A stretch of DNA of 64,000 nt, from assembly GCA_028280405.1 (NCBI GenBank), contig JANQLW010000013.1, positions 6,902-70,901 of the forward strand. Reading direction: 5' to 3'. The position numbers were made by a program, and so were the translations under genes. The number at the start of each line of letters is the position of its first letter. The first letter of the stretch is position 1. Source of the stretch: Bacteroidales bacterium. Lineage in GTDB: Bacteria; Bacteroidota; Bacteroidia; Bacteroidales; GCA-2711565. Shown piece after piece: positions 1 through 64,000 of this stretch. A model generated the notes under the pieces. The model made no database searches, was not told where the DNA came from, and worked only from the letters and a program-made list of their open reading frames with translations.

Positions 1-650
1 ATATCTTCTGCTACCAAAGATTCAAAGCCTTCATAAACTTTATCTGCAGCATTTTGATCACCTTTTAGCCTAACTAAAGAGAACTCCGTTTCAACCGCTC
101 CCGGAGCTATCTGGCTTACTTTAATACCATGTTCCAGTAAATCAATCCTCATACCCTTGGTTAATGCATCAACTGCATGCTTGGTTGCACAATAAACATT
201 TCCTTTAGGGTAGACTTCCTTACCGGCTATAGATCCGATATTAATGATATGGCCCTCTTTATTTTCTATCATGAAAGGAATGATTTCTTTAGAGATATAA
301 AGAAGTCCTTTCAGATTAGTATCTATCATCTGTTCCCAATCTGAAAGATCAGCAGTTTGAATAAAATCAAGCCCGGCAGCTAATCCGGCATTGTTTACCA
401 AAACGTTTATTTTTTTCCAATCTTCAGGTAAAGAAGCAACTGCACTTACAACCTCATCATGTTTCCTGATGTCAAAGCATAAACTAAAAATCTTAACATT
501 ATATTCTTCTTCAAGTTTAACTTTAATTTTATGAAGGCGATCTTCTCTTCTTCCGGTGAGGATCAGATTATAATTATTTTGAGCAAATTTAAAGGCACAG
601 GCTTTACCTATACCGCTGGTTGCTCCGGTAATCAATGCTATTCTATTCAT
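1..650 (-). CDS. SDR family NAD(P)-dependent oxidoreductase (YdfG-like); 3' end runs off the window
   Basis: Not in the ORF track. Reverse strand from ATG at 650 reads MNRIALITGATSGIGKA, with later NNAG and YPKGNVYCATK (YxxxK) motifs. Starts 12 nt after the TonB receptor stop. Confidence 0.9.
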   Translation of the reverse strand, partial: MNRIALITGATSGIGKACAFKFAQNNYNLILTGRREDRLHKIKVKLEEEYNVKIFSLCFDIRKHDEVVSAVASLPEDWKKINVLVNNAGLAAGLDFIQTADLSDWEQMIDTNLKGLLYISKEIIPFMIENKEGHIINIGSIAGKEVYPKGNVYCATKHAVDALTKGMRIDLLEHGIKVSQIAPGAVETEFSLVRLKGDQNAADKVYEGFESLVAED

Positions 651-662
651 TGGTTAGTTGAA

Positions 663-2576
663 TTATAGATTTATATTATACGTAAATCCGGCACGAATCC
701 ATCTTCCCGGCATCACGACATTACCGATATCAAAATAAGATTCGTCCAGTAAATTTGTTGCTTCCAAATATACGTTCCAATTTTTAATCTGCCAATTTAA
801 ACGGGTATCAATAATAAAGAAAGGGTCGTAAGCAACTTCCTGCCCTAATGCAAAATCTGCATAAGTACCTGCACGATCCTGGTAAATCATTTGCCAGTTC
901 AGACTTACATTTTTTACGATATTATGAGAAACATTTAAACCTAACTTATGTTTTAAATAATCAAGGGCATACTTAGAAATAAAGTCTCCACTCGACTTCT
1001 TAACATCAATAAAAGCATAGCTTAAACGGAAACTGTTTATTGGTAAATTAGCATCTTTAAACATTTTCTTATTAGCGATAAAAGAAAATTCAACACCTCT
1101 TGTATCAAGCTCAGTAATATTTTTACTTTCCCATTTATCGGCAGTATTCAATTTTACCCAATCAATAATATTTTCACCATTACGGTTAAAATAAGCAGTT
1201 TCTAAAATAAAATTTTTGGCAAAATACTTAATTCCACCTTCTATCGTTACTGCTTCTTCTGGTTGAATATCAGGGTTTCCAATATTTGTAGGACCTACAT
1301 AATATAAATCGGTAAAAGTAGGAATACGGTATGATTTATTAACTGAGGCAAATAATTTAAAATCTTCAGTTAAATTGAAGCTAATATCAACTCCGGGGAA
1401 AACTTCCCAGTCAAATGCCGAGTTATAGTTAAGCATAGCACCGGTACTAATATTGAAAACATCTGAATAGTAAGCATGTTCTACGAAAAATGATAAATTA
1501 TCCCGGGAATCACTTTTTGTATAAAATAAATTATCTTCTCCTCCGATTTTTTTAGGTTTGTCCAGATCCAGGCCAAGTCTATTGCTATAAATTTTCTCGT
1601 TGCGGAAAGATGCGCCTAAAGCTGTTCTTCCTAATGAAGATATAAAGTTTAAATTACCTTCTATACCATAAACATGTGTTTGATGATAGTTATGAGTTGT
1701 ATACCAGGAAGCCGGATTGTCCCTGAACAATTCAAACCTGTCATTATGCTTTTTATAATAGCTTGAAAACTTATATTTTACTTTTTTTCCACCCTGATAT
1801 CTTGCAGAAATGAAATAAGTTCTCGTTGCTTCGTATTGATTAGGATATGCAGGAGTATAGAAACTATTTGCTCCAAAACCTTTATCCTGATAAGCAGCCT
1901 GAAAATCAAGTATACTGTTTTTAAATTTTAATGCCGCCTGATAATGTGCATTTCTGATTTCGTAATCTGTATTTTCGATGTAACCATCAGAAGCATTTCT
2001 GGAAACACTAAGGTTATTTGTAAAATTACCATCTGTTAATGTAGCTGAAACAGATTGAGAATTGATTTTATGCTCACCAAATGAAGCACCCACTTTAATT
2101 CTGTCTTCATCAGGTCTGGTTGTAATAATATTGATTGCACCACTGAAAGCATTTGGTCCGAAAATACGTGAAGCTGGACCTTCCAAAACTTCTATTCTTT
2201 CAATGCTACTTACATCAACAGGGATGTCCGCATTATGATGGCCTGTTTGTGGGTTATTAAAAGGAATTCCATTAATCAGGATTAACGTTTGATCAAAAGA
2301 ACCACCACGAATACTAATATCAGATTGAACACCATGATAACCTCTTTGACGAACATCTACGTTCATGGCATACTCTAATAAGTCGGCTACACTGTGAACA
2401 GGTGCCTGACGGATTTCCGCTTTGGTCAGCACATTAACAATTCTTGAACTTTGAGAATAAACGGCCGGAACTTTACTCGATTTGATTTTTATTTCATCAA
2501 TCCAAATGGTATCGTTTGTGGCGTTTGCGAATAAGAATGAACAAATTAGAAATAATGATAAGCTTAATTGTTTCAT
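663..2576 (-). CDS. TonB-dependent receptor (plug + beta-barrel)
   Basis: Signal peptide; plug motifs ISIRGGSFDQTLILING and IERIEVLEGPASRIFGPNAFSGAINIIT; C-terminal NLLDESY...PGRWIRAGFTY. Confidence 0.93.
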   Translation of the reverse strand: MKQLSLSLFLICSFLFANATNDTIWIDEIKIKSSKVPAVYSQSSRIVNVLTKAEIRQAPVHSVADLLEYAMNVDVRQRGYHGVQSDISIRGGSFDQTLILINGIPFNNPQTGHHNADIPVDVSSIERIEVLEGPASRIFGPNAFSGAINIITTRPDEDRIKVGASFGEHKINSQSVSATLTDGNFTNNLSVSRNASDGYIENTDYEIRNAHYQAALKFKNSILDFQAAYQDKGFGANSFYTPAYPNQYEATRTYFISARYQGGKKVKYKFSSYYKKHNDRFELFRDNPASWYTTHNYHQTHVYGIEGNLNFISSLGRTALGASFRNEKIYSNRLGLDLDKPKKIGGEDNLFYTKSDSRDNLSFFVEHAYYSDVFNISTGAMLNYNSAFDWEVFPGVDISFNLTEDFKLFASVNKSYRIPTFTDLYYVGPTNIGNPDIQPEEAVTIEGGIKYFAKNFILETAYFNRNGENIIDWVKLNTADKWESKNITELDTRGVEFSFIANKKMFKDANLPINSFRLSYAFIDVKKSSGDFISKYALDYLKHKLGLNVSHNIVKNVSLNWQMIYQDRAGTYADFALGQEVAYDPFFIIDTRLNWQIKNWNVYLEATNLLDESYFDIGNVVMPGRWIRAGFTYNINL

Positions 2577-2611
2577 GTTTTTAGTTTTATATTTATTTTT
2601 TGTTTTATTAT

Positions 2612-2998
2612 TTAGGACATAAAAAAAGTCTGCTTTCTACAATTTGTAAAAAACAGACTTTGAATATGCCGTATAAAATTTTTAAACAGACTATTTTCCT
2701 GTGACGAGATAACTGAATTAAGATTAAAAACAGAAAGGGCTAAAATCACAAAGAATGATAATTGCAGCATGCTTTGATCCGCAATATTTACCTCGCTTTC
2801 GTCATCTTCAGAATCCTCCGTATTTTTTGAAATGGTAATGATATCAACCAAACCTTTAAGCAGCGTTTGCTGACAAATGCCGGCTTTAAGCACCCCAATT
2901 TTAACCTGTTTCCCCAGGGAAGCAAAAATAGCATAATTCTTCCTGCTCCATTTAGAGAAAACCAGTTGTTCGGACGATATATAGTTTCGTTGATTCAT
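2612..2998 (-). CDS. Small hypothetical protein, candidate leader peptide of the TonB receptor operon
   Basis: 128-aa ORF with N-terminal FSKWSRKNYAIFASLGKQVKIGVL motif; ATG lies 8 nt after a TACTTTTG promoter element; stop is 35 nt before the receptor ATG. Confidence 0.65.
   Translation of the reverse strand: MNQRNYISSEQLVFSKWSRKNYAIFASLGKQVKIGVLKAGICQQTLLKGLVDIITISKNTEDSEDDESEVNIADQSMLQLSFFVILALSVFNLNSVISSQENSLFKNFIRHIQSLFFTNCRKQTFFMS
2621..2660 (-). terminator. Intrinsic terminator or attenuator hairpin inside the 3' end of the leader ORF
   Basis: Minus strand AAGUCUGUUUUUUACA-aau-UGUAGAAAGCAGACUU forms a 16-bp stem with 2 G-U pairs and runs into a U7 tract. Confidence 0.75.
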
Positions 2999-3006
2999 TT
3001 AAGGTG

Positions 3007-3014
3007 CAAAAGTA
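3007..3014 (-). promoter_or_regulatory. Bacteroidota primary-sigma -7 element (TAnnTTTG)
   Basis: Minus strand TACTTTTG, 8 nt before the ATG at 2998. Confidence 0.65.
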
Positions 3015-3029
3015 AAAATTCTTTTTTAG

Positions 3030-6000
3030 CTAGGCTTGATTCTTTATCCATTCTCTGGCATTCACAAATGCTTCTACCCAAGGAGTAATCTCATCGTTTT
3101 TACGCTCTTTCGGATATTCAGGCCATTGCCATGGCATGAAAGCACGTTCCAGGTGAGGCATCATTACTAAATGACGCCCGTCGTCAGAACACATTCCTGC
3201 CACATTGTAATCCGATCCGTTCGGATTTGCCGGATATCCTTTATAAGCATACTTCATAACTATATTATAAGTGTCTTCACTATAAGGAAGGCTGTATTTC
3301 CCCTCACCATGAGCTACATGGATACCTAATTTCGACCCTGCTAATGTTTTTAACATGATCGAATTATTTTCCGGAATATCAACACCTAAAAAATTAGCTT
3401 CGAATTTATGTGAATCATTATGTAACATTTGAGGCTTTTCTTTATGATCCGCATGAACCAGATTCAATTCCATCATTAGCTGACAACCATTACAAACACC
3501 CAAGCTCATTGTATCTTTACGAGCATAGAAGTTTTCAAGTGCCGTTCTTGCTTTTTCATTATACAAGAAGGCTCCGGCCCAACCTTTAGCTGACCCCAAA
3601 ACATCCGAATTTGAAAATCCGCCTACAAAAACGATAAAGTTCACATCCTCTAAGTTTTCCCTTCCAGAAATTAAATCAGTCATATGAACATCTTTTACAT
3701 CGAAACCCGAAAGATGCATAACATATGCCATTTCACGGTCTCCATTCACACCTTTTTCGCGGATGATTGCGGCCCTTATTCCCGTTTTCTCTTTTCTACT
3801 TAATTCAATATTGTATTGATTTGCCTTACCCGTAAAGTTTACTGGGAATAAAAAATTCAATTCATGGTTTTTATAGTTTTTAAAACGCTCTAATGCTAAT
3901 GCTTCGCCGCATTGCTTACGATCGAATAAATAAGAAGTTTTAAACCATAAATCCCTTAATTGATTTACATCCAATGTAAAATGATTATCATAATGTTTGA
4001 TCGCAACAGTTCTGTTTACTGTTGGCTGTCCAATTGAATGGTAAGTTATATTGTTTGCGCTTAAAATTTCTTTTACTTTTTCAGATGCTTTAACCTGAAT
4101 AATAATACCCGGGTTTTCACTGAAAAATAATTTTGCAGTATCTTTTTCTTTAACAGAAGAAAGATCCACATTTAATCCAAGGTCATTTCTTCCAAAGGTC
4201 ATTTCCAATAATGCTGTAATCATACCTCCGGCAGAAATATCATGGCCGGCAAGTATCAATTCTTTCCGGATCAAATCCTGAATAGTATTAAATGCATTTA
4301 CAAAATACGGAGTATCAGTAACAGCTGGAGTTTCTGCTCCCAATGCATTAACCAATTGGGCAAAACTACTTCCTCCTAATTTATATTCATCATTTGATAA
4401 GTCGATATAAAGAAGTTCTGTTTTTGTATCATTATCCAATACAGGGCTAACAACTTTACGAATATCATCTACCTCTCCTACTGCAGAAATAATTACTGTA
4501 CCCGGTGCATATACAATATCACCATTTGAATATTTCTGAGTCATCGATAATGAATCTTTACCTGTCGGAATATTAATCCCTAAATCACATGCAAAGTTAC
4601 TTACAGCTTCAACCGCATCATATAAACGAGCATCTTCGCCTTGATTTTTAGCAGGCCACATCCAGTTTGCACTTAATGATACACCTTTAATATCATCCTG
4701 CATTGGAGCCCATACAATATTAGTTAAAGATTCAGCAATTGAAAGTACTGATCCTTTAACCGGGTCAACCATTGCTGCAACCGGTGCATGGCCAATCGCA
4801 TTTGCAATACCTTTTTTACCTTGATAATCCAAAGCAACAACTCCCAGATTATTTAAAGGCACCTGGATTGTCCCGGCACATTGCTGTATGGCTACTCTAC
4901 CGGTAACGGAACGGTCAACTTTATTTGTTAACCAATCTTTACAAGCAACTGCTTCCAATTGCAATAAATCTTCTATATAGGACTGAATTTTTGACCGGTC
5001 ATACTGAACAGCTTTAAAACCATTTTCCTTTTTCTTATCTCTAAGTATTGTTTTGGGAGGTTTTCCAAACAGATATTGAAGGTTCAAATCTATAGGATTA
5101 CCTTTTCCCCCTTCAAAAACAAAATGTTCATCATTACGAACTTTACCAACAGCATAAATTGGAGACCTTTCACGTTCAGCAATTTTATTTAAAAGGTCAA
5201 AATCCTTTCCTTTCATCACAAGCCCCATTCGTTCTTGTGATTCATTTCCGATAATTTCTTTCGCTGACAAGGTTGGGTCACCGACAGGTAATTTTGAAAG
5301 GTCAATAGTTCCTCCGTTATCTTCAACAAGTTCAGATAAACTATTTAAATGTCCTCCGGCACCATGATCATGAATAGAAACGATGGTATTTTCATCAGAT
5401 TCAACAATACCGCGAATAGCATTTAATACTCTTTTTTGCATTTCAGGATTTGCACGCTGAACGGCATTTAATTCGATAGCATTTCCATATTCACCGGTAG
5501 CCACAGAGGAAACAGCACCTCCTCCCATACCAATACGATAATTATCGCCTCCAAGAACCACAATAATATCACCTTCTTCAGGTTGTGCTTTCAAGCTATC
5601 TGCTTTTTTACCAAAACCAATACCACCGGCAAGCATAATTACTTTATCATAACCAAATTTCTTATCATTTTCAAAATGCTCGAAGGTTAGTAAACTACCG
5701 TTAATCAAAGGCTGTCCAAATTTATTTCCGAAATCACTGGCTCCATTTGAAGCTTTAATCAGAATATCTTCAGGAGATTGATATAACCAGGGGCGTTCAT
5801 CAGTTTTTTGTTCCCAGCTTCTGTTTTCTTCCAATCTCGGATAAGAAGTCATATATACTGCAGTACCGGCAATTGGCAAACTACCTTTACCTCCTGCCAT
5901 ACGGTCACGGATTTCGCCACCGGTTCCGGTTGAAGCACCATTGAATGGCTCAACGGTAGTAGGGAAATTATGAGTTTCGGCTTTGAGCGAAATAACAGTA

Positions 6001-6725
6001 TCTATTTCTTTAATCTCAAAAAAGTCCGGCTTATCCTGAGATGTAGGAGCAAACTGCTCAACTTTAGGTCCTAAAATAAAAGCAACATTATCTTTATATG
6101 CCGAAACCAAGCGGTTAGGATTTTCTTTGGAAGTTTTTTTGATCAATGCAAAAAGAGTGTCGGTTTTCTCTTTTCCATCAATAATGAAAGTTCCATTAAA
6201 AATTTTATGACGGCAGTGCTCTGAGTTAACCTGAGCAAATCCATAAACTTCTCCGTCAGTAAGTTTACGGTCAATTTTTTCACTTACTTCTTCCAGGTAA
6301 GAAATTTCATCCTGACTTAAAGCCAAACCTTCAGTTTCATTATACTCCGCAATATTTTCAATTGAAATGATCGGGTCGGGTTCTTTTTCTATCGTAAAAA
6401 TATTTTGATCAAGATTTTTATAAAGTGCCTGAAGCATTGGATCATATTTAGCTTCGGCATTATTTTGTTTATGGAATTCTTCTATACGTTCAATACCCTC
6501 AATACCCATATTTTGGGTAATCTCAACAGCATTTGTACTCCAGGGAGTAATCATCTCTTTACGTGGCCCGATAAAGTAACCTTCAACTTCCAGCTTATTC
6601 AAATAACCGGCTCCACCAAATAACCAACTAAGTTTTTCCTGATTTTCAGTATTAATTTCTACTGAGGAATTTACTGCAAAATAAACTCCATTTTTCCCTT
6701 GATAGTAAAGAATCGTTTTTTCCAT
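3030..6725 (-). CDS. purL: Phosphoribosylformylglycinamidine synthase (large type)
   Basis: NSEHCRHKIFN, KAETHNFPT, IHDHGAGG; glutaminase domain LGVCNGCQ and MMPHLER. Confidence 0.98.
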   Translation of the reverse strand: MEKTILYYQGKNGVYFAVNSSVEINTENQEKLSWLFGGAGYLNKLEVEGYFIGPRKEMITPWSTNAVEITQNMGIEGIERIEEFHKQNNAEAKYDPMLQALYKNLDQNIFTIEKEPDPIISIENIAEYNETEGLALSQDEISYLEEVSEKIDRKLTDGEVYGFAQVNSEHCRHKIFNGTFIIDGKEKTDTLFALIKKTSKENPNRLVSAYKDNVAFILGPKVEQFAPTSQDKPDFFEIKEIDTVISLKAETHNFPTTVEPFNGASTGTGGEIRDRMAGGKGSLPIAGTAVYMTSYPRLEENRSWEQKTDERPWLYQSPEDILIKASNGASDFGNKFGQPLINGSLLTFEHFENDKKFGYDKVIMLAGGIGFGKKADSLKAQPEEGDIIVVLGGDNYRIGMGGGAVSSVATGEYGNAIELNAVQRANPEMQKRVLNAIRGIVESDENTIVSIHDHGAGGHLNSLSELVEDNGGTIDLSKLPVGDPTLSAKEIIGNESQERMGLVMKGKDFDLLNKIAERERSPIYAVGKVRNDEHFVFEGGKGNPIDLNLQYLFGKPPKTILRDKKKENGFKAVQYDRSKIQSYIEDLLQLEAVACKDWLTNKVDRSVTGRVAIQQCAGTIQVPLNNLGVVALDYQGKKGIANAIGHAPVAAMVDPVKGSVLSIAESLTNIVWAPMQDDIKGVSLSANWMWPAKNQGEDARLYDAVEAVSNFACDLGINIPTGKDSLSMTQKYSNGDIVYAPGTVIISAVGEVDDIRKVVSPVLDNDTKTELLYIDLSNDEYKLGGSSFAQLVNALGAETPAVTDTPYFVNAFNTIQDLIRKELILAGHDISAGGMITALLEMTFGRNDLGLNVDLSSVKEKDTAKLFFSENPGIIIQVKASEKVKEILSANNITYHSIGQPTVNRTVAIKHYDNHFTLDVNQLRDLWFKTSYLFDRKQCGEALALERFKNYKNHELNFLFPVNFTGKANQYNIELSRKEKTGIRAAIIREKGVNGDREMAYVMHLSGFDVKDVHMTDLISGRENLEDVNFIVFVGGFSNSDVLGSAKGWAGAFLYNEKARTALENFYARKDTMSLGVCNGCQLMMELNLVHADHKEKPQMLHNDSHKFEANFLGVDIPENNSIMLKTLAGSKLGIHVAHGEGKYSLPYSEDTYNIVMKYAYKGYPANPNGSDYNVAGMCSDDGRHLVMMPHLERAFMPWQWPEYPKERKNDEITPWVEAFVNAREWIKNQA

Positions 6726-6760
6726 TTTTCCCGTTTGAGAGCTGATTTAAAATTTTGCTG

Positions 6761-6768
6761 CAAAGATA
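6761..6768 (-). promoter_or_regulatory. -7 promoter element upstream of purL
   Basis: Minus strand TATCTTTG about 35 nt upstream of the start codon. Confidence 0.55.
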
Positions 6769-6854
6769 TAAAATGATAAGCAGATAAATGAGTCTAAATT
6801 AAGTTACAGGCAAAATATTATATCACTCTGTTTATTAAGCTAAATTGTGTTATT

Positions 6855-7775
6855 CTATTTAAAATCTTCAGATGAGACACCAAAACATTCATCCCTGTTT
6901 TCTGTACCCAAAGGTTCTACATGAATCAAAATATCATAAACGTTTCCCAGATCTTTTCTTATCTGAGCATCTAGTTTATGTGCCACATCATGGGCATCTT
7001 TTACACTCATTTCAGCATCTACTTCAATATCCATGGCTATCAGATAAGTATTGTTAATTTGACGGATCCGAACATGATGAGGGTTATGAATTTCTTCAAT
7101 TTTTTCTACAATAGAGAATACTTCTTTATAAACATTTGTATCCTCAACGCCATCCATTAATTCAACATTTGTTTGCATAAAGATTTTGAATGCCACATAC
7201 ATGATCCATCCACTCACACCCAATGCAATAATGGTATCAAGAATTGGAAGTTCAAACACAAAGGTAAATATTAATCCTGCCAGTACTGAAAGTGAAATAA
7301 TCACATCATTTTGCATATTTTTAGCATTTGCGATCAGCATGGAACTATTGACCTTTTTGCCTACTTTAAATTGATACAAAGCCAGTCCTAACTTTCCGGC
7401 AATAGAAATAACAGTAACATAAATTGCAATTTCGGATGGCATAGTTGAAACTTTATTTTCAATAAGTTTCACGAAAGTGGAAATAGCCAATTGTGCCCCT
7501 GCAAAAAAGATAATGAAGGATAAAACTTTTGTAGCAATGGTATCAGCTTTTTCATAACCATAAGGATGTCTCATATCAGGCGGGCGATTCATGATTCGGG
7601 CTGTTATTAAAGTTATCACTGAAGTCACGATATCACTGGCCGAATCTATACCATCTGCAACCACTGCCAAACTACCGGAAATAAGTCCGAACACAATTTT
7701 CAATACGGATAGGATGGCATTTCCAATTATGCTGATCCAACTTGCTTTTTTTATGGTTTTATTTTTCGATTGCAT
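6855..7775 (-). CDS. Cation diffusion facilitator family transporter (FieF-like)
   Basis: SLAVVADGIDSASD, HPYGYEKAD, about 6 TM segments, C-terminal IHVEP. Confidence 0.93.
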   Translation of the reverse strand: MQSKNKTIKKASWISIIGNAILSVLKIVFGLISGSLAVVADGIDSASDIVTSVITLITARIMNRPPDMRHPYGYEKADTIATKVLSFIIFFAGAQLAISTFVKLIENKVSTMPSEIAIYVTVISIAGKLGLALYQFKVGKKVNSSMLIANAKNMQNDVIISLSVLAGLIFTFVFELPILDTIIALGVSGWIMYVAFKIFMQTNVELMDGVEDTNVYKEVFSIVEKIEEIHNPHHVRIRQINNTYLIAMDIEVDAEMSVKDAHDVAHKLDAQIRKDLGNVYDILIHVEPLGTENRDECFGVSSEDFK

Positions 7776-7793
7776 TGGGCAAAATTACAAATT

Positions 7794-7831
7794 TTTCAGG
7801 GGCGACGCCCCTCGGGGCGTCGCCCCTGAAA
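7794..7831. repeat. GC-rich perfect 18-bp inverted repeat (REP-like)
   Basis: TTTCAGGGGCGACGCCCC-tc-GGGGCGTCGCCCCTGAAA; each arm is itself near-palindromic. Confidence 0.8.
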
Positions 7832-7835
7832 GCCT

Positions 7836-7868
7836 AAAAAAAATCCCCTCGCTTCAGGCGAGGGGATT
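7836..7868 (-). terminator. Intrinsic terminator of trxB
   Basis: Minus strand AATCCCCTCGC-ctgaa-GCGAGGGGATT followed by a U-run, just after the trxB stop. Confidence 0.85.
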
Positions 7869-7875
7869 CTCAATA

Positions 7876-8823
7876 TTAGTGTGATAAAAATCTTTCTGCT
7901 TCGATGGCTGCCATACAGCCTGTACCCGCCGCAGTAACAGCCTGGCGGAACACATGATCTTGAACATCACCACAGGCATAAACCCCCTCAATATTCGTTT
8001 GGGTAGAATTGTCTTTGGTAATGATATAACCGTTCTCATCAAGATCCAAGTAATCTTTAAAAAGATCTGTGCTAGGCGTGTGTCCGATAGCAACAAAAAA
8101 ACCTTCTACTTTAATTTCTTTCTCTTCACCGGTCTTAACATTAGTTAAAACAGCACCTGTAACAGCTTTGGAAAAACCTTCTGTTTTACCAGTAATTTCT
8201 TTAGTTGTATGATCCCAAAGAATTTCAATGTTTTTAGTATTAAAAACTTTTTTTTGCATCGCTTTAGATGCTCTTAATTCATCACGGCGATGAATCAAAT
8301 AAACTTTATTACAAAGTTTAGCAAGATAAGTAGATTCTTCAGCAGCAGTATCACCACCACCAACAACAGCTACATCTTTTCCTTTATAGAAAAATCCGTC
8401 ACAAGTTGCACATGCAGAAACACCATAACCATTAAACTCCGATTCTGATTCCAATCCCATCCATTTTGCAGTAGCTCCTGTAGCAATAATAACAGTTTCA
8501 GCTACAATAGTTTTTCCATCATCGGCTTTTACTTTAAACGGGCGTTCAGAAAAATCAACTTCAGTAATCATTCCAAAACGAACATCAGCATCGAAACGGA
8601 TTGCTTGTTTTTTCATATCCTCCATCATTTCAGGACCTTGAGTTCCTTCAGGGTAACCCGGGAAATTTTCAACTTCGGTAGTGGTGGTTAACTGTCCACC
8701 TGGCTGTAAGCCTTCATAAACAACTGGTTTTAAATCAGCACGTGCGGCATAAATTGCAGCTGTGTATCCTGCAGGACCTGATCCGATGATCAGACATTGT
8801 ACGTTTTCTATATTTTCACTCAT
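7876..8823 (-). CDS. trxB: Thioredoxin-disulfide reductase
   Basis: IIGSGPAG, CATCDG active site, VVGGGDTA, GDVQD..RQA. Confidence 0.97.
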   Translation of the reverse strand: MSENIENVQCLIIGSGPAGYTAAIYAARADLKPVVYEGLQPGGQLTTTTEVENFPGYPEGTQGPEMMEDMKKQAIRFDADVRFGMITEVDFSERPFKVKADDGKTIVAETVIIATGATAKWMGLESESEFNGYGVSACATCDGFFYKGKDVAVVGGGDTAAEESTYLAKLCNKVYLIHRRDELRASKAMQKKVFNTKNIEILWDHTTKEITGKTEGFSKAVTGAVLTNVKTGEEKEIKVEGFFVAIGHTPSTDLFKDYLDLDENGYIITKDNSTQTNIEGVYACGDVQDHVFRQAVTAAGTGCMAAIEAERFLSH

Positions 8824-9036
8824 TCCTGTAATAGTTTTATAATCGTTTTTTCAATTGCCCTTATCGGTTTTAGAATCAATATAGAGCTTCTAATTTGCAT
8901 CTGCAAAATTATAAAAAAGCGTTGACATATTGAAAAAAGTGAATGTGAAATTCTGTTAATTGATAATAATTTTTACGAATTATCAAATAAGGTAATTTAC
9001 AGATATCAAAAGGAAGATTTATTTCGCATTATAGTT

Positions 9037-9429
9037 TTATGATGTTGACACCATTATCTCATTGCGCCGGGCAATCAAAAATTCTTCAGTGATTTCGAAG
9101 ATTTCCAAAGGTTTTATATTCACATCATCAATTAATTTACCGTAAAAACTTAACACATGCTGATTCCAACAGTCAATTTTCACCGGAGTTTGTTCATTTA
9201 ATTTTAAGAATTCCGTTAATTCTTCATCATTCTTAAATACATATTGGCAAATCTTCTTAACCCTGGTAAAACAGGCAACACGTTTTTCAAAGTTAAGTGT
9301 TGAACTACTCACAAGTGGTTTCAAATCGTGAAAATGTAAAAACTCAGAATGTGGAGCGTTAGCAATCGGATTAAATTTTACCTTTTTTTCGTTTTCAGGG
9401 TGAAAATCAGATAATCGGTTCCTTCCCAT
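9037..9429 (-). CDS. Hypothetical protein
   Basis: 130-aa ORF filling an intergenic gap; no recognisable motif. Confidence 0.6.
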   Translation of the reverse strand: MGRNRLSDFHPENEKKVKFNPIANAPHSEFLHFHDLKPLVSSSTLNFEKRVACFTRVKKICQYVFKNDEELTEFLKLNEQTPVKIDCWNQHVLSFYGKLIDDVNIKPLEIFEITEEFLIARRNEIMVSTS

Positions 9430-9524
9430 ATCAGTACAGCTATTTAATTTAGGTATTTATTATAAATTCCAATATTACTAAAAAAGTAACCTCTCCATAT
9501 TAAAAGAAAGTTAATTTTTTTGTA

Positions 9525-10400
9525 TTATGAAATTGTTTGTAACAATTTTTTCAATTCAGCAACTTTATCTTTATAACCTATTTTATTGTATGAAAATATA
9601 AGATCCTTTAATAGCCGATGCATAATTACCATATGGTTAGCCGGATTATAAAAGGATTCGTTAGGTACTAGTTTTAATTGTTTCAGATAAAGATCTATTT
9701 CATTTTTTGTAAAAACGGCACCTCTGTTAAACGGGTTCAGGTAAAAAAGCACATCCGAATCTTGTAACTCCTCATTTTTATGAATAGACGCACTATCTAG
9801 ATAAGCCAGAATAAAATGATTTGGTAAATTAATCCCGTAAATAGGAATTTTCAAACTCTGGCAAACAATCAAATAAAGCAGGCCCAATGATAATGGATTG
9901 CCTAGTTTAGTATCCAGTACATTATTAATGAAGAAATTATCAGGAGAATAGAAGTTCTTTTTGTTACCTCTGAATTTATTTACATCAAAAAATATATGAT
10001 TAATTACCTTTACTTTTTCAAGTCCGGTTAGATCATTATTAATTTCAAGCCATACATCCTGGATAATTGAGTTCACTTTTTTTTCAATTTTACTCACATT
10101 CATATCCGGGTAATTATACTTTGAGATCAAAATATATCCCTTTAATAAATCTGTAAATTGAAAATGTGCCCAATTATTGAGTTCAACATAAGTATTCTGG
10201 AATTGAATATCGTGTATTAAATCCAGGCTTCTTTTTTGAATCAAATCATCAAAAGATTTCTCCCAGTTACTCTCCAATACAGGAATAGCATCCAACCCAT
10301 AAGAAAAGATCTTAGTACTGATCTGAGCATAAACTTCCTGATCAGGCTCATCCATGAGACGAATTAAAGCTTCGAGTTCTTTAAAAGATGTTTCTTCCAT
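9525..10400 (-). CDS. Transglutaminase-like (Transglut_core2/SirB1 family) protein
   Basis: GNPLSLGLLYL..., YGINLPNHFIL, FYLNPFNRG. Confidence 0.85.
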   Translation of the reverse strand: MEETSFKELEALIRLMDEPDQEVYAQISTKIFSYGLDAIPVLESNWEKSFDDLIQKRSLDLIHDIQFQNTYVELNNWAHFQFTDLLKGYILISKYNYPDMNVSKIEKKVNSIIQDVWLEINNDLTGLEKVKVINHIFFDVNKFRGNKKNFYSPDNFFINNVLDTKLGNPLSLGLLYLIVCQSLKIPIYGINLPNHFILAYLDSASIHKNEELQDSDVLFYLNPFNRGAVFTKNEIDLYLKQLKLVPNESFYNPANHMVIMHRLLKDLIFSYNKIGYKDKVAELKKLLQTIS

Positions 10401-10536
10401 AGATTTAATTCAAAACTAATCTACAAAACAACGACTACGACATACAGAACATTAACATTTTTAACAATCAAATGTTAAAAGAATAATATATTGAAGTTGT
10501 TTAATGTTAGAATTAATTTTTATTTGCTGATTAGTC

Positions 10537-10634
10537 AAGCCCCGACTCAAGATACTATTATTGAAGTACAGCCAGCCATAAGGAATGTTTAAACTTCCTT
10601 CGGCAGATGAGGTACGAAAGTCGGGATTTGGCTT
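10537..10634 (-). ncRNA. ssrS: 6S RNA (6S-Flavo-like)
   Basis: Rod-shaped fold: closing stem CCCGACU/AGUCGGG plus AAGC/GCUU, asymmetric central bubble, then GUAC/GUAC, GCCG/UGGC and AAGGAA/UUCCUU. Sequence features (ACCUCA, UGUACU, UUGAGU) match my recollection of Bacteroidota 6S. Lies between the nucleoside phosphorylase and transglutaminase-like genes. Confidence 0.72.
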
Positions 10635-10647
10635 TCGACAAAAGATG

Positions 10648-11523
10648 TTAAAGATTTATGAGCCTATCCAATAAAATTTCAATTAGTTTTTTCATGGGTG
10701 TATGATGATCCGTACTATATTCTTCAACTCTTCGGTTCGCAATAATGGCACAAATAGTCAAGACGTTATGCCCTAATGATTTCCCCAATCCATACAAAGC
10801 AGAAGTTTCCATTTCAAAATTAAGGATCTTCTCTCCATCCAGATTCACATCTTCGATTTTTCTGTAAAACTCAGGGTGATTTAATTTCATTCGAAGTTGC
10901 CTTCCCTGCGGTCCGTAAAAGCCCGGTGCAGTAATGGTAATTCCCTGTAACATATCAAATCCGACCTTTTCTGCTAAGTGCTCAGATGATTTCACAATAT
11001 AGGGCCTGGCCCATTCAACGGGCCAGTCTGTTTGCTTTATCAGCTCTTCTTCCATCTTTGTTTCAAAAACCGAATTTTCCGGCTGATAAAAATTAAGCAG
11101 GCCATCCATTCCCAATCCATATTTAGACATCACATACGAATCAACCGGGATTTCTTGCTGTATAGCTCCGGAAGTTCCAAGCCTTATTATATTTAACACC
11201 TGATGTGTTTCTTTTTTAAGCTTATTTCTTAAATCAATATTCACTAAAGCATCCAGCTCATTTAAAACAATATCAATATTATCAGGCCCCATACCGGTTG
11301 ACATTACACTTAAGTGCTTATTTCCTATCCAACCTGTATGCGTCACAATTTCCCGATTCTGTCCCTGAAAATCAATTCTATCAAAATAGGCAGATATCAT
11401 TGAAACCCGCCCCGGGTCACCAACGATTATTACTGTATCTGCAATATCCTGCGGACGTAAATTTAAGTGATAAATAGCTCCTTTATCATTAACGATCAAT
11501 TGTGAATTCGGTAGTTTTTCCAT
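10648..11523 (-). CDS. Nucleoside (uridine) phosphorylase
   Basis: IYHLNL, VGDPGRV, STGMGPDNIDI, IRLGTSG, GFYGPQGR, NFEMETSA. Confidence 0.92.
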   Translation of the reverse strand: MEKLPNSQLIVNDKGAIYHLNLRPQDIADTVIIVGDPGRVSMISAYFDRIDFQGQNREIVTHTGWIGNKHLSVMSTGMGPDNIDIVLNELDALVNIDLRNKLKKETHQVLNIIRLGTSGAIQQEIPVDSYVMSKYGLGMDGLLNFYQPENSVFETKMEEELIKQTDWPVEWARPYIVKSSEHLAEKVGFDMLQGITITAPGFYGPQGRQLRMKLNHPEFYRKIEDVNLDGEKILNFEMETSALYGLGKSLGHNVLTICAIIANRRVEEYSTDHHTPMKKLIEILLDRLINL

Positions 11524-11595
11524 GATAAATATATTACTGCTTACAAATTTAGAAATATGTTTATAACGACATTATTAAATAATTACTTTTGTGTT

Positions 11596-12840
11596 GTGAA
11601 AGCAGAAATCATAAATATAGGTGATGAAATTTTAATCGGCCAGATAGTCAATACAAATGCCAGCTGGATGGCCGAACAATTGACAAATACCGGCATTGAA
11701 GTTCATCGGATCTCCGCAATTTCAGATAAAAAAGATGAAATATACAAAGCACTTGATTTAGCGATTAAAAATTCTGATATCATCCTAATGACCGGCGGAT
11801 TGGGCCCGACAAAAGATGACATCACTAAACAAACGCTGGCTGATTATTTCAATGCTAAGTTAGTTTTTAATAAAGAAGCCTATCATCAAGTCAAAGAGTT
11901 ATTTGAACTAAGAGGATTTAAAGTTTCTGATATTAATAAAAAACAAGCTGAAATACCGAATAATTGTACACCTTTGCAAAATAAAAACGGCACAGCACCG
12001 GGGATGTGGTTTGAGAAGAAAGGAAAGATTATCGTTTCCATGCCAGGCGTTCCGTTTGAAATGAAAGACTTAATCTCAAATCAGGTTATACCCAGGTTAC
12101 GGGAGAAATTTAAATTCAACATTATTTTAAAAAGAACTATTTTAACCCAGGGAGTAGGAGAATCTCATTTAGCAGAAATTATTGAAAATTGGGAGAGTCG
12201 TTTACCTGACAACTTCAAATTAGCTTATTTACCTCAACCCGGGATGGTTAGATTAAGAATAACTGCAATAGGGATATCAGAAGATAGTCTTCAATTAGAA
12301 TTTGAACATGAAATAGACAAACTTTTAGCTCTTATTCCTGATTTAATATTCGGAATCGAAAATGACCGCCTGGAAGAAATCATTGGAAAATTATTAGCTG
12401 AAAAACAACAAACTTTAAGTACTGCCGAAAGTTGCTCAGGAGGATATATTTCTCATTTAATTACAGACATTCCCGGAAGCTCAGCCTATTTTAAAGGTTC
12501 AGTAATTGCTTATGCAAATGAGATTAAAGAACAGGTATTAAAAGTTAAACCATCCAGTTTGAATGAATTTGGAGCAGTAAGTAAGGAAGTTGTATCGGAA
12601 ATGGCTTTAGGAGTTAAAAAGTTGTATCATACTGATTATGCAATTGCCACCTCAGGAATTGCAGGGCCTGATGGAGGAAGTAAAGAAAAGCCGGTTGGAA
12701 CAATTTGGATTGCTATTGCTTTACCCAATAATGAAGTAATCGCAAAAAAATATTTATTTGGAGAACACAGAAGTAGAAATATTAGAAAAACTGCACTCAC
12801 AGCATTAAACACTTTGCGAAAAGAACTCCAAAAGGAATAA
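11596..12840 (+). CDS. cinA: Competence/damage-inducible protein A (MoCF-binding + NMN deamidase PncC domains)
   Basis: IINIGDEILIGQIVNTNA, TGGLGPTKDDIT, TAESCSGG, SGIAGPDGG. Start moved to the GTG at 11596, just after TACTTTTG. Confidence 0.95.
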   Translation: MKAEIINIGDEILIGQIVNTNASWMAEQLTNTGIEVHRISAISDKKDEIYKALDLAIKNSDIILMTGGLGPTKDDITKQTLADYFNAKLVFNKEAYHQVKELFELRGFKVSDINKKQAEIPNNCTPLQNKNGTAPGMWFEKKGKIIVSMPGVPFEMKDLISNQVIPRLREKFKFNIILKRTILTQGVGESHLAEIIENWESRLPDNFKLAYLPQPGMVRLRITAIGISEDSLQLEFEHEIDKLLALIPDLIFGIENDRLEEIIGKLLAEKQQTLSTAESCSGGYISHLITDIPGSSAYFKGSVIAYANEIKEQVLKVKPSSLNEFGAVSKEVVSEMALGVKKLYHTDYAIATSGIAGPDGGSKEKPVGTIWIAIALPNNEVIAKKYLFGEHRSRNIRKTALTALNTLRKELQKE

Positions 12841-12958
12841 GTTTTTGATCTGATTGATTTTTATAAAAAATTTTACAATCAAAGACTTGTCTGTTTAAAA
12901 AATAATTCCGTAATTTGCACTCCGATTTTAGAAACAGGAAATTTAAAATTATAAAGAA

Positions 12959-13198
12959 ATGTCAAGAATTTGCGAAATAACTGGAAAGAAGGCAATTACA
13001 GGAAACAATGTTTCTCACTCTAATATAAAAACCAAAAGAAAATATTATCCAAACCTTCAAACTAAGAAGTTCTACATTCCAGAAGAGGATGCATGGATTA
13101 CGTTAAAAGTTAGTACTGCTGGTTTACGTAACATTGACAAAAAAGGAATTTCTGCTTGTTTAAAAGAAGCTCGTGAAAAAGGATTTTTAACCCGCTAA
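12959..13198 (+). CDS. rpmB: 50S ribosomal protein L28
   Basis: MSRICEITGK..GNNVSHSN.KTKR..PNLQ. Confidence 0.97.
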   Translation: MSRICEITGKKAITGNNVSHSNIKTKRKYYPNLQTKKFYIPEEDAWITLKVSTAGLRNIDKKGISACLKEAREKGFLTR

Positions 13199-13217
13199 TC
13201 AACCTTCAAGATATTTA

Positions 13218-13253
13218 AAGGCTGTTCCAAATGATTTGGAACAGCCTTTTTTT
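13218..13253 (+). terminator. Intrinsic terminator after rpmB
   Basis: AAAGGCTGTTCCAAAT-g-ATTTGGAACAGCCTTT followed by a T-run. Confidence 0.85.
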
Positions 13254-13311
13254 ATGAAAATTTATGAAGTCCAAATTATAATTCATCATTGATTTATGTA
13301 TTTTTGAATAA

Positions 13312-13956
13312 ATGATCTTAGAGCGTAAAATATCCTCCATAGTCTTTTTCATCTTGATAAGCATGAATGCTTACTCACAGGATACAAAAAAAGATAGTTT
13401 GATCCTTTTCTCAGGAGTGATCATGGATGCTAAAAACCTGGAGCCCATCCCTCAGGTGAATATCAGAAACCTTAGCCGACGAATGGGTACCTCTGCCGAC
13501 GACAAAGGCATGTTTGAATTCCTTGCAAATAAAACAGACACAGTCGTTTTTTCAGCCATGGGATATAAAGTACACATATTTGTTGTTCCGGATACTGTTC
13601 GTTTAAGAAAGTACACCTATATGCAAACTTTAACCCGGGATACACTTTCACTACCGGTTGCAGAAATCCATCCTTATCCCAGCTATGAAGAACTCAAAGA
13701 AATCGTAAAAAAGAAAACTCACGATGAAATACTGGATGAGATCGTGGATTATAATATGGCTCCGGTACATTTTATGATCCAATCTATGAATTACAGATCT
13801 GATGCAGGTTTAAATTATCAACAGTTTGTCAATACCCAGGTAGATAATTTCTATTCTAATGGCCAAATAGCTCCACAAAGAATCTTTGATATATTTTCCT
13901 GGGCTGCTTTTATAAAGGCCATAAAGGATGGAAAATTTAAACGAAAGAAGAAATAA
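13312..13956 (+). CDS. Carboxypeptidase-like regulatory domain (CarboxypepD_reg-like) secreted protein
   Basis: Signal peptide; FSGVIMD...EPIP.VNI...GT..D.KGMF...DTVVFSAMGYK. Confidence 0.8.
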   Translation: MILERKISSIVFFILISMNAYSQDTKKDSLILFSGVIMDAKNLEPIPQVNIRNLSRRMGTSADDKGMFEFLANKTDTVVFSAMGYKVHIFVVPDTVRLRKYTYMQTLTRDTLSLPVAEIHPYPSYEELKEIVKKKTHDEILDEIVDYNMAPVHFMIQSMNYRSDAGLNYQQFVNTQVDNFYSNGQIAPQRIFDIFSWAAFIKAIKDGKFKRKKK

Positions 13957-14077
13957 GATAATTAACTCTCTTTTTTCTGATATTCGATACTCAAAAAAAC
14001 AGTTCCTCCTCATTCATCGCACTGACCCTCAATCCATGAATAATTGATATCCATATTTTTGCAAAATGTATAAACCA

Positions 14078-14180
14078 GAACATCGAATATCGAATATCGA
14101 ATACCAAACAAGCCTGCCGGCAGGCAGGGAATGATGAATTACTTCATTATTCGTTAATCGATATTCGTTATTTGGCATTC
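14078..14180. repeat. Heptamer tandem arrays in inverted orientation around a CCTGCCGGCAGGCAGG palindrome
   Basis: (AATATCG)-like units at 14079-14106, complementary (TTCGTTA/ATCGATA)-like units at about 14143-14177, palindrome at 14113-14128. Confidence 0.65.
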
Positions 14181-14212
14181 ATTTGCTATCTTAGCGTAGC
14201 TAATCTATTCAA

Positions 14213-16723
14213 ATGGTTTTTATCCGCAATATTTATCTGGTTATTTTTATTTCCCTCGCATCCGCTTGCCTTGGTCAAAATAAAACGATAAAAGGTATTG
14301 TTACAGATTCAAATAATCAAGCCATTGAGTTAGTAAGCATCAAAGTTGCTGAGATCAATAAAGGGACAAGCACTAACAAATCCGGAGAATTTCAAATTAT
14401 TGTTCCACCTAAATCAGAATACACCATAATATTTAGCCACATAAATTTTAAGGAATTCAGGCTAACTTATAAAGCTACTGATAAACTACCTTTAAGAATC
14501 AGGCTCATCAAGAAGAAAACAAATCTTGAGACAGTAGAAGTAAAATCCCAAAAAGACAGGCATACAACCATTACAAGAATTGATGCAGAGTTAAGTAAAA
14601 AGGCTCTAAGCATTTCCGGAGGAATTGAAGATTTAATAAAAACCCTGCCCGGAGTATCTTCCAATAATGAATTAAGTACTCAATACTCTGTAAGGGGTGG
14701 TAATTATGATGAAAACCTGATCTATGTAAATGGTATTGAAATCTACAGACCTTTTCTGATCAGGTCAGGGCAACAAGAAGGGCTTAGTTTTTTAAATTCG
14801 GATATGGTCTCTTCAATCGCATTTTCTTCGGGAGGATTTGAAGCAATTTATGGAGATAAAATGTCATCGGTTCTTGATATTAAATACAAAAAACCTAAAG
14901 AATTTGGGACTTCCATCAGCCTGGGATTACTCAATAACCAATTATACATTCAAAATCTATCAAAAAACAAAAGATTTTCATACCTGGCAGGCTTTCGTCA
15001 TAAGACAAACAGTAGTTTACTGGGAAGTTTAGATACCAAAGGAGATTATCAGCCTAACTTTTACGACATTCAAACTTTCCTTACCTATCAGCTAAATAAC
15101 AAATTAGAATTATCATTCTTCGGGAATTATGCGAATAACCGATATAAACTGGTTCCTTCTAACAGAGAAACCAGCTTTGGGACTTTTAATGAAGCTTATA
15201 AGTTCAAAATTTATTTTGACGGACAAGAGCTAGATCAGTTCGAGACTCTTTTTGGGGCTTTCTCTTTGAACTATATTCCCAATCATAAAACAAAAATTAC
15301 ATATACTGTTTCAGTCTTTCAAACTGATGAAAGGGAAACTTATGACATACAGGGACAATATTGGATTGGCAGAATAGAACCACTGTCAAACCCGGATGAT
15401 CTAAATGATCCAATAGAATTGCAAGGGATAGGTACTCATTTAAATCATGCCAGAAATTATTTGAAAGCAGTGGTTTATAATACGGAATTAAAAGGGAAAC
15501 ATATTTTAAAATCACAAATAATAGATTGGGGAATTAAATACCAATATGAAGATGTCCGGGATAATATCAGTGAATGGGAATTAATAGACTCTGCATCTTA
15601 CTCTGTCCCTTCAGAAAAAATAGAGCCGGGCAAGCTCAACCCAAACCAGAATGATCTGGTATTATTTCATTCCATAAAAGCAAAAAATAAATTAATTTCA
15701 AATCGGATCAGCGGATATTTACAAGGGAAATTTGCACTGACCAACAAATTATTTCTTACCGGAGGGTTTCGATTGAATTATTGGGACTTCAACGCTCAAA
15801 TGTTATTCAGCCCCAGAGCCAGCTTATCTTACAAGCCTGATTGGAAAAGCGATATTATCTTCAAATTTGCCAGCGGGGTTTATTACCAACCTCCTTTCTA
15901 TAAAGAACTAAGAAATACAGATGGAAGTATCGTTGACAAATTAAAAGCACAAAAATCAATTCATTTTGTAGGAGGCCTCGATTGGAACTTAAAAATATGG
16001 AACCGGCTTTTCAGACTTAATGCTGATATTTACTATAAACATCTTTCAAATTTAGTTCCATATAAAATAGATAATGTCAGAATAAGTTATTTGCCTCAAC
16101 TTAAATCCAAGGGATATGCAACCGGATTGGACTTTAAACTGAATGGAGAGTTTGTTGAAGGCATTGAAAGCTGGCTCAGTTTATCTTTTTTAAAAACACA
16201 GGAAGACATAGAAGGTGATTTTAGAACAATAAATTACAATGCCGCCGGAGAAATTATAATTCCAGGTTACACAAAAGATGATGTTATAGTAAGAACTGTG
16301 CAGCAGGAAATAGGTTATATTCCCAGACCAACAGACCAGCGTTTTAATTTTTCATTGTTTTTTCAGGATTATCTCCCGAATAACCCTACTTATAAAGTCC
16401 ATCTGAAAATGACCTATGGCAGCCGGCTCCCTTTTGGCCCACCAAATGCAGAAAAGTATAAAGATGTTTTAAGGATACCTCCTTACCGGAGAGTAGATAT
16501 AGGTTTTTCAAAAGAAATTACCAGAAAAAGAAGTTCTAATTCACCAAAAAGAAGTTTAAAAAACTTCAAATCAATCTGGATTACTGCTGAAGTTTTAAAT
16601 TTATTTCAAATAGACAATACCGTATCCTATCTCTGGATCAAAGACATCAGCAACAGGCAATATGCTGTTCCAAACTACCTAACTTCCCGACAATTAAACA
16701 TCAGATTAATTGCGACATTCTAG
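14213..16723 (+). CDS. TonB-dependent receptor with N-terminal carboxypeptidase-like domain
   Basis: LPGVSSNNELSTQYSVRGGNYDENLIYVNG plug, GGFEAIYGDKMSSVLDI, C-terminal Phe. Confidence 0.92.
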   Translation: MVFIRNIYLVIFISLASACLGQNKTIKGIVTDSNNQAIELVSIKVAEINKGTSTNKSGEFQIIVPPKSEYTIIFSHINFKEFRLTYKATDKLPLRIRLIKKKTNLETVEVKSQKDRHTTITRIDAELSKKALSISGGIEDLIKTLPGVSSNNELSTQYSVRGGNYDENLIYVNGIEIYRPFLIRSGQQEGLSFLNSDMVSSIAFSSGGFEAIYGDKMSSVLDIKYKKPKEFGTSISLGLLNNQLYIQNLSKNKRFSYLAGFRHKTNSSLLGSLDTKGDYQPNFYDIQTFLTYQLNNKLELSFFGNYANNRYKLVPSNRETSFGTFNEAYKFKIYFDGQELDQFETLFGAFSLNYIPNHKTKITYTVSVFQTDERETYDIQGQYWIGRIEPLSNPDDLNDPIELQGIGTHLNHARNYLKAVVYNTELKGKHILKSQIIDWGIKYQYEDVRDNISEWELIDSASYSVPSEKIEPGKLNPNQNDLVLFHSIKAKNKLISNRISGYLQGKFALTNKLFLTGGFRLNYWDFNAQMLFSPRASLSYKPDWKSDIIFKFASGVYYQPPFYKELRNTDGSIVDKLKAQKSIHFVGGLDWNLKIWNRLFRLNADIYYKHLSNLVPYKIDNVRISYLPQLKSKGYATGLDFKLNGEFVEGIESWLSLSFLKTQEDIEGDFRTINYNAAGEIIIPGYTKDDVIVRTVQQEIGYIPRPTDQRFNFSLFFQDYLPNNPTYKVHLKMTYGSRLPFGPPNAEKYKDVLRIPPYRRVDIGFSKEITRKRSSNSPKRSLKNFKSIWITAEVLNLFQIDNTVSYLWIKDISNRQYAVPNYLTSRQLNIRLIATF

Positions 16724-16869
16724 GCTTACAAATTCCTTTCATTCAAGACATTCAGTTAAAAATATGTTAAATTTGACATCTTTTGAAAATTTTACTATTT
16801 TTATTCATTCTAAATTAAAATAATGTTTTATATTTGTATTAATACGAATTTTAAAACAGAAAATAAAGA

Positions 16870-17517
16870 ATGAGTTGTATCATAAAAACATTAGAATTTC
16901 CCACATTAGCATATAGTTTCAATGCATTGGAACCTCACATTGATGCCATGACAATGGAGATTCATTATTCGAGACATCATAAAGCCTATTTTGATAATTT
17001 GCAGAATGCAACAGCAGGTACAGAAATGGAAAACCTTTCATTAATGGCTGTACAAAAAAACATAAGTAAATATCCAGTTGCCGTTAGAAATAATGGCGGT
17101 GGTCATTATAATCACAAATTGTTTTGGAGTATACTATCCCCAAATGGAGGAGGTCAACCTAGTGGTGATTTAGCAGAAGCAATTGATCAAAGTTTTGGTT
17201 CTTTTGAGAAATTTCAGGAAACGTTTAATAATGCTGCAAAAACCCGTTTCGGGAGTGGTTGGGCATGGCTAAGCGTTGCAGAAGACAAATCATTAGTTGT
17301 AAGCTCTACTCCTAATCAGGATAATCCTTTAATGGATGTTACAGATGTAAATGGGTATCCAATTCTAGGATTGGATGTTTGGGAACATGCTTACTATTTA
17401 AAATATCAAAATAAACGTCCTGATTATGTAAATGCATTTTGGAATGTAATTAACTGGGATGAAGTAAGTAAAAGATATGAAAAGTCTCTGGCAACAGCTG
17501 AACAAACCAGTTGTTAG
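16870..17517 (+). CDS. sodA: Mn/Fe superoxide dismutase (Mn-type signatures)
   Basis: [34 protein letters not shown]. Confidence 0.95.
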
Positions 17518-17637
17518 TCATGATGGCTTTCTCTTGGTAATTTAGATTACCGGATGTAAAAGCTTTAGTTGGCTGATCATTTTTTCATAGGTTGTTGGTC
17601 CTTATACCAACGGTTTTTTAATTAGGTTAATTAGTGG

Positions 17638-17669
17638 AAACCGGTGCCGAACGAGGCATCGGTTTTTTT
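17638..17669 (+). terminator. Intrinsic terminator about 120 nt downstream of sodA
   Basis: AAACCGGTGCC-gaacga-GGCATCGGTTT followed by a T-run. Confidence 0.8.
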
Positions 17670-17674
17670 CGTGA

Positions 17675-17750
17675 GACTCAAAATACAAGGCATCTTTGAT
17701 GCCCTGTATTTTGTAAGTCGAACAATCCCGATAGCGCAGCGTATCGGGAT
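17675..17750. repeat. Two adjacent REP-like hairpins
   Basis: CAAAATACAAGGCATC-ttt-GATGCCCTGTATTTTG (one mismatch) and ATCCCGATA-gcgcagcg-TATCGGGAT. Confidence 0.65.
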
Positions 17751-18116
17751 CTTCCAGAATTGTACCCTGACAGTATCTTTATTCCAACATAAATCCTAAA
17801 TCGTCCCTACCAGGATGTAGTTCATTCAATTCCAACTCAATAGAATCACACTGGGGCTTAATTTATCCTGAATAAAAAGACTATACCATAGTGTATAAGG
17901 ACTTTCTCAACTCACTGACATAAACAAACTTAGTAGAAACACTGAGCGAAATACGTGTTTCACGGAATTTTTGTCACTGGTTTTTCTTCTCAGCTCTACC
18001 CTCTTCATCTCCACATATATACGTATCTATTTAGACCTCATATAAATTGTTTGAACTCAATTTAATCTGCTTAACATTTCCTAAATTTATCCCCTTAATT
18101 ACTAAAGCCTAACGAA

Positions 18117-18635
18117 ATGCGTATAACCAGGATCAGTGCAAATAAGGCAACAGAAGAAGACAGCGGCCTTGATTTAAGCGCTCTCAATCCTTTGATAGAA
18201 AAATACAAAGGAAAGAAAGGAAACCTTATTCCACTTTTACAGGGAACCCAGGATATTCTGGGATATATTCCGAAAGAAGCATTTGAAAAGATTGCTAAAG
18301 ACACAGGTCTGCGTTTATCAGATATGTACGGTGTAGCTACTTTTTATGCACAATTCAGATTAAATCCTGTAGGTAAACATATCATAAAAATCTGCCATGG
18401 TACAGCCTGTCATGTTCAAAATGCAAGTGCAGTAACAGACGCTCTTAAAGAGGCATTGGATGTTGAAGACGGAGGCACTACCGAAGATGGACTTTTCACA
18501 TTGGAATCAGTGGCATGTCTGGGATGCTGTTCTCTGGCACCAGTAATGATGATCGGTGATGAGACTTATGGAAAGCTATCCGGAAATGAAGCGGTAAAAA
18601 TTGTCAAAAACATTAAGATCCAGGAAAGCAATTAG
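18117..18635 (+). CDS. NuoE/HydC-like [2Fe-2S] subunit (StnA-like)
   Basis: YGVATFYAQF, CHGTAC, ACLGCCSLAP. Confidence 0.92.
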   Translation: MRITRISANKATEEDSGLDLSALNPLIEKYKGKKGNLIPLLQGTQDILGYIPKEAFEKIAKDTGLRLSDMYGVATFYAQFRLNPVGKHIIKICHGTACHVQNASAVTDALKEALDVEDGGTTEDGLFTLESVACLGCCSLAPVMMIGDETYGKLSGNEAVKIVKNIKIQESN

Positions 18636-18674
18636 AATTTCCGGATGTTTTTTTAATGATTAAAATTGAATGTG

Positions 18675-20450
18675 ATGAATACACAGGTAATAGTTGGACT
18701 TGGAAGTTGTGGAATTGCAGCCGGAGCTAACAAAGTTTACGATAAAATAAAAGCCCTAAAAGAAGTTGATAATTTAGATTTTGAATTAAAGAAAACTTCA
18801 TGTATTGGAATGTGTTATCGCGAACCTCTTGTAGAAATTGTAGACGATACAGGTTCTTATCTATATGGAGATATCAATGAAGAAAGAGCCATTGAGATTC
18901 TGGACAAACATATCGCTCAACATAATCCGGTTAAAGAATATGTTGTTCAAACTGATTTGTTTGAAACCGTGGACAATGAATTTACTCAATCGCAAGTAAA
19001 AATAACTTTAAGAAATTGTGGATATATTGATCCTGAAAGCATAGAAGAATATGAATCCCATTCGGGATACCGGGCCATTAAGAAAATTGCAGGAAGTGGA
19101 ATTTCCAGGATGGATGTCATCAAAACGGTATTGGATTCAGGCTTACGTGGCCGGGGTGGTGGTGGATTTCCAACGGGGATGAAATGGAAATTTGCCAATA
19201 ATAATAAATCTGAAGAAAAATATATCATCTGTAATGCTGATGAAGGTGATCCCGGAGCATTTATGGACCGTTCAGTATTGGAAGGAGATCCTCATTCTGT
19301 ATTGGAAGGAATGATTATAGGTGCCTATGCTATTGAAGCTACAGGAGGAGTCATTTATTGCCGGGCTGAATATCCGCTAGCTATTAAACGTTTGAACATT
19401 GCAATTGAACAAGCAAGAGAAAAAGGATATCTAGGAAAAGATATTTTAGGAATCAAAGGATTTAATTTCGATATTTATATTAAGGAAGGTGCAGGAGCAT
19501 TTGTATGTGGTGAAGAAACGGCTCTTATTGCTTCTGTTGAAGGAGAAAGGGGAATGCCTCGTAAGCGCCCTCCGTTTCCGGCAGCTTCAGGTTTATGGAA
19601 AAAGCCCACCAATATCAATAATGTTGAAACCTTTGCCAACTTACCGTGGATCATATTAAACGGTGCTGATGGTTATGCAAAATACGGAACCGAAAAGAGT
19701 AAAGGTACCAAAGTTTTTGCCCTTGCAGGAAAAATTAAACGTTCCGGGCTGGTTGAAGTTCCGATGGGAATGAGTATTCGAGATGTAATTTTCAAGCTGG
19801 GTGGCGGTATTCAGGATGATAAAAAGTTCAAAGCCGTTCAAATGGGAGGTCCTTCCGGAGGATGTATACCGGAACATTTAGCTGATACTATTGTGGACTA
19901 TGATTCTGTAAATGCCACGGGAGCCATTATGGGTTCAGGGGGTATGGTTGTGATGGACGAAACTACCTGTATGATAGATGTAGCTAAATTCTTTCTCAAC
20001 TTTACCCAGGAAGAAAGTTGTGGAAAATGCACCTTCTGTCGTATTGGGACCAAACGTATGCTGGAAATTCTTGAACGCATTACAGATGGTAAAGGGCAGG
20101 AAGGCGATATTGAGAAACTAGAAGAATTATCTTACCAGATTAAAGACAATTCATTATGCGGACTTGGGCAAACTGCACCAAATCCGGTATTAACTACCAT
20201 TAAGTATTTCAGGGATGAATATGAAGCTCATATTAGGGATAAAAAATGCCCTGCTAAAGTTTGTAAAAACTTATTGACTTATGAAGTTGATCCGGACAAA
20301 TGTACCGGTTGTACGGTCTGTGCAAAAAAATGTCCGACAGATGCTATTGATGGTGAACGCAAAGAAGTACACTTTATCCGTCAGGAAGATTGTATCAAAT
20401 GCGGTAACTGTTATACCAAATGTAAATTTGATGCCATCAAGCTTTCTTAG
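18675..20450 (+). CDS. NuoF/HydB-like FMN/NADH-binding subunit (StnB/BfuB-like)
   Basis: Thioredoxin-like N-terminus (GSCG..SCIGMC), GLRGRGGGGFPTG, CNADEGDPGAFMDR, GAGAFVCGEETAL, ESCGKCTFC, C-terminal 2x[4Fe-4S]. Start could be 18666, 18672 or 18675. Confidence 0.93.
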   Translation: MNTQVIVGLGSCGIAAGANKVYDKIKALKEVDNLDFELKKTSCIGMCYREPLVEIVDDTGSYLYGDINEERAIEILDKHIAQHNPVKEYVVQTDLFETVDNEFTQSQVKITLRNCGYIDPESIEEYESHSGYRAIKKIAGSGISRMDVIKTVLDSGLRGRGGGGFPTGMKWKFANNNKSEEKYIICNADEGDPGAFMDRSVLEGDPHSVLEGMIIGAYAIEATGGVIYCRAEYPLAIKRLNIAIEQAREKGYLGKDILGIKGFNFDIYIKEGAGAFVCGEETALIASVEGERGMPRKRPPFPAASGLWKKPTNINNVETFANLPWIILNGADGYAKYGTEKSKGTKVFALAGKIKRSGLVEVPMGMSIRDVIFKLGGGIQDDKKFKAVQMGGPSGGCIPEHLADTIVDYDSVNATGAIMGSGGMVVMDETTCMIDVAKFFLNFTQEESCGKCTFCRIGTKRMLEILERITDGKGQEGDIEKLEELSYQIKDNSLCGLGQTAPNPVLTTIKYFRDEYEAHIRDKKCPAKVCKNLLTYEVDPDKCTGCTVCAKKCPTDAIDGERKEVHFIRQEDCIKCGNCYTKCKFDAIKLS

Positions 20451-20475
20451 TATTAATGCTTAAAAATGAATTAAA

Positions 20476-23400
20476 ATGAGCGAAAGATTAAACGTAATAT
20501 TAAACGGTAAGATCACTCAGGCATACCAGGGTGAAACCATACTGGAGCTTGCTCAACGTAACGATATAGAAATCCCAACACTTTGTAATGACCCTCGTAT
20601 AGAACCCTATACTTCCTGTTTTGTTTGTGTAGTGGAAGTAGAAGGTATGAGAGGGATGCAGCCTAGCTGTTCAACCAAGGTTGCGGAGGGGATGAAAATT
20701 GATACTCAAAATGATCAAGTAAAATCTGCCCGGAAAATGGCATTGGATTTACTTTTAAGTAATCACTATGCTGATTGTTTGGGCCCATGTAAACAAGCTT
20801 GTCCGGCTGGTGTGGATGTTCAGGGATATATTTCTTTAATTGATAAAGGGCAATACAATGAAGCCGTTGCTCTAATCAAGGAAACGAATCCCCTTCCTGC
20901 TATTTGTGGCCGTGTTTGTGTACGTCCTTGTGAAGCTGCTTGTCGCAGAAACTTATTGGATGAAGGGACTCCTGTTGGGATTGATTATATGAAACGCTTT
21001 GCTGCGGATTATGATCTTGATAATAATAAATGGAAACCTGAAATTAAACCTAGCACAGGCAAAAAGATTGCTGTAATCGGAGCAGGGCCAGGCGGTTTAT
21101 CTGCCGGATTCTTTCTGCAAAAAGAAGGCCATCAGGTAGATATTTTCGAAGCTGCACCTAAAGCCGGTGGTTGGTTAAGATATGGTATTCCTGAATATCG
21201 ATTGCCAAATGATTTACTTCAGAAAGAAGTGGATAATATCACAGAAATGGGTGTAAACATTTTCTATAATAAAAAGTTAGGTAAAAACATTCAATATAAA
21301 GAAATCAATGATAAATATGATGCAACTATTTTAACCATTGGTTCACAAAAAGGAACTTTAATTGGTTGTGAAGGCGATGATGCGGAAAATGTTTATTCCG
21401 GAATTGATTTTCTGAAAAACATGGAAGTAACCGGAAAACGTGCAAACTTTACCGGAAAAAAAGTTGCCGTTGTTGGAGGCGGTAATACTGCGATGGACTG
21501 TTGCCGTACAGCACGTCGCTGTGGAGCAGAAGATGTATATGTGATTTATCGCCGTACTGAAAAAGAAATGCCTGCTAACCCCATCGAAATTCATGAATCA
21601 AAACTGGAAGGTGTTCAATATTTACTATTAACAAATCCTTCCAGGGTAAATAAAGATGAGGAAGGCAAAGTAAAATCTGTTACTTGCTTAAAAATGGAAT
21701 TAGGTGAACCCGACGCGTCGGGCCGTAGACGCCCTGTTCCTGTTGAAGGCTCAGAATTTGATTTGGAAGTAGATTATATATTAGCAGCCATCGGGCAAAA
21801 AACAGTAGTAAACTTCCTTGAGGATGTGAACAGTACTGTTATGGATGGAGAATTAAAACTAAATCGCTGGGGAGATATTGATGCAGACCCCAAAACTTTA
21901 CAAACCGGAATTAAGAATATGTTTGCTGCAGGTGATGGTGTTACCGGGCCTGCAACATTGATCGAAGCCATTGCACAGGCAAAAATAGCTTCCAGGTCAT
22001 GCAATCTTTATTTACAAGGAATGGCCGTTGAGCCTCCAAAAAAAGAATTCATCAGTATAAAAGATAATTTCGAAAAACAAACTCCGGAAGAGTATCAAGG
22101 ACGTTATGATAAACAAATGCGTGAGGAAATGCCTGTTCTACCACCCGAAGACCGTATGAACTTTAAAGAGGTTGAATTAGGATACGATAGCGAAGAAGTT
22201 GCAAAACATGAAGCACAACGTTGTCTGGAATGTGGCTGTACTGAATACTTTACCTGTGATTTGAAAAAATACTCTACAGAATATGATGTAGATCAAACAA
22301 AACTGGCAGGAGAATATAAATCCTATGATATAGACTTCCGCCATCCTTTCATTGAAATTGATAATAACAAATGTATTTTATGTGCACGTTGTGTGCGTAT
22401 CTGTAAAGAAGTGGTTGGTGCCAATGCTTTAGGATTGGTTAACCGTGGCTATGATACTTTTGTGGCTCCAAGCTTAGGAGACAGTTTACAGGAAACAAAT
22501 TGTGAAAGTTGTGGGCTTTGTATTTCAACCTGCCCTACCGGCGCGATTACAGAAAATGTAATTTTCAAACCGGGCCCGGTACAACTTGATAATGCTTCTA
22601 CCATTTGTAATTATTGTTCGATAGGTTGTGAAGTTGATATTCAGCACAAAAATCAATTTGTAATGAAGGTAGAAGGAGTTGATGGACAGATTAACAAACA
22701 TGGGAACCTATGTAAATATCCAAAGTTCGGCTATCAGTATTTTAATGATACTTCAAGAATAACAAAGCCTTTGGTAAAATCCAAAGATGGTAACTTTAAA
22801 GAAATATCATTCGATGAAGCCAATCAAATCATCGTTGATAAGATCAAAGCTGTGAAACCAGATGAGAATGCATTTTTTGCAGGAGCAAGATTAACAAATG
22901 AAGAATTATACCTTACACAAAAACTTGCCAGAGCTGCCGTCAAAACACATAATATAAACAGTTTCCATTATTTAAACAGGGGCACAGGATATACTCATAA
23001 TAGTTTAGATAACGTTCCTTTCGAAGAACTCAATGCGGCCAGCAAAATATATTTAATTGGTTCCGAGATCAATGAAGAAAACGCTGTTGCAGGATTCATG
23101 ATTAATCATGCTCAGTTTAAAAATAATGTACCTGTAGAGCTTATTACAACTAAGGAGTTAAGTTCAATGGCTCACAAAGTAGATACTGAAATAAAGATCA
23201 AATCATACTACTATTTTGTGAAAGCTGTAAATTATTATCTGATCGCTAACAACTTCCATAACGCCATGTTTATAGAAGATAATTGCGAAGCTTATGAAGC
23301 CTACAAAGAAGAACTTATGAAAGAAAACTTTGTAGAACTGATCGAAAAATCGGGAGTGGAGTTCATGGACCAGGTGATTGAATTTGCAAAAGAATACAAT

Positions 23401-24162
23401 AATCAAATGAATGCTGTTATTATATTCTCTGAAAAGCATCTGTCATCAAATACTTGTAGTGAACTTTACAACCTGGCTTTAATTACCGGTAAATTAGGAA
23501 AGACTTCCAGTGGATTAATTAGCCTTAAAGAGAAAAATAATTCACAGGGAATCTTTGATATGGGCATCCGTCCGGATCTTGGTGTTGGAATTCAGTCTGT
23601 TATTGATGATAATTTCAAAGCGAAAATGAAAGAAGTGTGGGGTACGGATATTCCTGAAAATTTTGAGAAATTCACCATTGACCTATTGGATACCGGAGAG
23701 ATCAAAAATATATTCATCTTTGGAGAGGACCCGATTGGATCTACCAAGGAACAGTTAGATTGGATTAATATTGCAGATTTTGTAGTTGTTCAGGACTATT
23801 TCATGACAGCAACAGCAAAAGCAGCAGACCTTATTCTACCAGCTTCATTTCCAATAGAAAGTGGTGGTAGTTTTACCAACACTCAAAAATACTTCCAGGA
23901 ATTTGAAGCTAAATTTGAATCCAAAGTGGAAAAATTATCATACCAACAGATTAATGATTTGATTCAATCATTTGGTGTTAATTCTCCGGATAATCTGATT
24001 GATATCAGAATGGAAGCAATGTCGTTATTACCAACTAAGGATACCGCCTTAAAGTATGAATTTAAGTATACCAAAAAAATCAACGATAAGCGTATCTTTA
24101 ATTATGGATGTGACTATCTGACTAATAAATTTGAAACGGAATTTAATCAAAAATTCAATTAA
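20476..24162 (+). CDS. [2Fe-2S] + GltD-like FAD/NADPH module + NuoG/molybdopterin-oxidoreductase-like fusion (StnC-like)
   Basis: IPTLC..CFVC..SC; CKQACP..CGRVC.RPCE.AC; IGAGPGG; GGGNTAMD..YRR; CILCARCVRIC; CESCGLCISTCP; CNYCSIGC..LC. No Mo-ligating Cys/Sec and no H-cluster motifs seen. Confidence 0.88.
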   Translation: MSERLNVILNGKITQAYQGETILELAQRNDIEIPTLCNDPRIEPYTSCFVCVVEVEGMRGMQPSCSTKVAEGMKIDTQNDQVKSARKMALDLLLSNHYADCLGPCKQACPAGVDVQGYISLIDKGQYNEAVALIKETNPLPAICGRVCVRPCEAACRRNLLDEGTPVGIDYMKRFAADYDLDNNKWKPEIKPSTGKKIAVIGAGPGGLSAGFFLQKEGHQVDIFEAAPKAGGWLRYGIPEYRLPNDLLQKEVDNITEMGVNIFYNKKLGKNIQYKEINDKYDATILTIGSQKGTLIGCEGDDAENVYSGIDFLKNMEVTGKRANFTGKKVAVVGGGNTAMDCCRTARRCGAEDVYVIYRRTEKEMPANPIEIHESKLEGVQYLLLTNPSRVNKDEEGKVKSVTCLKMELGEPDASGRRRPVPVEGSEFDLEVDYILAAIGQKTVVNFLEDVNSTVMDGELKLNRWGDIDADPKTLQTGIKNMFAAGDGVTGPATLIEAIAQAKIASRSCNLYLQGMAVEPPKKEFISIKDNFEKQTPEEYQGRYDKQMREEMPVLPPEDRMNFKEVELGYDSEEVAKHEAQRCLECGCTEYFTCDLKKYSTEYDVDQTKLAGEYKSYDIDFRHPFIEIDNNKCILCARCVRICKEVVGANALGLVNRGYDTFVAPSLGDSLQETNCESCGLCISTCPTGAITENVIFKPGPVQLDNASTICNYCSIGCEVDIQHKNQFVMKVEGVDGQINKHGNLCKYPKFGYQYFNDTSRITKPLVKSKDGNFKEISFDEANQIIVDKIKAVKPDENAFFAGARLTNEELYLTQKLARAAVKTHNINSFHYLNRGTGYTHNSLDNVPFEELNAASKIYLIGSEINEENAVAGFMINHAQFKNNVPVELITTKELSSMAHKVDTEIKIKSYYYFVKAVNYYLIANNFHNAMFIEDNCEAYEAYKEELMKENFVELIEKSGVEFMDQVIEFAKEYNNQMNAVIIFSEKHLSSNTCSELYNLALITGKLGKTSSGLISLKEKNNSQGIFDMGIRPDLGVGIQSVIDDNFKAKMKEVWGTDIPENFEKFTIDLLDTGEIKNIFIFGEDPIGSTKEQLDWINIADFVVVQDYFMTATAKAADLILPASFPIESGGSFTNTQKYFQEFEAKFESKVEKLSYQQINDLIQSFGVNSPDNLIDIRMEAMSLLPTKDTALKYEFKYTKKINDKRIFNYGCDYLTNKFETEFNQKFN

Positions 24163-24165
24163 TAG

Positions 24166-24193
24166 AAAAGGCAGTCGAAAGGCTGCTTTTTTT
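24166..24193 (+). terminator. Intrinsic terminator of the redox operon
   Basis: GGCAGTC-gaaa-GGCTGCT followed by a T-run. Confidence 0.85.
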
Positions 24194-24340
24194 ACAATAA
24201 TAAAAAAACAAAACGATATTCTGATTTTAAACTTTTCGAATAATTCTAGGCACAAAACTAATAATAGTTCCGTGTCATATCAAAAATAATTAAATAGACT
24301 TTTTCTTCTGTTTGGTATTAATTAGTAAAAACAACTAAAC

Positions 24341-24889
24341 ATGAGAGAAGAAAAATCTACTCAAATTTCAAGCACCAGTATTTTAAATAAAATTTTCATA
24401 ATCAGAGAACATAAAGTCATGTTTGATAAAGACTTAGCACTATTATATGGTGTATCAACAAGTTACTTAAATAAAGCAGTAAAAAGAAACGTAAAAAGAT
24501 TTCCTGACGATTTTATGTTTCAATTGACCCAAGCTGAATCAGAAAACTTGATGTTCCAAATTGGAACATCAAGATGGGGAGGGACAAGAAAATTGCCATA
24601 TGTATTTACAGAGCAGGGGATAGCAATGCTTTCAGGGGTCTTAAACAGCGATAGAGCAATCAATGTAAACATTGACATAATGCGTACATTTATTAAGATA
24701 AGAATAGCTATTCAGGAAAACGCCAGAGTATTATTGGAATTAGAGAAAGTTAAAGCACATCTCAAAAATCATGATAAAAGCATTGTAATTATCTATAAAT
24801 ATCTTGACAAATTGATTACAAAAACTGATTCAGATATAAAAAGAGAAAAAATAGGTTATAAAATAAGCAAAAGTGTAAATAAAGATTAA
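24341..24889 (+). CDS. ORF6N domain protein
   Basis: KVMFDKDLA.LYGV..LN.AVKRN..RFP.DFMFQLT, PYVFTEQGIAMLS.VLNS.RA..VNI.IMRTF. Confidence 0.9.
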   Translation: MREEKSTQISSTSILNKIFIIREHKVMFDKDLALLYGVSTSYLNKAVKRNVKRFPDDFMFQLTQAESENLMFQIGTSRWGGTRKLPYVFTEQGIAMLSGVLNSDRAINVNIDIMRTFIKIRIAIQENARVLLELEKVKAHLKNHDKSIVIIYKYLDKLITKTDSDIKREKIGYKISKSVNKD

Positions 24890-25019
24890 GTATCATTATC
24901 ACTTTTTGCATTAATTAACCTAAGCTTTATAATATTCTAACAAGTTTTACTTATTTTCACGCAATATTTAGACAACTAATTAAATCATTCATTATAATAT
25001 GATCAAAATTTTTAAACAC

Positions 25020-25727
25020 ATGAAAAAAATCACACTTTTACTTGCAATGGTTATGATGTATGCTTTTGCAAGTGCACAATCCGTTGACGAGATTATTAAG
25101 AAACATATTGAAAAAACCGGTGGAGAAAAAGCATATAGTGCAATAAAATCAATAAAGATGAAAGCTAGAATGGATATGCAGGGGCAATCTTTGGAGATTA
25201 CTGATATCTCTACTAAAGATGGTAAGCAATATTCATCTTATTCTACAATGGGGATGAGTTTTGTTCAATTGGCATTTGATGGAGAAATAGCATGGCATAC
25301 GGATCAAAGTACAATGCAACCAAAAAAATTAGGAGATGATGCTGTTAAGCAAGCTAAAGCTAAAGCTAAAAGGTTTCCTTCACAATTTTTTGACTATAAG
25401 AAAAAAGGTTATAAAATAGAATTAGAAGGTTCTGAAAAATGTAATGATGAAGATTGCTTTAAGCTAAAAATCACCCCTCCAGTAGGAGAACCTAATACTT
25501 CTCTTATCAGTAAAAAATCTTACTATGAAGTAGGTGGAACCAGAATATTAGAGCAAATGGGGCAAAAAATTACAGTCAATCTTAAAATGTCCGATTTTAA
25601 AGAAGTTAATGGTATTATGATGTCTCATAATATAGTTCAAAGTTTTATGGGGCAATCAATGGTTCTTAAAATTGATTCAATTGAAGTAAATGGCAATTTA
25701 GATGAATCTATTTTTACAATGAAATAA
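25020..25727 (+). CDS. Secreted hypothetical protein (outer-membrane lipoprotein-sorting/LolA-like fold)
   Basis: Signal peptide MKKITLL..ASAQ; SVDEIIKKHIEKTGG; DFKEVNGIMMSH; IEVNGNLDESIF. Confidence 0.75.
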   Translation: MKKITLLLAMVMMYAFASAQSVDEIIKKHIEKTGGEKAYSAIKSIKMKARMDMQGQSLEITDISTKDGKQYSSYSTMGMSFVQLAFDGEIAWHTDQSTMQPKKLGDDAVKQAKAKAKRFPSQFFDYKKKGYKIELEGSEKCNDEDCFKLKITPPVGEPNTSLISKKSYYEVGGTRILEQMGQKITVNLKMSDFKEVNGIMMSHNIVQSFMGQSMVLKIDSIEVNGNLDESIFTMK

Positions 25728-25745
25728 AAATTTCATCAAGTAAAG

Positions 25746-25774
25746 AAAAAGGCGAGCTTAAGCTCGCCTTTTTT
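25746..25774. terminator. Bidirectional terminator
   Basis: AAAAAGGCGAGCT-ta-AGCTCGCCTTTTTT between convergent genes. Confidence 0.88.
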
Positions 25775-25791
25775 GGTTATAACAGCCACGA

Positions 25792-27420
25792 CTATTCAGT
25801 CATATAAGGATATTTAAAATCAGTGGCCGGTAATAAGGTTTCTTTAATCGTACGTGGGCTCGTCCAACGTAACAGGTTTAAGAAACTACCCGCTTTATCA
25901 TTCGTACCGGATCCCCTTGAGCCACCAAATGGCTGTAAACCTACTACAGCACCGGTTGGCTTATCATTAAAATAAAAATTACCTGCAGCATACTTCAGTT
26001 TCTTACAGGCTTGCATAGCTGCATATTTATCTCTTGCAAAAACAGCGCCCGTTAAAGCATAAGGAGAAGTTTGGTCACAAAGGTCCAGTGTTTCATCAAA
26101 TTTTTCATCTTCATAAACATAAATTGTCATTACAGGTCCAAAGATCTCTTCTTCCATACTTTTAAACTTAGGGCTAGAAGTAAGAATAATGGTCGGTTCT
26201 ATAAAATAACCTACAGACTTGTCTCCTTTACCCCCTGCAATAATCTCCGCATCATCAGCTTCTTTTGCATAATTAATGTAGCTCATGATATTATCAAAAG
26301 ATGACTCATCAATAACAGGGTTGATGAAATTATTGAAATTTTCCACATTGCCCATTTTAATTCTGGATAGCTGAGAAAGTATTTTTTCTTTTACATTCTC
26401 CCAAATTGAAGCCGGGATATATGCTCTTGAGGCAGCAGAACACTTTTGCCCCTGATATTCAAATGATCCTCTTACAATAGCAGTAGCCAGTTCATCTATA
26501 TCAGAAGAATGATGAGCGAAGATGAAATCTTTACCTCCTGTTTCCCCAACTAATTTAGGATAAGAACGATATTTCTCCAGATTGTTGCCTACCGATTTCC
26601 ATAAATTGTTGAATGTTGCCGTAGATCCGGTAAAGTGAATCCCTGCTAATTCAGGGTGATTCAGAACAACATCTCCGATTTCTCTTCCTGAACCCGGAAT
26701 AAAATTGATTACACCATCCGGCAGTCCGGCTTCTTTGAAAATCTTCATTAAATAATAACTTGACAATAAAGAAGTGGTTGCAGGTTTCCATACGGTTGTA
26801 TTACCCATAATATTCACTGAAATATTAAGGTTAGCTGCAATTGCTGTAAAGTTAAAAGGTGAAATTGTAAATACAAAACCTTCTAACGGTCGGTACTGTA
26901 GCCTGTTAATATGATCCAACTCTACATTTGGTTGGTTTAAGAAAATCTGAGAAAGAAAGTATGCATTAAACCTTAAAAAGTCGATCGTTTCACAAGCAGA
27001 ATCAATTTCAGCCTGGTAAGCATTTTTCCCTTGCCCAAGCATAGTAGCTGCATTTAATACAAATCTGTATTTCTTGGAAATCAGTTCCGCAGCTTTTAGC
27101 ATAATAGAAGACCTTTCAATCCAGGAAAGTTCTACCCATTCATCTTTTGCTGCAAGTGATGCATCGATTGCAGCCTGTACATCTTCTTTTCCGGCTTTAT
27201 GATACGTTGCCAAAATGTGTTGATGGTTTTGTGGACTAACTACATTGGCAGTATTACCAGTGAAAATTTCTTTGCCTCCAATAATAAGAGGAATTTCTAC
27301 TTTAATACCTTTTTGACGCTCTAACTCTTTTTGTAGCGCTTCGCGTTCCGAACTACCCGGCATATAGGAAAGTACGGGTTCATTCTTCGGCTCTTTAAAA
27401 TTAAAAATTGCGTTGTTCAT
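25792..27420 (-). CDS. pruA: L-glutamate gamma-semialdehyde (P5C) dehydrogenase
   Basis: NEPVLSY, SPFNFTAI, FTGST, GETGGKDF, FEYQGQKCSA, EEIFGP. Confidence 0.96.
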   Translation of the reverse strand: MNNAIFNFKEPKNEPVLSYMPGSSEREALQKELERQKGIKVEIPLIIGGKEIFTGNTANVVSPQNHQHILATYHKAGKEDVQAAIDASLAAKDEWVELSWIERSSIMLKAAELISKKYRFVLNAATMLGQGKNAYQAEIDSACETIDFLRFNAYFLSQIFLNQPNVELDHINRLQYRPLEGFVFTISPFNFTAIAANLNISVNIMGNTTVWKPATTSLLSSYYLMKIFKEAGLPDGVINFIPGSGREIGDVVLNHPELAGIHFTGSTATFNNLWKSVGNNLEKYRSYPKLVGETGGKDFIFAHHSSDIDELATAIVRGSFEYQGQKCSAASRAYIPASIWENVKEKILSQLSRIKMGNVENFNNFINPVIDESSFDNIMSYINYAKEADDAEIIAGGKGDKSVGYFIEPTIILTSSPKFKSMEEEIFGPVMTIYVYEDEKFDETLDLCDQTSPYALTGAVFARDKYAAMQACKKLKYAAGNFYFNDKPTGAVVGLQPFGGSRGSGTNDKAGSFLNLLRWTSPRTIKETLLPATDFKYPYMTE

Positions 27421-27750
27421 TGAATGATAATATAAAAAGATGATTAACTAAAATCGTTATGCTTTATTTTGCATATCGCGTGCAAATATATATTTTTTAT
27501 TAATCGCTAAAACAAGAGCTTAACTTTTTATTTTATCAAGAATCTTTACATTATTTTAACACTTAAATCTTATTTAACGTAAGTTCGATGTAAAAAAAAT
27601 TACTGTTTCAATTTTAATAAACCCGGCTTAGATCGAACTCACATTATTTAACCCTTTTTTAACAAACATTAAAAAATTATTGGGTGTATTTATATTATTT
27701 TTAATTATTCTAAATTAAAAACTCAGGTATTTAAATAAAATCAAAACAAA

Positions 27751-28317
27751 ATGAAAACATTAAGGTATTTAATGATAGCAGGTTTAGTATTTACAACCTC
27801 TGTATTAATAGCACAATCCTATACTTTTAACAAAGAAAATTCAAAGCTGAAATGGGAAGGGAAAAAAGTTGGCGGTTCGCATGATGGAATCATTTATCTG
27901 AAAAGTGGAACCTTAAAAATGAATAAAAGTAAAATCAAAAGCGGAAAATTTGTGATCGATATGAAAAGCATGGTTAATAAAGATATTTCCAATGAAAAAT
28001 ACCGTGCTAAACTCGAAAATCATTTAAAATCTGACGATTTCTTTTCTGTTGATGAATTCCCGGAAGCAGTATTAGAAATCACGGAAGAATCCAAGTTCAA
28101 GGATAACAAGGCTCATGTTCATGCAAACTTAACCATCAAAGGAATTACAAAGCCTGTGCATTTTAATGTAATGAAAGAAGACAATATGTTAAAATCGAAA
28201 ATTACAGTTGACCGTTCAAAGTATAATGTAAAATATGGCTCTAAATCATTTTTCAAAAACTTAGGCGATAAGCTTATTTATGATGACTTTACCATTGAGG
28301 TTCATCTGAAACTTTAA
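27751..28317 (+). CDS. YceI family protein
   Basis: SKLKWEGKKVGGSHDG, LENHLKSDDFF, LTIKGITKPV. Confidence 0.92.
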   Translation: MKTLRYLMIAGLVFTTSVLIAQSYTFNKENSKLKWEGKKVGGSHDGIIYLKSGTLKMNKSKIKSGKFVIDMKSMVNKDISNEKYRAKLENHLKSDDFFSVDEFPEAVLEITEESKFKDNKAHVHANLTIKGITKPVHFNVMKEDNMLKSKITVDRSKYNVKYGSKSFFKNLGDKLIYDDFTIEVHLKL

Positions 28318-28358
28318 AGAAATCTGGGACTCCTTACATACCCCCCCATACTAAATAA

Positions 28359-28487
28359 GAGGCTGTCAAAAGTGTTAAAAAATTGATCTTTAGTCAGGGC
28401 GTGAATGGTTAATTGATTAAATAGATGCATTTTATCTTTTGAAGAATTTTGCAAGTAAATTCACACCCTGACTTTTTGGACAGTCTC
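28359..28487. mobile_element. MITE-like element with terminal and internal inverted repeats
   Basis: Ends GAGGCTGTC-AAAAG and CTTTTTGGACAGTCTC; internal IR AGTCAGGGCGTGAAT (28392) / ATTCACACCCTGACT (28459-28473). No transposase. Confidence 0.55.
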
Positions 28488-29120
28488 CTATTTCTTTCTG
28501 ATCAAGCTTAATCCATCCCGGACAGGAAGCATTACATTTTCCACTCTGTCATCCTGCTGTATAAAATCATTGAATTCTATAATACCTATTGTTTCTTTAT
28601 CTTTTGGATCAGGTTTAGAAAGAACTTTCCCCGACCAAAAAACATTATCCGCCAAAACAAAAGCACCCGAATTAAGTTTATCAAATATCAAATGATAATA
28701 ATTCAGGTAGTTATTCTTATCAGCATCCAAAAACACCAGATCAAATTTCTCATTTATGGTTGGAATAATATCTAATGCCTTTCCTGAATAATACTTTACC
28801 TGATGTTCTATTCCGACCTTTTTAAAATACTTTGACGAGATATGTTCCAGTTCAGGATTTTTTTCAATAGTATGAATCAGTCCGTCAACCCTTAAGCCTT
28901 TTGAAAGGCAAATAGCAGAATAACCCGTATATGTTCCTATTTCCAGAATTTGCTTCGGGCGAATCATGCAACTGATAGCTTCAAGCAACTTTCCCTGAAG
29001 AGCTCCGGATAACATTCGTGGCATTAAAGCCTTTAAATGGGTTTCCCGGTTCAATTCTTTTAACACATCCGATTCTGCTGTACTGTGATTTTGAGCATAT
29101 CTTTCTAAATCTTCATGCAT
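28488..29120 (-). CDS. O-methyltransferase (Methyltransf_3, YrrM-like)
   Basis: ILEIGTYTGYS, FDLVFLDADK, ADNVFWSG, LPVRDGL. Confidence 0.92.
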   Translation of the reverse strand: MHEDLERYAQNHSTAESDVLKELNRETHLKALMPRMLSGALQGKLLEAISCMIRPKQILEIGTYTGYSAICLSKGLRVDGLIHTIEKNPELEHISSKYFKKVGIEHQVKYYSGKALDIIPTINEKFDLVFLDADKNNYLNYYHLIFDKLNSGAFVLADNVFWSGKVLSKPDPKDKETIGIIEFNDFIQQDDRVENVMLPVRDGLSLIRKK

Positions 29121-29121
29121 A

Positions 29122-30348
29122 TTATTCTCCTTTATATACCAACAGACTTAATTGTTTCGGGTCAAATATTTCATTAGCAATATCCTGCAATTGATTTGCT
29201 GAAATAGCCTCAATAGCTTCATGAATTTCTCTGATACTATCTACCTTGTTAAGCTGTAATAAACTTCTACCCATAGACAACATTTCAGTAACATTGGATT
29301 CCAATGAGATAGCAAGCTGGCCTATAATTTGTTGTTTAGCTCTTTGCAATTGAAGGCTTCCTAATTTTTTTCTTCTTAACAGGTTTAATTCTTTTTTTAC
29401 CAAACGAATGGATTTTTCAAGATAATCTTTATCTGTACCCAAATAAATACAAAACAATCCCGTATCAGAATAAGGCTGATAGTGAGATTCAATATCATAA
29501 GTATAACCATGCTTCTCCCGAACTGCCAGAGTCAACCTGGAATTCAGGCCAGGGCCTCCCAGCAAGTTATTTAACAACACCAGGCCTAATCTTTGTTCGT
29601 GATCTCGTTGATAAGCAATATTACCCAAACAAGCATGAGACAGGTAAGTTCGCTTACTCATCGTTTTCTTTAAAGGCTCATAGGGGATCATCCTTTTTCT
29701 TTTATATTGTCTAAGGTTCTCAGGAATATCTCCAAAATATCTTTCAACCAGCTTAACCAATTTTTTGAACTCAATATTACCCACAGAACTTATAACCATT
29801 TGATCTGTATGGTAGTTGTTTCTGATAAATTTTTGAATTTTCTCTTTGGTAAAACTTTTTACACTTTGAGGGGTTCCAAGTATATTTCTTGCAATGGGAT
29901 GCCCATCATATAATAATTCTTCAAAATCATCAAAAATCAATTCAGACGGAGAATCTTTATAAGAATTGATCTCATCCAATACGACATCTTTTTCCTTATC
30001 GATTTCTTTTTCAGGAAAAATTGAATTAAAAGTAATATCTGCAATTAACTCAAGAGTTCTTTCGTAATATCCTTTTAGAAAAGATGCATATATGCTGGTT
30101 TCTTCTTTAGTCGTAAAGGCATTCAGATCTGCGCCTATATGCTCTAAGCGACTAAGAACATGATAGGCTTTTCTCTTCTTAGTGCCTTTGAAAATAACAT
30201 GTTCGATAAAATGAGCCATTCCGCTTTCATCTTCGGCCTCATCACGGCTTCCGGTATTTATAATAATACCAAAATGTGCCACTTCTTTCTTATTAAAAAG
30301 GTGTACAAGCCGAATTCCATTCTTCAATGTATGATACTGATATTCCAT
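29122..30348 (-). CDS. M16 family (pitrilysin-like) zinc peptidase
   Basis: GSRDE...GMAHFIEH (HxxEH), LNAFTTKE. Confidence 0.94.
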   Translation of the reverse strand: MEYQYHTLKNGIRLVHLFNKKEVAHFGIIINTGSRDEAEDESGMAHFIEHVIFKGTKKRKAYHVLSRLEHIGADLNAFTTKEETSIYASFLKGYYERTLELIADITFNSIFPEKEIDKEKDVVLDEINSYKDSPSELIFDDFEELLYDGHPIARNILGTPQSVKSFTKEKIQKFIRNNYHTDQMVISSVGNIEFKKLVKLVERYFGDIPENLRQYKRKRMIPYEPLKKTMSKRTYLSHACLGNIAYQRDHEQRLGLVLLNNLLGGPGLNSRLTLAVREKHGYTYDIESHYQPYSDTGLFCIYLGTDKDYLEKSIRLVKKELNLLRRKKLGSLQLQRAKQQIIGQLAISLESNVTEMLSMGRSLLQLNKVDSIREIHEAIEAISANQLQDIANEIFDPKQLSLLVYKGE

Positions 30349-30398
30349 CTTTTTCTAAAATGATGCAAAAATACTATTCATCTCAATACAAATGAGAA

Positions 30399-30914
30399 TT
30401 AATCCGTATATATCCAAAATAATGGTTGCCGGCCCACTAAATTTCCATGAATATCATATTTGTCAATAACGGGAGCTATAGCAATTATTTTTTTAGAAAT
30501 AACCAGTTTCGATTCATCCATCGTCCAGCTTTCAAGAAAACGGATCTTATTCACATCTTTTACAGAAATTTTATTTACAATAATAGTATCATAATCCTCA
30601 TAAGGCGGGCGGGTTCTCTTGAGTGTCTTATAAATGGTGTCGACTCCTAAACTCTTAACTTCTTCTAATTTCAGAGGTTTATTAAAGTAATCATAAGCTG
30701 TTTTTTTACCGCTATAAACAGCATTAAACATCGATTGTACCAATTTTTCTCTTTCTGTTTCATTTATATTTTCAATCCAGGGATCATAATCCTTTTGAAC
30801 ATTATTGATCTTAACATCATACTGAATTTTTTCAGTAATGAAATATTCTTCAGGTGTATTATTACAGGCAATGAAAACCCATATTAGACTTAAATAAATA
30901 TATTTTGCTTTCAT
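30399..30914 (-). CDS. Hypothetical lipoprotein with GldN/PorN-like C-terminal motif
   Basis: Lipobox FIAC; ESWTMD..L.ISKKIIAIAP...QPLFWIY. Confidence 0.65.
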   Translation of the reverse strand: MKAKYIYLSLIWVFIACNNTPEEYFITEKIQYDVKINNVQKDYDPWIENINETEREKLVQSMFNAVYSGKKTAYDYFNKPLKLEEVKSLGVDTIYKTLKRTRPPYEDYDTIIVNKISVKDVNKIRFLESWTMDESKLVISKKIIAIAPVIDKYDIHGNLVGRQPLFWIYTD

Positions 30915-30996
30915 AATAAAAGTTTATGAACGCAAATTAAGAAAAACCTTTACATATTCAATTATTTAGATTAATTTTGAATAAGAAGGTTAAGCC

Positions 30997-32811
30997 ATGA
31001 GAATCTGTACTTTCATATTATCACTTTTATTCATAAACTCAGTTGGTTTTGGACAAAACATTCCCCCTGTACGGATTGTAGATTGGAGCCATGTCGGTTT
31101 AATTCATAAAATTTCAGAACCTGAGCTGATTTTAAATGTTTTGGACTATGGAATAGTCGCTGATAATACAACAGATAATACAGCAGCTTTCAACTCAGCA
31201 TTGGCAGATTTAGGTGAAGATGCCGGAATATTCTATTTCCCCCCTGGTGAATATTTGTTTAAAAATTCAATTTCAATTTCATCCAATGTTATTTTAAGAG
31301 GTGCCAGTTCCGACAGTACTAAACTATATTTTGATTTGGGAAACATTAATAATCATTGCATTACATTATCAAAAGATCAAGCTTCAGCATTTATTAAAGT
31401 TGAAACTGGTTTTCATAAAGGGTCTGAAAAACTCACTTTAAAAGAAAATATAAATCTGCAAGCAGGAGATTATATTGAACTTAAGCAAGACAATGGTTCG
31501 TGGGATACGAAACCAGCTGAATGGGCACAAAATAGTGTAGGTCAAATTCTTTCTGTAAAAAGATATTTAAATGACACTATTTATATCAACAGTGCATTAA
31601 GATTAAACTATGACACCAGTTTGAATTTAGTGGTTCGAAAAATTAACCCTGTTCTAAATAGTGCAATAGAATGCATCTATATCCAAAGAACTGATGAACC
31701 GGCTTTAGCCGGAGGATCAAATATTTATTTCAACTATGCGGTCAATTGTAAAGTAAGTGGTATTGAGAGTAATGTCAGTTCCGGTTCCCACATTTTTATT
31801 CGTTCAAGTTCTAATATTCTGGTGGAGGGCTCATACATTCATCATGCATTCAAGTACGATGGTTCCAATACCAATGGATATGGAGTTACTTTAAACCAAC
31901 ATACTGGAGAATGTTTAATTCAAAACAATATTTTTAAATTTTTGCGACATGCCATGATGGTTAAGGAAGGGGCTAACGGAAATGTATTTGCCTATAATTA
32001 TTCCAGAGAGCCCAATCGAAGTGAACCAGTTTCGGATTTAAGCGGGGATATTTCTCTTCATGGCCATTATCCTTATGCTAATTTATTTGAAGGCAATGTA
32101 GTTCAAAATATATTCACAGATCATTTCTGGGGACCTGCCGGACCAAACAATACTTTTCTTCGAAATCGGGCTGAATTATATGGAATATCAATTACTTCTG
32201 ATCCAATACTAGAAACATCTTATCAAAATTATATTGGAAATGAACTTACAAAACCAGGATTCCCTTTTGGAAATTATGAATTAAATGGAAATGATCATTT
32301 CGAATATGGGAATAATAAATTCAACCTTACCATTCCTGAAAATACCAGTAATCTAACTGTTAATTCTTTATTTTTAGATTCTATTCCTGATTTTTGGCCT
32401 GATGATCTGCCCTGGCCATCGATTGGTTATCCAAACAATTTAGATGAACATAAAATTCCGGCTCAATTAAGATTTGAATCTGATTCCTCTTTAACATCCT
32501 GCTCCGTTGGAATTAATGATGACATTATCATTGATCCTGAAGATCCGAATTTTACGGATGAAAACAGGAAACTGGTGCTGACACCAAATCCGTTTACGGA
32601 TGAGATCAATATTCATATTGCCCTAACAGAACCTCAAAATATTTTAGTTGAAATTTTTAAAATGAATGGAACAAAAATTATTTCCAGAAGTTTTGAATCT
32701 GCTAATGGAGTCATAGGCCTGAAAATATATGAGAATATCCCTTCCGGGAATTATATTATTCATATTAAAACAAATGAGTACAATTTTAGAAGAATAATTA
32801 TCAAATATTAG
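30997..32811 (+). CDS. Pectate-lyase-3-like beta-helix protein with T9SS type A sorting domain
   Basis: NVLDYG..DNT.AFN.AL..YFPPGEY..ILRGA; Asn-rich beta-helix repeats; C-terminal PNPF...G.KI...PSGNYIIHI...IIK. Confidence 0.82.
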   Translation: MRICTFILSLLFINSVGFGQNIPPVRIVDWSHVGLIHKISEPELILNVLDYGIVADNTTDNTAAFNSALADLGEDAGIFYFPPGEYLFKNSISISSNVILRGASSDSTKLYFDLGNINNHCITLSKDQASAFIKVETGFHKGSEKLTLKENINLQAGDYIELKQDNGSWDTKPAEWAQNSVGQILSVKRYLNDTIYINSALRLNYDTSLNLVVRKINPVLNSAIECIYIQRTDEPALAGGSNIYFNYAVNCKVSGIESNVSSGSHIFIRSSSNILVEGSYIHHAFKYDGSNTNGYGVTLNQHTGECLIQNNIFKFLRHAMMVKEGANGNVFAYNYSREPNRSEPVSDLSGDISLHGHYPYANLFEGNVVQNIFTDHFWGPAGPNNTFLRNRAELYGISITSDPILETSYQNYIGNELTKPGFPFGNYELNGNDHFEYGNNKFNLTIPENTSNLTVNSLFLDSIPDFWPDDLPWPSIGYPNNLDEHKIPAQLRFESDSSLTSCSVGINDDIIIDPEDPNFTDENRKLVLTPNPFTDEINIHIALTEPQNILVEIFKMNGTKIISRSFESANGVIGLKIYENIPSGNYIIHIKTNEYNFRRIIIKY

Positions 32812-32822
32812 TAATTTTGGGC

Positions 32823-33911
32823 ATGCTTATCCAACAACCAACTTTAGTTATAAATAAAAAAATTTGTAAAGCCAATATCCGAAGGATGGCCCAGAAAGCT
32901 TTTCAGAATAGAGTAACCTTCAGGCCACATTTTAAAACTCATCAATCACATGAAGTTGGAAATTGGTTCAGAAAATTTGGTGTAAAAAAGATCACAGTCT
33001 CATCTGTACAAATGGCCGATTATTTTGCAGAAGATGGCTGGAATGACATTACGATTGCATTTCCATTAAACATTTTAGAGATAAACAGAATTAATAGTCT
33101 GGCCAAAAAAGTAAAACTAAACCTTTTGTTTGAATCTCTGGAAGTATTAGAAATTGCTGAGAAAAAATTAAAACATAATGTTGGTGCATTTATTAAAATA
33201 GACACCGGATATCACCGTACAGGTATTCCGATTGAAAATATTGAAAAAATTGACCAATTAGTTGAAGGTTTTGTCAAAGCAAAAAAATGCCAGTTGGAAG
33301 GTTTTTTAACGCATAGTGGAAATACCTATAAATCCAGCTCAAAAGAAAAAATAAAAAATATTTATCAGAATGCGATTAATAAGTTACATGCATTAAGAAA
33401 AAAATATAAAGAACCTTTTCCTAAACTTATTATTTCAGTTGGAGATACACCTTCACATAGTATCATGGATGATTTCTCTCATGCAGATGAAATCAGGCCG
33501 GGAAATTTTATTTTTTATGATCTGATGCAATCTGAGTTTGGAGTTTGCAAAGAATCTAATATTGCCTCAGTATTAGCCTGCCCGGTTGTTGCAAAACACG
33601 AAGACAGAAATCAGATTGTAATATATGGGGGCGGAATTCATTTCTCAAAAGAACAAATCCAAATAAACAATATAAATTGTTTTGGAAAATTAGCCCTATT
33701 AAATGAATATGACTGGGAACTCCTGAATGAATTTTATCCATTAGTTTCAACTTCCCAGGAACATGGGATTATACAACTGGATGAATTACTTATTAAAAAT
33801 ATTAATATTGGAGATATTGTTGCGGTTATTCCTGTTCACTCTTGTCTGACTGTACATCAACATGAACAATTTATCACTGAAACCGGAAAGCTATTCTTCA
33901 AATTTAAGTAA
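32823..33911 (+). CDS. Fold-type III PLP enzyme (D-threonine aldolase/DSD1-like)
   Basis: PTLVI, FRPHFKTH (PLP Lys), KIDTGYHRTG, EIRPGNFIFYD, SQEHG, PVHSC. Confidence 0.9.
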   Translation: MLIQQPTLVINKKICKANIRRMAQKAFQNRVTFRPHFKTHQSHEVGNWFRKFGVKKITVSSVQMADYFAEDGWNDITIAFPLNILEINRINSLAKKVKLNLLFESLEVLEIAEKKLKHNVGAFIKIDTGYHRTGIPIENIEKIDQLVEGFVKAKKCQLEGFLTHSGNTYKSSSKEKIKNIYQNAINKLHALRKKYKEPFPKLIISVGDTPSHSIMDDFSHADEIRPGNFIFYDLMQSEFGVCKESNIASVLACPVVAKHEDRNQIVIYGGGIHFSKEQIQINNINCFGKLALLNEYDWELLNEFYPLVSTSQEHGIIQLDELLIKNINIGDIVAVIPVHSCLTVHQHEQFITETGKLFFKFK

Positions 33912-33962
33912 CAAATCAACCCTTACTCCTTAATAATTTTCAATCTTTTTATAAGAAGACTT

Positions 33963-33975
33963 TCCCATTTTGGGA
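33963..33975. promoter_or_regulatory. Palindrome, candidate enhancer-binding-protein site
   Basis: TCCCA-ttt-TGGGA about 70 nt upstream of a sigma-54-like element. Confidence 0.4.
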
Positions 33976-34044
33976 CAAACCTCATAATTCCCTACTTTCA
34001 CACTTTTCTTTAATACCAAAGCGTACAAAGGATTTGGAATCAAA

Positions 34045-34059
34045 TGGAACATGTATTGC
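34045..34059 (+). promoter_or_regulatory. Sigma-54-like -24/-12 promoter
   Basis: TGGAAC-ATGTA-TTGC matches the TGGCAC-N5-TTGC spacing; 49 nt before the ATG. Confidence 0.55.
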
Positions 34060-34108
34060 GAATATAATTAATAAAAAAACGCCTCTTTATCAATAAATAT
34101 TTGCAAAC

Positions 34109-36868
34109 ATGAAAAAACGAATCACATTACTCGTAATTGCAGGATTATTCTTTGCTTCCTGTCAAAAATTTGAGGAGGCTGTCGACAATAAACAACAGAA
34201 TGATGCTATTGTTCCCTCAGATCCTTCTACCGTGACTTCCATGGAAGATCTCACCATCAGTGACTCTTTCGATTGGAAAATGACGAAAACATTGGATGTT
34301 GAAATTACACTTCCGGAAAATGACTTTTCGCGTATTTTATACATCTTATCTGAAGATGGAAAGAAATTATATTTTAAAGGTCATCCTTCTGATGGATCTA
34401 ATATATTAAAAACAAAAATTACCGTTCCGACTTATGAGAATGGTTTACAGCTAAAATATGGTTTAGGAGAGGATTATAAAGCCAAAACAACTTATATTGG
34501 AAGTAATACTGTTGTTTATGATATCAACTCTTCTATTTATAAAGATGGGGAAAATGACGATGATGATTGTGGTGGTTGTGATGGAAAAATGACTTCTTTA
34601 TCTCTACAATATAACGGTAATGGAGTAAACACTGTTGAAGTTTACACAAAAAGAAAGAAACATAAGCTAACCACTGAAGTAGGAGTTTCAAATGGAACCA
34701 CCTTTACATTTTCTACTGAATTTCTTGACAAAGGGAAAACCAAGCAAACCACTGAAATTGAAATCTATGTGAATGAAAGCTTAAATACAAAAATTCATAC
34801 AAGTTGTTCACAACCAATTTATGTAGGTATGACATCAGGAGATTTTACAATTACTGCTGGTACCAGTAAAAATGGTGGAGATCTTTTGGAATGCTCTGAA
34901 AATGGTGATGATGATGTAGAATTTGGCTGTTTAACAATGTGGGCTCTTGATGACAATAATCCCGGAAACCTATACTATATAAAAATAGATGAAGACCCTG
35001 TTAGTGTTTATACAGAAGGAGATATTGAAGGCTTACAAGATGCTGAAGATATGGAATCACTAGCTATCGATGATAATGGAGATCTATACTTTATTAATGT
35101 AAAAAATTCATCTAAGCTTTATAAAATTCCTTATTCTGAATTAGATAAAGATGAAAACACAGCTGTAAATGCTACATATATTGGAAATACAGGCATAACT
35201 GGCAATAACAATAAAATTACCAACCTTACTTTCATTGATGGAGACTTATACGGAATAGGTGTACGTTCTGAAAAGGTTTACAGAATTGATAAAACGGATG
35301 GAAGTGTAACACAGGTTGCAACTTTAAATCAGCAATTCTATACCAGTGGGCTTACTATAGGTACGGATGATGTAGTTTACCTGCTTTATACAAATAATAC
35401 AGGTGGAGAAAGTGAATTATGGAAATTCAATTCATTCCCAAGTGGAGATATTGTTAAAGTAATGGATATTGAAGGTTCCTTGAAAGTTGAATCTTTAGCA
35501 GCACATCCTAATGGATTCTTATATGCCGCCGATGACTATAAGTTTTTCAAACTTGATCCTGTAAATCTCACAACTGAAGTTCTTGTAGAGTATGAATCTG
35601 ATATTGAGGGTATAGATTTTCATTGGGATAAAGAATTGAGTTGTGTTGATGACGATGATGGCGAATATTGTGATGATAACTCAAGTGATGATGTGGCTAC
35701 CTTCAAAGGATATAAATTTGAATTAGTTCAAATGACTGAAAACAATGATGGAACTTCTACATGGAAATATGAAGTAACTGGTGAAGAAGCTGACCACAAA
35801 CTTAAAAAATGGATTTTAGAACTTTGCCAAAGTGAAGATCAGTTAATAAGTGCTAACCATAATGGACAAATAGCCGATTATCTGAATATTCATGGAGTAA
35901 AATGGGAAAAAGAAATAGATTTAAATGAAGGGCCGGTAGAGTTTACATTTGTTTTAAATGGCCATTATGATATTAAACCTGTAAAAGTAGCATTCTACGC
36001 AGGCGGAAATAAAGAATACGAATGTATGATCCAAGGGCCTGATTGTGATCCAAATGAAGATCCAGACCCGGATCCGGAACCAGAAGATTTCACCGGTACT
36101 TTAGCCTATGAAGATTTATGGCCTGGAAAAGGTGATTACGATATTAATGATTTAGTTATTGAATACGATTTTGAAGTACAGAAAGATAATCAGGAATATA
36201 TAGAAACCATTATAGCCTCATTTAAAATCCGTGCTTTTGGAGCTGAACTTCACAATGGATTCGGATTTACATTTCCTAATGTTGATGCAAGTGATATTCA
36301 AAGTGTAAGTGGCTACGACATTCAAGCTACTAATGTATTTAATATAGCTGCTAATGGCGTGGAAAGCGGTCAGTCAAAAGCTACTTTCATTGTTTATGAT
36401 GACGCTTACAGAATCATGCAACACCCTGGATCAGGCATTGGAGTAAACACCTATCCTCCAGCACCTTATGTTGAACCTGAAATAATTACTTTAACTATTG
36501 AATTTAAAAGTAACAGTGTAAAATTTGCAGATCTTGATATAGGTAATTTCAACCCATTCATAGTTGTTGACCAAAAACGTGGAATGGAAGTACATTTACC
36601 AAACTACGCACCTACAGATTTGCATGACCCTGCATATTTCGGAACATTTGCTGATGACTCTCAGCCTAATATTAACAGATATTATTTAACTAAAGATAAT
36701 CTGCCATGGGGAATTCATATTCCTGAAACATTTGATTATCCGGTTGAAAAACAATTAATTCTTGGCGCCTACTTACATTTTGCTGAGTGGGCGCAAAGCA
36801 ACGGCGTTAACTACCCTGATTGGTATAAAGATTTACCTGGTTACCGCAATGCTAGTGTGATTTACTAA
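34109..36868 (+). CDS. Modular LruC (DUF4842) domain lipoprotein
   Basis: Lipobox FASC; Cys-rich modules; beta-propeller-like segment; DP/EP linker; LAYEDLWPGKGDYDINDLVI...FNPFI...EVHL...LPWGI...F.EW..S.G...DWY. Confidence 0.85.
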   Translation: MKKRITLLVIAGLFFASCQKFEEAVDNKQQNDAIVPSDPSTVTSMEDLTISDSFDWKMTKTLDVEITLPENDFSRILYILSEDGKKLYFKGHPSDGSNILKTKITVPTYENGLQLKYGLGEDYKAKTTYIGSNTVVYDINSSIYKDGENDDDDCGGCDGKMTSLSLQYNGNGVNTVEVYTKRKKHKLTTEVGVSNGTTFTFSTEFLDKGKTKQTTEIEIYVNESLNTKIHTSCSQPIYVGMTSGDFTITAGTSKNGGDLLECSENGDDDVEFGCLTMWALDDNNPGNLYYIKIDEDPVSVYTEGDIEGLQDAEDMESLAIDDNGDLYFINVKNSSKLYKIPYSELDKDENTAVNATYIGNTGITGNNNKITNLTFIDGDLYGIGVRSEKVYRIDKTDGSVTQVATLNQQFYTSGLTIGTDDVVYLLYTNNTGGESELWKFNSFPSGDIVKVMDIEGSLKVESLAAHPNGFLYAADDYKFFKLDPVNLTTEVLVEYESDIEGIDFHWDKELSCVDDDDGEYCDDNSSDDVATFKGYKFELVQMTENNDGTSTWKYEVTGEEADHKLKKWILELCQSEDQLISANHNGQIADYLNIHGVKWEKEIDLNEGPVEFTFVLNGHYDIKPVKVAFYAGGNKEYECMIQGPDCDPNEDPDPDPEPEDFTGTLAYEDLWPGKGDYDINDLVIEYDFEVQKDNQEYIETIIASFKIRAFGAELHNGFGFTFPNVDASDIQSVSGYDIQATNVFNIAANGVESGQSKATFIVYDDAYRIMQHPGSGIGVNTYPPAPYVEPEIITLTIEFKSNSVKFADLDIGNFNPFIVVDQKRGMEVHLPNYAPTDLHDPAYFGTFADDSQPNINRYYLTKDNLPWGIHIPETFDYPVEKQLILGAYLHFAEWAQSNGVNYPDWYKDLPGYRNASVIY

Positions 36869-36875
36869 TACCTTA

Positions 36876-36904
36876 AAAGCCTTGAGTTTCTCAGGGCTTT
36901 TTTT
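36876..36904. terminator. Terminator between convergent genes
   Basis: AAAGCCTTGAG-ttt-CTCAGGGCTTT followed by a T-run. Confidence 0.8.
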
Positions 36905-36938
36905 ATTTAGGCTTATCACGATCAATAAACAGAGGATG

Positions 36939-39917
36939 TTATTCCAGGCCTTCTTTAAAAATAACTCCCATATTCTTTTTACCATCAATTTTTACAGTTA
37001 ACGGACTTTCAAAGCGGATATGCCTGATGAACTCATCTTCATAAACAGCTTCTTGTTTATTCAGGAAATCTATATCATAGTATCCATCATTTTTATAGGG
37101 GTTTATTGTAAAATATCCTACCCTGAATGAAGTAAGGTTCTGGAAGAAATGTGTTCCCTGGCTTGGATCAATTCTATAGTCTGTAAGTCCGGATTCAACA
37201 ATTACACGTGCACCGGAAATCTGTGGCCATTTTACAGGAATTCCCAGCCAATGATCGCTGGAACCCCATCTTCCGGGGCCAACTAAAATATAAGGGCATT
37301 TCTTTTCAAGGAATTTATCATTTATTTTTCCAACTCTCAATGCAATCTCCGGATTATTTACAGAATCAAATGTTTCCGGTTTCACATAAACAAAGTCTCT
37401 GATATCTTTAATAATCCCATTCCCTAATGCTGAATTAGCAGAAATGATCGTATCTTCATGCTTAATACCAGACAAATCTTCACCAATGGTTTGATTATTA
37501 TCAACAATAGGCCTGATTTGTAACAAATTGAAAATTTTGGGCTCATTTTTAGGACGATTCAGTTCTACTGCAAATTCAATCTCTATGGGTTTACCCATTT
37601 CCCTCTGCCCTATTTCCAGTACATCACTTAAAATCTCGGCTAATGGGAATGTATTATGTTTTAATATATTTGAAAAAGTAATGATTTTTTTACCATCATG
37701 GTTGATGCCATCTCTCACAATATTATTCTGCATATCAAAAGTAGAGGCAATATATTTTATCGAATTATCTTTTTCAGCTTCTTTAATTCTAAGCTTATTC
37801 AGGTTATTGGAATCATCTATAGAAACAGAAAAACATTCCGGATCCATATCCAATGCAAAAAAACTTTTTTGTGTTTGCTGCAAAGCATACTCCGGACTAC
37901 TTGTTTGTAATACCTTTTTGGGGAACTTAGGAGAAAACCTCAAGGTCTGTCCGCCATCAACAATATACTTACCCAGGCCTAGTGCAACATTTGCAATTCC
38001 ATCTTCCGGTTTTTCAGGTTCTATGGGGTAAAAATTTATTGAACGGGCTACTCCTGATAGTGTAGGATAAAACCGATCGCCATATTGCTCACCACAAACC
38101 TCCTGCAAAACAATTCCCATTTTTTCCTCATCAATTACATTGGAAGTTGCAGTCATATATGCTTTACTATCCTTAAAGAATGCCGAAGCATATACACTCT
38201 TTATTGCTTTGCTTAAAATTTCAATCATGAGGCGATCATCATTTTCCACATTTGGGATCATATAAGTAGAATATATGCCGGCAAATGGCTGATAGTGGCT
38301 ATCTTCAAGTAAGCTTGAAGAACGTACGGCTATTGGGCTTCTTACATAAGAAATAAAGGTGTATAAATCTTCATGAATACGGAATGGAAGCCGGGCTTCT
38401 ACAAAGTGCCGGAGAATTTCTTCATCACCTAACTCAGATAATGCGAACTTATGCAGCTTATTCTCTTCCATAAATTCATCAAAAATATCCGTACTCAATA
38501 CAACTGTTCTCGGAATGGTTACAACGGTATCCTCGTATTTGTCAAATAGTTGGTTTCGTTTAATTAGAGAATCAAGAAATGCCAGTCCACGGGCTTTACC
38601 TCCAATAGAGCCTTCTCCAATTCGGGTAAAGGTCAGGTATTCATCAAAACGATCCCTATAGAATTGTGCAATTACTCCTCTTGCCTTATTCAATCGAAAA
38701 CTTCCGATCGCATCAAAAATAAATCGCTTACTATCATCAATATCTACAAAATCTTCCTGACGAAGGTCAACCAACATTTCTGCTAATGGGAATAATGCAC
38801 GGGCACGCATCCATTTGGATAAATGATTACGTTGAATATGGTATTCCAGAGATTTATTGGGAATAGGAAAAATGATTTCCTGCAATGCCTTTAAATCAGA
38901 AGCTCTTGCAATTTCTTTATTGGTATCCGGATCAATAAACACAAAATCACCAAAAGCAAAAAACTCTCGGATAAAATTTCTAAGTTCTATAGAAAGTGTT
39001 TTAGAGTTTTTATTAATAAAACCCACTTTCATTTTTTTGGCTATTTGAGCCATTTCAGTATCTGAAGATTGAAGCAATAATGGTACAAACCTATCGTCTT
39101 TTTTAACCTTTTCACATAACTTTATACCAGCTTGCTTATCTGTAACACCATTTCTTTTATAGCTAATATCACTAATGATCCCTAAAAGGTTCTTTTTATA
39201 CTTTTCATAGAACTCAAGGGCTTCTTCATAATTAGTTGCAAGTAAAATTTTAGGTCTTCCTCTCATACGTAGCATTTGCTGGTGTTCATTCAAGCCTTCT
39301 GTCATAAAAGTTTTAGACTGCTTAAAAATTATCTTATAAATATTGGGCAAATAACTTGAATAAAACCGTATGGAATCTTCTACCAGAATAATGGTTTGAA
39401 CACCAACCTGCTCAACATCCTGTTCAACATTCATTTTATCTTCTATAAGCTTAATGATTGCCAATAAAATATCAGCATCTCCTAACCAGCTAAATATATA
39501 ATCAATATTACTCAGGTCTTCCTGATCAATCTTTATTGTAACTTCCCTGCTAAAAGGAGTTAGGACAACAATAGGTATATCAGAATATTTGGCTTTTATA
39601 TTTGAAGCAAGTTCAAAAGTATCTCTCTCTTCAGCACTCAACATAGTGATCACCAGATCGATGTTTTCTTCTTCCAGAATTTCAAAAGCTTTTTCCTGTG
39701 AAGAAGCCTGAATAAACTGTGGAGGATATCTTAAGTTAAGGCTAACATATTCATTAAAGATCTGCTCATCTATACGACCATCATCTTCTAAAATAAAGGT
39801 ATCATAAGCGCTGGCAATTAATAATACATGATAAATTCTTTTTTTCATCAATACATTAAAAGAAGTATCATTGAAATAGAATTTTCGAGCATTCAGGTTC
39901 GCTGGATAAGCATTCAT
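36939..39917 (-). CDS. PEP/pyruvate-binding (PPDK_N-like) protein with N-terminal receiver-like domains
   Basis: GSIGGKARGLAF, AVRSSSLLEDS..PFAG.Y, EIEFA...LQIRP, GPGRWGS, SQGTHFFQN; receiver-like IILVEDS and LLGIISD. Confidence 0.88.
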   Translation of the reverse strand: MNAYPANLNARKFYFNDTSFNVLMKKRIYHVLLIASAYDTFILEDDGRIDEQIFNEYVSLNLRYPPQFIQASSQEKAFEILEEENIDLVITMLSAEERDTFELASNIKAKYSDIPIVVLTPFSREVTIKIDQEDLSNIDYIFSWLGDADILLAIIKLIEDKMNVEQDVEQVGVQTIILVEDSIRFYSSYLPNIYKIIFKQSKTFMTEGLNEHQQMLRMRGRPKILLATNYEEALEFYEKYKKNLLGIISDISYKRNGVTDKQAGIKLCEKVKKDDRFVPLLLQSSDTEMAQIAKKMKVGFINKNSKTLSIELRNFIREFFAFGDFVFIDPDTNKEIARASDLKALQEIIFPIPNKSLEYHIQRNHLSKWMRARALFPLAEMLVDLRQEDFVDIDDSKRFIFDAIGSFRLNKARGVIAQFYRDRFDEYLTFTRIGEGSIGGKARGLAFLDSLIKRNQLFDKYEDTVVTIPRTVVLSTDIFDEFMEENKLHKFALSELGDEEILRHFVEARLPFRIHEDLYTFISYVRSPIAVRSSSLLEDSHYQPFAGIYSTYMIPNVENDDRLMIEILSKAIKSVYASAFFKDSKAYMTATSNVIDEEKMGIVLQEVCGEQYGDRFYPTLSGVARSINFYPIEPEKPEDGIANVALGLGKYIVDGGQTLRFSPKFPKKVLQTSSPEYALQQTQKSFFALDMDPECFSVSIDDSNNLNKLRIKEAEKDNSIKYIASTFDMQNNIVRDGINHDGKKIITFSNILKHNTFPLAEILSDVLEIGQREMGKPIEIEFAVELNRPKNEPKIFNLLQIRPIVDNNQTIGEDLSGIKHEDTIISANSALGNGIIKDIRDFVYVKPETFDSVNNPEIALRVGKINDKFLEKKCPYILVGPGRWGSSDHWLGIPVKWPQISGARVIVESGLTDYRIDPSQGTHFFQNLTSFRVGYFTINPYKNDGYYDIDFLNKQEAVYEDEFIRHIRFESPLTVKIDGKKNMGVIFKEGLE

Positions 39918-39985
39918 TCAATAAATCATTTAAAACTTTAGTGCAAAAATACGCTTTGATAAACCTCTATCAAATAATTGAAGAA

Positions 39986-40354
39986 CTATTTTGCTTTCTT
40001 TTTATCAATAAAGCCAGCTACGTAAATGGCCAATACTATATAAGAAGATAAACCAACAATAAGCATGATGAAAAACTTTCGGCTAAAAATAAATTCCGGT
40101 TCCCATCCTTTAATGAACATAAAAGTTGTTACAAATGCTAAAACTAAGGTAATTGCAACAGCAATATGAGCAATTACCGAGTTATCATTTTTAATTCCTT
40201 TAGTTAACGGAAGTAAAGCAATACCGAAAAATGCAGGAATTAAAGAAGTTAATTGCCAGTCTCCTTCAGTACTATATCTGGCAAACAATCCAAATGTTCC
40301 CATAAATATTAGTAGTAAGGCGTAATAATAATTTACTTTATGTGGTGTATTCAT
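39986..40354 (-). CDS. Small 4-TM membrane protein
   Basis: Four hydrophobic stretches; TSLIPAFFG and AHIAV motifs. Confidence 0.75.
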   Translation of the reverse strand: MNTPHKVNYYYALLLIFMGTFGLFARYSTEGDWQLTSLIPAFFGIALLPLTKGIKNDNSVIAHIAVAITLVLAFVTTFMFIKGWEPEFIFSRKFFIMLIVGLSSYIVLAIYVAGFIDKKKAK

Positions 40355-40527
40355 AATTTATAATCATTTTAAATAAATTCAAATGTACTAAAAATTTCAC
40401 ATAACTTATATGTCTGTAACCTTTATTATTTACGACTTTGCATTCATACTTAATTAACTGAGTATTAATACTAACGTAACGCTCCTGAAATATACCCGCT
40501 TTATTTTTGTTTCAAATCAAGTATTGA

Positions 40528-41613
40528 ATGAAAATATTATTTGGCATACAAGGAACGGGAAATGGCCATGTTAGCAGAGCCAGGGAAATTATTCCTGAAT
40601 TAAAAAAAAGAGGGAAAGTTGATGTATTAATCAGTGGATGGCAATATGATATAAATATAGATCACCCTATAAAATATAGGTTCAAAGGCCTTGGATTTAC
40701 CTTTGGGAAAAATGGAGATATTAACTTTTATGATACTTTCATCAAATCAAATCCGTATTTATTTTTTAAGAATGTATTTAAATTACCTATAAAAAAATAT
40801 GATATCATCATTAGTGACTTTGAACCTATAACTTCATGGGCATGTAAATTAAGAGGGAAAGCATGTTATGGTTTAAGCCATCAATCAGCTGTATTGGATC
40901 CGGCTTTTCCAAAACCCAGAAAATACAATATGCTATCGAGGCTAATATTGAAACACTATGCTCCTTTCTCTAAAAACATTGGATTACATTTTAAAGCAAC
41001 CGGAGATAATATATTAACACCCGTTATTAACTCTGAAATAAGAAAATTATTAGCAGTCAAGAACAAACATTATACGGTTTATTTACCATCTTATGACGAT
41101 CATACTTTAATTGAAATTTTGACATGCTTTCAGGATACTGCCTGGGAGGTTTTCTCCAAACACTGTAAAGATGAGTTAAAAGTTAGGAATGTATTGATTC
41201 GTCCAATATCCAGGCAAGATTACTTAAAAAGCCTATCTACTTCTACAGGAGCATTATGTGGGGCAGGATTTGAAGGACCTGCGGAAGCATTGTTTCTAAG
41301 AAAAAAGTTAATGGTCATCCCCATGAAATCACAATATGAGCAACAATGTAATGCTTTGGCATTGAAAAGCATGGGTGTTCCATTCATTCCTGAATTTAGT
41401 TCAAGATATATTCACAAAATCGACCACTGGTTAAAATCTGATAAAATTGTCAACGTAAACTATCCGGATCATTCGGCCTTGGTAATTGATAAACTATTTC
41501 AATATTATTATGAAAACGATAAAACAAAAAACGTTTGGGAATCGGATTATTATTTATATAAAATTTTTCACAATTCGATGTCAAGGTCTATGGTATCGAA
41601 AAATGAAAATTAA
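40528..41613 (+). CDS. Glycosyltransferase (MJ1255/VC2487-like)
   Basis: MKILFGIQGTGNGHVSRA, IISDFEP, AGFEGPAEAL, PMKSQYEQ..NA. Confidence 0.88.
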   Translation: MKILFGIQGTGNGHVSRAREIIPELKKRGKVDVLISGWQYDINIDHPIKYRFKGLGFTFGKNGDINFYDTFIKSNPYLFFKNVFKLPIKKYDIIISDFEPITSWACKLRGKACYGLSHQSAVLDPAFPKPRKYNMLSRLILKHYAPFSKNIGLHFKATGDNILTPVINSEIRKLLAVKNKHYTVYLPSYDDHTLIEILTCFQDTAWEVFSKHCKDELKVRNVLIRPISRQDYLKSLSTSTGALCGAGFEGPAEALFLRKKLMVIPMKSQYEQQCNALALKSMGVPFIPEFSSRYIHKIDHWLKSDKIVNVNYPDHSALVIDKLFQYYYENDKTKNVWESDYYLYKIFHNSMSRSMVSKNEN

Positions 41614-41689
41614 GAACTTTTCTTCGTTAAAACAAAAGCTCGCCTATAGTCATATCATATTTAGTAAAATTCACACAGCCCCGTTAACA

Positions 41690-41720
41690 AAAAAGGACAG
41701 CCAACCCGGCTGTCCTTTTT
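41690..41720. terminator. Bidirectional terminator
   Basis: AAAAAGGACAGCC-aaccc-GGCTGTCCTTTTT. Confidence 0.88.
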
Positions 41721-41738
41721 CTTATGTTAAAACAGCTC

Positions 41739-42692
41739 TTATTGATAATGATCTGCTAAATAAGCTGAGATATTCTCTTCAACACGTTTTAATACATCTG
41801 AATCATCTGCTTTGCTGAATTTATCGCCTGTTATATTTTCAAACAGCTCAATATAGCGTTCTGAAACCGAATTCACAAAAGCTTCATGCATTACAGGTAT
41901 TTCTTGTCCTTCTTTACCCTGGAATCCATTTGCCATCAACCACTCACGAACAAATTCTTTAGATAATTGTTTTTGAGCTTCATTATTATCTTGCCTTTCC
42001 CGATATCCTTCTTTATAGAAATATCTAGAAGAATCCGGAGTATGAATTTCGTCTATTAAATAAATTTGATCGCCTACTTTACCAAACTCATATTTAGTAT
42101 CTACCAGAATCAATCCCATTTTTTCAGCCATTTCTGTTCCTCTCTGGAAAATAGCTCTGGTATACTCTTCCAATTTGATATAATCTTCTTCACTAACCAA
42201 GCCTTGTTTCAAAATTTCTTCTCTGGAAATATCTTCATCATGTCCAACCTCAGCTTTAGTAGTTGGAGTAATAATTGGTTGTGGGAATTTGTCATTTTCT
42301 TTCATTCCTTCAGGCATTGAAACTCCACAAAGTTCTCTTTTCCCTTGTTTGTATTCTCTCCATGCATGACCTGAAAGGTAGCCACGAATTACCATCTCAA
42401 CTTTAAATGGCTCACATAAACGGCCAACAGTTACCATTGGATCCGGCACAGCAAGTTTCCAGTTTGGAACAATGTCTTCAGTAGCATCCAAAAATTTAGC
42501 AGCAATTTGATTCAATACTTGCCCTTTATAAGGAATTCCTTCAGGAAGGACTACATCAAAAGCAGAAATACGATCACTTACAAGCATTACCAATAGCTCG
42601 TCATTGATGTTATAAACATCTCTTACTTTACCTTTATAAACGCTCTTTTGGTTTTGAAAGTTAAAATCAGTTTTTACAATGGCATTTTTCAT
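41739..42692 (-). CDS. purC: SAICAR synthase
   Basis: [45 protein letters not shown]. Confidence 0.97.
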
Positions 42693-42728
42693 CTGTTATA
42701 GTTTTTATGTTAAAAAAAATTATATTCA

Positions 42729-43685
42729 TTATTTCGAATCTGAACCTTTCTCATAAGCCTGAACAATATCATTCACTAACTTATGACGAATAATATCTTT
42801 TTTCCCAAGATGAATAAAAGAAACTCCGTTTATGTTCTTTAATATATCTTGTGCATGTAATAATCCGGAAGATTGATTTTTTGGCAAATCAATCTGAGTA
42901 ATATCTCCCGTTACTACAAACTTTGAAGCTCTTCCCATACGGGTAAGGAACATTTTTAACTGGTTATTTGTTGCATTTTGTGCTTCATCAAGAATTGCAA
43001 ATACATTTCCCAGTGTCCTTCCCCGCATAAATGCCAAAGGTGCAATTTCAATAGTTCCGTCTTCCAGGTAAGAAAGCAATTTTTGCGTAGGAAGCATATC
43101 CCTTAAAGCATCATATAAAGGCTGTAAATAAGGATCCAGCTTATCTTTTAAATCGCCCGGAAGAAACCCCAGGTTCTCACCAGCTTCAACTGCAGGCCTC
43201 GTAAGAACAATTCTTTTGACCTCTTTATTTTTTAAAGCCTTTACTGCCAAAGCTACAGCAGTATAAGTTTTTCCTGTTCCGGCAGGGCCTATGGCAAACA
43301 ATAAGTCATTCTTTGCCATACAATTCACCATTTTTTGCTGATTCTCCGTACGGGCTTTGATTAACATGCCGTTTCTACCATGAACCAAAACATCAGGCTG
43401 CTTAGAATCTACAGGAATATCATTATCTCCATTTTGAAGAATTTGCTGCACATCTGTTTCCGTAAGCTTTCCAAACTTATCATACATTAACAGTACAAGA
43501 TTGAATTTCTTCTCAAAAAAAGCGATATCATTCTTATCTCCCATAATTTTGATTTCATTTCCACGGGCAATGACTTTCATTTTGACAAAATTTTTTCTGA
43601 ACAAATCCAAATAGACATCATTTACCCCTAAAATTTCAAGTGGATTATAGTCATCCAAACGGATTATTTTTTCATTCATTGGCAT
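42729..43685 (-). CDS. phoH: PhoH family ATPase
   Basis: GPAGTGKT, RPAVEAGE.LGFLPG, LAFMRGRT, DEAQN. Confidence 0.95.
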   Translation of the reverse strand: MPMNEKIIRLDDYNPLEILGVNDVYLDLFRKNFVKMKVIARGNEIKIMGDKNDIAFFEKKFNLVLLMYDKFGKLTETDVQQILQNGDNDIPVDSKQPDVLVHGRNGMLIKARTENQQKMVNCMAKNDLLFAIGPAGTGKTYTAVALAVKALKNKEVKRIVLTRPAVEAGENLGFLPGDLKDKLDPYLQPLYDALRDMLPTQKLLSYLEDGTIEIAPLAFMRGRTLGNVFAILDEAQNATNNQLKMFLTRMGRASKFVVTGDITQIDLPKNQSSGLLHAQDILKNINGVSFIHLGKKDIIRHKLVNDIVQAYEKGSDSK

Positions 43686-43795
43686 GGGTTATAAAAAATC
43701 AGCTTCTAAAAATTTCCGACCCTAAATTTTCTTAATTTTGAAGAGCAAAATTAAGTAATTTTCTAACGGGAAACTGTAATTTTTGATTAATTCAT

Positions 43796-44572
43796 ATGTT
43801 AATTATCACTTTAACAACAGACTGGGGATTAAAAGATCACTATCTGGCGGCAGTAAAAGGTAAAATTTACAGCCAAAAACCAGACTTAAACATAGTTGAC
43901 ATTTCACACCAAATCACCCCTTTCAGTATTGAACAGGCGGCTTTCATTTTCAAAAATTGTTATCAGAATTTCCCGGAAGGCACTATTCATATCTTAGGAG
44001 TCAGTACCGAAGAGTCTGATAAGTGCCCTCATCTTATAATTCAACATAAAAGACATTATTTCATAGGAGCAGACAATGGAATATTCTCCATGATTTTTGA
44101 TGAAAAACCTGAAAAAATTATAGAATTGGAAATTCCTCAGGATTCAGATTATTTTACTTTTTCTACTCGTGACAGATTTGTTAAAGCTGCCATGCATATA
44201 CTCAATAATAAACCAATAGAAAAATTAGGAGGTCAAAAAAATGAAATCAATGTAAAAATTCCTTTTAAACCGGCGATCAGTAATAATACAATTAAAGGGA
44301 TGGCAATTTATATTGATACTTATGAAAATATAATTACCAATATTACCGAAGAATTGTTCAAATCGGTTGGTAAAGGACGAAAGTATAAAGTTTTATTAAG
44401 AGGTGAGGAAGTTCATAAGATTCAGCAATCATACAATGATGTCCCGGTTGGAGAGATTGTGGTTATTTTCGGATCGAACAAACATTTGGAAGTTGCAATC
44501 AACCATGGCAATGCGAGTAGTTTACTGGGAATATCATTGAATGATTCTATCATGATAGAATTTGAAGACTAA
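43796..44572 (+). CDS. SAM hydroxide adenosyltransferase family (DUF62, chlorinase/fluorinase superfamily)
   Basis: ITLTTDWG..D.Y, DISH, GADNG, YIDTYENIITN, LEVAINHGNAS. Confidence 0.9.
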   Translation: MLIITLTTDWGLKDHYLAAVKGKIYSQKPDLNIVDISHQITPFSIEQAAFIFKNCYQNFPEGTIHILGVSTEESDKCPHLIIQHKRHYFIGADNGIFSMIFDEKPEKIIELEIPQDSDYFTFSTRDRFVKAAMHILNNKPIEKLGGQKNEINVKIPFKPAISNNTIKGMAIYIDTYENIITNITEELFKSVGKGRKYKVLLRGEEVHKIQQSYNDVPVGEIVVIFGSNKHLEVAINHGNASSLLGISLNDSIMIEFED

Positions 44573-44637
44573 TCACAATTTTATTTCTCCACGGCAGTTT
44601 CCAATAATTCTTAAATTAGCAATATCAAATTCTAAAA

Positions 44638-45369
44638 ATGTCTGCATTACTAAAGAAGGAAATTCTTAGTTATTTTAATTCTGTAACAGCTTATTTGGTA
44701 ATTATTGTTTTTTTACTTACAGTAAGCTTATTTCTATGGGTAATCCCAGGGAATTATAATGTATTGGAATATGGCTATGCAAACCTGAAAGGATTATTCG
44801 ACATTGCTCCATTTGTTTTTCTTTTCCTGGTTCCGGCTGTAAGCATGCGTTTGTTCGCAGAAGAGGAAAAAAATGGAACCCTGGAAATTCTTTTTACGAA
44901 GCCATTAAGCGATTTGCAAATTATTATTGCAAAATATCTGGCAGGTTTTCTTCTGATTGTATTTTCTTTACTTCCGACGATCATATATTATTTTTCAGTA
45001 TATCAATTAGGTATCCCGAAAGGGAATATTGATTCGGGAGAATACTGGGGTTCATTTATAGGATTATTGTTGTTAGGTGGAAGCTTTATGTCTATAGGCT
45101 TATTTTGTTCTTCTCTAACGGATAATCAGATTGTGGCTTTTATCCTATCTGTATTCTTTTGCGGATTTATTTATTTAGGCTTTTACCTATTCAGCGGATT
45201 ATTTGAACAGGGAAGCACTCAATTATTTGTACATAGTTTAGGAATAGAAGCTCATTATCAATCTATCAGCAGGGGAGTACTCGACAGCAGAGATATAATC
45301 TACTTCATAAGCTTAATCATATTATTTATTGGCTTAACTAAACTTAGGTTGGAATCTCGTAAGTGGTAA
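44638..45369 (+). CDS. gldF: Gliding motility ABC transporter permease GldF
   Basis: KKEI..YF.S..AY, SMRLFAEE..NGTLEIL.TKP, SSLTDNQIVAF, RGVLDSRD. Confidence 0.92.
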   Translation: MSALLKKEILSYFNSVTAYLVIIVFLLTVSLFLWVIPGNYNVLEYGYANLKGLFDIAPFVFLFLVPAVSMRLFAEEEKNGTLEILFTKPLSDLQIIIAKYLAGFLLIVFSLLPTIIYYFSVYQLGIPKGNIDSGEYWGSFIGLLLLGGSFMSIGLFCSSLTDNQIVAFILSVFFCGFIYLGFYLFSGLFEQGSTQLFVHSLGIEAHYQSISRGVLDSRDIIYFISLIILFIGLTKLRLESRKW

Positions 45370-45375
45370 TTATAA

Positions 45376-47073
45376 ATGGGGAAAAGACAAAAAATAAAAA
45401 GCATTAAGCAATTCACAATTCTTGTTGTGGCTATTATTGTTTTACTTTTTGTCGGGACATCCTACTATTTCAGAATTGACTTAACCGCTGAAAAAAGATA
45501 TACCCTATCTCCTATTACTAAAAATATTCTGAAGAAAATCGATCAGAAAATATATTTTAAAATTTATTTAGAAGGAAATCTTACCGCACCTTATAAGAGA
45601 TTACAAATTCAAACAAAAGAATTACTTGAAGAGTTTAAAGCAATATCCAAACAAATTCATTTTAAGTTTGAAGATCCCATTGAAGGGAAAAATTCCAGCG
45701 AACAATTGGAAGTTGTAAAAAAATTTTCTGAAAAAGGATTTCAACCCAGCATCATTCAAAATGAATTACAACAACAAATTATTTTCCCATTTTTTCTTGT
45801 TTCAAATGGGGAAAAAAGATTTTTATCCAGTTTGGAAAATACGCAAATAGGAATTCCTGATCAGGAGCTTGTTATTAATAACTCTGTACAGGCTTTAGAA
45901 TTCAAACTGGTACAACAAATCAAAAAAGTAATTGATAAAAAAGAAAAGAAAATTGCAATTTTAACCGGACATGGCGAACTAAACTATCCTGAAATTGTGA
46001 ATTTTGCTATAGAATTGGATGAACAATATTTCCTAACAGAATGTAATTTAAGCAAGGGATTAAGTTCTTTACTTGATAATAGCAAACCTCTTTATGATGT
46101 TTTGGTAATACCTAAGCCTCAATATTCATTTTCTGAACCTGATAAGTTTATCATCGATCAGTTCATTATGTATGGAGGAAATGTGGTCTGGCTAATTGAT
46201 GCTGTGAATGCCAGCCTGGACAGTTTAAAAAGAAAGGAATCTACAATCATTTTTCCTAAAAACCTGAATCTGGAAGATCAGTTATTTACTTATGGGATAA
46301 GGATAAACCCCGATCTGGTAATGGATTTATATGCCTTACCTATTCCATTAACTACAGGTAAAATGAACGGGCAAGCTCAGATAAAGTTTTTCCCCTGGAA
46401 CTTTTTTCCTATCCTTCATCCGGTTTCAAAACATCCGATAGTAAAAAATTTAAATGCCATTAAAACCGAATTTATCAGTAGTATTGATACCTTAGAGGTA
46501 AAAGGGGTTAGCAAAACAATTTTGCTCAGCAGTTCAGAGAAGACTAAATTATTCAGTACGCCAAATTCAATTAGCTTCCAACAAATCATTGGGAAACAGA
46601 ATCAGGACAATTATAATCAAGGTAGGAAAAACATTGCTGTACTTTTAGAAGGGAATTTCAAATCTGTTTATAGTGGACGACAAACACCCAAAGGATTAAA
46701 TACGGATAAATATCACAGAAAAAATATTAGCAAAAAAGCTAAAATGATCATTATTTCAGATGGGGACCTTGTAAAAAACCAATTGCACAATTCTTCCAAA
46801 GAGCCTCTCCCATTAGGTTATGATCAGTTTACTAACCAGACTTTTGGCAATAAAGAATTCATGCTTAACTGTATTGCTTATTTAGCGGGAGATGCAGAAC
46901 TCATAAACCTCCGTACACGTGAGGTAAAGTTAAGGCTTTTAGATAAAATTAAAATAGATGAAGAAAAACATTTATGGAAATTATTCAATGTTGGAGCGCC
47001 TATCATTTTTACTTTTCTTATTGGAGTCACTTATTCACTTCACCGCAAAAGAAAATACAAAAGACTAAAATAA
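45376..47073 (+). CDS. gldG: Gliding motility ABC transporter auxiliary component GldG
   Basis: RIDLTAEKRYTLS, GHGEL, DKFIIDQFIMYGG, LPLGYD..T...GNKEF; follows gldF. Confidence 0.92.
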   Translation: MGKRQKIKSIKQFTILVVAIIVLLFVGTSYYFRIDLTAEKRYTLSPITKNILKKIDQKIYFKIYLEGNLTAPYKRLQIQTKELLEEFKAISKQIHFKFEDPIEGKNSSEQLEVVKKFSEKGFQPSIIQNELQQQIIFPFFLVSNGEKRFLSSLENTQIGIPDQELVINNSVQALEFKLVQQIKKVIDKKEKKIAILTGHGELNYPEIVNFAIELDEQYFLTECNLSKGLSSLLDNSKPLYDVLVIPKPQYSFSEPDKFIIDQFIMYGGNVVWLIDAVNASLDSLKRKESTIIFPKNLNLEDQLFTYGIRINPDLVMDLYALPIPLTTGKMNGQAQIKFFPWNFFPILHPVSKHPIVKNLNAIKTEFISSIDTLEVKGVSKTILLSSSEKTKLFSTPNSISFQQIIGKQNQDNYNQGRKNIAVLLEGNFKSVYSGRQTPKGLNTDKYHRKNISKKAKMIIISDGDLVKNQLHNSSKEPLPLGYDQFTNQTFGNKEFMLNCIAYLAGDAELINLRTREVKLRLLDKIKIDEEKHLWKLFNVGAPIIFTFLIGVTYSLHRKRKYKRLK

Positions 47074-47117
47074 ATATTACAGTTTGATATAACTCTTTTG
47101 AGCTTCCGCTGTCTTTT

Positions 47118-47132
47118 TGTCACAGCTTGACA
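47118..47132. promoter_or_regulatory. TGTCA-N5-TGACA palindrome upstream of dnaK
   Basis: TGTCAcagctTGACA about 135 nt upstream of the sigma-54-like element. Confidence 0.45.
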
Positions 47133-47268
47133 GCGAAAAGATTTTTCACTAAGAACTTAACTCAAATACTTATAAAACCCTGATTTATTTATATTTAAGA
47201 AAAGAACATCTAAGGATTGTTTTTTCAATTCACTAATCATTTATCAATATCCTCAATAATTAATGCAC

Positions 47269-47283
47269 TGGCATAATCATTGA
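47269..47283 (+). promoter_or_regulatory. Sigma-54-like promoter of dnaK
   Basis: TGGCAT-AATCA-TTGA with -24/-12 spacing. Confidence 0.55.
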
Positions 47284-47336
47284 ACAAAGAAAACTGTCAA
47301 CTTAAAAAATATTAGTAAAAAACAAATCATATAACA

Positions 47337-49262
47337 ATGGGAAAAATAATTGGAATTGACCTTGGTACTACAAACTCATGCGTTTCAGTAATGGAAGGAA
47401 ACGAACCAGTAGTAATTCCTAATAGCGAAGGTCGTAGAACAACTCCTTCAATCGTTGCATTTACTGACAACAACGAACGTAAAATCGGAGACCCTGCAAA
47501 AAGACAATCTATTACCAATCCTGAAAAAACTGTTTATTCGATCAAACGTTTTATGGGAGAAACTTTTGACAGAGTACAAAAAGAAATTAACAGAGTACCT
47601 TATAAGGTAATAAAAGGAGATAACAATACCCCTCGTGTTCAAATCGACGACCGAAAATATACTCCTCAGGAAATTTCAGCTATGATTCTTCAAAAAATGA
47701 AGAAAACTGCTGAAGATTATTTAGGGCAAACAGTTACTGAAGCTGTAATTACGGTGCCTGCTTATTTTAGTGACTCTCAAAGACAAGCAACCAAAGAAGC
47801 TGGAGAAATTGCTGGTTTAACAGTAAAAAGAATTATCAATGAGCCAACAGCTGCTTCTTTAGCTTATGGTTTGGATAAGAAAAAATCTGATAGCAAAATT
47901 GCTGTATTCGATTTAGGTGGTGGTACTTTTGACATCTCTATCCTTGAATTAGGTGATGGGGTATTTGAAGTTAAATCGACCAATGGTGACACTCACTTAG
48001 GTGGTGATGATTTTGATCAGGCTATTATTGATTGGCTGGCTGAAGAATTCATCAAAGATGAAAACATTGATCTTCGTAAAGATCCTATGGCACTACAGCG
48101 CTTGAAAGAAGGTGCAGAAAAAGCTAAGATTGAATTATCAAGCTCTGCTGAAACAGAGATCAATCTTCCATACATTATGCCTGTTGATGGTGTTCCAAAA
48201 CACTTGGTACGTAAACTAACCAGATCACAATTCGAACAGTTAACTTATGAGCTTGTACAAGCAACCATAGAGCCATGTAAAATTGCATTGAAGGATGCTG
48301 GGATGTCTCCATCAGATATTGACGAAGTATTGTTAGTGGGGGGATCAACCCGTATGCCTGCAATTCAAAGTGTAGTAAAAGAATTTTTTGGTAAAGATCC
48401 TTCAAAAGGCGTTAATCCTGATGAGGTTGTAGCTGTAGGTGCTGCAATCCAAGGAGGTGTTTTAACAGGTGAAGTTAAAGATGTTCTTCTTTTAGACGTT
48501 ACCCCACTTTCATTAGGAATTGAAACTTTAGGTGGTGTAATGACTAAACTCATCGAATCTAATACTACCATTCCTACTAAAAAATCTGAAACTTTCTCAA
48601 CAGCTGCAGATAATCAAACTTCTGTTGAAATTCATATTCTTCAGGGTGAACGTCCAATGGCAAACCAAAACAAGAGTATTGGCCGTTTCCATTTAGATGG
48701 CATTCCACCTGCACCAAGAGGGATCCCTCAAATTGAAGTTACTTTTGATATTGACTCAAATGGTATTTTAAATGTTTCTGCAAAAGATAAAGCAACCGGA
48801 AAATCTCAAAATATTCGTATTGAAGCATCTTCAGGATTATCAGATGATGAAATCCAAAAAATGAAAGATGAAGCTGCTGCAAATGAAGAGGAAGATAAAA
48901 AAGCAAAAGAACGTATCGATAAATTGAATTCTGCGGATGCATTAGTATTCCAAACTGAAAAACAATTAAAAGAATACGGTGATAAAATTCCTGCTGAGAA
49001 AAAAGAAGAGATTGAAAAAGCTGCTGCTGAACTAAAGGAAGCACATAAAGCTCAGGATATCGATGCAATTGATAAAGCAATGGAGAAACTAAATGGAATC
49101 TGGCAATCAGCTTCCGAAGAGATGTATAAGAATACTCAAGGACAACCTGGTGCAGGACAACAAGGACAGCCAGGCGCAGATCCAAATGCAGGACAACAAG
49201 GTGGAGGAAAAGATGATGAAGTTACCGACGTTGATTTCGAAGAAGTAAAAGACGATAAGTAA
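47337..49262 (+). CDS. dnaK: Chaperone DnaK
   Basis: [29 protein letters not shown]-terminal DVDFEEV. Confidence 0.99.
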
Positions 49263-49285
49263 GATTCTTTACATAATTATAAAAG

Positions 49286-49319
49286 AAAAGCTCATTCGAT
49301 TATTCGAGTGGGCTTTTTT
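49286..49319 (+). terminator. Terminator of dnaK
   Basis: AAAAGCTCATTCGA-ttat-TCGAGTGGGCTTTT followed by a T-run. Confidence 0.85.
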
Positions 49320-49376
49320 CTTTGCGAACCTTTGCTCTACTTGGCGTATCTCTGCGTTATAGCTGTTACGCAAAGA
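49320..49376. repeat. Degenerate CTTTGCG/CGCAAAG repeat cluster
   Basis: CTTTGCG, CTTTGCT, CTTGGCG, CTCTGCG, then an inverted CGCAAAG. Confidence 0.5.
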
Positions 49377-49418
49377 TTTTTTACATTTGAGATCAAAATT
49401 TTATTGACTTAAAAAAAT

Positions 49419-50432
49419 ATGAAAATGAATCACCTAAGAAAATTGGGAATAATTTTTATTTCCTTACTCACAATTTCAACTTCTGCTCAATTCGACGACC
49501 CTGAATACAACGAGAGTTGTACCTCTATTATGGTTGGTAAAAAAGCCAGTACGGATGGTTCTGTCATGACAGCCCATACCTGTGATGCTTATTACAGAAC
49601 ATGGCTGGAATTTGTTCCACAAAAATTTGAAAAAGATACGACTGTTGCAATCAGATGGGGAACTATGCATACACATACGGCATGGAGTAATGAAAACATT
49701 GAGGTAAAACCGGATAAAAAAGTTGACATCAGAGATGTATTAGCTCTTTATAGAACTACTTACGATGGAACTGAATTTAAAATGATCAGAAACATCAAAA
49801 TAGAAAACAAAAAAAAGGATAAAGAAGGTAAGGAAACTATAGATACGATTGTGAGCCCTTCTGTACATCCCTGGATGGATAGAGATAAACGTAAAATGCT
49901 AAATACATTGAAAAAAGATATCGTATATCGTGAACGTCCGATCGCAGTTCAATACTGTGCTTATTCCTTTGTCGTTCAACTACGTGACTGGTTACCTGAT
50001 GAAATAGGTGGCAGGCTTTTATTCTCAATTGATATACCTCGGTTGAGCCCAAGATTTCCGATTTATGCGGGGAATCTGGATCTGCCAAAGAGCTATAAAA
50101 TAGACAATCAGGATCATTTCAGCAGAGATGCTGCCGGATGGGCTTTCAGAAGAGCTAACCACTTGGCAATGGTCAAATGGGGAGAAGGAAAAAAGATCAT
50201 TGAGCCTTTAGTAAAAGAATATGAAGATCGATTATTTAGTGAAATTGAATACATAGAAAAAAAAGCTTTGGAATTAAAGCAACAAGATGAAGAAAATGCA
50301 AAGAATGGTAAAGAATCCAAACTATGCCGTGAGTTCCTGACTAAATACACCAATGACTTTGCCCGTACTGTCAAAGACAGATGGTGGGAACTTGGAGATG
50401 AGCTTTGGGTGAAATTCAGATGGAAATTTTAG
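49419..50432 (+). CDS. C69 family dipeptidase, apparently internally deleted (possible pseudogene)
   Basis: Signal peptide, then the Ntn start SCTSIMVGKKASTDGSVMTAHTCD; C-terminal YSFVVQLRDWLPDEIGG and AGWAFRRAN. Only 337 aa, with the central region missing. Confidence 0.75.
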   Translation: MKMNHLRKLGIIFISLLTISTSAQFDDPEYNESCTSIMVGKKASTDGSVMTAHTCDAYYRTWLEFVPQKFEKDTTVAIRWGTMHTHTAWSNENIEVKPDKKVDIRDVLALYRTTYDGTEFKMIRNIKIENKKKDKEGKETIDTIVSPSVHPWMDRDKRKMLNTLKKDIVYRERPIAVQYCAYSFVVQLRDWLPDEIGGRLLFSIDIPRLSPRFPIYAGNLDLPKSYKIDNQDHFSRDAAGWAFRRANHLAMVKWGEGKKIIEPLVKEYEDRLFSEIEYIEKKALELKQQDEENAKNGKESKLCREFLTKYTNDFARTVKDRWWELGDELWVKFRWKF

Positions 50433-50456
50433 ATTTTTTTAAGGTTGATTGAAAGG

Positions 50457-50545
50457 CTTGTCATCCTGAGCGAAGCGAAGGAACTCCTTGAATAAACGAC
50501 AGAAAGTAGTTATAGGAGTTCCTTCGCTTCGCTCAGGATGACAAG
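50457..50545. repeat. Perfect 32-bp inverted repeat (REP-like GTCATCCTGAGCG.. element)
   Basis: CTTGTCATCCTGAGCGAAGCGAAGGAACTCCT - 25 nt - AGGAGTTCCTTCGCTTCGCTCAGGATGACAAG. Confidence 0.88.
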
Positions 50546-50559
50546 GATTTATAAAAAAC

Positions 50560-50595
50560 AAAACAGGGTACTACTTTTTGTAGCACCCTGTTTTT
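50560..50595. terminator. Bidirectional terminator
   Basis: AAAACAGGGTACTAC-ttttt-GTAGCACCCTGTTTTT. Confidence 0.75.
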
Positions 50596-50614
50596 ATAGC
50601 ATTATCTTTCTTGT

Positions 50615-51835
50615 TTACTCGAAAGAAAGAATAGATTTCTTGATAATTTCAATTGCTTCTCTTAATTGTTCTTCAGTAATGATCAATGGAGGAGCAAAAC
50701 GAATGATATGTCCGTGGGTTGGTTTGGCAAGAAGTCCGTTCTCAGCCATCTTAACACAAACATCCCAGGCTTCTTTACCATTTTTAGGCTTGATAACTAC
50801 AGCATTCAATAAACCTTTACCACGAACAAGTTCAATCATTTCTGAATCAACTTTTGCAAGTTCTTCGCGGAAAATCTTTCCCAAATACTCAGCTCTTTCT
50901 GCTAATTTTTCATTTTTTACAACTTCAAGAGCTGCAACAGCTACTCTACCGGCAATTGGGTTACCGCCAAAGGTACTTCCATGCTCACCCGGCTTAATAC
51001 AAAGCATGACTTCATCATCAGCTAAAACAGCTGATACCGGGAATACACCGCCAGAAAGTGCTTTTCCCAAAATCAGGATATCAGGACGAACACCTTCATG
51101 CTCAACGGCTAATAATTTACCTGTACGGGCAATACCTGTTTGAACCTCATCAGCAATGAATAATACATTCTTTGCTTTACAAAGCTCATATGCTTTTTTC
51201 AAATATCCTTCGTCCGGCACATAAACACCTGCTTCACCTTGAATAGGCTCAACCAAGAAACCAGCAACATTAGGATCTTCTAATTCACGTTCTAATGCTT
51301 CAATGTCATTATAAGGAATAGTAACGAAACCAGGAGTGAAAGGTCCGAAATTATTTTTAGCGTCTGGATCAGTAGACATGGATACGATGGTAATCGTACG
51401 ACCGTGGAAGTTGTTTTCACAAACGATGATTTTCGCCTGATTTTCAGCAATACCTTTCTTTTCATAAGCCCATTTACGACAAACTTTTAAAGCAGTCTCA
51501 TCTGCTTCAGCGCCTGTGTTCATAGGAAGTACTTTGTCATAACCGAAGTATTCGGTAATGAATTTTTCATAAGGACCTAATTGGTCATTGTAAAATGCAC
51601 GGGACGTCAACGTAAGAGTACGAGCCTGGTCAACCATGGCATCAACAATTTTAGGATGGCAATGACCCTGATTTACTGCAGAATATGCTGAAAGAAAATC
51701 GAAATATTTCTTTCCCTCAAGGTCCCATACAAAGGCACCTTCGCCTTTTGATAATACAACTGGCAACGGATGATAATTATGTGCACCATATTTATCTTCC
51801 ATTTCCATCGCCAATTTTGAAGTCAACTTTGTCAT
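50615..51835 (-). CDS. rocD: Ornithine--oxo-acid transaminase
   Basis: [57 protein letters not shown]. Confidence 0.97.
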
Positions 51836-51983
51836 CTTAAAAAATTGATTTTAAATGGTTAATAATAATTTTAAACATTTTGCAAAGGTATAACTTTAAA
51901 CTACACTAAAAAGACAAGTACAAACTATTTTTTCTTAATTTTAAATTATTGAATATTAATGCAAAACACACGTATATAAGCCT

Positions 51984-52112
51984 ATGAAATACGATACAGA
52001 TTTAAAAGCCGAAACCCTTGAATCCATAGCACTTGAGATGATGGTTGCTGCCCGAACAGCACCTAAAGTCCGTATAAAGAGGGAAGCAATCCCTTCGATG
52101 TTGATTCTTTAA
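51984..52112 (+). pseudogene. Truncated remnant of a DUF2148/ferredoxin-domain (nitroreductase-like) gene
   Basis: Not in the ORF track. Reads MKYDTDLKAETLESIALEMMVAARTAPK, then unrelated sequence and a stop after 42 aa. Confidence 0.65.
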
Positions 52113-52162
52113 TTAAATATGTTAAACGACAGAAATGTCTACAAAGGAGGGATGGCTTCCCT
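52080..52162. repeat. Inverted-repeat pair at the truncation point
   Basis: AGGGAAGCAATCCCT (52080-52094) / AGGGATGGCTTCCCT (52148-52162), one mismatch. Confidence 0.7.
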
Positions 52163-52223
52163 TGTGTTTCAATTCGCTAATATTAAGATTGTTGTAGAAA
52201 TTTGTCATTGGTATCTCATCATC

Positions 52224-52245
52224 GTCAAAAAACATATTTTTTGAC
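52224..52245. promoter_or_regulatory. Palindromic operator candidate
   Basis: GTCAAAAAA-cata-TTTTTTGAC. Confidence 0.4.
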
Positions 52246-52376
52246 AGAAAATAGGTAAGTCTTCATTTTATCTTCATTTTTCAAATTATTATGGTTTTGA
52301 TTACCTTAAAATAAACCATAATAATGTAGGTAACCTTATCGAAAAAATAGTAATTAACACTTTAAAACCGTTGGAA

Positions 52377-52562
52377 ATGAAAATTGATAAAGAATACACC
52401 TATGCTGAAATTTGCTCTAATGGCTTGAGCCCCAAAAAAGTTTCAAATTTTAATTATAAAGTATTTCAAAAAAGTGAACAGATATTCTTTTTTGAAGAAT
52501 TGAAAAAAAATAAACTGAGGTTATTCAGTGTAATTAATAAAAATTCATTTTATCTTTCATAA
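52377..52562 (+). CDS. Small hypothetical protein (61 aa)
   Basis: MKIDKEYTYAEICSNG...; sits alone in an intergenic gap with an A-rich upstream region. Confidence 0.5.
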   Translation: MKIDKEYTYAEICSNGLSPKKVSNFNYKVFQKSEQIFFFEELKKNKLRLFSVINKNSFYLS

Positions 52563-52595
52563 AAAAGAGGCTTTCCCAAAAGCTACTTAACTCTT

Positions 52596-53327
52596 TTATT
52601 TTATTATTGCTTCCTGAACGATCAGGTCATAGGAATATCCTGCTCCAAAATCTTTGTTCAGCACTACTTTTCCTTTGATGGTAATAATATCACCAACATG
52701 GGCATCATCATCACTGGTTAAAGTTAAGTCAAAATTCTCACCATCTTTAGTTCCATCCTGTATATGAATCCAATTTAAGTTCAAAATGTTTCTGTTTACC
52801 TTAACAACTTTTCCTCTGATGGTTACAATTTTATCTTTATAGTCATTTCGATTTTTAAATAGTTCAGCAATTGTAATGCCATCAGGAGCTTTATCAACTT
52901 TCACATCTTGCATCTTTGCATTTGGTTTTTTCATCATACCACTTTCCATTCCCATTGCACCATGCACGGAAGCTATTTTTGAAACTGCTTCGCCTTTAAT
53001 CGTTTGAACAAATAAAATTCGATCAAATACTTTATTTAATTCTTTGCTTTCAAAATCCTTCATTTCCAGATAATCATCAAATTGAAGTTTAGCACCTTTT
53101 TTCACATCCACTTTGCTAACAGCTATCCAAAAATCTTTATCATCCTCAGTAACTTCCAGGTAAGTATACTGACTTGTTTGAACAACTTCTTTTACAACAA
53201 TATTGTGAGTTTCAATTTTAACATTTGAGGCCTGCTTCTCTCCTTCAACAGCTTTTGCTCTTCCTTGTTCAGATTTACATGCAGTAAATAAGATGATCCC
53301 AATTAGTAGTACATAAAGTAATCTCAT
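52596..53327 (-). CDS. Lipoprotein with OB-fold domains
   Basis: Lipobox FTAC (start MRLLYV at 53327); YTYLEV..WIAV; VRGKVVKVN-like segment followed by NWIHIQDGT and KDFGAGYSY. Confidence 0.8.
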   Translation of the reverse strand: MRLLYVLLIGIILFTACKSEQGRAKAVEGEKQASNVKIETHNIVVKEVVQTSQYTYLEVTEDDKDFWIAVSKVDVKKGAKLQFDDYLEMKDFESKELNKVFDRILFVQTIKGEAVSKIASVHGAMGMESGMMKKPNAKMQDVKVDKAPDGITIAELFKNRNDYKDKIVTIRGKVVKVNRNILNLNWIHIQDGTKDGENFDLTLTSDDDAHVGDIITIKGKVVLNKDFGAGYSYDLIVQEAIIK

Positions 53328-53386
53328 AGTATTAATATTAGTAAAATTTAAAGGATGTAAAGATAACAATTCTTTAAATTAAAGAA

Positions 53387-54463
53387 TTAGAGTAAATGTC
53401 TGAAAGGAAGTAATAACCATTCAAAAAATTTATTGATCACGGGTCTATTTAACCACCTCTCATAATCAAAGGCCTGAGACTGTCTGATCGTTTTCTGAAT
53501 ATGTTTTTCCAACTGAGCTATAATATCTTCTCTTTTTCCAATAATTACCAGCTCGTACATATATCTAAAACTACGATAATCAAAATTTGGAGATCCAATC
53601 GAATAGGTTTCATCATCAATCAATAAAACTTTTGCATGTAAATTGTGAGGGATATAAAACAAAAATTTTACACCGGCCTCATGCATTGGTCCTAAATATT
53701 TATTTCTTAAAATATCCACTACACCTACATCCGAATTTTTCGGAATAATAATCGTTACATCAACTCCTCTTTTGGCAGCATCCATTAATGATTTTCTTAG
53801 TAAAAAGCCGGGAAGAAAATAAGGAGTTTCTATCAACACTTGTTTTTTAGCCCTCTTAATTAACTGCAAATACCTTTTCCCAACCCTTTGAATGGTAATG
53901 GAAGGAACATCCCTGATGATTTCGCAAGTTTGATGTTTTATAGTTCGCGCATTTTTTTTCTTATCAATAACATACTTATTGAAAATTTTAAAATCCTCCT
54001 CAAACAGTTTTTTAAATTTTACAGAAATATCACATTTCAAACGCATTACCATTTCACGCCAGTTCAAATTATACTCTGTGATATTCGTTGAACCTATATA
54101 GCTGATTTCATCATCGATGATCAATAGTTTACGATGATTACGTTTGTGGCCTTTTGTAAAGAAATCAAAATTAAACTTAAGCTTTTCAAAATATCTTACT
54201 TCTCCTCCATAAAATTCCAGCGTCTTAAAGAAACTATCTGATAGGGATTTCCCGCCCCAGGAATCAATCAAAACTTTAACTTCTACACCCTGACGGGCTT
54301 TTTCTGTTAATGCATCCCTAAACTTCACTCCAATAGAGTCATTACCTACCCTATAGGTTTCCAAATAGATATAATGCCTGGCATTTTCAATATCATCCAG
54401 CATCGCATTATAATATTTAATCGGATCATCAAATAAATGATATGGTTCGAAAATCTCTTTCAT
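53387..54463 (-). CDS. Phospholipase D / cardiolipin synthase family (no N-terminal TM anchor, ClsB-like)
   Basis: Two HKD motifs: HRKLLIID and HAKVLLID. Confidence 0.9.
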   Translation of the reverse strand: MKEIFEPYHLFDDPIKYYNAMLDDIENARHYIYLETYRVGNDSIGVKFRDALTEKARQGVEVKVLIDSWGGKSLSDSFFKTLEFYGGEVRYFEKLKFNFDFFTKGHKRNHRKLLIIDDEISYIGSTNITEYNLNWREMVMRLKCDISVKFKKLFEEDFKIFNKYVIDKKKNARTIKHQTCEIIRDVPSITIQRVGKRYLQLIKRAKKQVLIETPYFLPGFLLRKSLMDAAKRGVDVTIIIPKNSDVGVVDILRNKYLGPMHEAGVKFLFYIPHNLHAKVLLIDDETYSIGSPNFDYRSFRYMYELVIIGKREDIIAQLEKHIQKTIRQSQAFDYERWLNRPVINKFFEWLLLPFRHLL

Positions 54464-54600
54464 TTCAATAAGAATTACCAGGGTAAAACAGCCACAACAA
54501 GATACGAAATTTTCATTTTTTTTAATAATAGCTTGGGTTATTTGTAATAATTTGAAATAAACCCTAAGCTTCTTATCTTTGCTAAAAAATATAGACTATT

Positions 54601-55476
54601 ATGATAAAATCCATGACGGGATTTGGGAAAGCTGAACTCGAATTACCTAGCAAAAAGATCACCATAGAGATTAAAAGCCTGAACAGTAAGCAGATTGACC
54701 TGAACACCCGTGTTCCAAGTATATATCGTGGTAAGGAATTAGAAGTTCGTGCATTACTCAGTAATAAGCTTGTTAGAGGAAAAATTGACTTCAGTATTTT
54801 TGTTGAACATACAGGCGACACGATTAATTATTCAATTAACAAAGGGCTTGCTACCAAATATTATGAGGCCATTCAGGATTTAGCTGAAGAAATTAATCAA
54901 CAAAATTTTTCTAATTATTTGCCCATTGTTCTAAAAATGCCTGATGTTTTGAAAACAGAAAAAGAAGATTTTAATGAAGAGGAGTGGGTAATTATCGAAA
55001 GATCAATTGTGGATGCCTTAATTCAGGTAGATGAATTCAGAACTCAAGAAGGGCAGGGACTGGAAAAGGAATTTAACAATCATATTCAAATCATACTTGA
55101 TCTTTTAGATTCAATCGAACCTCATGAAAAAGCAAGAATAGAACAAGTTAAAGAACGTATTCAACGTAACTTAAAAGAAATTTCTGAAGATGTTAAGTTT
55201 GATCAAAACCGTTTTGAGCAGGAGTTGATTTATTATATTGAAAAAATAGACATCACTGAAGAAAAAGTAAGATTGAAGAAACATTGTGATTATTTCCTTG
55301 AAACAATGAACGATGAAATGGCTGGTGGTAAAAAACTGAATTTCATTTCTCAGGAAATCGGGCGTGAAATCAACACACTGGGATCTAAAGCAAATGATGT
55401 GAGTTTACAGAAGATTGTAATCCAGATGAAAGACGAATTGGAAAAAATCAAAGAACAGCTATTTAATATACTATAA
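54601..55476 (+). CDS. yicC: YicC/YloC family endoribonuclease
   Basis: MIKSMTGFG, EIKSLNSK, DITEEKVRL, GKKLNF..QE.GRE.NT.GSKAN. Confidence 0.93.
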   Translation: MIKSMTGFGKAELELPSKKITIEIKSLNSKQIDLNTRVPSIYRGKELEVRALLSNKLVRGKIDFSIFVEHTGDTINYSINKGLATKYYEAIQDLAEEINQQNFSNYLPIVLKMPDVLKTEKEDFNEEEWVIIERSIVDALIQVDEFRTQEGQGLEKEFNNHIQIILDLLDSIEPHEKARIEQVKERIQRNLKEISEDVKFDQNRFEQELIYYIEKIDITEEKVRLKKHCDYFLETMNDEMAGGKKLNFISQEIGREINTLGSKANDVSLQKIVIQMKDELEKIKEQLFNIL

Positions 55477-55478
55477 AT

Positions 55479-56048
55479 ATGGAGGGGAAAGTTGTTATTT
55501 TTTCTGCACCATCAGGAGCCGGTAAAACAACCATCGTTAAAGAGATGCTGAATCAGCAGTTTGGACTGGAATTTTCTATTTCGGCATGCAGCAGAAAAAA
55601 ACGCCCTAATGAAGAAGATGGAAAAGATTATTACTTTTTAAGTACTGAAGAGTTCAAACAAAAAATTGATAATAATGAATTCCTGGAATGGGAAGAAGTT
55701 TATAGCGATCATTTTTATGGCACTTTACGTTCTGAAGTGGATCGCATCTGGTCTAAGGGAAAAGATGTAATTTTTGACCTTGATGTTGTTGGTGGGGCAA
55801 ACGTTAAAAAAATTTTTGGCGATCAGGCTTTATCTATTTTTATCATGCCTCCATCATTGGAGGTTCTTAAGGAGAGGTTATCAAAGCGTTCTACTGAGTC
55901 TGACGAAAGTTTAAAAAGACGTTTAGACAAAGCTGAATTTGAATTAAGCTATGCTAATAAATTTGATGTACAAATTATAAATGATAACCTTGAAGCAGCC
56001 ATTGATGAAGCAAAAGCCGTTGTATTTTCTTTTTTGTCTGTTGAATAA
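55479..56048 (+). CDS. gmk: Guanylate kinase
   Basis: SAPSGAGKTT, E.DGKDYYF, FLEWEEVY...YGT. Confidence 0.97.
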   Translation: MEGKVVIFSAPSGAGKTTIVKEMLNQQFGLEFSISACSRKKRPNEEDGKDYYFLSTEEFKQKIDNNEFLEWEEVYSDHFYGTLRSEVDRIWSKGKDVIFDLDVVGGANVKKIFGDQALSIFIMPPSLEVLKERLSKRSTESDESLKRRLDKAEFELSYANKFDVQIINDNLEAAIDEAKAVVFSFLSVE

Positions 56049-56060
56049 AATATCCTAAAA

Positions 56061-57062
56061 ATGAAATCCGTAGTATTACCGGCATATAATAATAACCTGA
56101 TAAGGGCTCTTCTTGGAATCAGGATTGATGATAAAGATATTCCTCAACCTAAACCCGGACAAGTACAAATTAAAATGGAAGCAGCTCCCTATAATCCTTC
56201 AGATATTGCATTTTTAAGAGGCAGCTATAATGTGGTTAAATCATTACCCTGTATTCCGGGATTTGAAGGATGTGGTATCATTACAGAAACCGGAGAAGGT
56301 ATAAATGATCGTTTTAAAGGGAGAAGAATAAGTTTCTTTGTTCAGGATGATGGTGTTGGTTCATGGTCGGAATATGTAGTAGCTAATATTACTGACTGTA
56401 TTTTTTTAAAAGACGAGATGCCAATGGAACAAGCTGCCTGTTTTGCGGTTAACCCATTTACCGCATTTGGCATGTATGAATTAGCTCAACAGGAAAGTTG
56501 TACAGCAATCATTCAAAATGCAGCTTCCGGACAAGTAAGCAGATTTATTAGCGAGCTAGCCCAGCGAGATGGCTTAAAAGTGATCAATATTGTCAGAAAA
56601 GCAGAACAAGTTGAAGCATTAAAAACAGCCGGAGAAGAAGTTGTACTAAATTCAAACGATGAACAATTTGAAGAAGAACTAAAAAAATTAGCTCATGAAT
56701 TCACTGCAACCATGGCCTATGACGCAATAGGTGGTAAAATGACGGCTCAATTAATAAATGCTATGCCAGCAGATTCAGAAGTAATTGTTTATGGAGGCCT
56801 TTCAGGAATGCCCATTCAAGGGATTGATCCAATGGGAGTTATTTTTGACCGTAAGATTATTACCGGATTTAATTTAATGGATTGGATGGATAGTTTAGAA
56901 GACGGAGAGTTTGAAACAGTATCTGATTATCTTCAGGATTTATTCATAGCAGAAGATTTAAAAACAGAAATTCAAGGCACTTATACATATGATGATGTTG
57001 TAAAAGGCATCCGGGCTTATATTGGAAATATGAGTGCAGGAAAAATCCTTATAACCCCCTAA
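56061..57062 (+). CDS. Medium-chain dehydrogenase/reductase (non-Zn, quinone/enoyl reductase-like)
   Basis: EAAPYNPSD, PGFEGCG, QNAASGQV, YDAIGG, VYGGLS. Confidence 0.85.
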   Translation: MKSVVLPAYNNNLIRALLGIRIDDKDIPQPKPGQVQIKMEAAPYNPSDIAFLRGSYNVVKSLPCIPGFEGCGIITETGEGINDRFKGRRISFFVQDDGVGSWSEYVVANITDCIFLKDEMPMEQAACFAVNPFTAFGMYELAQQESCTAIIQNAASGQVSRFISELAQRDGLKVINIVRKAEQVEALKTAGEEVVLNSNDEQFEEELKKLAHEFTATMAYDAIGGKMTAQLINAMPADSEVIVYGGLSGMPIQGIDPMGVIFDRKIITGFNLMDWMDSLEDGEFETVSDYLQDLFIAEDLKTEIQGTYTYDDVVKGIRAYIGNMSAGKILITP

Positions 57063-57065
57063 CAC

Positions 57066-57644
57066 ATGAAAAAGGTTGGTTTATTTTTCGGTTCTTTTAA
57101 TCCTGTTCACACAGGCCATTTGGCTATTGCAGAGTACATGGTTGAATATACCGACCTTAATCAACTGTGGTTTATAGTAAGCCCTCAAAATCCGTTAAAG
57201 GGAAAAAAAAGCTTATTGGCCGACCACCATCGATGGGCATTGGTTAATCTGGCAGTTGAAAATGATGCCAGGTTCAGAGCCATTGATATTGAATTTAAGA
57301 TGCCACGTCCTTCTTATACTATTGATACCTTAACCCGTTTAAGTGAAAAGTATCCGGATTATGAATTCGTACTAATTTCAGGTACGGATATTTTCGGTTC
57401 ATTGCATAAGTGGAAAAACCATGAACAAATTTTAAAAAATTACAGTTTTTATGTTTATGCAAGGCCAAACTATGAAATGGGGATTTATAAAGATCATCCT
57501 AGAATAAAAATATTTGATGCGCCTCAAATGGAAATATCTTCTTCTTTTATCAGAAAATCAATCAAAGAAAAGAAACAAATACAATATTACCTGCCTCCGG
57601 GTTTATATGACTATATAAAAGAGATGCATTTTTATGAGAAATAA
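57066..57644 (+). CDS. nadD: Nicotinate-nucleotide adenylyltransferase
   Basis: FGSFNPVHTGH, SYTIDTL, EISSSFIR. Confidence 0.96.
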   Translation: MKKVGLFFGSFNPVHTGHLAIAEYMVEYTDLNQLWFIVSPQNPLKGKKSLLADHHRWALVNLAVENDARFRAIDIEFKMPRPSYTIDTLTRLSEKYPDYEFVLISGTDIFGSLHKWKNHEQILKNYSFYVYARPNYEMGIYKDHPRIKIFDAPQMEISSSFIRKSIKEKKQIQYYLPPGLYDYIKEMHFYEK

Positions 57645-57656
57645 TTATAATTGAAC

Positions 57657-58190
57657 TTACTGTTCACAAAGTTTTTTCAAAGCTGCTAATCCATCTATAA
57701 AGGCTTTTTCTCCTTTTTTATTAGGTATCAATTTCATTAAATTCGTAGGGTAAGGCATGACAGCACTGAAGCCCCAAACCACTTCAGTTCCACTTCCATT
57801 TTTAGTAAGCTTAATATAACCTTCAGCTTCGCTTTCCCAAGGCTTTGTAAATTGCAATTTTGTATGGAAAAGTTTAGGAGCTTCTATTTTGTAAATGGTT
57901 TGTGTACCGGCACCTACATCAGGATGTTCACTATCCCAGGTATGTGAAGCCCCAATCTTGCCATCTTCTCCATTATAAGAACTTTTCATATCAGGATCCA
58001 TTTTGGCCCAGGGGTTCCATTTTTCCAATGCTTTTAAACTATTAGTATGTAACCACACACTATCAACAGGTTCATTGATTTGAACGGTGGCCTCAAATTT
58101 AAAATCTTTTGAAATCAAAAGGGCCGTAATTAAAGGCGTTCCTACTAATATTAATAATACCCACCCGGTTATTTTAAGTACTTTCTTCAT
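57657..58190 (-). CDS. SRPBCC (polyketide cyclase-like) family protein
   Basis: N-terminal TM; WNPW..MDP.M...G.DG.IGA..TW...VG.G.Q; GL..LK..CE. Confidence 0.85.
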   Translation of the reverse strand: MKKVLKITGWVLLILVGTPLITALLISKDFKFEATVQINEPVDSVWLHTNSLKALEKWNPWAKMDPDMKSSYNGEDGKIGASHTWDSEHPDVGAGTQTIYKIEAPKLFHTKLQFTKPWESEAEGYIKLTKNGSGTEVVWGFSAVMPYPTNLMKLIPNKKGEKAFIDGLAALKKLCEQ

Positions 58191-58432
58191 TTTACCGAAT
58201 TATTGATGAAACATAAAAATACCTTAAAAAAAAGCTAGTGTCAAGTAAATCAATAAAAGATGGAATCAGGGTAAAGTACTCAAAAAAATGAACGAATTGA
58301 AACAAAAGAGATGCTTAGATTAAGCATTTTTTATAGGGTAAAGAGTTTTAGCTCTTGCCAAAATATAATATAGGATATTTGGCATATTTTAAAATTCCTC
58401 AAAAGATTATCTTTGTATTACAATTTCAAGTT

Positions 58433-59536
58433 ATGCCTGAGAATAAAAAAAATAAAGATAGCGCCCTGCATGTTCAGGGAGGCATTGAACAACCCTCCTC
58501 TATTAATGAATCCTTTGTCAGGAATTTAAAGAAAAAGAAAGTCAGATCGTTAAGCATTGATGAATATTTACAGGGAATTCTTAATGGGAACCGGATGATC
58601 TTAAGTAAAGCCATTACTCTGATTGAAAGCTCCAAACCCGAACATCAGCAATTAGCTCAAGACATCATTGAAAAATGTTTACTTCATGCAGGGAGGTCAT
58701 TCCGTTTAGGAATTACCGGAGTACCCGGAGTTGGCAAAAGTACTTTTATTGAATCTCTTGGAATGCATCTGATCAAAAAGAAAAATAAACAAATTGCAGT
58801 ACTTGCCATTGATCCAAGTAGCCAACGCTCAAAAGGGAGTATTCTTGGAGACAAAACCCGTATGGAAGATCTCGCTAATAATCCTAATGCCTTCATTCGT
58901 CCTTCTGCTTCTGCCGGGTCATTAGGAGGTGTTGCCCGAAAAACCAAAGAAAGTATTATTCTATGTGAAGCAGCCGGTTTTGATACTATTATAGTAGAAA
59001 CAGTGGGTGTTGGTCAATCTGAAACAGCGGTAGCCAGCATGGTGGATTTTTTCCTCTTATTAATGTTAGCCGGAGCCGGAGATGAATTGCAAGGCATTAA
59101 ACGTGGGATTATGGAAATGGCAGATGCCATTTTAATTAATAAAGCGGAAGGAGATAATATACAAAAAGCACAGATGGCAAAAGTACAATACGAAAATGCT
59201 TTACACCTGTTCCCTCCCACTGCTTCAGGATGGACTCCTCTGGTTGAAACCTGTTCTGCATTACATCATCAACGCATTGATATTGTTTGGAAGATGATTG
59301 AAAACTATCATCAACTCGTAAAAACAAATGGCTATTTTGATACCAACCGTCAAAATCAAAGTGTACAGATCATGCAGGAAACCATTAACCAGAAATTAAT
59401 GGATCATTGTAACCTGAATAAAGAAATTCAAGCATATCAGGAAAAATTAAAGAAGGATATATTAAAAAATAAGATTAGCTCATATATTGCAGCGCAAAAG
59501 CTACTGGATAAGTACTTTGAACTATTGGAGAAATAA
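58433..59536 (+). CDS. meaB: Methylmalonyl-CoA mutase-associated GTPase MeaB
   Basis: GITGVPGVGKST, AIDPSS..GSILGDKTRM, ETVGVGQSE, GDELQGIKRG, NKAE. Start moved to ATG 58433 after TATCTTTG. Confidence 0.95.
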   Translation: MPENKKNKDSALHVQGGIEQPSSINESFVRNLKKKKVRSLSIDEYLQGILNGNRMILSKAITLIESSKPEHQQLAQDIIEKCLLHAGRSFRLGITGVPGVGKSTFIESLGMHLIKKKNKQIAVLAIDPSSQRSKGSILGDKTRMEDLANNPNAFIRPSASAGSLGGVARKTKESIILCEAAGFDTIIVETVGVGQSETAVASMVDFFLLLMLAGAGDELQGIKRGIMEMADAILINKAEGDNIQKAQMAKVQYENALHLFPPTASGWTPLVETCSALHHQRIDIVWKMIENYHQLVKTNGYFDTNRQNQSVQIMQETINQKLMDHCNLNKEIQAYQEKLKKDILKNKISSYIAAQKLLDKYFELLEK

Positions 59537-59622
59537 TTTGAAAATGAGGTAATTTGAAAATTTGAAAATGTAGTTTCATAGTAAACAATTTTCAAATTAG
59601 CATACTTTCAAATTTTCAAATT
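59534..59622. repeat. ATTTGAAA octamer repeats in inverted arrangement
   Basis: Three AATTTGAAAA units followed by three TTTCAAATT units between convergent genes. Confidence 0.7.
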
Positions 59623-60084
59623 CTAATAACCGTAAGCTCTACCTTCAAACCGTTCAACCTTCACCTTCCAACAATTCACATCATTCACTGCAGGATCGTT
59701 GTATTTGAATTCGCGGTTGGTATAGTTTTTCATAATGGCATTTAAAGCTTCTATCTTTTTATCAAAGTCGGTAATAAATTCTACTTTGCCATAAGCCAGC
59801 ACGGAACGGTATTTCCAGCTATAGCTACAGGCAACATTTTCATTCTGATAACGCATTTCATAACCATTACTGAAGGCCACACAAACATTGCTGTTATTCT
59901 TTAGAATATCAATCTTCTTTCCCTGTTGTGCCGAATGCATATAGATTTCATCATCTGCATAACCAAAATTAAAAGGTAAAACATAAGGCATATTATTTTC
60001 ATCTACCATCGCAATATGGCAGACTTCACATTCGTTGATGATCTTCTCAATTTGCGGTTTATGGTCCAATACTCTGCTTTTCAT
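59623..60084 (-). CDS. Pyridoxamine 5'-phosphate oxidase family (NimA-like FMN-binding) protein
   Basis: PYVLPFNFGY, IYMHSA..GKK.DIL..N.NVC, YRSVLAYG. Confidence 0.88.
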   Translation of the reverse strand: MKSRVLDHKPQIEKIINECEVCHIAMVDENNMPYVLPFNFGYADDEIYMHSAQQGKKIDILKNNSNVCVAFSNGYEMRYQNENVACSYSWKYRSVLAYGKVEFITDFDKKIEALNAIMKNYTNREFKYNDPAVNDVNCWKVKVERFEGRAYGY

Positions 60085-60095
60085 AAAATTCGGTT

Positions 60096-60446
60096 TTAAA
60101 AGAATGAAGCGATTTCATTCGAATCAAAAATATAAGTCACGATCGACAAAATTAAACTAAAAACCAATGCCCAGCCAAAACTATCGATCTTAAATCCACT
60201 TACTATTTTACTGGTGAGCCAAACTATGAAGGCATTAATGATAAATACAAACAGACCAAAGGTTAAGATGGTTGCTGGTAAAGATAAGATCAGCATTAAA
60301 GGCCTTAAAAATATGTTTAAAAGAGAAAGTACCAATGCAACTAATATGGCACTTCCAAAGCCACGTATATGAACTCCCGGACTGACCCATGCCGTTATAA
60401 TAACTACTACACTTGAAATTAAAAGTTTGAACAAAAATGCTTCCAT
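60096..60446 (-). CDS. YvlD / 4-TM phage-holin-family membrane protein
   Basis: PGVHI.GF..A...LN.FLRP...LP.TILTFGLF..IINA; start taken at MEAFLF (60446). Confidence 0.85.
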   Translation of the reverse strand: MEAFLFKLLISSVVVIITAWVSPGVHIRGFGSAILVALVLSLLNIFLRPLMLILSLPATILTFGLFVFIINAFIVWLTSKIVSGFKIDSFGWALVFSLILSIVTYIFDSNEIASFF

Positions 60447-60550
60447 TGTGTGATGATTTAGATTAATCTTTTCTTGGATCACTAAGTTAGTAAAATTTAA
60501 TTGTCGTTTTTCATAGAAATTGCTTTTGGCTTTTGGCTTCAAGCTACAGG

Positions 60551-63406
60551 CTAGTAAACAGCAGTAAAGTCTACGCTAATCGTAAATTCAAAACCCGTTT
60601 TTTTCGTATCGGGATAATAAATTCCTCTGAACCGCATATCTACAGGAGCTACAAAGCTTAAGAAATGCGCTCGGACATTTAACTCCAATCCGGTAGCATA
60701 ATAATTTTCATTAATTGCCGGATGATTTTCTGTAGCTGCAAGTTTCCCATTTGCATAGTCAAAAAACATTCCCAGGTTTATGCGCTTTAAATACATAAAA
60801 GAATTCAGGTCCCAATCAGGATAGGCCAATGGAAACTTATAGGTACCTCTGAAACTATATAAGTTTTCATAAGCAGGAGCTACCAATCCTCTTACAAAGT
60901 CCACCTCATTCCCGAAATTATAAGCTCCGAACTGTCTCTTTTGATATCCTCCATATAATTTAATCCCATGATGATTGAATAAACCGGGTACATATATGAC
61001 GCTTTCATAAGAAGTCAGGTTACCCTTTTCCAATTTAGTATATGGAGTATGATAATAATTGAAAACAAAAATTCCTCCCCACTCCGGATAAACATCTTTT
61101 AAAGATTTCCGCTTATAAGTATAGGCTGTAAAATCATAGTTAAAGATCTGCACATTGCTTTCTGTAAATTTGATGGGATATCCATCATCAACTTTCTGAT
61201 TTGAATTGATAAACTTCATTCCCGGTTTAATTCCACTCATGATATTTCCCCTGGAAAGATTTAAAGGCAGGGAAATCCCTGCTTCAGTATTAAATTCATG
61301 ATAAGTAAAGGGGTTCAAATTATTCAAAGTATCTCTGTACTGACCTCTTTTTTTTATATATTCCAACTCAGTATTCAAAACAGGATACCATCCTCTATAT
61401 TCAAAGTCCAGAAAATACCTTCCGGCTTTATCATTTAGATCATATTCATAACCTAAGGTTGTAAAAGCAGAACTCAATTTATTCTGAGCCATTAAAGTAA
61501 AACCCGGTTTCACCTCATAATCATCCGCATTCACAGAAACTGGACCCCAGGAATGGACATTAAATAAATTTGAAAACTTGGAGTACTTTGTCACTTCATA
61601 ATTTTTAAGTGGTTTTTTATCAAAACTTAAAATATGATTTTCCTGTTTTTTGATAATATCAGCGTAATGATACTTTTTTTGTTTCAGCTCAGATAACCGC
61701 CTCAGGGAGTTTTTATCAGGAATAGTTTGGGTGGCAATCTCATAGCCGTCAGCAGTATAATTTGAGATATATAGTTCCTGATCTTTAATTGCATAATCAC
61801 CAATACCATATTTTACACTTGTTAATAGCCTTACTTCTCCTGTCTTTCTGTTCATCAGATAAACATTATCAATGCCAGTATACGCCCCTATAAAATAAAC
61901 GTAATTCTTACTGGCAGAAGCTTTAGAAATATCAATATAGCCGGATCTATAAAAAATATCCGTTTCTTTGCTATTCAAATTTAAAACTCTGATATCTTTA
62001 CCTTGTTCTGAAACGGTTGTAAAAATAATTTCGTTTTCATCTTCAGACCAGGCAGGATGTAATACTGCAGAAGCATTCTGAATCTTGAATCTTTCGATGA
62101 CATTGGCAGTTTTTACATCTATTATTGTTAAGAAAAACTGATTATAAAGATTAACCTCAACCGCAAGAACTCGATTTCCATTCCTGTTGATTTTGGGAGC
62201 GAAATACCTGCTTTTCTTTGTTAAAGATCTTTTTTGTTTTGTTTTAAGATTATATAATTTAATTTCAGAAAAATTTCTATTGGACCATCTTGCATCAGGA
62301 ATAATTTCTGCCCAACATACAATATCATTACCTACGGATAAAGACTGGCTCAAACTCGGCCCGATATTCAATAACTTTTTTTCAATTCCATTTTTATCCA
62401 TTAACACCAGTTCCTTGGTTTGGTCTATGCCTGACTTTTGAAGTATAATACCTTCATTATAAACACAAGGCAGTCGATAATTAGTATAGTACTTATTATC
62501 AGAAGAAATCTTTTGAAAAGGAACTAAAGAAACATCCTTCAATTCACGAGCCCACTTTTCTTTTAAATGATTCAGGGATTCCAAATAAAATTCTCTTTTG
62601 GATATTCCTGCAGCTTTTTTCATCCCTGAAGAAAAGGGTTTGATGGCAATCGGATTTCTAGCTACATTAGCCATAGCCTGATCCCAAAAATCAATACCAT
62701 ATTTTTCTCTTCCATAACTTACCAGATAATAACCTAAGTGGTATTCATTAGGGATAAAATCTTTGAACGACCCGTGAACTGCTTTTTCATAAGAATAGAT
62801 CCCTTTTTCCAGAAGTTGTGCCCTAAGGAGCATTTCAAAAGAAGGAAGCCTGCCCCTACCCGAGTTACTCAATGCTGTTTCCGCAACAACGGCATCCCCT
62901 TCTATAAACCAATTTGGGAGAAAGGTTCCAAATAAACCTCCGGTTAGCTGTTCTCCAAAAATTCCGGCTAAGGCCTTGGCAAAACCTTCATGTAGCCTTT
63001 CAATCTGCACTACATGCCGATATTCATGAACAGCCAATTGTTTAAACCAGTTTTCAGCATAAGTATTCTGGGGAGAAACCGTATACACATCTATTCTTCG
63101 GGGTGCCCAGGCAGTAACTCCGTTTGGAATGATGTTCTGGCTATGTAAAATAATACTAATACTACGAGGATTGGCCTTTAGGCTTTTTGTAGCGTATTGA
63201 TATACTTCATCCATCGTATTTGCAAAATACTGTGCTTGCTTTTCAAAGCCTTTATGAAAAATAATTTGAAACTTTTCAGTCTTGATCTGCATCCACTTCA
63301 CAGAAGCCGGATCCTGTCCGGAACTATATAATTGAGTATAACCATTAAAGCAGGATAATAGAAAAATCAACAAGAAAAAGCGCAGCAATAAAAATCTCAA
63401 AGTCAT
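60551..63406 (-). CDS. Outer-membrane protein: HEXXH metallopeptidase-like + TolB-like propeller + C-terminal beta-barrel
   Basis: Signal peptide; AVHEYRHVVQ...WFIEGDAV; propeller-type repeats (P.WS.D, DNVY); amphipathic C-terminal strands ending in Tyr. Confidence 0.75.
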   Translation of the reverse strand: MTLRFLLLRFFLLIFLLSCFNGYTQLYSSGQDPASVKWMQIKTEKFQIIFHKGFEKQAQYFANTMDEVYQYATKSLKANPRSISIILHSQNIIPNGVTAWAPRRIDVYTVSPQNTYAENWFKQLAVHEYRHVVQIERLHEGFAKALAGIFGEQLTGGLFGTFLPNWFIEGDAVVAETALSNSGRGRLPSFEMLLRAQLLEKGIYSYEKAVHGSFKDFIPNEYHLGYYLVSYGREKYGIDFWDQAMANVARNPIAIKPFSSGMKKAAGISKREFYLESLNHLKEKWARELKDVSLVPFQKISSDNKYYTNYRLPCVYNEGIILQKSGIDQTKELVLMDKNGIEKKLLNIGPSLSQSLSVGNDIVCWAEIIPDARWSNRNFSEIKLYNLKTKQKRSLTKKSRYFAPKINRNGNRVLAVEVNLYNQFFLTIIDVKTANVIERFKIQNASAVLHPAWSEDENEIIFTTVSEQGKDIRVLNLNSKETDIFYRSGYIDISKASASKNYVYFIGAYTGIDNVYLMNRKTGEVRLLTSVKYGIGDYAIKDQELYISNYTADGYEIATQTIPDKNSLRRLSELKQKKYHYADIIKKQENHILSFDKKPLKNYEVTKYSKFSNLFNVHSWGPVSVNADDYEVKPGFTLMAQNKLSSAFTTLGYEYDLNDKAGRYFLDFEYRGWYPVLNTELEYIKKRGQYRDTLNNLNPFTYHEFNTEAGISLPLNLSRGNIMSGIKPGMKFINSNQKVDDGYPIKFTESNVQIFNYDFTAYTYKRKSLKDVYPEWGGIFVFNYYHTPYTKLEKGNLTSYESVIYVPGLFNHHGIKLYGGYQKRQFGAYNFGNEVDFVRGLVAPAYENLYSFRGTYKFPLAYPDWDLNSFMYLKRINLGMFFDYANGKLAATENHPAINENYYATGLELNVRAHFLSFVAPVDMRFRGIYYPDTKKTGFEFTISVDFTAVY

Positions 63407-63497
63407 TTTCCAAAGATAAAATCTTTTTATTAATGATTAAAAACGGTCAAGCTTATTTAGGGATCGCCATTATCATAGAATAGAGAATTTCATCCTC

Positions 63498-64000
63498 CTA
63501 ACCTTGGTTTTCCAAAAAATAATTCCAAAGTGATTCCTTCGGAGGTCTGGCTTTAATTGTCACTTCCTCTTTAGTAACCGGATGGGTAAAAACAAGTTTT
63601 CTGGCATGAAGGCTAATGGATCCATCTTTGTTGGAACGGGCAGCACCATATTTTAAATCGCCTTTTATGACTGATCCGATTTTAGCTAATTGCGCTCGAA
63701 TTTGATGATGACGGCCGGTATGCAATTCAACTTCCAGTAAATGAAAATCCCTGCTTTGATCAATTAGTTGATAAGACAATTCAGCTTTTTTAGCTTCTTT
63801 TTTATTATGATCAAAGGCAGTAGATTTATTATTCTTAGGATTTTTAATAAGGTAATGCACCAGTTTAGCAGATATTTCTTCCGGACGGGACTTCACAATT
63901 GCCCAATATATTTTTCGAATTTCACGATTCTTCACTTGTTCGTTCATTCGTGTCAAGGCTTTGGAAGTTTTTGCAAAAATTACAGCACCACTTACCGGGC
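63498..64000 (-). CDS. RluA family pseudouridine synthase; 5' end outside the window
   Basis: Frame stays open to the window edge (PVSGAVIFAKTSK); KIYWAIV, LHTGRHHQIRAQL, GDLKYG, LHARKL. Confidence 0.92.
   Translation of the reverse strand, partial: PVSGAVIFAKTSKALTRMNEQVKNREIRKIYWAIVKSRPEEISAKLVHYLIKNPKNNKSTAFDHNKKEAKKAELSYQLIDQSRDFHLLEVELHTGRHHQIRAQLAKIGSVIKGDLKYGAARSNKDGSISLHARKLVFTHPVTKEEVTIKARPPKESLWNYFLENQG

What the first reader, a model, noticed from the sequence alone, without database searches (positions are those of the whole stretch)
1..3014. Candidate leader-peptide attenuation system controlling a TonB receptor-SDR operon
Seen on the minus strand, in order: a -7 promoter (TACTTTTG, 3007-3014); an ATG only 8 nt later; a 128-codon ORF; a 16-bp hairpin plus U7 (2621-2660) lying inside that ORF's last ~15 codons; then the TonB receptor ATG and a closely spaced SDR gene. 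I saw no TAnnTTTG promoter between the hairpin and the receptor ATG. From memory, not verified here: a motif like F.RWSRK.YA.F.SLG+.V.IG.L recurs in Bacteroidota, both as stand-alone small ORFs and as N-terminal extensions of this receptor family. Inference: a ribosome translating to the end would melt the terminator and allow read-through, whereas ligand-dependent stalling at the motif would let it form. That would be a riboswitch-free feedback switch for an unknown imported nutrient, possibly processed by the SDR.
Basis: partly seen in the sequence, partly recalled or inferred. Interest (0 to 1): 0.8.

Follow-up and report, generated by a model that had tools for sequence, protein, structure and literature searches.

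The report
Biotin-sensing leader peptide of Bacteroidales
A conserved 35-residue peptide, here encoded in a short gene that runs into a transcription terminator ahead of an outer-membrane transporter, heads the biotin-making genes in many related bacteria, so it is likely a vitamin-B7 feedback switch, predicted to stall its own ribosome when biotin is plentiful, and this transporter is likely a biotin importer.

Summary
Observation confirmed; the likely ligand can now be named. The motif FxxWSRKxYAxFxSLGKxVxIGxL occurs in 142 of 301 genomes of the window's order. Of 44 short-frame copies, 41 sit directly before bioB or bioA of the biotin operon. Most other copies are the N-terminus of orthologues of this receptor; some are fused to BioB(-BioA) or to a secreted amidase. 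Stand-alone leaders form a fixed cassette: -7 promoter (36/48), near-leaderless start, motif under protein-level selection (dN/dS about 0.06), an unconserved spacer, and a terminator about 290 nt downstream (41/48). The leader frame stays open to the hairpin in 41/41 (other frames 3 and 2), with no antiterminator. Stranded RNA-seq of one relative shows 4-8-fold more leader than bioB RNA. This genome lacks bioB/bioD but has biotin-carrier domains; BirA has no repressor domain; receptor and bioB are largely complementary (12/71 versus 141/230). Best model: biotin-dependent ribosome arrest on the nascent motif uncouples RNA polymerase and lets the terminator act, or blocks the fused protein directly. 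Stalling and ligand are inferred, not shown. The SDR is incidental. No description found in ten literature searches.

The parts
3007..3014 (-). Bacteroidota-type -7 promoter box TACTTTTG, 8 nt before the leader ATG (near-leaderless transcript, inferred)
   Evidence: same box upstream of 36 of 48 stand-alone leaders; consensus recalled
2612..2998 (-). Leader ORF, 128 aa; no Pfam or NCBIfam family; relatives are annotated 'hypothetical protein'
2855..2959 (-). Conserved peptide F14-K48 (FSKWSRKNYAIFASLGKQVKIGVLKAGICQQTLLK), predicted biotin-responsive arrest element
   Evidence: dN/dS 0.04-0.08
2662..2854 (-). Poorly conserved spacer that must stay open in frame; contains an acidic patch (2789-2818) also seen at +50..+59 codons in relatives
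   Evidence: dN/dS about 0.4
2621..2661 (-). Intrinsic terminator (stem plus U7) overlapped by the leader ORF; probably also ends purL read-through
663..2576 (-). TonB-dependent outer-membrane receptor, 637 aa, orthologue of the motif-fused receptors; predicted biotin (or biotin precursor) importer
1..650 (-). YdfG-like short-chain dehydrogenase, 12 nt behind the receptor, runs off the window; likely co-transcribed passenger, not part of the switch
3030..6725 (-). purL, upstream neighbour only in this genus; in G010 it abuts the receptor with the whole promoter-leader-terminator cassette absent

Best explanation
The short gene encodes a conserved peptide that is likely a biotin-responsive, cis-acting brake on its own ribosome, and the terminator it overlaps would convert that brake into an off-switch for a likely biotin importer. 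Shown: the cassette's anatomy, selection on the peptide, its link to the biotin operon, the open frame up to the hairpin, the lack of an antiterminator, and a leader-heavy RNA profile in one relative. Inferred: (1) the near-leaderless mRNA loads a ribosome at once and the 100-codon run lets it close up behind RNA polymerase; (2) when biotin is scarce the ribosome reaches the hairpin with the polymerase and covers its 5' arm, so transcription continues into the receptor (elsewhere into bioB-bioA-bioF-bioG-bioC-bioD); (3) when biotin is plentiful the ribosome arrests with the motif in the exit tunnel (conservation ends sharply at residue +34/+35 from the first Phe, about one tunnel length), the polymerase runs on alone and the default terminator forms; (4) where the motif is fused in frame to the receptor's signal peptide, to BioB or to a secreted amidase, the same arrest blocks synthesis directly and no terminator is needed (5 of 52 fused loci have a hairpin in that window). 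My odds by step: belongs to a biotin regulon 0.93; acts in cis as a translated peptide 0.88; ribosome position controls the terminator 0.85; biotin is sensed by peptide plus ribosome without a further protein about 0.65 of the remainder.
For: Downstream genes: 36 bioB, 5 bioA, 3 receptor among the 44 short-frame matches; named cases P. distasonis WP_005854776.1 before bioB and B. finegoldii WP_237923578.1 fused to BioB-BioA. Four genomes carry the motif twice (three on both bio genes and receptor, one in tandem before the receptor), and four put receptor and bio genes in one same-strand cluster (G026, G400, G512, G519). Receptor family in 12 of 71 bioB genomes against 141 of 230 others. Own genome: no bioB, bioD, bioC, bioG or BioY, but four AMKM biotinyl domains. 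Terminator starts +233..+334 nt from the motif Phe (sd 18.5) in 41 of 48 leaders from 24 families; frame open to within 12 nt of the stem in 41 of 41, other frames 3 and 2, shuffle expectation 1.4; replicate in one family 38 of 38, other frames 4 and 2. Ordinary gene-end terminators of this genome avoid that zone (25 of 159). dN/dS 0.057-0.068 core, 0.39-0.42 spacer; synonymous codons free. No antiterminator (0 of 41 duplexes beat the hairpin; stem probability above 0.7 in 40 of 41). BirA lacks the N-terminal DNA-binding domain in 30 of 30 loci read. RNA-seq of the L335 species: leader depth 49-70, hairpin region 0.5-4, bioB mean 8-12.
Against: No stall, ligand or biotin response was measured. 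27 of 71 bioB genomes show no motif at their biotin genes and 5 more have it only on the bioA operon. 40 of 40 further in-order and 25 of 25 out-of-order receptor orthologues checked lack the motif, and the out-of-order neighbours are not biotin genes, so the receptor's substrate rests on regulon logic only. 7 of 48 leaders had no terminator by my criteria. The RNA data are one study of one relative in an unknown medium; depth is lumpy, also dips to near zero inside bioB and starts to fall about 90 nt before the hairpin; contigs of two other studies bridge the hairpin. The motif RNA folds slightly better than GC-matched recodings (mean z -0.5 to -0.8), unexplained. In this window purL has no terminator of its own, so the hairpin may do double duty. 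Genomes are kin, so the counts overstate independence.
Confidence: 0.62

Rival explanations
1. Same switch, indirect sensor: a biotin-loaded protein (most simply the repressor-less BirA carrying biotinyl-AMP, or a biotinylated carrier protein) binds the motif after it leaves the tunnel and halts or aborts translation; the 100-codon spacer gives time for this.
For: BirA is present in 58 of 59 genomes searched and has no DNA-binding domain in the 30 read. The motif is long for a tunnel peptide, has a fixed 11-15-residue N-terminal arm and is modelled as a small beta-alpha-beta-alpha unit (pLDDT 68). The motif would be fully outside the ribosome about 25 codons before the hairpin.
Against: No invariant lysine and no AMKM-like site, so covalent biotinylation of the leader is unlikely (best Lys columns 38 and 42 of 48; 0 of 100 with AMKM). 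In receptor fusions the second half of the motif is the signal-peptide h-region (49 of 52 hydrophobic), which export factors would claim as it emerges.
Confidence: 0.17
2. The switch is a nascent-peptide attenuator but senses something other than biotin: a precursor (dethiobiotin, KAPA/DAPA, pimelate), S-adenosylmethionine, or fatty-acid/membrane status that follows biotin supply.
For: BioB, BioA and BioC all use SAM (established knowledge); SAM-induced arrest exists in plant CGS1 (PMC7038982, passages). G026 and G519 pair the receptor with bioB alone, the pattern of dethiobiotin salvage.
Against: Most carriers are genomes without bioB that hold only the receptor, where only the end product is a sensible signal; the motif was found on no other SAM or lipid genes among 103 loci mapped.
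Confidence: 0.09
3. No ligand-dependent switch in cis: the peptide acts after release (small protein, or cleaved signal peptide) and the hairpin is a fixed damper or, in this window, simply the purL terminator with an open frame to let some transcription through.
For: purL has no other terminator here; G010 runs the receptor straight from purL; a constitutive 4-8-fold step would give the same RNA picture.
Against: The hairpin keeps its distance from the motif under many different upstream genes. A damper needs an open frame but not a peptide at dN/dS 0.06. A trans-acting protein would not tolerate a tail whose stop wanders from +249 to +402 nt nor in-frame fusion to three unrelated proteins.
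Confidence: 0.07
4. One reading: a switch for an unknown nutrient that the receptor imports and the SDR processes (or a B12/iron receptor as the automatic names suggest).
For: Receptor and SDR are 12 nt apart in all seven leader-bearing loci of the genus mapped; best NCBIfam hit is the B12 receptor model and sources name relatives 'vitamin B12 transporter' or 'iron complex receptor'.
Against: B12 model score 134.7 against a cut-off of 599.7; no cobalamin or other riboswitch in the window; SDR absent behind 52 motif-fused receptors and present behind 5 motif-less ones; stand-alone motifs point to biotin genes.
Confidence: 0.03

Closest known systems
CruR uORF of Bordetella pertussis (DUF2946; Roy et al. 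2022, PMC9426467, abstract and Discussion read)
   Same: An upstream ORF of about the same role before a TonB-dependent transporter; ligand sensed through the nascent protein; outcome is transcription termination before the transporter; riboswitch-free.
   Different: CruR senses copper by CxxC, stalls at a C-terminal RAPP when ligand is absent and uses Rho. Here there is no RAPP or CxxC (0 of 100), the conserved part is N-terminal, the terminator is intrinsic and the predicted polarity is reversed (arrest with ligand gives termination).
Metabolite-sensing arrest peptides TnaC (Trp; PMC8429421, listing only), fungal AAP (Arg) and plant CGS1 MTO1 (SAM) (PMC7038982, passages)
   Same: Peptide-level conservation with invariant aromatic residues; predicted ligand-induced arrest; CGS1 shows the same trick working inside a main ORF as end-product feedback.
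   Different: No sequence family match. Ligand would be a vitamin cofactor. One motif serves four architectures, including the n-/h-region of a Sec signal peptide. TnaC arrest turns genes on; this would turn them off.
Ribosome-occlusion attenuators of the E. coli pyrBI / pyrE type (recalled; general principle in PMC7858274, passages citing Li et al. 2015)
   Same: Leader ORF translated into an intrinsic terminator, no antiterminator helix, coupling decides; terminators lose efficiency with distance from the start codon, which fits the 100-codon spacer.
   Different: There the signal acts on RNA polymerase speed and the leader peptide sequence is irrelevant (recalled); here the peptide is under strong selection.
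Known biotin regulators BirA and BioQ (named in PMC6593275, passages) and BioR (recalled)
   Same: Would control the same regulon: bio operon plus transporter.
   Different: Those are DNA-binding repressors. Here BirA lacks the DNA-binding domain and no operator is conserved upstream.
CutF of Rhodobacter capsulatus (PMC9973294, abstract) and Sec/YidC monitoring substrates (PMC10987492, passages)
   Same: Nascent-chain control linked to a signal peptide.
   Different: They arrest at C-terminal proline-rich motifs and act on a downstream ribosome-binding site; the Bacteroidales members in that paper lie upstream of secA/secDF and 'biotin' does not occur in its text.

Membership tests
Metabolite-sensing arrest peptide (TnaC/AAP/CGS1 kind) | Function resides in the amino-acid sequence, not the RNA | tested here: met
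   dN/dS 0.04-0.08 in the motif, dS not reduced, Ser as both AGY and TCN, no consensus RNA structure
Metabolite-sensing arrest peptide (TnaC/AAP/CGS1 kind) | Ligand-dependent ribosome arrest at a defined codon | not testable with these tools
   needs toeprinting or ribosome profiling
Metabolite-sensing arrest peptide (TnaC/AAP/CGS1 kind) | Placed in cis before or within genes that make or import the ligand | tested here: met
   41 of 44 short-frame copies before bioB/bioA; fusions to BioB and to the receptor
Ribosome-occlusion attenuator (pyrBI/pyrE kind, recalled) | Leader ORF translated to within a ribosome footprint of an intrinsic terminator | tested here: met
   41 of 41 and 38 of 38; other frames 2-4
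Ribosome-occlusion attenuator (pyrBI/pyrE kind, recalled) | Host couples transcription and translation | tested here: inconclusive
   indirect only: 25 of 159 gene-end terminators within 12 nt of the stop; Bacteroidota not among the runaway phyla listed in PMC13323073
Ribosome-occlusion attenuator (pyrBI/pyrE kind, recalled) | Signal acts through nucleotide-sensitive polymerase pausing; peptide sequence irrelevant | tested here: not met
   peptide strongly conserved; pausing itself not tested
Classical trp/his attenuator | Antiterminator helix competing with the terminator | tested here: not met
   0 of 41 upstream duplexes stronger than the hairpin, mean z -0.22
Classical trp/his attenuator | Short leader with a run of codons for the sensed amino acid | tested here: not met
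   leaders of 96-160 codons, no conserved codon run
CruR/CutF uORFs | CxxC plus C-terminal RAPP or polyproline motif | tested here: not met
   0 of 48 stand-alone and 0 of 52 fused within 110 residues of the motif; no DUF2946 hit
BirA biotin regulon | BirA with N-terminal DNA-binding domain | tested here: not met
   30 of 30 loci read start 20-50 residues before the GxG biotin loop; own BirA hits only PF03099 at E<=1e-12
BirA biotin regulon | Palindromic operator upstream | tested here: not met
   3 of 91 loose matches at two mismatches to a recalled operator pattern; no shared upstream word beyond the promoter
Riboswitch | Conserved, covarying RNA aptamer in an untranslated leader | tested here: not met
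   no Rfam match in the window or over eight leader loci; -7 box 4-11 nt from the ATG in 23 of 35 scored leaders; empty consensus structure
BtuB vitamin B12 receptor | Reaches the curated cut-off of TIGR01779 / NF007926 | tested here: not met
   134.7 of 599.7 and 102.9 of 836 bits
Biotin transporter (claim for the receptor) | Binds and imports biotin | not testable with these tools
   only shared motif, four clusters with bio genes and complementary distribution

The most novel reading that the evidence does not exclude
This is the missing biotin sensor of the Bacteroidales: a portable 35-residue nascent peptide that binds biotin together with the ribosome tunnel and arrests translation, the first vitamin-sensing arrest peptide. 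It is used as a terminator-coupled leader, as an N-terminal cap on biotin synthase, and as a signal peptide that gates its own export substrate. It marks an undescribed TonB-dependent biotin importer and a secreted YiiX-type amidase that may release biotin from biocytin.
Probability: 0.45. Interest if true: 0.95.

Novelty: new variant of a known kind. Interest (0 to 1): 0.86.

Why it matters
Biotin has no described riboswitch that Rfam finds here, and in these bacteria BirA cannot act as a repressor, so how the dominant gut order regulates biotin synthesis and uptake was open as far as my searches reach. The motif gives a directly testable answer, in cultured species with named proteins (P. 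distasonis WP_005854776.1; B. finegoldii WP_237923578.1). It also assigns a likely substrate to a single-copy receptor family found in half of the order and mislabelled as B12 or iron receptor, which bears on vitamin cross-feeding in the gut. If arrest is direct, it extends ribosome-tunnel sensing from amino acids, polyamines and SAM to a vitamin, and shows a signal peptide doubling as a metabolite sensor; it would be a compact biotin biosensor part.

Tried and rejected
Family searches of the leader found nothing: Pfam, NCBIfam, ESM Atlas (only weak eukaryotic hits, recognition below threshold), fold search of the 46-residue model (one chain at Z 2.0 of 48,161; no evidence either way). Complex prediction of the motif with BirA gave no verdict (score 0.00) and is not used. 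Covalent biotinylation of a leader lysine: rejected, no invariant Lys. RNA-level element or operator inside the motif: rejected, apart from a mild unexplained folding bias. Antiterminator: none. Second promoter after the hairpin: 0 of 48. Frameshift joining leader and receptor in the window: not supported; the receptor has its own signal peptide and the gap varies across the genus. SDR as part of the system: rejected. Neighbours of 29 receptor loci from the phylum search (64 proteins scanned) gave no biotin genes. A sodium:solute symporter of G000 resembling the one in the G519 biotin cluster (43%) lies among sugar-nucleotide genes and glnA, no link shown. Phylum-wide motif search: strong hits only within the order, nine weak hits (E 7.6e-4 to 9e-3) not followed, although named proteins from Niabella and Flammeovirga show it occurs outside; an unfiltered profile search of all proteins was not obtained, so the outer range is open. 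Leader-only RNA contigs in two studies (ends 1788-1808 of L335) are a weak hint only. Earlier scan findings: none on this motif. Literature: searches found no description; subscription papers and supplements were not seen; Johnson 2020 and Rodionov 2002 were not held.
Full report
1. Observation. On the minus strand the window shows, in order: the end of purL (3030), TACTTTTG (3014-3007), an ATG at 2998, a 128-codon ORF to 2612, a hairpin at 2661-2628 with U7 at 2627-2621 inside the ORF's last 16 codons, a 637-aa TonB-dependent receptor (2576-663) and an SDR from 650. There is no TAnnTTTG between hairpin and receptor, no Rfam match in the window and no Pfam or NCBIfam family for the leader. The description is accurate.

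2. The motif and where it lives. Nineteen close homologues share an invariant N-terminal block and diverge after about residue 50. A 38-column profile matched 142 of 301 genomes of the window's order, 146 places, almost always one copy; in a phylum-wide sample strong hits were confined to the order, but named proteins show copies in Barnesiella, Parabacteroides, Tannerella, Niabella and Flammeovirga. I fetched all 44 matches with an open frame under 250 aa, 50 of the 102 long-frame matches plus one, and five more loci of the genus. Of the 44 short-frame copies, 36 lie directly before bioB (one of them in frame at a contig end), 5 before bioA, and 3 before the receptor (one a broken receptor frame); the operon is bioB-bioA-bioF-bioG-bioC-bioD. 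Of the 51 long-frame loci, 50 are the receptor with the motif as N-terminal extension running into the signal peptide, and one is BioB-BioA. Every fused receptor has the window's receptor as best hit in this genome. One gut-type family gave 98 of 121 genomes and two further architectures: in-frame fusion to BioB-BioA with an internal Met 44-54 codons after the motif Phe, and motif plus signal peptide on a secreted YiiX/C92 amidase gene upstream of the receptor (9 loci; 4 of 4 scanned match PF05708). Annotated records confirm this: P. distasonis WP_005854776.1 'hypothetical protein' before bioB, and B. finegoldii WP_237923578.1 fused.

3. The biotin link of the receptor. In the same 301 genomes bioB is in 71 and the receptor family in 153 (E<=1e-35, about nine weak rows included); only 12 have both, i.e. 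12 of 71 against 141 of 230 (Fisher p 2e-11, overstated because genomes are kin). G026, G400, G512 and G519 place receptor and bio genes in one same-strand cluster; G394, G519 and G587 carry the motif on both. The window's genome (95% complete) has no bioB, bioD, bioC, bioG or BioY, and only paralogue-level bioA/bioF hits, yet four AMKM biotinyl domains; five more genomes of the genus also lack bioB. Against: 44 of 71 bioB genomes have biotin genes under the motif, 27 do not, and no motif was found around 32 other bioB loci, several near contig ends; 40 in-order and 25 out-of-order receptor orthologues lack the motif and the latter have no biotin neighbours. The substrate is therefore a strong inference, not a result.

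4. Anatomy of the stand-alone cassette (48 loci: the 44 plus five of the genus plus the window, minus the in-frame BioB fusion and the broken receptor). The start Met sits 11-15 codons before the invariant Phe. A -7 box lies upstream in 36 of 48 (controls 0-4); in 23 of 35 scored it ends 4-11 nt before the ATG, against 0 of 34 fused genes, so most leaders have almost no untranslated region. Conservation runs from Phe(0) to Lys(+34) and stops; an acidic patch follows at +50 to +59. A terminator-like hairpin starts +233 to +334 nt from the Phe in 41 of 48 loci (24 families; sd 18.5 nt; controls 0-3; fused genes 5 of 52) while the stop codon wanders from +249 to +402. In 41 of 41 the leader frame is open to within 12 nt of the stem, usually into or through it; the other frames manage 3 and 2, and shuffles predict 1.4. 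A second set of 39 loci from one family gave 38 hairpins and 38 of 38 open frames, other frames 4 and 2. Ordinary gene-end terminators in this genome avoid this zone (25 of 159; peak at 18-30 nt), as expected where a trailing ribosome blocks hairpins; PMC13323073 (passages) does not list Bacteroidota among runaway phyla, and PMC7858274 (passages) reports that intragenic terminators lose efficiency with distance from the start codon because ribosomes catch up, which fits the 100-codon spacer. No antiterminator was found and the hairpin forms by default.

5. Peptide, not RNA or DNA. dN/dS is 0.068 and 0.057 in the core, 0.039 and 0.075 in the extension, 0.39 and 0.42 in the spacer (7 pairs in the genus, 25 pairs in the second family, chosen by 60-97% spacer identity, not independent). 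Synonymous codons are used freely, the consensus RNA structure is empty and no operator is shared; a mild folding excess (mean z -0.5 to -0.8) remains unexplained. BirA lacks its DNA-binding domain in this genome and in 30 of 30 loci read. There is no invariant Lys, RAPP, CxxC or AMKM. In receptor fusions residues +16 to +41 are hydrophobic (49 of 52) and in stand-alone leaders mostly not (7 of 48), so the leader looks like a signal peptide whose export function was switched off.

6. Expression. For the species of locus L335 (leader before bioB), three stranded raw-read runs of one study give sense-strand depth of 70, 49 and 54 over the leader core (1525-1719), 0.5-4 around the hairpin (1785-1914; stem 1809-1840) and means of 8, 12 and 12 over bioB (19 bins; my averages): a 4-8-fold step. 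Depth is lumpy, also dips inside bioB, and the medium is unknown. RNA contigs from two other studies cover the leader only, and two bridge the hairpin: weak hints. This shows a transcribed leader with partial read-through, not regulation, and not in the window's organism.

7. History of this locus. In a tree of 124 receptors the window's genus nests among mostly motif-less orthologues (deep nodes weakly supported), its leader is of the bio-operon type, and in G010 of the same genus purL abuts the receptor with the whole cassette missing; 8 of 12 genomes of the genus have the leader. The simplest reading (inference) is that a promoter-leader-terminator cassette was placed before a receptor that had lost its own motif. 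The SDR travels with the receptor in this clade regardless of the motif.

8. Mechanism. A stall upstream of this terminator can only switch transcription off; for a biosynthetic operon and an importer, off must mean plenty, so the arrest should be induced by biotin. The same arrest explains the fused forms without any terminator. I favour direct sensing by peptide plus ribosome (0.62) because conservation spans about one tunnel length and ends abruptly, and because the motif works in front of three unrelated proteins; a protein intermediary such as BirA (0.17), another signal (0.09), a constitutive damper or trans-acting peptide (0.07) and the SDR/B12 reading (0.03) are the rivals. Arrest, ligand and transport are all inferred.

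9. Known systems and novelty. It works like a hybrid of metabolite-sensing arrest peptides (AAP and CGS1: PMC7038982, passages; TnaC: PMC8429421, listing only) and ribosome-occlusion attenuators (pyrBI/pyrE, recalled). CruR (PMC9426467, abstract and Discussion) is the nearest in setting but differs in motif, terminator type and polarity; CutF (PMC9973294, abstract) and the monitoring substrates (PMC10987492, passages) differ likewise. PMC6593275 (passages) lists BirA and BioQ as regulators and BioY/YigM as transporters for biotin in gut bacteria and does not mention TonB; PMC3878776 has no occurrence of 'biotin'; PMC13753749 (passages) adds only that NusG-S10 contacts are conserved in Bacteroidota. 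Ten searches found no description of this leader, of biotin-dependent attenuation or of a TonB-dependent biotin importer in these bacteria; subscription papers and supplements were not seen and may hold fitness or Term-seq data that bear on it. Verdict: a real, widespread, apparently undescribed regulatory element; new variant of a known kind; interest 0.86.

Noticed in passing
L312-L320 (e.g. L312:1491-2306); also L134:4538-5170: Motif plus signal peptide fused to a secreted YiiX/C92 permuted papain-like amidase upstream of the receptor (and a C92 gene right behind a motif-fused receptor in G029): candidate biocytin-cleaving enzyme; untested.
   Followed up: partly
L116:3923-5374: Sodium:solute symporter between leader-bioB and a motif-fused receptor in G519: candidate inner-membrane carrier for biotin or dethiobiotin.
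   Followed up: partly
L078 (G413): Tandem arrangement: stand-alone motif ORF directly followed by a receptor that carries the motif again; no terminator found by my criteria.
   Followed up: partly
L310, L326, L327: Independent split form: receptor-type motif with its hydrophobic region kept, as a separate 135-150 aa ORF upstream of the receptor.
   Followed up: no
L082, L093, L081, L088, L114 and L202-L206: Five genomes where the leader heads bioA-F-G-C(-D) while bioB lies elsewhere without a leader; in two the leader ORF overlaps far into bioA.
   Followed up: partly
L136, L170: Two motif-bearing receptors only 25% identical to the window's receptor, branching apart in the tree: the motif may have moved to a second receptor family.
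   Followed up: no
window 7794-7831: Near-perfect 17-pair GC-rich inverted repeat between trxB and a cation-efflux-like gene, in an otherwise AT-rich region; terminator or repeat element.
   Followed up: no
window 9037-9429: 130-aa ORF on the minus strand between trxB and a transglutaminase-like ORF; not searched.
   Followed up: no
L283:1836-1900: Rfam FopS sRNA (RF04319, above gathering score) just upstream of and opposite to a biotin leader.
   Followed up: no
L118-L122, L075 and genome C23 beyond the window start: One or two long-chain acyl-CoA ligase genes follow the SDR throughout the genus, suggesting the SDR belongs with fatty-acid metabolism.
   Followed up: no
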